From Zymomonas mobilis subsp. mobilis ATCC 10988 (lineage in GTDB: Bacteria; Pseudomonadota; Alphaproteobacteria; Sphingomonadales; Sphingomonadaceae): a stretch of 32,000 nucleotides of DNA. Both the position numbers and the translations under genes were made by a program. Below the pieces are notes generated by a model. The model ran no database searches, was not told the DNA's origin, and worked only from the letters and a program-made list of their open reading frames with translations. Numbering within the stretch: position 1 is the first letter of the stretch; every line of letters starts with the position of its first letter. The DNA is taken from assembly GCF_000175255.2 (NCBI RefSeq), contig NC_017262.1:720001-752000 (forward strand). Reading direction: 5' to 3'. Shown piece after piece: positions 1-32,000 of the stretch.

Positions 1-146
1 AGACGGGTGAAGCAAGTCAACTCAAAGCACAGAGAATGAAAAACCAAACTTCTCTATTATTCCCATCGCAAAAAGAGACCAGTTCAGCAGAATAACGCCT
101 ATTTACAGGTAAAAAGCCCTTCCAAAGCATTTTTTACCGAGTCTTT

Positions 147-545
147 TTAACCGCAGGTTGAAGGTAATGCGATCGGGCCATTTTTTTTCTGCCACTTCCC
201 ATCGGTCAAAGCATAAAATTGACCATCTTGGACGCGACTGGCCAATGTTTTACATCCGACAGCGACAGCCCATTCTTCGACAGTAACCCCACGTTTAGCG
301 GCTTCTGCGGTATAGGCAGCACGTCTTCTAATATTCAAAGCATCAACAGCTGTTTTGACCGGCGGCGGTGGTGTTTGGGCAAAGCCCATATAGCCATCAA
401 TCTTTTCACCAATCACGCCGTTAGCTATGGCTGATTGTAAAATATCATCACCGCCTTGAGCAAAAGAAGGCACGGCTAAGGATAGCCCCATAACAAGAGC
501 CGCACGGACAATAGCTTTGGGCCATTTCATTTTTACGTTGGTCAT
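147..545 (-). CDS. ydbL: YdbL-like periplasmic protein (DUF1318 family)
   Basis: 132-aa ORF with an N-terminal signal peptide (...LSLAVPSFAQG). The body (GVIGEKIDGYMGF...ALNIRRRAAYTAEAAKRGVTVEE...DGKWQKK) fits the YdbL/DUF1318 pattern as I remember it. Its ATG overlaps the ynbE stop (ATGA at 542-545). It is the third gene of the conserved ydbH-ynbE-ydbL order. The true start could be the internal Met at 530. Confidence 0.75.
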   Translation of the reverse strand: MTNVKMKWPKAIVRAALVMGLSLAVPSFAQGGDDILQSAIANGVIGEKIDGYMGFAQTPPPPVKTAVDALNIRRRAAYTAEAAKRGVTVEEWAVAVGCKTLASRVQDGQFYALTDGKWQKKNGPIALPSTCG

Positions 546-742
546 TGTGGGAATAACTCCGGATTATTTTGAATAAAGTCGCCAGCATCTTTTTGAAGAT
601 GAACGACAACCTCCTGCCGGACATTGACATTAAGATTTATCTCAATCGGTTTGTCAGGTGCCTTAACCGAGATACAGCCCCCTACCATCAGCAAGCTGGC
701 GAAAAGAAGGCTCTTCTCTATTACTCCGGTCTTCTGCCTCAT
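542..742 (-). CDS. ynbE: YnbE-like small outer-membrane lipoprotein
   Basis: 66-aa ORF with a lipobox (LLMVGG|C) followed by a short beta-rich mature part (ISVKAPDKPIEINLNVNV...). It sits between the ydbH-like and ydbL-like genes and is translationally coupled to ydbL. Confidence 0.7.
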   Translation of the reverse strand: MRQKTGVIEKSLLFASLLMVGGCISVKAPDKPIEINLNVNVRQEVVVHLQKDAGDFIQNNPELFPQ

Positions 743-796
743 ATATAATCCTAATAGATGGTTACTAATATAGACTCTTTTTCTTCATTTTTAAGG

Positions 797-3700
797 TTAG
801 AAGGCGCCTTCAGTAGCCAGCTCTGACTGATTAAGAACTGAACGAGGATTGTTATAAGAGCGCATCGCGTTCAGTAATCCACGGAAAGGTGCCTTTACTT
901 GGACATTGAAATGGAAAGGTACTTTTTCAATCTCACGCGCCAAATAAGAACGATCGGCTTTCGTCTCGACTTCTCGAACACCGCCAAATTGAATGGAACT
1001 AACAAAATCGCCGTCAAGGCTACCATTCAAAAGAACATCTAAGCGTTGATAGCGGACCCCCTTCAAAACATCAAAAGCCACCTTACCTAACATTCCCTGA
1101 TGAGCATTAGAGACTGGGCCAACATAACTCACAACCCCACCAGGTTTACGGCTGGCCAGACGGCCGCCTTCGATTTTGCCACTATTGGCGCTAAATTCGA
1201 TCGGTAAAATTCCATCGAAACGACCACTAACAAATATATTTTTTAACTGGAGATTCTCGACCAACGGGGCACTATCCATATCCGATACATGGAAAACAAC
1301 TTTATGGGAGCCTGTATGCCCAAAATCGAGGACAGAACCATCCAATGTCAAATGACCATCAAAGAAAGGCCAATCGCCTTTTTCAACAACGACCACCCTA
1401 TTGGGTAAAAGCTGATACCGTATCTGTCCGCTTTTGATAGCTAAACCAGCATTGATCTCATCGACGGTTGCCAGCTGATTGGGGGGCGTTTTCAAATTCA
1501 AAAGATCAGAAAAAGCGACCTTCCCTTTAAAGCCTGAAACCGTGCCAAAGGCCGCCGCGAAATCGAGACCGTTAGTAACAAACTGTCCCGTGCTAACAAC
1601 GTTCTTTCTCTTCCAGTCAATTCTACCTTGGCCAGATAAACTTCCCTTCACATCCGCAAAAATACCCAAGGTTAAAGGCGTAATTTGTTCTGGTTGCAGG
1701 CTTTTATTAAACGACACATTATTGACGTGGAATAAAACATGACCACGGCTATCACCAAAATGATGCTCAATCCTTGTATCTAAAAGATGGATAGTCCGGA
1801 TGTCCAAAGGACGGTCTATACCCGCTGTAATATGGACACGATCTTTATTGATTTGCATCAACAAGTCTTGCGACCGTACCGGTAAAAAACGAGGCGAGGC
1901 TTGATCTGCATCGGCAATATCTACAGCACCATGCAAAACAATATCGGTATTATCGGTTGCCTTCTCGCCGCCCTTATTCTGCCATTCCCAATGAGCAGCA
2001 CCATTACTAAACAAAAAAGGTGCGAGACTGAAACGTCCTGACATACCAGTCAGGTCACCTTCACCATCCATTCCATCAAGATTAGCGGTTAAGTGGTCAA
2101 TTGACAGCTGGGTATCAGGGTCTCCATCATCCCCCTTTTGATTAAATTGTAATCCACTTAATTCCGCATAATGGCGGGCAAGGAAAAAAGAAGACGTCTT
2201 CACATGAAGATTGAAAGGCTGGTTGTTAATTACCCCTGCAATCGTTGGATTATCAAGACGTGCACCGCCCTCTGTTAAATGACCATTATCGACTCTTAAG
2301 AATGACTTTTCGATAGGACAAAGCGGCAAAACGATTTTTTGAGCGGTTACACCTGACATAACCAATTTTTCAGCCCGCAGGTTAAAACAACTGCGGTTAA
2401 TGGCAATTTTGTCTTTCTCTCCTTCAATATCGACAGGGAAAATTAAAGATTTGACCTGCCCATCCGCTCCGATAGGCCCCGATATATCAGCTTGAGTTTT
2501 CAATAAGAAATGCTGTTTTTCATATAAAAAGCTGACGGGCGCTAAAGCAATCGAAGCCGTATTGTTACGATAAGGCTCAATCTTAGCCTCTCCTTTAACA
2601 CCATAATCCCCTAACTGTGCCAGATGGATTTCAACGTTTGGGAATCCGTCTCCTTTTAAAGAAAAATCACCCCCAAAATGCCATGTTTTCTGCTGTTTTT
2701 CTTGCCACTGAGCGAGGCCAGAAAATTGTATTTTTTGCCCAGATACACCAGTCAAAACTGCTTTTCTTAAGGTCGCAGTCAAATGGCCTTGTTTATTATC
2801 AACAGCGATTTCGGTATCTGCAGAGATATTTCCTGCCAGCGTGGTTAAATTTTGCCGCAACTGTTGGACTAAAGACGATATAGGTGTGTCATCAGGCACA
2901 GTCAGGCTAGAAAAATCTGTTTTCAGCCGTGCATTTGCCAAAGAAAATCGCATATTTGCCGAAAGAGGATCGCCTTTTTTAGGCTCAGAAAAATAGCTAA
3001 ACGGCAAATCGAAAGAGCTGGCAACATGCCAATTTCCGCCAGAAATAAAATCTATCTGCTCTTTACCAGAAAAGTCCATCTGTCCTTTTGCTGTTTGGAA
3101 ATCACCTTTTGCGGTAACTTTCCCATTTACACCCGATAATTGCCACGGCGCATTTCCTGAAGAAGCTATCTCTGGCGTTGATATAGAGGCTTCCCCCTGC
3201 CAGCTATCCAAAGCTTTATTTAAAGAAGCATCAACCGAACCTTTCAGCTTTTCCAGCTTCATCTCGCCATTCTGACAGCGAATCGCTTCAGCCGAAGCCG
3301 GTCCTTGAAAATAAGGTCTCCCATGCGAGACCGATGTTTTCAGAAAGAAATGACCATTCTCTACTTGGCAAGTGTCAGATGCAAAATGAGGAATAGATAC
3401 AGCCAGATTCCCTTGGAACCCATTAGCAAGATTACCACTACCATCAGCAGCCATACCAATAACGCCATATTCGGTTTTTAATTTCAGGCGAGCATCTTTC
3501 AGATCAACATCCAAAGCGGGTAGCCCAGAAGCATTACCACTTGTTGCCATATAACTTTTCAAAGAATCGAGATTACCGAAATCAAAACCTTTTTCATCCA
3601 AGCGTCCATAAATCCGGAGCTTATCAAATTGGACAGAGGAAATGGCAAAACCATGCCATAAAGGCTTGAGATGGATAACGACATGATCCGCCGTAAGATC

Positions 3701-3937
3701 AGGGTGTTCAGGATCACCAATCACAAGACGATCAAGCTGCTGAAGGGTTGGATCAAGACGAGTCAGGCGATAACGTGCCTTGATATGAAGCTGATTTACT
3801 TCACGAGTAATCAACCAGCGCCCAAATATCATACGCTGTGACCAGAGGATAAGAAGAATAGCCACAAAAAGGATGATGGCAAACAGCCAGAAATGCTTTT
3901 TTGTGAGCCGAAACTGGTTCTGCGTTTTATCCGTCAT
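797..3937 (-). CDS. ydbH: AsmA-like intermembrane phospholipid-transport protein, YdbH family
   Basis: 1046-aa ORF with a single N-terminal TM anchor (FWLFAIILFVAILLILW) followed by a long beta-rich periplasmic region. Its size and its position directly upstream of ynbE/ydbL homologues support the YdbH assignment. Confidence 0.75.
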   Translation of the reverse strand: MTDKTQNQFRLTKKHFWLFAIILFVAILLILWSQRMIFGRWLITREVNQLHIKARYRLTRLDPTLQQLDRLVIGDPEHPDLTADHVVIHLKPLWHGFAISSVQFDKLRIYGRLDEKGFDFGNLDSLKSYMATSGNASGLPALDVDLKDARLKLKTEYGVIGMAADGSGNLANGFQGNLAVSIPHFASDTCQVENGHFFLKTSVSHGRPYFQGPASAEAIRCQNGEMKLEKLKGSVDASLNKALDSWQGEASISTPEIASSGNAPWQLSGVNGKVTAKGDFQTAKGQMDFSGKEQIDFISGGNWHVASSFDLPFSYFSEPKKGDPLSANMRFSLANARLKTDFSSLTVPDDTPISSLVQQLRQNLTTLAGNISADTEIAVDNKQGHLTATLRKAVLTGVSGQKIQFSGLAQWQEKQQKTWHFGGDFSLKGDGFPNVEIHLAQLGDYGVKGEAKIEPYRNNTASIALAPVSFLYEKQHFLLKTQADISGPIGADGQVKSLIFPVDIEGEKDKIAINRSCFNLRAEKLVMSGVTAQKIVLPLCPIEKSFLRVDNGHLTEGGARLDNPTIAGVINNQPFNLHVKTSSFFLARHYAELSGLQFNQKGDDGDPDTQLSIDHLTANLDGMDGEGDLTGMSGRFSLAPFLFSNGAAHWEWQNKGGEKATDNTDIVLHGAVDIADADQASPRFLPVRSQDLLMQINKDRVHITAGIDRPLDIRTIHLLDTRIEHHFGDSRGHVLFHVNNVSFNKSLQPEQITPLTLGIFADVKGSLSGQGRIDWKRKNVVSTGQFVTNGLDFAAAFGTVSGFKGKVAFSDLLNLKTPPNQLATVDEINAGLAIKSGQIRYQLLPNRVVVVEKGDWPFFDGHLTLDGSVLDFGHTGSHKVVFHVSDMDSAPLVENLQLKNIFVSGRFDGILPIEFSANSGKIEGGRLASRKPGGVVSYVGPVSNAHQGMLGKVAFDVLKGVRYQRLDVLLNGSLDGDFVSSIQFGGVREVETKADRSYLAREIEKVPFHFNVQVKAPFRGLLNAMRSYNNPRSVLNQSELATEGAF

Positions 3938-4085
3938 CCCTGTTTTTCTTTATTAAAATTGGGTCAATATTTGTAAAATGAAAGTCGCGATTTCGATGCC
4001 ATACAAGAATGCTTTAGAAAAAGCCGCTATCTTTATGTATTGAAAGTTAAACAGTATTACATCCGGCATCAATCCTTTATATCCA

Positions 4086-4775
4086 TTGAGAATGGATAGA
4101 AAAGATATTGGCTATCAAGGTCATCGCGGCCGATTAAGAGATCGCCTGCTCACAGGTGGAGCTGATGCTTTATTGGATCACGAGGTCATAGAGTATCTTT
4201 TAGCGCTAGCTATTCCCAGAAAAGATACAAAACCCTTGGCACGCGCTTTATTAGCAGAATTTGGCGATATAGAAACTTTGCTAACAGCCGACCCCGGTAT
4301 GATTGCCCGTGTCAAAGGCGCAGGACCAACCGTCGTTTCAGCCTTGAAAATTGCTCAAGTCGCAGCATTAAGACTCCTCAAAACCAAAATCAAAAAAGCG
4401 CCCATTTTATCCGGATGGCAAGCACTGATTGACTATCTTCACGCAGATATGGCTTTTCGATTAACCGAGCGCTGCCGGCTACTGCATCTGGACAATCATA
4501 ATCGCCTTATCCGAGACGAAATTCTAAGCGAAGGCTCGGTTGATCAAGCGCCTGTTTATGTGCGTGAAGTTATCCGAAGGGCGATTGAACTCTGTTCGGT
4601 CGGCCTCATTCTGGTCCACAATCATCCCAGTGGGGATGCAAGCCCCAGTGAAGCCGACATTCAATTAACCCGCTCGATCGTCGCCGCGGCACGCCCCTTA
4701 AAAATCTATCTTCATGACCATGTCATTATCAGCAGCAGCGGTGCTTGCAGTCTAAGAGGACTTGGCCTTTTGTAA
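4086..4775 (+). CDS. radC: RadC-like JAB/JAMM domain protein
   Basis: 229-aa ORF with an N-terminal HhH-like region and a C-terminal JAMM motif (LILVHNHPSGDASPSEADIQLT). The ORF-track start is a TTG at 4086; the ATG at 4092 is an equally likely start. Confidence 0.9.
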   Translation: MRMDRKDIGYQGHRGRLRDRLLTGGADALLDHEVIEYLLALAIPRKDTKPLARALLAEFGDIETLLTADPGMIARVKGAGPTVVSALKIAQVAALRLLKTKIKKAPILSGWQALIDYLHADMAFRLTERCRLLHLDNHNRLIRDEILSEGSVDQAPVYVREVIRRAIELCSVGLILVHNHPSGDASPSEADIQLTRSIVAAARPLKIYLHDHVIISSSGACSLRGLGLL

Positions 4776-4914
4776 TCATAAAGCGCCAAACTCTCGTCAG
4801 AAATAGTCGATTGATATTTTTAAAGATTGATAGCCCCTATCGGCTTTGTTAGGTCAAAATGCCATAACCCCCCGCCGGAAAAGACCGGACTATATTGTTT
4901 GAGGAGTCCTAATT

Positions 4915-6210
4915 ATGATCCCCCGTTATTCCCGACCAGAAATGGTAAAAATCTGGGAACCGGAAAGCCGTTTCCGTATTTGGCTCGAAATCGAAGCACA
5001 TGCTACCGATGCATTATCGGAATTAGGCGTTGTTCCAAAAGAAGCCGCAAAAGCTATCTGGGAAAAAGGCAGCTTTGAAGTCGAACGCATCGACGAAATC
5101 GAAGCCGAAGTTCGCCATGACGTGATTGCCTTTCTGACAAATGTGGCCGAACATGTCGGCGATCCCGCTCGCTTCATGCATCAAGGCATGACCTCTTCCG
5201 ATGTTCTCGATACCTGTCTTTCTGTGCAATTAAGCCGCGCCGCGCTTATTCTTTTAGACGATATTGATAAACTTCTGGCTGTTCTGAAGCGCCGTGCCTT
5301 CGAATATAAAATGACGCCAACAATTGGTCGTAGTCATGGTATCCATGCGGAACCGACCACCTTTGGTTTAAAAATGGCGGAAGCCTATGCCGAATTCAAA
5401 CGGAATCGTGACCGTTTAGAAGCCGCACGCAAGGATATCGCCACTTGTGCTATTTCAGGTGCCGTTGGTACTTTTGCCAATATCGATCCTCGCGTTGAAG
5501 CCCATGTCGCAAAAGAAATGGGCTTGAATGTTGAGCCTGTCTCCACGCAGGTTATTCCACGTGATCGCCATGCAATGTTCTTTGCTACTTTGGGCGTTAT
5601 CGCCTCTTCAATTGAAAGAATAGCTATCGAAGTCCGCCATCTGCAACGGACAGAAGTTCTGGAAGCTGAAGAATATTTTGCCCCAGGGCAAAAAGGTTCT
5701 TCCGCCATGCCGCATAAACGGAATCCGGTATTGACCGAAAATTTAACCGGTCTTTCTCGTCTGGTTCGTGGCTATGTCACTCCAGCCTTAGAAGATGTTG
5801 CCTTGTGGCATGAACGCGATATCTCGCATTCATCGGTTGAGCGTATGATTGGCCCCGATGCTACTGTTACATTGGACTTTGCTTTGGCACGCTTAACCAA
5901 TGTTATGGATAAATTATTGGTTTATCCTGAACGGATGCAGCGAAATCTCGATCGGATGGGCGGACTCATTCATTCACAGCGTGTTTTGCTAGCCCTTACC
6001 CAAGCCGGCATTAGCCGCGAAGTAGCATATCGTCTGGTTCAGCGTAACGCTATGAAAGTCTGGGAATCGGATGGCACTATCTCATTGCTTGAACTGCTGA
6101 AGGCAGATCCAGAGGTTACGTTAAGCGATGAAAAGCTAGAAGCTCTGTTTGATCTTGGTTACCACCTCAAACATGTCGACACCATTTTTGAGCGGGTTTT
6201 TAAAGACTAA
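4915..6210 (+). CDS. purB: adenylosuccinate lyase
   Basis: 431-aa ORF with the typical short-form PurB N-terminus (MIPRYSRPEM..IW) and the fumarate-lyase signature GSSAMPHKRNP. A GAGGAG Shine-Dalgarno lies 8 nt upstream. Confidence 0.95.
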   Translation: MIPRYSRPEMVKIWEPESRFRIWLEIEAHATDALSELGVVPKEAAKAIWEKGSFEVERIDEIEAEVRHDVIAFLTNVAEHVGDPARFMHQGMTSSDVLDTCLSVQLSRAALILLDDIDKLLAVLKRRAFEYKMTPTIGRSHGIHAEPTTFGLKMAEAYAEFKRNRDRLEAARKDIATCAISGAVGTFANIDPRVEAHVAKEMGLNVEPVSTQVIPRDRHAMFFATLGVIASSIERIAIEVRHLQRTEVLEAEEYFAPGQKGSSAMPHKRNPVLTENLTGLSRLVRGYVTPALEDVALWHERDISHSSVERMIGPDATVTLDFALARLTNVMDKLLVYPERMQRNLDRMGGLIHSQRVLLALTQAGISREVAYRLVQRNAMKVWESDGTISLLELLKADPEVTLSDEKLEALFDLGYHLKHVDTIFERVFKD

Positions 6211-6228
6211 AACTGGCTAGATACCAAG

Positions 6229-6261
6229 AAAAAAGGCTGTCTAAAAGACAGCCTTTTTTTT
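6229..6261. terminator. bidirectional Rho-independent terminator between purB (+) and dnaJ (-)
   Basis: An 8-bp stem AGGCTGTC/GACAGCCT (6234-6241 and 6247-6254) is preceded by an A6 run and followed by a T8 run, so a U-tract follows the hairpin on either strand. Confidence 0.75.
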
Positions 6262-6320
6262 GTTCTTGCCGGAAATAGCTTTCTAAGAAAGCTTTCCAAA
6301 AGACGATATTTCTTAAGGCA

Positions 6321-7448
6321 TTATTCGCCTGTTAAAATTGTTTTCAACTTGGAAAAGAAGCCGGATGATTTCGGGCATTCTTCTCCGGTTTCAGTCTCAC
6401 GGAATTGTTCTAATAATTCGCGTTGCTTTGCCGTCAGACGGGTCGGCGTTTCGACGTCGATCTGAATAATCAAATCACCACGGCCACGGCCATTTAAGAC
6501 TGGCATACCTGCACCGCGCCGTTTCAGTTGTTTACCAGACTGAATACCCGCAGGGATAGAAATCTCATATTGCTCGCCATCGAGGCTTGGAACATGAATG
6601 CTTCCACCCAAGGCCGCCTTGGTAAAAGAAATCGGCACATGGGCAAACAGGTTGTAACTTTCGCGTTGGAAAACCTGATGCGGCGTTACGTGAATGAAAA
6701 TGTACAGATCGCCCGCTGGGCCGCCATGTACACCAGCCTCGCCTTCACCCGATAAGCGGATGCGCGTGCCATCATCAACACCTGCCGGAATATTGACGGA
6801 AAGGGTCTTATGCTTTTCACAGCGCCCTTCCCCATGACATTCGGGGCATGGATCACTGATAACTTCGCCTTTGCCCTGACAAACCGGACAGCTCTGCTCA
6901 ACAACAAAGAAACCTTGCTGCACTCGAATCCGGCCTGAGCCATGACAAGTGTCGCAGGTTTTACGTCCAGAACCTGCCTTAGCACCAGATCCATGACAAG
7001 CATCACAGACAGAGGCAACATCAATTTCGATATCGACTGTCTTGCCCTTAAAGGCTTCTTCTAAACTGATCTTAAGGTCATAGCGCAGATCGGCACCGCG
7101 CTGAACAGAAGAGCGCGCCTGACCGCGGCCTCCCATAAACTCGCCAAAAACGGATTCAAAGATATCGGAAAAACCGCCGAAATCTTGAGCACCGCCGCCA
7201 AAGCCACCAAAACCGCCACCGCCTTGAAAGGCATCTTTGCCATAACGGTCATAGGCCGCTCTTTTTTGGGGATCTTTCAAGCAATCATAGGCTTCGGAAA
7301 TCGCCTTAAAGCGTTCTTCTGCGTCACTATCACCCGGATTTCTATCGGGATGATAGCGCATCGCCAAACGACGATAAGAGGTTTTAATGGTTTTATCGTC
7401 GGCAGTGCGCTCGACTTCTAACAAACTATAATAATCTAACTCAGACAC
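6321..7448 (-). CDS. dnaJ: molecular chaperone DnaJ
   Basis: 375 aa with a J domain (HPD motif: YHPDRNPGD), a G/F-rich linker and four CxxCxGxG zinc-finger repeats. GTG start with a GGGGGAG Shine-Dalgarno. Confidence 0.97.
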
Positions 7449-7472
7449 AAGGCTCCCCCACTTTCACAACCT

Positions 7473-7516
7473 TACCACCACCGATCACAGCTTACGCTTC
7501 AAAACCGATGGTGGTA
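7473..7516 (-). other. intercistronic hairpin between dnaK and dnaJ
   Basis: TACCACCA (7473-7480) pairs with TGGTGGTA (7509-7516), plus 2 more bp after a mismatch. There is no U-tract. It could be an mRNA processing or stability element, or a partial attenuator. Confidence 0.3.
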
Positions 7517-7567
7517 TTGTCGTGACAAGCCCTTATTTAGGCTGATCTTCGGGTCGCAATAACCAGA

Positions 7568-9475
7568 TTATTTCTTATCTTGGTCATCTATTTCCTGAAA
7601 TTCGGCATCAACAACATTGTCACCTTCGGCTTTTTCCGTTTCAGGTGTATCATGCCGTTCATTATTTGCCTGATCCTGCTCATAAAGAGCCTGACCTAAT
7701 TTCATAGCAACCTGGCCTAAAGCCTGGGTTTTTTCGTTAATCTGGGCAACGTCTTCGCCTTCCAAAGCCGTCTTTACTGCAGCAACAGCAGCTTCGACTT
7801 CGGTTTTCAGAGCGGCATCAACCTTGTCACCCAATTCCGTTAACTGGCGTTCGGTCGTATGAACGAGGCTGTCACCATTATTTTTGGCTTCTGCCAGTTC
7901 ACGACGATGCTTGTCATCTGCAGCAAATTTTTCTGCATCTTTGACCATCTTATCGATGTCGCCTTCAGATAAGCCACCCGATGCCTGAATACGGATCTGC
8001 TGTTCTTTACCGGTGCCTTTGTCCTTAGCAGACACATTAACGATACCGTTAGCGTCAATATCGAAGGTTACTTCGATCTGCGGAACACCACGCGGCGCAG
8101 GCGGAATACCAACAAGGTCAAACTGACCTAACAGCTTGTTGTCGGCTGCCATTTCACGTTCGCCTTGGAAAACGCGAATAGTCACAGCATTCTGGTTATC
8201 TTCAGCCGTTGAATAGACCTGCGACTTCTTCGTTGGAATCGTCGTGTTACGGTCAATCATACGGGTGAACACACCACCCAAGGTTTCAATACCAAGGGAG
8301 AGCGGCGTCACGTCAAGCAACAGAACGTCTTTAACATCGCCCTGAAGCACGCCTGCCTGAATGGCCGCACCCATGGCAACGACTTCATCCGGGTTCACGC
8401 CGGTATGCGGCTCTTTGCCAAAGAATTCTTTAACAACCTGACGAACCTTCGGCATACGGGTCATACCACCGACCATGACGACATCGTCAATGTCAGAGGC
8501 TTTAACACCTGCATCAGCCAAAGCTTTTTTCACGGGTTCCAAAGTGCGATCAATCAGATCAGCAACCAAGCGTTCCAGTTCGGCGCGAGAAATGGTTTTG
8601 ACCAAATGCTTCGGGCCCGTGGCATCTGCGGTAATAAAGGGCAGATTGACTTCGGTCGTCTGAGCAGAAGACAATTCGATCTTGGCTTTTTCAGCAGCTT
8701 CTTTCAAACGCTGAAGAGCCAGGCGATCTTTAGTCAGATCAATGCCTTCGGCTTTTTTGAATTCTTCAGCAAGATAGCTAACGATTTTGGTGTCGAAATC
8801 TTCACCACCGAGGAAGGTGTCACCATTGGTGGCCTTCACTTCAAAAACGCCATCGCCGATTTCCAGAATGGAGATATCAAAGGTACCACCACCCAAGTCA
8901 TAAACAGCAATCGTCTTACCATCATTCTTGTCGAGACCATAAGCCAAAGCAGCGGCTGTCGGTTCGTTGATGATACGGAGTACTTCAAGACCAGCGATCT
9001 TACCGGCATCTTTGGTTGCCTGACGCTGAGCATCGTTGAAGTAAGCCGGAACCGTAATAACCGCCTGATCAACGGTTTCACCGAGATAAGATTCTGCGGT
9101 TTCTTTCATTTTCTGAAGGATGAAAGCCGAAATCTGGGAAGGTGAATAATCCTGACCACCCGCTTTAACCCAAGCATCACCATTGCTACCGCGAACAATA
9201 TGATAAGGGACTAATTCGGTATCACGCTTGGTTACCGGATCATCAAAACGGCGACCGATCAAACGTTTAACAGCGAAAATCGTGTTTTCAGAATTAGTAA
9301 CAGCCTGACGTTTTGCGGGCTGACCGATCAAACGCTCACTGTCTTTGGTGAAAGCAACAATAGACGGCGTCGTGCGGGCACCTTCTGCGTTTTCAATAAC
9401 CTTAGGCTGACCACCTTCCATAACAGCAACGCAGCTGTTGGTCGTACCTAAGTCAATACCTATAACTTTACCCAT
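7568..9475 (-). CDS. dnaK: molecular chaperone DnaK (Hsp70)
   Basis: 635 aa with canonical Hsp70 signatures ([25 protein letters not shown]). A GGAAGGAAGG Shine-Dalgarno lies upstream. Confidence 0.98.
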
Positions 9476-9558
9476 GTCCTACCTTCCTTCCCCAGGAATG
9501 ACAAAATTTACTCTTCTAAAAATAAAAGCTTGCCCTTGGAACAAGTCTACATTGGGCG

Positions 9559-9586
9559 ATATAAGAACGCTTTTTACAAGCGCAAG
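9559..9586 (-). promoter_or_regulatory. candidate RpoH (sigma-32)-type heat-shock promoter of dnaK
   Basis: The minus strand reads CTTG-N17-CTTATAT. This fits the alphaproteobacterial sigma-32 consensus CTTG-N17/18-CYTATNT as I remember it, about 85 nt upstream of the dnaK ATG. The spacer contains a small inverted repeat, CGCTTgtaaaAAGCG. Confidence 0.4.
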
Positions 9587-9706
9587 CCACTCACCCAAGA
9601 CAGCTTCTTATTATTTTGATTTTTAAGGCTATTTTATCGCCTCAAGCAGCGTATATTGGTTTTTCAGATCCTAATATTCAATAAAAATAATCGAATTCTA
9701 TTCTAG

Positions 9707-10387
9707 TCAGCTATGTTTCCAGTCGAGACAAGGCCAACCTTCTCTTTTGGCCAAGATTTCAAGACGGCGGCAAGGATTGATCGCAAAGGGTAAATCCACC
9801 CAACGGAATACCGGCGCATCGGAAACATGGTCGCTATAAAAACGGATATGGCAATCGGTGAGTTTTAAATCGACCGATGTCATCCATGCCAAAATCATTC
9901 GCAATTTTGCAGGGCCATAATTATTTTCTCCCTCAATACGGGCAATCAAATGACCATCATGACGAATACTGCTATTGGTCGCAATAACATCATCAAAACC
10001 CAATTTTCTGGCAATCAAACCCGCATAAAGGCGATAAGATGCCGTGGCCATAACCAACCGTCTTCCAGCTTGGTGATCGGCTTTTATAGCCGCAACAGCT
10101 CCGGGACGGATATTATCACGGATCGTTTTCTCAGCGAAACTCTCGGCCAAAGGCATGATATCATTGGGATCAACATGTATCCCTAAAAGCAAAGCATGGG
10201 ATATCTCTTTCAAACGCCCCCGTGAAATCAGACGCATGATATAGGAAAGCATTGCCAAGGCGACCAAGGGAAGAAAGAGCAAACGCCACCTTTGCCGACG
10301 ACAAGCCACATAAATTAAAAAGGGTGTCCATGTCGGCCGATAAGTAATCGTGCGATCCATATCATAAATAGCAAGTTCTATCGTCAT
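9707..10387 (-). CDS. HAD-IB family hydrolase/phosphatase
   Basis: HAD motif I (AIYDMDRTIT) sits right at the N-terminus, and the protein is SerB/HAD-IB-like in length. I prefer the ATG at 10387 (GGGAG Shine-Dalgarno 6 nt upstream) over the TTG at 10420 used by the ORF track. Confidence 0.75.
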   Translation of the reverse strand: MTIELAIYDMDRTITYRPTWTPFLIYVACRRQRWRLLFLPLVALAMLSYIMRLISRGRLKEISHALLLGIHVDPNDIMPLAESFAEKTIRDNIRPGAVAAIKADHQAGRRLVMATASYRLYAGLIARKLGFDDVIATNSSIRHDGHLIARIEGENNYGPAKLRMILAWMTSVDLKLTDCHIRFYSDHVSDAPVFRWVDLPFAINPCRRLEILAKREGWPCLDWKHS

Positions 10388-10704
10388 AGCTCCCTTGGGG
10401 TAGGTAATGGGGTATCTCAAACTAAAACAAGATAATTACATAAAAATATACGATCTATTTTTTACAAATACCTTACCCTAACTGAGAATATCCGGCCTTA
10501 GATGGTATATCCGATTTAGGTTTCAAAATTTTTTCATTTTCTACGAAAAAACATTCTGTCTTCGCCGCAGTATCGTAGAACAGCATTTGCCATTTTTATC
10601 AGGAATGATCTAGATCTATATCTCTAGAAATTCCTGTTTCTGTCGATAAATCGCCGTTTTTTTATTTATCGGCCTTCATTCACAAATAAAAAGGATTGGA
10701 CGAA

Positions 10705-11919
10705 ATGGCTGATATAATCAATGCTTGCGAAGAGAAAATTTTAAAAATAGCTGCTGATTTTCCTATGCTGGATTATCTCACAGAATGGGCAAATATTAAC
10801 AGCGGCTCTTATAACCAAGCGGGACTAGCCGTTATGGCAGAAAAGCTGAAACAGGCTTTTTCAATCCTTCCAGCTAAAATAGAGGAAGTAACACATCCCT
10901 CCCAGGCCATTATTTCTGCGGAAGGCGTCCCGCTTTCTCCTACAACAGCAACACATCTACATTTAACGATTCGTCCAGATGCGCCCTTACAACTCCTTTT
11001 TACAGGTCATTTCGATACTGTTTTTGGCAAAGATCACCCTTTCAACAAAGTAACTCGCTTGGATGAAGAAACAATTGGTGGTCCTGGCGTCGCCGATATG
11101 AAGGGCGGCTTGACTGTAATGCTGGCGGCACTCCAAGCCTTTGAAAATCATCCCAACAAAGACAAATTAGGCTATGAAATCGTTTTAAATAGCGATGAAG
11201 AAATAGGCTCTTCTTCCTCTGCTCCGCTACTGGCTCAATCTGCTAAAGGAAAAATCGCTGCTTTCACCTATGAACCGTCCACCCTACCAGATGGGACTTT
11301 TGCCAGTGCCCGACCAGGAAGTGGCAATTTTTCTATTGTTATAACTGGTCTGGCTGCCCATGCTGGACGGAATATAGATCAAGGGCGCAATGCGATCGTG
11401 GCGGCCGCCGATATGGCACTTCGCCTCAAATCAGCTAGTCAAAAAGGATTAACGGTTAATCCTGCCAAGATTGATGGCGGCGGGCCCAATAACATTGTTC
11501 CTGACAATGCGGTGTTACGGATTAATATCCGCCCTTCGACGCCTGAAAAAATGCAATTAGCTGAAAATCTTCTGAAAAAAACAATTGCAGATATTGCTCA
11601 AGACCATAGTGTAACAGTCAAAATTTATGGTCATTTCGGTCGTCCACCCAAAGCGATTAGCCAAAAAGGCAAAAATCTGATGGCGCTGGTTGAATCCAGC
11701 TGTCAAGATCTCGGATTAACCGCTCGCTGGCAAGAAACGGGGGGAGTCTGCGATGGCAATAATATTTCGGCAATGGATGTGCCCGTCATTGACACAATGG
11801 GGGTTCGGGGAGGCAATATCCATTCCCAAAAGGAGTTCATGATTATCAAAAGTCTTGAAGAACGGGCGCAGCTTTCTGCTCTCATTCTGACAGGACTTTT
11901 AAATATCGGGGGAATATGA
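10705..11919 (+). CDS. M20 family metallopeptidase (CPG2-like carboxypeptidase/deacylase)
   Basis: M20 motifs are present: FTGHFDTV, GPGVADMKGG, and SDEEIGS with the catalytic and metal-binding residues. The ATG at 10705 has an AAGGA Shine-Dalgarno; the ORF track starts 9 nt earlier at a TTG. The stop overlaps the start of the next ORF (ATGA). Confidence 0.8.
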   Translation: MADIINACEEKILKIAADFPMLDYLTEWANINSGSYNQAGLAVMAEKLKQAFSILPAKIEEVTHPSQAIISAEGVPLSPTTATHLHLTIRPDAPLQLLFTGHFDTVFGKDHPFNKVTRLDEETIGGPGVADMKGGLTVMLAALQAFENHPNKDKLGYEIVLNSDEEIGSSSSAPLLAQSAKGKIAAFTYEPSTLPDGTFASARPGSGNFSIVITGLAAHAGRNIDQGRNAIVAAADMALRLKSASQKGLTVNPAKIDGGGPNNIVPDNAVLRINIRPSTPEKMQLAENLLKKTIADIAQDHSVTVKIYGHFGRPPKAISQKGKNLMALVESSCQDLGLTARWQETGGVCDGNNISAMDVPVIDTMGVRGGNIHSQKEFMIIKSLEERAQLSALILTGLLNIGGI

Positions 11920-12299
11920 GTTACAAAATTCGTCCAGCACGTGCCGGTGATGAACAATCGCTTTATGCCTTGGCACAATTAACAGGAGGTGGTTTTACGA
12001 ATTTACCTCCTGATCTCAAGGCTTTAGAGGCAAAGATTGTTAGAAGTAACGAGGCTTTTTCTGAAACAGAAGATGCTGTCCGCGATCATGTCTATGTCTT
12101 GGTGCTCGAACATAGCGACAGTGGTCAAATCGTCGGAACAGCCCAGATTTTTGCCAAAGTTGGGGTCAAGCAACCTTTTTACAGCTATCGTCTCAGCCAG
12201 CTCACCAAGACCTCTCCAGAATTAGACCAACGCATCACAACACAGATGCTGACGCTAACAACTGATCTAGGCTCAGGACCTGTTAATTTCTTGAGTTGA
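11916..12299 (+). pseudogene. astA: arginine N-succinyltransferase (AstA-like) N-terminal fragment, truncated at the IS border
   Basis: The first ~117 aa align by eye with the E. coli AstA N-terminus (IRP...D...L..LA..TGGG.T.LP ; YV.VLE.S.SG...G...I...VG...P.Y.YR). A full AstA is ~340 aa. The last 10 codons (from 12270, GSGPVNFLS plus stop) are encoded by the IS left end. Confidence 0.75.
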
Positions 12300-13116
12300 G
12301 CGGGCTGTTGTGATTCACAGGTTTACCGATGGAGGTGAAGCTGTGAGTGACGTGTTTTTGCTGTCTGAGCACCAGATGGAACGGATTAAGCCGTTTTTTC
12401 CACTGGCGCATGGTGTGCCGCGTGTCGATGACCGTCGTGTCCTGAGCGGGATCGTTTACGTGATCCGCAACGGCCTTCAGTGGAAAGACGCCCCGAAAGC
12501 GTATGGCCCGCACAAGACTTTATACAACCGGTTTATCCGGTGGAGCCGCCTGGGTGTCTTTGACCGGATCTTCGTCGCCCTGACGGAGCAGGCAGGCCGT
12601 TCGAAGCGTCTGATGATCGATGCAACACATCTGAAAGCACACCGGACAGCGGCCTCCCTGCTCAAAAAGGGGCTTTTCCCCGCCATATCGGACGCACGAA
12701 AGGCGGACTGAACTCAAAGCTTCACGCTGTATGCGATAGTCAGGGCCGCCCTGTCCGGCTGCATCTGACCGCAGGTCAGGTCAGTGACTTCAAAGGCGCG
12801 GATGTTCTGCTGGCAAATCTGCCGGAAGAAACACAAGAAATTCTCGGGGACCGGGGATACGACAGTAATAAAATCAGACAGTCTCTCGCAGACCGGAATA
12901 TCACCGCCTGTATTCCGCCGAAGAAGAACCGGAAATCAAAGCCGCCTTACGACTGGCATCTGTATAAAAAGCGTCACCTCATCGAAAATATGTTCGCAAA
13001 GCTCAAAGACTGGCGGCGTGTCGCAACACGATACGACCGGTGCGCTCACACATTCATGTCAGCAATCCATATCGCAGCAAGTTTCATCTTCTATCTCAAA
13101 GAATGAGTCCTGAGCC
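12270..13116 (+). mobile_element. IS5-family insertion sequence (IS427-like group), ~846 bp
   Basis: Terminal inverted repeats are GGCTCAGGAC...TTCTTGAG (left) and CTCAAAGAA...GTCCTGAGCC (right); the first 10 bp are perfect. CTAG flanks both ends (12267-12270 and 13116-13119), so the ends are ambiguous by +/-1 nt because CTAG is palindromic. It carries two overlapping transposase frames. It is visibly GC-richer than its flanks. Confidence 0.85.
12343..13106 (+). CDS. IS5-family DDE transposase, orfA-orfB joined by a putative -1 frameshift
   Basis: orfA starts at GTG 12343 with a GGAGG Shine-Dalgarno and reads VSDVFLLSEHQMERIKPFFPLAHGVPRVDDRRVLSGIVYVIRNGLQWKDAP.... The -1 frame, from the A5G run at 12664-12669, reads GAFPRHIGRTKGGLNSKLHAVCD...GDRGYDS...IENMFAKLKDWRRVATRYDR, which contains the DDE residues, and ends at TGA 13104-13106 inside the right IR. 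The total of 764 nt corresponds to 255 codons only with a -1 shift. Confidence 0.8.
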
Positions 13117-13172
13117 TAGCGGAATCTATTGGTTCCGCACGCTGGTGGCGCGGCGCTTTTTCTCTAACGGGT

Positions 13173-14498
13173 TTGATTACCGCTGCATTATTGACCCATC
13201 CGGCAAGCCATATCACTTTTCTCCCGCCAGAAAGTGAAGCGGTTGCCCCCATCATCAAATCCAACCCACAAAAAACACCTTTATCGACGGCGATTGTCGG
13301 GATGGATCATTTCTTTCCGGCACCGTCTCAAACCGGCATTATGCCGACCCAAAGCGAGGTCATGCTTTCACCGACAGCGCCCATCCGTTATCTTAAAAAA
13401 GAAAATGGGATAGCGCTTAGTCGGATATTCGAGAAAGCCGGACTTTCAACCCAAGAAGCGCAAGAAATTGATAAATTGATCTCAAGCAACATCCCCGACA
13501 ACAACATCGGGGAAGATACCGCTTTTCATTTTATTACCCTGCCGCCCGCCAGCCCGTTACAAGCGCATCGTCTTAGTCATCTGAATTTTCAGGCTTCTTT
13601 TGACAGTATGGTCAATATTGATCGCGAAAAAGACGGGTTCAAACTAACAAAATACCCGATCCCTTTTACGACCCGCCCTATAAAATTCAGTTTTTCGGTT
13701 GAAAAAAACATACGGGAAGATAGCCGAATAGCGGGAATCCCGACATCACTGGCTTCTAAAATAGAAGAATTACTCAAAAAACAGCTTACGAATCCTCGCC
13801 TGTTTATCCGTCACCAAACACGGCTGGATATCGTCTTGAACCAGCGGGAAAATAGCTTGGGTGAGAAAGAAATTGGCGACCCACTTTATATTGCTTTGAC
13901 GCAAAGCCATACGTCCGACACAAAAAAACCGATAGCACAACTCCGACTTTTCAAATGGGAAAAAGACGGACAAAGCTACTGGCTGGACGATAAAGGACAG
14001 GCACCGCTTGTCAGCGTCAATAATTTCATTCTTCCGGTCGCGGGGCGGATAACCTCCCCCTTCGGATATCGCTTTCACCCTATTTTAGGCTTTGGCCGTC
14101 TCCATAAAGGCATTGATATCAGCAGCAGCTATGGAACGCCTATCAAAGCGGCTTCAACCGGTCGGGTTATTTTTGCGGGTCGCAAATCAGGCTATGGTAA
14201 TTTTGCGCTTATCGATCATGGACAGGGCATTGAAACCGCCTATGCGCATATGAGCTGCCTTCATGTTCATCAAGGACAGAGTGTCTCACAAGGCCAAGTA
14301 ATCGGACAAATCGGGACAAGTGGCCTTTCAACAGGCCCCCATCTCCATTACGAACTGCATTACAATTCTGTGCCGGTCAATCCTGATCATTTTGTCCAAA
14401 CGGCACATTATCAGTTAACAGGACAAGACCTAACCGCCTTTAAGAAAAGAACCGCAGAAATGCTTGCCTTAGCTGATTCCACTTCCAAGCAAAGCTAA
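13173..14498 (+). CDS. M23 family (LytM-type) peptidoglycan metalloendopeptidase, 5' end displaced by the IS
   Basis: The C-terminal M23 catalytic motifs HKGIDIS and GPHLHYELH are present. The frame is open from 13107, inside the IS right end. It encodes IGSARWWRGAFSLTGLITAALL (a membrane-anchor-like segment) before the first canonical start codon, TTG at 13173. Confidence 0.8.
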   Translation: MITAALLTHPASHITFLPPESEAVAPIIKSNPQKTPLSTAIVGMDHFFPAPSQTGIMPTQSEVMLSPTAPIRYLKKENGIALSRIFEKAGLSTQEAQEIDKLISSNIPDNNIGEDTAFHFITLPPASPLQAHRLSHLNFQASFDSMVNIDREKDGFKLTKYPIPFTTRPIKFSFSVEKNIREDSRIAGIPTSLASKIEELLKKQLTNPRLFIRHQTRLDIVLNQRENSLGEKEIGDPLYIALTQSHTSDTKKPIAQLRLFKWEKDGQSYWLDDKGQAPLVSVNNFILPVAGRITSPFGYRFHPILGFGRLHKGIDISSSYGTPIKAASTGRVIFAGRKSGYGNFALIDHGQGIETAYAHMSCLHVHQGQSVSQGQVIGQIGTSGLSTGPHLHYELHYNSVPVNPDHFVQTAHYQLTGQDLTAFKKRTAEMLALADSTSKQS

Positions 14499-14577
14499 AG
14501 GAAAAGCGCTACCGCCCAGCATCACCTGCTAGAGTCCCCCGCCCTTCATCGCGATAAAGTCTTAGTGGAAAGCTATC

Positions 14578-15159
14578 CTAAAAACCTATCCATTCTTTTT
14601 CGGTCGCAACCGCATGAAGGGGCATATCCCAAGCTTCAACCGGAATAGCCTCTGCCTCTTGAATACTCCAAGCTACGCCGATCCGAATGGCATCGGGATA
14701 GGCCTTGAAACTGCGGTCATAATAGCCCCCGCCTCGCCCCAAACGGCGCAAAGAGCGATCAAAACCGACTAGGGGCGTTAAAATAATATCCGGCACTATT
14801 TTTTCAGATTCTGCAACCGGCTGCAAAATACCGCCATTTTTCTCTTCCAAAGGGTCACCCGGCCACCAGCGATGAAAATCAAGAGGCGCGTCTTTTTCAA
14901 CAATTCTCGGCAATAAAGGCGTGATACCGGCATCAATCGCCTGCAAGAAAATAGGCAAAGGGTCGACTTCACCATCATTGGGCAAATAAGCCGAAATAGA
15001 ACGTGCTTTTCCGAAATGACTGCGGATGTGTTCAGCCAACATCAGCGTAAAAATCAAGCCATCAGCTTTCCAAGAAGGATGATCAGCCAAAGCCTTCCGA
15101 CGCTGACGAAATAATTTCCGCAGGGATTTTTTATCAGCCAATGACGCTGTTGGCTGCAT
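14578..15159 (-). CDS. ygfA: 5-formyltetrahydrofolate cyclo-ligase
   Basis: It has the family pattern (KKSLRKLFRQRRKAL near the N-terminus; GRGGGYYDR near the C-terminus). Starting at the ATG at 15159 gives 193 aa, the typical family length. The ORF-track start at 15240 adds 27 low-complexity residues with no Shine-Dalgarno. Confidence 0.8.
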   Translation of the reverse strand: MQPTASLADKKSLRKLFRQRRKALADHPSWKADGLIFTLMLAEHIRSHFGKARSISAYLPNDGEVDPLPIFLQAIDAGITPLLPRIVEKDAPLDFHRWWPGDPLEEKNGGILQPVAESEKIVPDIILTPLVGFDRSLRRLGRGGGYYDRSFKAYPDAIRIGVAWSIQEAEAIPVEAWDMPLHAVATEKEWIGF

Positions 15160-15164
15160 ATTAT

Positions 15165-15330
15165 CCGATGTATCCCCTTCTTTCAGAAGATCAGAAACAG
15201 AGAAAAGGGAAGACGACGCAACGGACACAGGCTTCTCCATCCAAGCACAGAAAAATATTCATTATCTTCTTAATTTTGTTGTTATTCTGCTTTTTTCAAC
15301 CCGTTTTTTCGAAAGAAGGCATAACTATCC
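15165..15330 (-). ncRNA. ssrS: candidate 6S RNA (ssrS), low confidence
   Basis: ssrS lies immediately upstream of the cyclo-ligase gene in many proteobacteria. A 9-bp long-range helix CCUUCUUUC/GAAAGAAGG (plus-strand 15311-15319 with 15176-15184), plus a UAU/AUA extension, could close a ~150-nt RNA. The internal GAGAAGCCU...UGCGUCGUC resembles E. coli 6S GAGAAGCCU...UGCGACGAC, recalled from memory. The 5' half is very A-rich and I could not build a convincing central bubble by hand. Confidence 0.3.
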
Positions 15331-15452
15331 CAAAGTTAAAATAAAAACGCGCGTTGTTCTTTCTGCTACGCCTCTCGAAAGCGGATATATCAAGACATCA
15401 AATTTCACCGATCAAACTTGACAGTGAAAAGGCAGCAAGTCATCCCCAACAA

Positions 15453-16907
15453 ATGCTATTGCCGAAACAAGCCACTGCGCGCCTTCGCCTTTCCTTTTCC
15501 CGTCATAAAGTGATTGGAGCTATTGCGCTTCCCGCCATTGTCACCAATATCGCAACCGCTTTGTTTGGTCTGGCGGATATCTGGGCGATAGGCCGCTTGG
15601 GCGATCCTCAAGCGCAAGGCGGTGTCGAAATCGGGGCAAAATTATTAACCACCCTCTGTGTGCTTTTTAATTTTTTACGATCAGGAACAACCGCTTTGAC
15701 GGCTCAAGCCGCCGGAAGACAGAATACAACCCAAGCCAGCCACAGCGCCGCTTTGTCAGAAGCACAATGGCAAGAAGCAGGGTTACGCCACCCCGCGAAT
15801 ATAGAAGCCAGCCATGAAACCGAACAAACGCTTATTCGAGCCGTTTCCCTTGCCTTAGGACTCGGACTTTTATTGCTACTTTTCAAAACTTTTATCATTC
15901 CCTTCGGGCTATCTTTAATGAATGCCTCTGGCGGGATTAGAGAGCAGGCCGCTTCCTATGTTTGTCTCCGTTACTGGATTGTGCCCCTCATCCTTGCCAA
16001 TATGGCTTTAAGTGCATGGCTGATCGGGATGCGGTCAATGCGTCTGGTTCTGGCTATCGAGGTTGCCAGTAATTTTTTTCATATTTCAATGGATTGCCTC
16101 TTTGTCTTGTTGCTAAAGCAAGGGGTAAATGGGGTCGCCCATGCCTCGATTATCTCTGAAATCTTTTCAACTCTGTTGCTACTGGCGGCTGTCACCCGTT
16201 ACGCTTCGCCTCAGCTATTATGTCGGCTGGGTTTTCATCGCCTGACTTGGCAAAAAGAAACCATCTACAGCTTGTTCAGCCTCAATCGCGATCTGTTCAT
16301 ACGCACTTTACTGTTAATGACGGCTATTATTTTCTTTACTCGGATGAGTGTCCAGCAAGGCGCTATCTTGCTTGCGGCCAATGCCATTATCAATCAACTT
16401 TTTTCGCTCGCAACGCTGATTTTGGATGGCTACGAAAGTTCGGCACAAATATTATGTGGTGAGGCCGCTGGCGCAAAAGATCACACGCGTTTCTCTCAAT
16501 TAATGCGCGCTACTTTATTTCAGGCGTTTCTAGTCGCCACTTTATTAGCACTTATCTACGGATTTTCGGGTTCATTACTGGTCAAATCTTTCACGACAGA
16601 TTCAATCGTTGCCCAAGCCGCCGGAAATTTATCTATTTGGTTGGTTGTTCTGCCCCTTGTTGGAGTCAGCTCCTATGTAATGGATGGCGTTTTTGTTGGT
16701 GCTGGATGGAGCAAAGCTATGATGGGTAGTATGGCTATTGCGCTTTTGCTCTTCATGATTAGCCTGTTTTTTTTCAAAGCTTGGGGAAATAATGGCTTAT
16801 GGTTATCCTTTAGCCTCTTTCTCTTTTATCGCAGTAGTGCTCAACTTATTCTTTTACCATTCATGGAAAAAAGACAATTTTACGCTAATAAAGATTTAAA
16901 ACATTAA
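15453..16907 (+). CDS. MATE family efflux transporter (DinF-like)
   Basis: It is polytopic with about 12 hydrophobic segments and has a MATE-like N-terminus (IGAIALPAIVTNIATALFGLADIWAIGRLG). I prefer the ATG at 15453 (484 aa). The 33 extra residues from the ORF-track TTG start at 15354 look non-coding. Confidence 0.85.
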   Translation: MLLPKQATARLRLSFSRHKVIGAIALPAIVTNIATALFGLADIWAIGRLGDPQAQGGVEIGAKLLTTLCVLFNFLRSGTTALTAQAAGRQNTTQASHSAALSEAQWQEAGLRHPANIEASHETEQTLIRAVSLALGLGLLLLLFKTFIIPFGLSLMNASGGIREQAASYVCLRYWIVPLILANMALSAWLIGMRSMRLVLAIEVASNFFHISMDCLFVLLLKQGVNGVAHASIISEIFSTLLLLAAVTRYASPQLLCRLGFHRLTWQKETIYSLFSLNRDLFIRTLLLMTAIIFFTRMSVQQGAILLAANAIINQLFSLATLILDGYESSAQILCGEAAGAKDHTRFSQLMRATLFQAFLVATLLALIYGFSGSLLVKSFTTDSIVAQAAGNLSIWLVVLPLVGVSSYVMDGVFVGAGWSKAMMGSMAIALLLFMISLFFFKAWGNNGLWLSFSLFLFYRSSAQLILLPFMEKRQFYANKDLKH

Positions 16908-17212
16908 AATAAATTTTTATATTTAAATATATTTTCAATCTATACTTAAAATTTCAACAATAAAAATATAAAAATTATTACTTTTTTAAAAATTTTGGTT
17001 TTTATGAATAAATATAAAATAAATTTTTACATAAAAACCTTAATTTATTTGAAGAAACAGATGAAAACATCCCCATGTAATTAAAATTATCTTATATATT
17101 TCACCATTATAGAGCAAAAATAAATTCGAATATCTTAAAAAAACTTTTAAAAATTCTAAAATTCCTCCCGTTACTATAAAATTATAGTTAAATTATAAAA
17201 TTTGGGGGGAGT

Positions 17213-20200
17213 ATGATAAATTTAAGACGGATTATAACCCGTTTTTTTCTAGCGAGTTGTGTTTTCTACCCACATGCTTTGCATGCAACTGAAATACCGC
17301 TCGATATTATCAATGAAGTAGAAGACGGATTTTCTTTTACCCGCTTAGGCATCAATGCCGGTGTTAATAACGGAGACCCAAAAGAATATCTTTTCGATAC
17401 CGGCTCGGATTCCTTTAATATTGCAGTCGGCATGAATAACAGTGGCACGATGCCCAGCTGGTTTCCACAAACCGGTACCGCCGTATCCAGTCCTTACGGC
17501 TATATGTATGGCGATGGCACTTATGGCTATCTGCAATCCGATACATCGGTTTCAAATATCCAATTTTATAACAGCACAACAGGCAGCAAAATAGCCAATT
17601 ATGACACCTCAGCAGGTCTAGGTGTCGCTCTTATTCAAGCCTCTATTGCTACCGAGAACCGATTAAATCCTAACGACATCGGGCAACAGATTTCACCCGA
17701 CACGGCAGGATTGGATCCTTCACAGGCCTATTATCAAGATTTGTCATGGCAACAATCACTGGACGCTGGGAAAGCGCCTGATGAAAATCATTTCTATGGG
17801 ATTATGGGTGCTGGTGATTTCATTTATCGCGGTGATAATGGTGGCGTTCCCGGCCAACTTACAAAAAGCGGCTATATTGTCGAAGCCAATGGCACCACAA
17901 CAACCCCGGGGGATTGCGGAGCAAGCTGTCTTATCGTTGGATTAACACCTGCCTTAAGAGCGCAATTCTTCACCCAAGTGCCTTGGCGGGGCATCATCGG
18001 CAGCTTTCCGTTATCGGGAGCCAACGCCGGACGGCAATTTGATGCAATGTTCCAATATGCGCTTGATAACGGACAAAATACCAAAGGGATGCCGACCCTG
18101 CTGGATTCCGGAACACCAATGATTATCGTCGGCTCAAATGATTTACTGGGTCAGGCGATTGATGCAGGCGCAACAGGCAGCGATGGCTATATCAACGATG
18201 TTGACCCCGGTCATATATTAAACATTACCGGCAATGTCCCGAATGGTCAGACAGTTTCGGTTGTCACCGGTGATGGTTCCCAAGGCGATCAAACCAATGT
18301 CCTCACATTGGGCAGCAATATCTACACACCCAAGAATTACACCTTGGAAGGCGTTTCTTTCTTCTTACAAAATGCCGTGATGTATGATCTGGAAAATGCC
18401 GTAACAGGCTATACGCCTTTTTACGTATCGGATTATAATTTCACCAATGGGCTAGATGTCTCTTCTGACATGGGGGCATTGGGACTGGCCGGGGTCATCT
18501 CTGGCAGTAAAGATGTGAATATCCATGAGGGCGGTATCGCCTATCTGACCAATAACAACAGCTATACCGGTGCCACCAATATCGCTGAAAAAGGCTGGTT
18601 AGGTATTGGCGGTACGGGCAGCATATCCCAATCGGCGGTTGTTAATGTCGCGGGAAGTTTCGATATCGCTCATTCTGAAACCGGACAGAATATCCGCTCT
18701 TTATCTGGCAGCGGACAAGTCGTCTTAGGCGATAACACCCTATTGCTTAGTCAGGCACAAGATACCTTCTCCGGTTCTATTCGCGATGATTATGCCGAAG
18801 GCTCAACCCGTGCCGCGATGGTGCCGGTGCCTATTTTAACAGGCGGCGAAAACCAGACTCATGGTGGTGTTATCATTGGCGGCGGCCAAGAAATCTTCTC
18901 CGGCAATAACAGCTACAGCGGAAAAACCGGCGTGGCAGCGGCTGCCCAACTCATCTTGACAGGAAGATTGGACAAATCGCAGGTAGAAAATGCAGGCCGT
19001 TTTGAAAATAACGGCGAAACAACAGCCATTGTCAATTCAACCGGCATTGTCAGTGGTAACGGGCTTTTTGCTGGCGGTTTGACTGTAAAGCAAGGGATTG
19101 TCACACCGGGTGCCGTGCTCAACAATGGCGGCGGCAATATGCATGTTTCACACAATTTAGTGTTGGATAGTGCCGCGACCTATCTCACCCAAATAGGCAG
19201 CAATAGCGCCAGTATGATTGCTGTAGAGGGCAAGGCCGAAATCAATAACGCCACTCTTGTCAGCTTAGCCACTTCCGAAGCGGGGCGACCAAAATTAGGA
19301 CAAAATTATACGATTTTGACCGCCTCGGACGGCATATCCGGTCAATTTGGAGCTGTCAAAAGCGACCTGACTGGCAATGCCCTTTACCCCTTCCTGACAA
19401 CCGGCGTTGATTACCAGAGCAATATTGTCTCTCTTGAAATCGAACGAAGCAATATCGCTTTTACGAATGCCGCCCAAAGCCGAAATGAACGAAATGTTGC
19501 AACAGTACTTGATGCGATGTCCCCGACTTCCAGCTTGGCTCTACCGGTAACGCTACTTGATTTTGCAGCGGCACGGAATGCTTTCAATAGCCTGTCTGGT
19601 GAAATTCACGCCTCGGCAAGAACAGCGCTTATTCAAAATGCCACCGAGATCAGGGATATGGCCATCAACCGGATGCGGGCAGCCGACTGTATTCCTGGGG
19701 CATCCACTGAAAAAACTGCCAATCGGGATGGCCAATCTACAGGAGCGACCTGCGACAGCGATCAAGGCCAAACACTTTGGATGCAATCCTACGGCAATTG
19801 GAGCCATAACAGCCACAGCGCCAATGCCGCTGGAATGAGTAATTCCGTCGGCGGCTTTGTTCTCGGTGGTGAAACCTCGCTTATCCCGAATTGGCATATC
19901 GGTGGCTTGGTTGGCTACGGTCATTCCGGCTTTTCTGTCTCCGAACGGGCTTCATCCGGCCACAGCAATAACGTTACCTTGGGTGGCTATGCCAATACTC
20001 ATTGGGATCGTCTTGGCTTAAGAATGGGCGCAACCTACACATGGGATAGATTAGCAACCCGTCGGAAAGTGCTTTACGCTGATTTTACCGATCAACAAAG
20101 CAGTCGCTATAATGGCGGCACCGTGCAGGCCTTTGCGGATATCGGCTATCGCTTTGACATTGGTCGGGTCATGGTCGAACCTTTTGGAAATGCCGCCTAT

Positions 20201-20593
20201 ATCAACCAGCATACCAATGCTTTCCGTGAATCAGGCGGCGCAGCGGCGCTCTCTGGCCATGCTTTAAGCAGCAATATGGCCTATGCGACTTTCGGTTCCC
20301 GACTGGCTTCCCGCGTAACGCTTGGGAAATCGACTGTCCTGACACCCAATGCCACAATCGGTTATCGCCATGCCTTCGGGACAATCACATCTTCCATCAA
20401 AGAAAATTTTCTTAATCAAACGGCGGACTTCAATGTTTCGGGTGTGCCTTTGGCTGAAAATTCGGCGATGGTCAGCGTCGGCCTACAAGCCCAAGTCAAA
20501 AATCGCCTACAGCTAGGCCTTAGCTATAGCGGCCAATATAGCGCGCATTATTCTTCAAGCGGCCTCAAAGGTAATATTTCATGGATCTTCTGA
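17213..20593 (+). CDS. autotransporter outer-membrane protein with a pepsin-like (A1 aspartic protease-like) passenger domain
   Basis: A strong GGGGGGAG Shine-Dalgarno precedes the start, and there is a signal peptide (...YPHALHA|TEIP). Residues ~30-410 carry the DTGS and DSGT motifs plus flap and C-terminal A1 motifs. Residues ~430-830 hold PATR-type repeats (NNSYTGATNI, NNSYSGKTGV). The C-terminal ~280 aa look like a beta-barrel translocator ending ...GNISWIF. Confidence 0.9.
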   Translation: MINLRRIITRFFLASCVFYPHALHATEIPLDIINEVEDGFSFTRLGINAGVNNGDPKEYLFDTGSDSFNIAVGMNNSGTMPSWFPQTGTAVSSPYGYMYGDGTYGYLQSDTSVSNIQFYNSTTGSKIANYDTSAGLGVALIQASIATENRLNPNDIGQQISPDTAGLDPSQAYYQDLSWQQSLDAGKAPDENHFYGIMGAGDFIYRGDNGGVPGQLTKSGYIVEANGTTTTPGDCGASCLIVGLTPALRAQFFTQVPWRGIIGSFPLSGANAGRQFDAMFQYALDNGQNTKGMPTLLDSGTPMIIVGSNDLLGQAIDAGATGSDGYINDVDPGHILNITGNVPNGQTVSVVTGDGSQGDQTNVLTLGSNIYTPKNYTLEGVSFFLQNAVMYDLENAVTGYTPFYVSDYNFTNGLDVSSDMGALGLAGVISGSKDVNIHEGGIAYLTNNNSYTGATNIAEKGWLGIGGTGSISQSAVVNVAGSFDIAHSETGQNIRSLSGSGQVVLGDNTLLLSQAQDTFSGSIRDDYAEGSTRAAMVPVPILTGGENQTHGGVIIGGGQEIFSGNNSYSGKTGVAAAAQLILTGRLDKSQVENAGRFENNGETTAIVNSTGIVSGNGLFAGGLTVKQGIVTPGAVLNNGGGNMHVSHNLVLDSAATYLTQIGSNSASMIAVEGKAEINNATLVSLATSEAGRPKLGQNYTILTASDGISGQFGAVKSDLTGNALYPFLTTGVDYQSNIVSLEIERSNIAFTNAAQSRNERNVATVLDAMSPTSSLALPVTLLDFAAARNAFNSLSGEIHASARTALIQNATEIRDMAINRMRAADCIPGASTEKTANRDGQSTGATCDSDQGQTLWMQSYGNWSHNSHSANAAGMSNSVGGFVLGGETSLIPNWHIGGLVGYGHSGFSVSERASSGHSNNVTLGGYANTHWDRLGLRMGATYTWDRLATRRKVLYADFTDQQSSRYNGGTVQAFADIGYRFDIGRVMVEPFGNAAYINQHTNAFRESGGAAALSGHALSSNMAYATFGSRLASRVTLGKSTVLTPNATIGYRHAFGTITSSIKENFLNQTADFNVSGVPLAENSAMVSVGLQAQVKNRLQLGLSYSGQYSAHYSSSGLKGNISWIF

Positions 20594-20636
20594 TTCAATC
20601 ATTTTTCTCCGACCAAACTTCCTCGTAATCTCTTCA

Positions 20637-20669
20637 AGGCGTTACCTTCAAAAGTAACGCCTTTTTTTT
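20637..20669 (+). terminator. Rho-independent terminator of the autotransporter gene
   Basis: A 9-bp stem AGGCGTTAC/GTAACGCCT (20637-20645 and 20654-20662) with an 8-nt loop is followed by a T8 run. Confidence 0.8.
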
Positions 20670-20739
20670 CAAAAAAGAAAATACCCAAACAAAGGACAGG
20701 TGGTTCAAAAAGACACATCCTTCACGTCAATGAAGAAAT

Positions 20740-20761
20740 AAGGCCAAAAACTGGCCTTTTT
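20740..20761 (+). terminator. second terminator-like hairpin upstream of rplU
   Basis: A 7-bp stem AAGGCCA/TGGCCTT with a 5-nt loop is followed by a T-run (TTTTT). Confidence 0.45.
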
Positions 20762-20896
20762 CGGCTGATAGCCGATTCAACATATTGACTCACGACTCAC
20801 TTTAGACTAGCAGAGCACACTTAAACCGGCATGTGTGGGTTAACCACGCATGATCCGATCTGTTTATTTCATGCCTTTGAAGAAGTGATAAAAGCC

Positions 20897-21205
20897 ATGT
20901 TCGCTATCGTGCGCACCGGCGGGAAGCAATACCGCGTCGCCGCTGGAGACAAAATTGTTGTCGAAAAAATCGCCGGCGAGGCGGGAACGACAGTTTCGCT
21001 TGAAGATGTCCTGCTTGCCGGTGAGGGTGCTGATCTCCAGCCCGTCAAAGGTTTGACGGTTTCAGCCGAGATCATTGCTCAGGCTAAGGCGGAAAAAGTC
21101 ATCGTCTTCAAGAAACGTCGCCGCCATAACTACCGTCGCCGTAACGGCCACCGTCAGCAGCATACAATCCTCAAGATTGTATCAGTCGGTAACGCCGCTG
21201 CTTAA
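20897..21205 (+). CDS. rplU: 50S ribosomal protein L21
   Basis: It has the canonical L21 N-terminus, [14 protein letters not shown], from the ATG at 20897. The ORF-track start at 20831 adds 22 non-homologous residues. Confidence 0.95.
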
Positions 21206-21337
21206 TATTGGATTTCATTTTTTCTGAAACTTTTTCCGGCACTATGCGTATTCTACCCATCAGTGCCAGAATGTTCAGAATTTTAACCGGCAAAGTCGTT
21301 ACTTTTTAAAAGTCGGCTTTTCTAGGGAGATTACATA

Positions 21338-21607
21338 ATGGCACATAAGAAAGCAGGCGGTTCATCGCGTAACGGCCGCGATTCAGCTGGTCGTCGCCTT
21401 GGTGTTAAAAAATTTGGTGGTGAAAGCGTTATTGGCGGTAACATTATTATTCGCCAGCGCGGTACCAAAGTTTACGCCGGTCGCAATGTAGGTATGGGCA
21501 AAGACCATACTTTATTTGCAACAGCCGAAGGCCGTGTCGTTTTCCATAAAGGAAAACTCGGACGCAGCTATGTCAGCGTCGATGCCTTGCCATTGGCAGC
21601 TGAATAA
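21338..21607 (+). CDS. rpmA: 50S ribosomal protein L27
   Basis: [16 protein letters not shown]...[11 protein letters not shown] is unmistakably L27. A GGGAGA Shine-Dalgarno lies upstream. Confidence 0.97.
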
Positions 21608-21676
21608 CGGATGATCCGTTGGGTCGTCCGTCAAAGGGCGACCCGATTATGACTGTTGAAAAGCAGTCACAAAAGG

Positions 21677-21708
21677 GAGCAGCCTTCTAAAAGGCCGCTC
21701 TTTTTTTT
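21677..21708 (+). terminator. Rho-independent terminator of rplU-rpmA
   Basis: A 10-bp stem GAGCAGCCTT/AAGGCCGCTC with one mismatch and a 4-nt loop is followed by a T8 run. Confidence 0.8.
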
Positions 21709-21799
21709 GATCGGTTAGTCGCTCATATAATTCGTCTTTTGTCATGATACTGTCTTTTAAGGCAGCTACAAACGGGGGGCGATCAAGGAGCTTAAACCG

Positions 21800-22408
21800 A
21801 TGTTCGCTTATAGCGCACGTTTATTTTTGAGGCCGCTTTGGTCAGATGACCTCGGCGTTTTACTCGATCTGCTGGATACTGCCTCATCACGCAGCGGATT
21901 ACTCGACTCTCCGGATAACGATGTAACCTGTTATTTACGGGATAACGCCGCACGGCTTATTCACGAAAATGACGTTACCCGCCCCCATTCCGGCATTTTT
22001 TTGCGGGATGGGAAAGAACCCCGCCTTATCGGCATCACTGCCCTTGCGGGAAAAGAAGCGCATTTCTTCTGCTGGATTGCCCCCGCTTTTCGGGGACAGG
22101 GCTTTGCCACCGAAGCCAGCCGACTGATGCTTCATTTCGCGGATGAGGCTTTGCGCCTTCCGTCACTGACGGCAGCCTACGATCACGCAGATGCTGCGGC
22201 TGAAAAATTGCTGACCAAGCTCGGCTTTTCTGAAAAACAGAAAACGCCGCCAACGGCTGCTTGGGGTGCTGCCAATACATCGGTATCTTTTTTACCAGAA
22301 AATTTTATCAAGGAAGAACGCGTCAGGGTCTTTTCCTCCTGTCAGCCATCTCCTCAACACAGTAAATCACAGACTATTTCAAACAGAAGCGCGACACTAG
22401 CTGCGTAA
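21800..22408 (+). CDS. GNAT family N-acetyltransferase (RimJ/RimL-like)
   Basis: 202 aa with a GNAT core (FFCWIAPAFRGQGFATEASRLMLHFA). AAGGAG Shine-Dalgarno upstream. Its position between rpmA and obg is common in alphaproteobacteria. Confidence 0.8.
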   Translation: MFAYSARLFLRPLWSDDLGVLLDLLDTASSRSGLLDSPDNDVTCYLRDNAARLIHENDVTRPHSGIFLRDGKEPRLIGITALAGKEAHFFCWIAPAFRGQGFATEASRLMLHFADEALRLPSLTAAYDHADAAAEKLLTKLGFSEKQKTPPTAAWGAANTSVSFLPENFIKEERVRVFSSCQPSPQHSKSQTISNRSATLAA

Positions 22409-22466
22409 TATGATAACGGGGATATTATTGATGAAATGATATCCCCTGCTATCATCAGGCTTTTAA

Positions 22467-24717
<2,251 letters not shown>

Positions 24718-24721
<4 letters not shown>

Positions 24722-25641
24722 AAATTGCACTGACGGGGGGAACAGGTTTTATTGGCGGCCACGTCTTCGACAATACCGCAGGTCGCGGTATTGGTATCAA
24801 GGCTTTGACCCGACGACCACAACCCGCAAGACCGGGGGTAGAGTGGATTCGTGGTAGCCTTGAAGATGAAGACAGCCTCAAAAAACTGGTTTCATCCTGT
24901 CAGGCCGTTATTCACATGGCTGGGGCTGTCAAAGCCGAAAACAGGGAAGCCTTCGCGCATATCAATCTGACCGGCACAGAAAAACTTCTCGCAGCCACCA
25001 AGGCCGCCGGAATAAAACGCTTTATTCATGTCTCATCTTTGGCGGCCAGAGAAGCCGAACTCTCGGATTATGGCTGGTCAAAAGCCCAATCAGAAGAAAA
25101 GGTAAGATCCTCTGGGCTTGACTGGACGATTATCCGACCACCTGCCGTTTACGGTTCAGGGGATCGGGAAATGCTCGAGATGTTTAGAATGGCGGTCATG
25201 GGATTGATGATTATGCCGCCCAAAGGCAGGTTATCCCTGATTGCTGCCGATGACCTTTCGCGCCTTATCCTGACATTAGTCGATCGAGATATCAGCCAGC
25301 CAAGCTATCACCAACTTTATGAAGTTGATGACGGCCGCCCCGAAGGCTGGAGCCAAAATGAATTCGCCCAAGCCTTGGGACATGCCGTTGGGCGCCCTTC
25401 TATAAAGGTCGTCCATCTTCCTAAAAAATTGCTATCTTTTGCCTCCAAAGCAGAAGGCTGGCTGCATGGAAATCAAGCGCGGCTAACACAAGATCGCGTC
25501 CGTTATTTCTGCCATCCTGATTGGGTCATCAATCCGACTTTGAGACCCCCTACTACCCTTTGGGAGCCTCAAATCCCACTTGAAGAAGGATTGAACCAAA
25601 CCGCTATCTGGTATCGCTCCCGTGGTTGGCTCAAAAGATAG
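24718..25641 (+). CDS. NAD(P)-dependent SDR (epimerase/dehydratase-type, extended SDR)
   Basis: It has the Rossmann motif MKIALTGGTGFIGG and the catalytic YGWSK (YxxxK). Its start overlaps the proB stop (ATGA at 24718-24721). Confidence 0.85.
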
Positions 25642-25644
25642 CAG

Positions 25645-26292
25645 TTAGCAAACAGATAAAGATCGTAATTCCTTCAAAGCCATACGGATACTGACCCAAG
25701 CCCCCTGCAAAGCTAATAAAGCCATAATAAAGGCAACGGAATAGTCAGGCCAGCCTTTCACCCAATGAAACACGCCAAAGGCCGCTAATAAAACAGCACA
25801 ATTACCGATCACATCATTCCGCGAACAAATCCACGCAGAATGCATATTGGCGTCCTCTGATCTGAACCGCCATAATAATAAAAATGAAACGACATTAACT
25901 AACAAGGCAACCGAACCGACAATACCCATGGTCGTCGCTTCTGGGACAATAGCATGCGCTATATGCCAAAGGGTAATAGCCAAGACCCATGCGCCTAACA
26001 GCCCCATAGTAGCGCCTTTTAGAACCGCCGCCCACGCGGTTACCCGCAGCGAATACCCTATAACCAGCAAACTAATGGCATAGTTAAGGGCATCCCCTAA
26101 AAAATCCAAAGCATCCCCTTGCAAAGAAGCCGATTTTGAAAAAAATCCGGTAGCAATCTCGGCTAAAAACATCATGCTATTAAGAATAAAAACAACCCAT
26201 AAGGCCTTTTTATATCCCTCGGGTATAGCTTTCTTTGTTGAAAAATCAGGCTCGCAACAACATTTCCTACCCATCATATCTGCTCGTGTCAT
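25645..26292 (-). CDS. short cation-diffusion-facilitator-like metal transporter (membrane domain only)
   Basis: 215 aa with about 5-6 TM segments. It has CDF-like polar motifs in the TM helices (DALDFLGDALNY; HSAWICSRNDVIGN) and a Cys cluster at the N-terminus (KCCCEPD). There is no ~90-aa cytoplasmic C-terminal domain. It is divergent from a MerR-family gene. Confidence 0.7.
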   Translation of the reverse strand: MTRADMMGRKCCCEPDFSTKKAIPEGYKKALWVVFILNSMMFLAEIATGFFSKSASLQGDALDFLGDALNYAISLLVIGYSLRVTAWAAVLKGATMGLLGAWVLAITLWHIAHAIVPEATTMGIVGSVALLVNVVSFLLLWRFRSEDANMHSAWICSRNDVIGNCAVLLAAFGVFHWVKGWPDYSVAFIMALLALQGAWVSIRMALKELRSLSVC

Positions 26293-26319
26293 GAGGAATC
26301 AAGACAGCTAAAATGCAGT

Positions 26320-26340
26320 CTATAGTTACTATAGGGTCAA
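26320..26340. promoter_or_regulatory. MerR-type operator/promoter: 15-bp palindrome abutting a -35 box
   Basis: CTATAGT-T-ACTATAG (26320-26334) is a perfect 7-1-7 inverted repeat. On the minus strand it lies immediately downstream of TTGACC (26340-26335). With a 19-bp spacer, the -10 candidate is CATTTT. This is the classic MerR-family overlong-spacer layout, reading toward the CDF gene. Confidence 0.6.
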
Positions 26341-26343
26341 GCG

Positions 26344-26775
26344 ATGAATACGGATTATTTCACGATCGGCAAATTAGCCAAAGAGACTGATACCAAAGTC
26401 GTTACGATCCGCTATTACGAATCTATTGGGCTGCTCCCTGCCCCGCTTCGCACAGGCCATAATTATAGACTTTATAACCGCGACCATTTTAAGAGATTAT
26501 CTTTCATTCGCCGCTGCCGGTCATTGGGCTTCCCATTATCTCAAATTCGCGAGATTATCGCATTGACCGACCAACCCGATGAGGATTGTCAAAAAGTCGA
26601 TAAAATCGCGCGCGGCCATTTAGATATCATCGAATCCAAAATTCAGGATTTAACCCAGCTCGCTTCCGAACTCAGGCAAAAAATAACCGCCTGTCAGGGC
26701 GGGACAATAGCACAATGCTGTATTCTCAAAAATTTATCAAAGCAGAATAAAACGCCCATAGAATCAACCTCATAA
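26344..26775 (+). CDS. MerR family metal-responsive transcriptional regulator (ZntR/CadR-like)
   Basis: It has an N-terminal wHTH (FTIGKLAKETDTKVVTIRYYESIGLL), a coiled-coil dimerisation helix, and Cys at positions 82, 117 and 125/126. This matches the Cys79/114/124-type pattern of ZntR/CadR. Confidence 0.9.
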   Translation: MNTDYFTIGKLAKETDTKVVTIRYYESIGLLPAPLRTGHNYRLYNRDHFKRLSFIRRCRSLGFPLSQIREIIALTDQPDEDCQKVDKIARGHLDIIESKIQDLTQLASELRQKITACQGGTIAQCCILKNLSKQNKTPIESTS

Positions 26776-26805
26776 AAAAAACGGGTCGGTGATAAAACCG
26801 ACCCG
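26774..26805 (-). terminator. Rho-independent terminator of the MCP gene (possibly also stops merR readthrough)
   Basis: A 9-bp stem CGGGTCGGT/ACCGACCCG (26782-26790 and 26797-26805) with a 6-nt loop. The A8 run at 26774-26781 gives a U-tract on the minus strand, 29 nt after the MCP stop. Confidence 0.7.
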
Positions 26806-26833
26806 CTTGAGGATTAAGCGCTTTTTATTGGAA

Positions 26834-28726
26834 TTAGAATTCTGACCAATCATCATCCGCCATAGGCTTAGGGGCCGGATTGGGTTTGGCTGCCGCTTTC
26901 GCCGGAGCAGATTTGGCGCTGCTTCTTGAGGCAGGCCGTGCCGCTGGCTTCTTCGGAGCGGAAGTTACCGCTGGCGTGCTGGCGAACTGCCGCGTATTCC
27001 CATTCCCCAGCTTAAACATGCTGACCTGTTCCATCATAGCGATGGTTTCATTGGCCAGATTACGGGCTGCCGCGGTTGATTCTTCAACCATCGCAGCGTT
27101 CTGCTGGGTCACGCCGTCCATTTCGGAAACAGCCGTGTTGACCTGTTTCAAACCAACAGCCTGTTCTTCCGCCATGGCAGCAGCTTCCGTTGCCCTCTTA
27201 CCAAGTTCATGAACCTGACTGACAATGCGTTGCAGTGCCTGTCCAGTCTCATTCACGAGAACAACGCCGCCATCAACCTCGCCTGCGCTGGCCGTGATTT
27301 TTTCTTTCACATCCTTAGCGGCTTCAGCCGAACGCTGTGCCAAAGCCCGAACTTCCGAGGCCACAACCGCAAATCCCTTACCAGCATCACCGGCACGGGC
27401 GGCTTCAACACCAGCATTCAAAGCCAGCAAGTTTGTCTGGAAAGCAATGCCATCAATAATGCTGATGATCTGTGCGATTTCGTTGGAAGAGCTTTCGATT
27501 TTGGCCATAGCATCAATCGCTCTATGAACAATATCGCCGCTCTTTTCGGCTTCACCACGAACTTTATCTATCATTTGTTTAGCATCTTTGGCACCAACAG
27601 CCGCTTGATCGACGGTCTTAGAAATCTCTTCCATAGCAGCCGAAGTTTCTTCAAGGCTGGCAGCTTGCTGTTCCGTCCGCTGAGACAGATCATCAGAAGC
27701 CTGACGAATTTCACTTGCCCCATTCTGAATATTTTCAGCCGATTTTATAATCTGGGATACCGTCTGTTCTAAAATATTCAGGGAATCATTAAAGTTTTCC
27801 TGAATTTCCGAGAAAGAGCCAGACAAATTACCTCTAATCCGCGTTGTCAGATCACAATTACGCAGACCTTCCAAGGCCTCACCAATACCAGAGAACAGAG
27901 AATCCAACTCCATCTGCTTTTGCTTTTCAGCATTCCGCATCCGGTCACGGAATGTATTCAAAGTATCAAGCAAGGTGCCGATTTCATCTTCACGGGGATC
28001 AAGGGCAACCTTTACATCCATATTACCTTCGGCCAATTCAGCCAAAGCATTGGTAATAATACCCAAAGGCTGGACGACTGCCTTAATCATAATATTAGCG
28101 ATTAACAGAGAAAGCAAAATAGCCAATATCGTCACAATAATCGTCAGGATACGAACATAATTATATGAATGCTCCATATCAGCGACTTTGTTGGCATTCG
28201 CCTGTTTTTCAACAGCCTGTAAATTACCAAGTGCTGAAGTCACCTGATCAAAAGCAGGAAGTTCTTTCCAGAAGAAATCGCGGCCTTCATTCGTTCGCCC
28301 CTGTTGAATCGCATCCAACGTGGCTTTATTTAAAATAGCATAATTCTGCCAGCTTGTTAAAAAGCGACGTGTCGCATCGAAAACATCCTGACTGGCTTCA
28401 CTCTGCTCCAATGCGTGAATATTGTCTTCTATCCGGCTACGATAGACTGTCATTTCCTGACGGGCAGCCTGAATGGCCTGTGGGTCGGGAACCATAACAT
28501 AACGTGTTTCAGCAGAACGATAATCAGCTGTTGCACGAGAAATATCGCTGACAGACTGTGCTCTGGCGCGCTGGGCGACACATAAATCTTTCGCGATTGA
28601 TACAAATTTCCACTGGACACGAAGAGACCCAAATCCTCCTATAATTAACAGAAGAATAGGTAGGACCATAATGAAGTGTGCTTTGGTAGAAACTTTCAAA
28701 TTTTTTATTAAATTTGAAATACCCAT
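26834..28726 (-). CDS. methyl-accepting chemotaxis protein (4HB-type sensor, HAMP, MA domain, C-terminal DWSEF pentapeptide)
   Basis: 630 aa with two TM segments flanking a ~170-aa periplasmic helical domain and a HAMP domain. The signalling hairpin is highly conserved (IAFQTNLLALNAGVEAARAGDAGKGFAVVASEVRALA). An Ala/Pro/Lys-rich tether ends in DDDWSEF. Confidence 0.95.
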   Translation of the reverse strand: MGISNLIKNLKVSTKAHFIMVLPILLLIIGGFGSLRVQWKFVSIAKDLCVAQRARAQSVSDISRATADYRSAETRYVMVPDPQAIQAARQEMTVYRSRIEDNIHALEQSEASQDVFDATRRFLTSWQNYAILNKATLDAIQQGRTNEGRDFFWKELPAFDQVTSALGNLQAVEKQANANKVADMEHSYNYVRILTIIVTILAILLSLLIANIMIKAVVQPLGIITNALAELAEGNMDVKVALDPREDEIGTLLDTLNTFRDRMRNAEKQKQMELDSLFSGIGEALEGLRNCDLTTRIRGNLSGSFSEIQENFNDSLNILEQTVSQIIKSAENIQNGASEIRQASDDLSQRTEQQAASLEETSAAMEEISKTVDQAAVGAKDAKQMIDKVRGEAEKSGDIVHRAIDAMAKIESSSNEIAQIISIIDGIAFQTNLLALNAGVEAARAGDAGKGFAVVASEVRALAQRSAEAAKDVKEKITASAGEVDGGVVLVNETGQALQRIVSQVHELGKRATEAAAMAEEQAVGLKQVNTAVSEMDGVTQQNAAMVEESTAAARNLANETIAMMEQVSMFKLGNGNTRQFASTPAVTSAPKKPAARPASRSSAKSAPAKAAAKPNPAPKPMADDDWSEF

Positions 28727-28836
28727 AAATTCACCGTTTTTTCAAAGGAGCAGGAAAGGCGTTATTTTATTCAAACGACATTTTTTAAATTTTATTTACT
28801 GAAAATTCCTATGCAAAGGCAGTCGGCCATCCGAAC

Positions 28837-28860
28837 AACATCCCAAAGGGATGTTATTTT
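28837..28860 (+). terminator. orphan terminator-like hairpin in the MCP upstream region
   Basis: An 8-bp stem AACATCCC/GGGATGTT with a 3-nt loop is followed by ATTTT. No plus-strand gene lies upstream of it. Confidence 0.35.
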
Positions 28861-28990
28861 GACGAAGAGATTCAGTATTTAAATTTCGTGAAATTTTTAT
28901 TAACTTTCTTGGTCTAGCTAAAATTTTGTTATTTTATATTCAGAAATATAGGGAGTAGCAACTACATCTGTATAAAATTGACAATAAAAT

Positions 28991-29008
28991 ATTCTTCTTA
29001 AGAAGAAT
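28991..29008. repeat. perfect 18-bp palindrome ATTCTTCTTAAGAAGAAT
   Basis: Read directly from the sequence: the reverse complement is identical. It lies in the 947-bp non-coding gap, about 265 bp upstream of the MCP start. Confidence 0.9.
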
Positions 29009-29718
29009 TACGTTCTTACTGTAAATCATAATTTACTTCTATTTTTGGAAATAAAAATAGCGTTTTAGGAAAAACCTTCTATTTATTTGGATTGGCCAAA
29101 AATAAAATTATAAAAATAATATTTTATAATATATAAAATTATATTTTAAAAAAACTAAATTAAAAATAACTTAAAATTAAAATTGGCCGTTTTCTCTCTG
29201 TAAAAGCAATGAATAGGCACGCCCCACAACCAGACAGCAATCTTTTGTAAAAAAAAGAAGAATGCGCCCTACAAAGCACACATATCCAATCCCCTCATAA
29301 GAATAGAATATTTCAAGAATACAGGCTTAATCTCAAATATAAACCAGACCTTTTTTAAACAATTTAAAATTAAAAAATGTTTCAATAGCCATTAGACTAA
29401 AAAGAAAAATTAGTAGAAAGCATTTCAAAAGAACAAAAACTATTTTTAAATAAAAATTACTCCATAAAAATAAAAATGGAGATACACTGAACTCAATTTT
29501 ACAAAGCATATGGGATTTTTATTTTTTACATTTCATTTTGAATAAAAAGACCTTGATCTCAAAATCAAGATACAGCGGTAAATCTTATTTACGCTTTTCA
29601 TACTGTCAAAAAAATTTTCTTTTCCAATCACCAAGAGAAACAACAGAAGAACTATCCCTAGGATGGAAAAGCTGTGCTAAAAGAAGACAGTTTGTCCGTT
29701 TTAAAAAGTCTTTATAAG

Positions 29719-30303
29719 ATGATCCTTGTCATTGATAATTACGATAGTTTCACATGGAATATTGTCCATTACCTACAGGAATTAGGCGCAACAATAGACG
29801 TCGTCCGCAATGATGCTCTAACGGTAGAAGAAGCCTTGGCAACCCATGCCCAAGCCTTTGTGATTTCTCCTGGCCCCAAAACGCCGAATGAAGCGGGCAT
29901 TTCTCTTGATCTGGTCGCGGCCTGCGTCAAAAATAAACGTCCTCTTCTGGGTGTTTGTCTGGGGCATCAGGCTATCGGCCAATATTTTGGCGGCTCAGTC
30001 GTCCGAGCCGAACATTTAATGCATGGTAAGACCTCTTCTATCCACCATGATGATAGCGGCCTTTTTGCAGGCCTGCCCTCTCCACTGACAGCCACACGCT
30101 ATCACTCTTTAGTCGTGGACAAGAAAAATTTTCCTTCCGAACTGGTCGTGAATGCATGGGATGAAGACGGCACTATCATGGGATTAAGGCATAAAAGCCT
30201 TCCGATCCACGGCTTACAATTCCATCCTGAAAGTATTGCCACCGATTTTGGGCATGAAATGCTTGGTAATTTCATCAAAATTGCGCAAGAAAATAATCAA
30301 TAA
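29719..30303 (+). CDS. trpG: anthranilate synthase component II / aminodeoxychorismate synthase glutamine amidotransferase
   Basis: [16 protein letters not shown]..., the catalytic GVCLGHQ, and a HPES C-terminal motif. I prefer the ATG at 29719 (194 aa). The ORF-track GTG at 29674 would add 15 residues. Confidence 0.9.
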
Positions 30304-30329
30304 CGACGGCTGAATAGCAGGGCTTTTTT

Positions 30330-31355
30330 ATGACATCCGTTCTTCCAGACCCGACCCGCCCCCTTAGCTTCGACGAAGCCAGAAAAACATTCGGAGAAAT
30401 CCTTGATGGCTTCTATGATAAGGATGATCTTGCAGCTTTCCTTATCGCCATGTCTAAAAGAGGCGAAAGCGGTGCTGAAATTGCTGGCGCAGCCAAAGCT
30501 GCCATTGAAAGAATGGTCACAATCAAGGCACCGGAAGATACTATTGATGTTTGCGGGACGGGTGGCGATGGCCAAAACAGCCTGAATATTTCAACCGCCG
30601 TTTCTCTTGTCGTTGCCGCCACTCATATTCCCGTAGCCAAGCATGGAAACAGAGCCTCTTCCAGTATGGCAGGGGCTGCTGATACATTGGAGGCCTTGGG
30701 TGTCAAAATAGACCTTACTCCCAAGCAGGCAGAACACTGCCTGAAAGAAACCGGCATCACTTTTCTTTTTGCGCCAACCTATCATCCTGCCTTGGTCGAG
30801 CTTGCACCTTTGCGACGCAAAATAGGCCAGCCTACGATTTTCAATCTGATCGGGCCTCTCGCCAATCCCGCACAAGTCAGCCGTCAACTTATCGGCTTAG
30901 CCTCGCCGCGCTATTTTGATGCCTATAGCGAAGCTATTAGCCTCCTTGGTCTGGATACCGTTTTGCTGGTTTCCGGCGACGATCCCTTGGACGAGGTCTC
31001 AATCAGCAAAAGCAGCACCGCATTAATGATCCGTAAGAATGAAAATCCCAACAGTGGATTACCCGCAGGTCGGATACGGATAAAACCTGCCGATGTTAAC
31101 CTTGATACCCACCCGATCAGCAGTATTCGGGGTGGTAATGCAGACTACAACGCCCAAGCCTTATTAGATCTCTTGGCAGGTAAAGCCTCGGCCTATCGCG
31201 ATGCCGTTCTAATCAATGCAGCGGGCGCGCTGATTGTTGCTGAAAAATGCTGGGACTGGGATGACGGCGTTAATGTCGCCTCAAATGTCATAGATAGTGG
31301 ACGTGCCAGTCAAGTTTTCGAGGCATGGAAGAAATTTTCCCAGAATCTCCGCTAA
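30330..31355 (+). CDS. trpD: anthranilate phosphoribosyltransferase
   Basis: 341 aa with TrpD motifs (DVCGTGGDGQNSLNISTA; VAKHGNRASSS; GPLANP). Confidence 0.95.
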   Translation: MTSVLPDPTRPLSFDEARKTFGEILDGFYDKDDLAAFLIAMSKRGESGAEIAGAAKAAIERMVTIKAPEDTIDVCGTGGDGQNSLNISTAVSLVVAATHIPVAKHGNRASSSMAGAADTLEALGVKIDLTPKQAEHCLKETGITFLFAPTYHPALVELAPLRRKIGQPTIFNLIGPLANPAQVSRQLIGLASPRYFDAYSEAISLLGLDTVLLVSGDDPLDEVSISKSSTALMIRKNENPNSGLPAGRIRIKPADVNLDTHPISSIRGGNADYNAQALLDLLAGKASAYRDAVLINAAGALIVAEKCWDWDDGVNVASNVIDSGRASQVFEAWKKFSQNLR

Positions 31356-31423
31356 AATAGCCGCTAACGAATGGGGCAAAAGAACGGCTCATCTATTGAC
31401 AGTTAGATGGATGTTTCCTACAC

Positions 31424-31438
31424 GTTCTATATCTGTTC
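31424..31438 (+). promoter_or_regulatory. alphaproteobacterial LexA (SOS) box upstream of lexA
   Basis: GTTCtatatctGTTC is an exact GTTC-N7-GTTC direct repeat, 83 nt upstream of the lexA ATG. A TTGACA hexamer sits at 31396-31401. Confidence 0.7.
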
Positions 31439-31520
31439 CAACAGAATCATGAAGCCTGTCTTATAAAAGATGAGGAAACACGCCCCTTCGTTAGCGGGCC
31501 TTTGACGGAAGATTGCGGCT

Positions 31521-32000
31521 ATGCTGACGCGCAAGCAACATGATTTGCTTCTTTTTATCCACAACCGGCTCAGCGTATCAGGTATTTCACCTTCTTTTGA
31601 AGAAATGAAACTCGCCCTTGATCTCAAATCGAAATCAGGGATTCACCGCCTTATCAAGGCTCTGGAAGAGCGAGGCTTTATCCGCCGATTACCTAATCGC
31701 GCACGGGCATTGGAAGTGATCCGTTTGCCAGAAGATAAAACGGAAATTCAAAAAAAAATTTCTCGGGATTATACGCCCCCGAAAGCGGATAATGATGTTA
31801 TCGAGATCCCGCTTCATGGCAGAATTGCTGCTGGTTTACCGATAGAAGCTCTGGAAGGCCAATCCCATCTGGCTGTCCCACCAAGCTATCTTGGAAGCGG
31901 TGCCCATTACGCCCTAGAGGTCGCCGGAGATTCCATGGTCGATGCCGGTATTTTTGATGGCGATTATATTATCGTTCGTCAAACCGATGAAGCTCATGAA
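31521..32000 (+). CDS. lexA: LexA repressor (5' 160 codons; continues beyond the window end)
   Basis: Not in the ORF track because there is no stop in the window. My own translation from ATG 31521 is [66 protein letters not shown]...[10 protein letters not shown]...[20 protein letters not shown]. This shows the wHTH, the Ala-Gly cleavage site and the catalytic Ser in GDSM. Confidence 0.93.

Follow-up and report, generated by a model that had tools for sequence, protein, structure and literature searches.

The window, the whole 32,000-nucleotide stretch of Zymomonas mobilis DNA analyzed here, contains an intact open reading frame (ORF) whose 1126-residue product is a classical (type Va) autotransporter, and its functional head is probably a pepsin-fold aspartic endopeptidase (Table 1). 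The product is 100% identical to AEH62470.1/WP_014500624.1 (Z. mobilis, family cluster member P0169), whose database name is only "autotransporter domain-containing protein". A protease annotation was found in none of the identical Z. mobilis records, and the ZM4 orthologue is labeled 'AIDA autotransporter-like protein ShdA'. An earlier note on this DNA had read a pepsin-like passenger into the protein from a series of motifs; every quoted motif was found at its position in an uninterrupted frame.

Table 1. Features of the autotransporter gene, its product and its flanks (nucleotide positions are those of the window).
Feature	Residues	Nucleotides	Strand	Basis or remark
Very AT-rich intergenic region 5' of the ORF		16908..17212	+	GC 0.19-0.28
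G-rich Shine-Dalgarno-like run GGGGGGAG		17204-17211	+	Read from sequence
ORF, intact	1126 aa	17213..20593	+	Translated reading frame
Sec-type signal peptide MINLRRIITRFFLASCVFYPHALHA	1-25	17213..17287	+	Read from sequence
Pepsin-fold passenger head (predicted), without prosegment	27-412	17291..18448	+	AF2 model, Foldseek
YLFDTGSDSF	59-68	17387-17416	+	
First catalytic motif (putative) D62-T-G-S, N-lobe psi-loop		17396..17407	+	D62 = GAT, 17396-17398
MYGDGTYGYLQSDTSV, putative flap region	98-113		+	
Candidate flap Tyr99-Gly100		17507..17512	+	Proposed counterpart of pepsin Tyr75-Gly76
FYGIMGAG, N-lobe hydrophobic-hydrophobic-Gly element	194-201	17792..17815	+	
Cys235-x3-Cys239 pair		17915..17929	+	Sole cysteines of the head
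CLIVGLTPAL	239-248		+	
QVPW	255-258		+	
TLLDSGTPMIIVG	295-307		+	Contains D298
Second catalytic motif (putative) D298-S-G-T, C-lobe psi-loop		18104..18115	+	D298 from nt 18104
C-lobe Gly380, then FFLQNAVMYDLENAVTGYTP (residues 383-402)		18350..18418	+	Counterpart of the pepsin C-terminal motif
Passenger stalk and linker	413-854	18449..19774	+	Presumed beta-helix, PATR-like repeats
Type Va autotransporter beta-barrel and stop codon	855-1126	19775..20593	+	PF03797
Terminator-like hairpin		20636..20663	+	10-bp stem, 5 GC pairs, then TTTTTTT

The barrel is unambiguous. PF03797 matched along its entire profile (positions 1-255 of 255) with an E-value of 7.6e-60, TIGR01414 matched with E 1.8e-44 (152.5 bits vs. 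a cutoff of 16), and the protein ends in ...NISWIF, with the aromatic Phe as terminal residue, so that the barrel ending in F and the type Va route claimed previously both stand. The N-terminus shows, by inspection, the basic n-region and hydrophobic core of a Sec signal peptide and an A-x-A-like LHA, with cleavage predicted before T26. In the homologues the conserved domain starts directly after the equivalent cleavage sites, at an invariant IPL motif. The C-terminal barrel, the Sec signal peptide and the C-terminal aromatic residue are together those of a type Va autotransporter.

Across stalk and barrel, positions 431-988 of the EprS autotransporter model (NF051851) aligned with residues 525-1126 (E 5.9e-69), with a score of 233 bits that lies far under the family cutoff of 1700. 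PATR-type repeats, which had been proposed for the stalk, were clear in 16 of 55 homologues (TIGR02601 in 20 of 55) but weak in the window protein itself: TIGR02601 gave E 0.0086 and 15.9 bits, under its cutoff of 19.85, and a Pfam search with the full protein gave no match to PF12951 (Pfam PATR). A phmmer search of the PDB with stalk and barrel returned nothing at E≤1e-3.

To the head, structure prediction gave a consistent answer. The AF2 model built with a 99-sequence alignment had a pLDDT of 93.7 and a pTM of 0.93, with five of five models at 93 or above, and an independent shallow model gave the same pepsin-fold result. Foldseek returned 545 PDB matches at E≤1e-3 (best E 2.8e-11), and the best 50 of the 545 were all pepsin-fold, being A1 enzymes and two non-enzymatic seed globulins, basic 7S globulin (3aup) and conglutin gamma (4pph). 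Rhizomucor proteinase (2.8e-11), Sapp2, cathepsin D, plasmepsin II, rhizopuspepsin and pepsin 3pep (2e-9) were among the matches. Alignments covered 410-430 columns and both lobes, with TM normalized to the target of up to 0.59; TM-scores of about 0.5 and an rmsd of 7-10 Å vs. pepsin-fold structures indicate that the fold is shared yet strongly diverged. With a bilobal model, a conserved D-T/S-G-T/S in each lobe and a psi-loop Gly element in each lobe, the bilobal pepsin fold (clan AA) is a high-confidence prediction for the head. The earlier proposal of a bilobal pepsin-like domain with both catalytic Asp residues was supported at the level of the model, the full-length structural matches and residue conservation.

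Conservation was counted over 120 non-redundant family members with 21-50% identity, in which the motif residues of the head are 92-100% conserved. In the N-lobe, D62 (119/120), T63 (120/120), G64 (119/120) and S65 (111/120) fall within a block with a pLDDT of about 98, where model strand 31-36 reaches its C-terminal end. In the C-lobe, D298 and G300 are invariant (120/120 each), position 299 is Thr or Ser in 118 of the 120, and position 301 is Thr in 75 and Ala in 15. Thr301, the counterpart of pepsin Thr218, is kept in the window protein; Ala at this position goes with neutral pH optima (PMC2761423). Tyr occupies position 99 in 114 members and Phe in 3 more, with G100 in 82/120. Tyr99 lies 37 residues past D62, when compared with 43 for the flap Tyr in pepsin and 32 in bacterial homologues (Table 2 of PMC2761423), and by position and conservation it is the candidate flap Tyr.

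The hydrophobic-hydrophobic-Gly motif of the psi-loop, as defined by others (PMC2761423), reads I-M-G199 in the N-lobe, where G196 is found in 119/120 members and G199, preceded by F, M or L, in 120/120. In the C-lobe, G380 is conserved in 118/120 and the family consensus before it is I/L/V; the window protein reads L-E-G and is off this consensus. The residue after Gly380 is Val, Leu or Ile, where pepsin has Asp303. The two cysteines are less conserved (C235 in 80/120, C239 in 75/120), and so close a pair would be compatible with translocation of the passenger.

The label of family A1, which the earlier note had given to the head, did not hold by sequence profile. At E≤10 the full protein gave no match to PF00026 (Asp) or PF14543/PF14541 (TAXi), its sole Pfam match being PF03797, and the head had no Pfam or NCBIfam match whether the full protein or the isolated residues 27-412 were searched; with family profiles, A1 structures came up only at E 0.03-0.8. 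The outcome named in advance as fatal to the proposal, no A1/TAXi profile match together with a fold that is not pepsin-like, occurred in its first half, whereas the fold is bilobal and pepsin-like. When the trimmed family profile was searched against the PDB, only A1 chains appeared at E≤10 (candidapepsin-5, E 0.028; plasmepsin V, E 0.5-0.8). In the HMMER alignment of this profile, DSGT and the C-terminal motif are in register with candidapepsin-5; taking HMMER and hhalign together, the Gly380 segment is in register with candidapepsin-5, plasmepsin V and pepsin. Alignment of the family profile with pepsin by hhalign (E about 0.04, probability about 1%) covered the C-terminal segment only, and hhalign paired the D298 motif with pepsin D215-T-G-T. 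The hhalign targets were a single porcine pepsin sequence (full-length match to PDB 1f34, 720 bits) and a profile built from 109 orthologues of pepsin A, which is too narrow for an A1 profile in that close pepsin A orthologues are its only members. In searches of the PDB, the stalk dominated the matches of the untrimmed profile, a 40-sequence family profile (A5) did no better than a 15-sequence one, and phmmer with the head gave only Na+/H+ exchanger matches (E 0.2 or worse) that were discarded as spurious.

Distant members of the head family reach named families below threshold. P0160 matched PF00026 with E 0.011 (15.6 bits vs. a cutoff of 19.9), P0127 matched PE-PGRS_C over positions 12-255 of 265 (29.4 bits vs. 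33, E 6.4e-7), P0122 matched the same family with 25.5 bits (E 1e-5), and PecA (NF038019) was matched by distant members with E 9.3e-6 (25.1 bits vs. 150). The window protein itself had no match to PE-PGRS_C/PecA (PF20729, NF038019) and falls outside that family; it lacks a PE domain and a type VII context, and its export signals are a Sec-type leader and an autotransporter barrel. It also has no S8 subtilase domain and does not qualify as a member of EprS (NF051851). NCBIfam matches to XDP1, PepA and other PEP-CTERM families were set aside, as they covered the C-terminal sorting tail only and not the head. These data indicate that (i) the nearest sequence neighbours of the head family are PE-PGRS_C/PecA and Asp, all sub-threshold; and (ii) a pepsin-fold family without a name is a more fitting description of the head than family A1.

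The absence of a Pfam or NCBIfam match and the weak profile-to-PDB E-values would suit a coincidental likeness of motifs in a merely divergent, beta-rich N-terminal passenger. Against this, the model is of high confidence, the best 50 of the 545 PDB matches are all pepsin-fold and span both lobes, the trimmed-profile matches at E≤10 are exclusively A1 and in register, and distant members match PE-PGRS_C, PecA and Asp. A coincidence is effectively refuted and, in our estimate, extremely improbable.

When compared with family A1 (pepsin, cathepsin D, BACE, and fungal and plant enzymes), the head shares the predicted bilobal fold, a D-T/S-G-S/T at a strand end and a hydrophobic-hydrophobic-Gly in each of the two lobes, a candidate Tyr-Gly flap, a C-terminal motif aligning with ILGDxFxxxxYxVFD, and secretion. 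In contrast to A1, it gives no significant profile match, has about 45 extra N-lobe residues (between D62 and Gly199, relative to pepsin) and no prosegment, and is bacterial and joined to the stalk and barrel of an autotransporter. All three disulfides of pepsin are missing; a single CxxxC pair is present, at another place.

PecA and PE-PGRS_C (PF20729, NF038019; PE_PGRS35, PE_PGRS16 with structure 4EHC, and PE26) likewise have a pepsin-fold domain that is bacterial, located at the cell surface and equipped with DTG and DSG; it forms one module of a protein exported by a secretion system. They are the closest curated family for distant members. PecA uses type VII secretion and carries an N-terminal PE domain, a PGRS linker and a C-terminal protease domain, whereas here the head is N-terminal and would be exported by the type Va route, with PEP-CTERM/exosortase in relatives. 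Shewasin A, shewasin D and their relatives are also bacterial bilobal aspartic peptidases without prosegment (PMC2761423; PMC4814920). These homologues, known from a handful of marine Gammaproteobacteria and from Sinorhizobium, are recognizable as A1 by sequence, lack signal peptides, are predicted or shown to be intracellular, and in most cases have Ala at the Thr218 position (PMC2761423; PMC4814920). The head family, in contrast, is predicted to be exported, diverges far more, and mostly retains Thr at the position in question. The protease autotransporters (EprS NF051851, fusolisin NF033865 and SPATE S6) share the order of N-terminal protease head, beta-helical stalk (presumed in the window protein) and PF03797 barrel, but their head is a serine (S8 or S6) protease and that of the window protein is predicted to be an aspartic one of pepsin fold; the N-terminal 430 positions of the EprS model are unmatched in the window protein.

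A pepsin fold need not be an enzyme: the TAXI-I xylanase inhibitor, soybean basic 7S globulin and conglutin gamma are inert examples. Because two of these (3aup, 4pph) are among the Foldseek matches, adhesins are common among autotransporters, and an AIDA/ShdA name has been given to the ZM4 orthologue, the head could be a catalytically inert binding, adhesin or inhibitor module. PE_PGRS16 points the same way; its pepsin-fold domain retains DTG/DSG but is reported as inactive in vitro (cited in PMC6819658), which means that a retained motif is no proof of catalysis. The pattern in the head family is nevertheless enzyme-like: 95-100% of the 120 members retain both Asp residues with the T/S-G next to each, the Gly of either psi-loop and the flap Tyr. 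Non-catalytic pepsin-fold proteins such as TAXI and the 7S globulins are not known to retain the catalytic signature, which is essentially invariant here in a fold otherwise like that of 3aup, 4pph and TAXI-type inhibitors. The head is also under purifying selection; its dN/dS vs. the Z. mobilis AN0101 orthologue is 0.04, the lowest among the segments of the gene. An inert head is on this evidence unlikely.

For an aspartic endopeptidase head, the following course is proposed. The Sec signal peptide would bring the unfolded precursor into the periplasm, the C-terminal 12-strand barrel would insert into the outer membrane, and the stalk (from about residue 413), followed by the head, would come out and fold extracellularly. 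D62 (DTGS) and D298 (DSGT), one per lobe at the base of the cleft, would activate water for peptide-bond hydrolysis, with the Tyr99 flap shutting over the substrate as in pepsin. The mature N-terminus would be the first strand of the fold, with no zymogen prosegment, and premature activity would be avoided because the head folds only post-export. What the analysis shows directly is the ORF, its architecture, the predicted fold, the conservation of residues and purifying selection; catalysis, exposure on or release from the surface, an acid optimum and the substrates of the head are what we infer. The most likely role would be to degrade proteins, either on the cell surface or in the surrounding medium, in acid habitats (for Zymomonas plant saps and fermenting juices), where it could supply peptides and amino acids or trim surface or foreign proteins. 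The earlier note had guessed at such a habitat before the source organism was known to be Z. mobilis, which agrees with it.

An active head might instead be a dedicated surface-maturation protease or sheddase whose targets are its own chain and/or other proteins of the surface. NalP and SphB1, which are subtilase autotransporters, process other autotransporters, and the window protein has a stalk and barrel of this subtilase-autotransporter (EprS-like) kind. The same head occurs on PEP-CTERM tails, which are other cell-surface anchoring systems, and PE-PGRS_C/PecA are the nearest sequence neighbours of the head family. PecA itself is surface-located, cleaves itself and processes surface PE_PGRS proteins (PMC6819658). 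However, a comparison of 15 loci across genera turned up no conserved adjoining partner or substrate gene outside Zymomonas, and sequence does not tell narrow from broad specificity. We regard this more specialized role as possible, if rather doubtful, and retain general proteolysis as the preferred reading.

Clustered at 50% identity, the head family comprises ~325 clusters. Its complete autotransporter form, with the two D[TS]G motifs, was found in >30 species of Zymomonas, Acetobacter, Neokomagataea, Dyella, Rhodanobacter and Fulvimonas. The link with acid habitats comes from a pattern-limited genome scan that reached close relatives only; members of the wider family come from non-acidophiles such as Labrys, Amaricoccus, Phyllobacterium and Inquilinus. 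Tentatively, the head might be the visible part of an ancient lineage of exported bilobal pepsin-fold peptidases in bacteria, one that is sizeable and has no name yet, related to PecA and eukaryotic A1 and delivered by type Va autotransporters, PEP-CTERM/exosortase proteins and larger multidomain surface proteins.

Whether pepsins are of bacterial or eukaryotic origin is a question left by Rawlings and Bateman (2009; PMC2761423). If the head family were basal to and outside A1, the pepsin lobe duplication would have arisen in bacteria, and secreted pepsins would have been invented by bacteria, not by eukaryotes with occasional transfer; the family would give a large set of sequences relevant to how the pepsin fold originated. 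Bacterial pepsin homologues are regarded as rare and intracellular (PMC2761423). One surface-located pepsin-fold example was found in the literature searched, the characterized mycobacterial protease PecA, which the earlier note had overlooked (PMC6819658). Targeted full-text searches found no description of an autotransporter with a pepsin-fold head, in keeping with the novelty claimed for it, and searches on Zymomonas with autotransporter or ShdA found nothing on this gene. The head domain, covered by no Pfam or NCBIfam model, is an annotation gap.

To our knowledge, characterized autotransporter proteases are serine enzymes, and an exported pepsin-fold family in Proteobacteria would add the aspartic class to type V protease heads. 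It would also offer a bacterial aspartic protease that exports itself, needs no prosegment and is easy to handle in experiments. In Z. mobilis, an ethanologen of industrial use, a surface acid protease would be relevant to nitrogen use from plant-derived feedstocks and to how stable heterologous enzymes are when displayed or secreted, and the protein could serve as a native autodisplay scaffold.

Recent horizontal transfer was considered from composition and rejected, as the coding GC (0.43-0.53) resembles that of the surroundings; AT-richness is confined to the upstream intergenic region. Hexamers resembling sigma-70 sites occur in this region (e.g., 17135-17162), and a promoter scan gave 9 sites vs. 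8.0 expected, so that an upstream promoter is putative only. At the other end, the terminator-like hairpin begins 43 nt 3' of the ORF stop codon.

An intact ORF of the window encodes a 1126-aa protein with 100% identity to AEH62470.1 / WP_014500624.1 of Zymomonas mobilis. Its orthologues in other strains are named 'autotransporter domain-containing protein' or 'outer membrane autotransporter barrel domain protein', the ZM4 orthologue (AAV88837.2) is labelled 'AIDA autotransporter-like protein ShdA', and a protease name was absent from the annotations of all those looked at. The earlier note had read the protein as a type Va autotransporter with a family A1 (pepsin-like) passenger, and every motif it quoted was found in its place, at both the residue and the nucleotide level.

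Features of the autotransporter gene, its product and the surrounding DNA
Feature	Position	Remark
MATE-like transporter ORF	15354-16907	
Upstream intergenic region	16908-17212	305 bp, only 19-28% GC
Shine-Dalgarno-like run	immediately 5' of the ATG of the autotransporter gene	G-rich
Autotransporter ORF	17213-20593 (+)	
DTGS	nt 17396-17407	D62
MYGDGTYGY...	residues 98-113	
FYGIMGAG	residues 194-201	
CLIVGLTPAL	residues 239-248	
DSGT	nt 18104-18115	D298
FFLQNAVMYDLENAVTGYTP	residues 383-402	
...SWIF	C-terminus of the protein	
Hairpin and T-run	43 nt 3' of the autotransporter stop codon	
Antisense ORF	19553-19924 (-)	123 aa, inside the barrel-coding region
Downstream ORF	20831-21205	after the terminator
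Low-GC segment	28001-30000	GC 0.355

The sole Pfam match of the full protein is the autotransporter beta-domain (PF03797, residues 855-1106, E 7.6e-60), and the NCBIfam barrel model TIGR01414 also matches. The PATR-type repeats proposed to follow the head are weak here (TIGR02601 E 0.0086, under its cutoff); they occur in 16 of 55 sampled relatives. Residues 525-1126 (nt 18785-20590) align with positions 431-988 of the NCBIfam EprS model (E 5.9e-69, far under the family cutoff), and the region corresponding to the S8 domain of EprS is unmatched. Because of this partial match, stalk and barrel are taken to be of the subtilase-autotransporter type. One homologue, P0003, was named 'subtilase-type serine protease' by JGI. 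The model match and this name point to exchange of the head domain on a common EprS-like scaffold, and also to a source of misannotation.

AF2 modeling of the head (residues 27-412) with 17 sequences was mediocre (pLDDT 68.6, pTM 0.71), and its matches were already A1 aspartic proteinases only. With 99 sequences the prediction was confident (pLDDT 93.7, pTM 0.93; five of five models at least 93, no segment <50), and D62 and D298 lay at the C-terminal ends of beta-strands (pLDDT at least 97), as expected for psi-loops. Foldseek returned 545 PDB matches at E<=1e-3, the best 50 of which were pepsin-fold proteins aligned over 410-430 columns. Among the matches listed were Rhizomucor proteinase (2.8e-11), porcine pepsin (2e-9), Sapp1, Sapp2, tick cathepsin D, plasmepsin II, rhizopuspepsin, penicillopepsin, chymosin, renin and saccharopepsin, together with two non-enzymatic seed proteins, basic 7S globulin and conglutin gamma. 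TM-scores were 0.40-0.59 (rmsd 7-10 A), and D62 is 137 residues from the psi-loop Gly199 vs. 90 in pepsin. The predicted topology is that of the pepsin fold, in a strongly diverged domain.

The modeled fold begins at residue 28 (IPL...), right after the predicted signal-peptide cleavage site, and therefore leaves no prosegment. The three pepsin disulfides are missing, and Cys235-x3-Cys239, kept by roughly two thirds of family members, is the only Cys pair of the head. Both features, a single close Cys pair and the lack of a zymogen prosegment, would fit autotransporter export: if the head could fold only outside the cell, a prosegment would plausibly be dispensable. A second Cys pair (C826 and C847, 21 residues apart, nt about 19688-19753) is present in the linker, immediately N-terminal to the barrel.

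At the sequence level, links to known aspartic proteases are weak. The isolated head (residues 27-431) had no Pfam match at E<=10, phmmer against the PDB gave nothing meaningful, and neither Pfam (2025) nor NCBIfam (June 2026) holds a model for the domain. At E<=10, the PDB matches of the trimmed family profile were limited to three sequences, all A1 enzymes (candidapepsin-5, E 0.028; plasmepsin V, about 0.5), with the family DSGT paired with DSGT and G-x-x-FF-x-x-N-A-V-M-Y-D-L-E-N paired with ILGDNFLRSAYVVYNLDD. Weak hhalign alignments (E about 0.04) placed D298 onto pepsin D215 and the psi-loop Gly380 onto pepsin G302. Distant members of the family reached PE-PGRS_C (P0127, E 6.4e-7, 29.4 bits where the cutoff is 33, over positions 12-255 of 265; P0122, E 1e-5), the PecA model of NCBIfam (E 9.3e-6) and PF00026 (P0160, E 0.011), all under the curated cutoffs. 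The head thus resembles pepsin in predicted fold and active-site signature, but it is not filed as an A1 member because it fails the PF00026 and TAXi profile test. On profile evidence it forms a distinct, unnamed pepsin-fold family whose nearest curated neighbors are PE-PGRS_C/PecA and Asp. Predicted fold, motifs and barrel uphold the reading of a type Va autotransporter with a pepsin-fold head; 'family A1' in the strict sense is not supported.

Word-indexed searching found 16 relatives at 26-50% identity, in which D62-T-G-S-D, Y99, D298 and G300 are invariant. Exhaustive HMM searching, with a trimmed profile built from 15 sequences, yielded 325 cluster representatives (clusters at 50% identity) at E<=1e-3 and 176 at E<=1e-10, many of 1100-1200 aa and many of 340-450 aa. 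PF03797 was present in 21 of the 55 sampled members and a PEP-CTERM sorting tail in 10; in a few, the domain is embedded in much longer proteins. The PEP-CTERM form (P0117, P0103, P0080, P0158, P0160 and P0060, about 360-430 aa, with the signal at the end) would represent exosortase-dependent surface proteins, giving the domain a second way out of the cell. XDP1, PepA and other PEP-CTERM families of NCBIfam were rejected as relatives of the head, since only the sorting tail matched. The domain is internal or C-terminal in the long multidomain proteins P0114 (1823 aa, domain at 813-1163), P0073, P0131, P0141 and P0140; the matched region of P0140, about 506 aa, may hold more than one copy.

A species-level genome scan, whose reach is limited to close relatives, found the full architecture in >30 species of Zymomonas, Acetobacter, Neokomagataea, Dyella, Rhodanobacter and Fulvimonas, as proteins of 1070-1200 aa with both D[TS]G motifs and an aromatic C-terminus. 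Judging by name and reputation, many of these are acid-tolerant or acidophilic. No gene neighborhood conserved between genera was found. One copy, that of Dyella sp. 20L07 (L016), is carried by the 371-kb plasmid unnamed1, and Rhodanobacteraceae bacterium ZG21-1 has two 1097-aa copies on separate contigs (L019, L020), which hints at mobility or duplication. The homologous ORFs of Acetobacter persici (L005), A. malorum (L006), Dyella silvatica (L011) and D. acidiphila (L031) either are cut short (624 and 388 aa) or lack the aromatic end, which may reflect pseudogenes, frameshifts or errors of assembly.

An enzyme is favored over an inert pepsin-fold binder because the D[TS]G motifs, flap Tyr and psi-loop Gly are nearly absolutely kept. 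Among 120 non-redundant representatives, the N-lobe retains D62 (119), T63 (120), G64 (119), S65 (111), Y99 (114) and G199 (120), and the C-lobe D298 (120), [TS]299 (118), G300 (120), T301 (75, Ala in 15) and G380 (118). This retention spans members only 21-50% identical. When compared with Z. mobilis AN0101, the head has the lowest dN/dS among the gene segments (about 0.04, approximate, with dS near saturation), and such strong purifying selection supports the predicted enzyme. The enzyme reading is tempered by PE_PGRS16, which keeps the motifs yet gave no activity in vitro, although its paralogue PecA is active (PMC6819658). The protein is best read as a type Va autotransporter presenting a predicted pepsin-fold aspartic endopeptidase, which it may also release.

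An acid optimum of the predicted enzyme is plausible, because (i) acid-tolerant genera harbor the close subfamily; (ii) the habitat of Z. mobilis is acidic plant saps; and (iii) Thr301, equivalent to pepsin Thr218, is kept. Replacement of Thr by Ala at the latter position has been linked to neutral optima (PMC2761423). Members of the wider family come from ordinary soil Alphaproteobacteria. Candidate roles are nutrient proteolysis and PecA/NalP-like processing of surface proteins.

The head differs from the bacterial pepsin homologues described by Rawlings & Bateman (shewasins), which are A1 by sequence, have no signal peptide and are considered intracellular (PMC2761423, PMC4814920), and from PecA, which uses type VII rather than type V export and has another domain order. 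Known protease autotransporters share stalk and barrel with the window protein, but differ from the predicted catalytic class of its head. The papers found on autotransporters and aspartic proteases concerned other subjects, namely retropepsin-like APRc, which processes rickettsial autotransporters and is itself no autotransporter, and RapL. In line with the earlier note, which knew of no pepsin-like autotransporter, full-text searches of incomplete coverage found no description of one, of the architecture or of the Zymomonas gene; an earlier description is possible. What appears new is a type Va autotransporter bearing a predicted pepsin-fold protease, from an unnamed exported bacterial family, a finding unexpected for both the protease and the type V secretion fields. 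Its significance is tempered because varied enzymatic heads are known on autotransporters and catalysis by this one is predicted.

The AT-rich intergenic region separates the gene from the MATE-like transporter ORF; promoter-like hexamers are many in it, yet show no excess over shuffled sequence. Coding GC is similar to that of the surrounding DNA, and the gene looks like a self-contained unit. The antisense ORF is almost certainly no gene, its 'homologues' in Acetobacter loci being due to overlap with conserved autotransporter DNA. The mechanical start of the downstream ORF, which presumably encodes a ribosomal protein L21, adds 23 residues, and an internal Met is probably the real start. The low-GC segment, flanked by 2-kb bins of about 0.45-0.51, could be an island, or AT-rich intergenic or foreign DNA.
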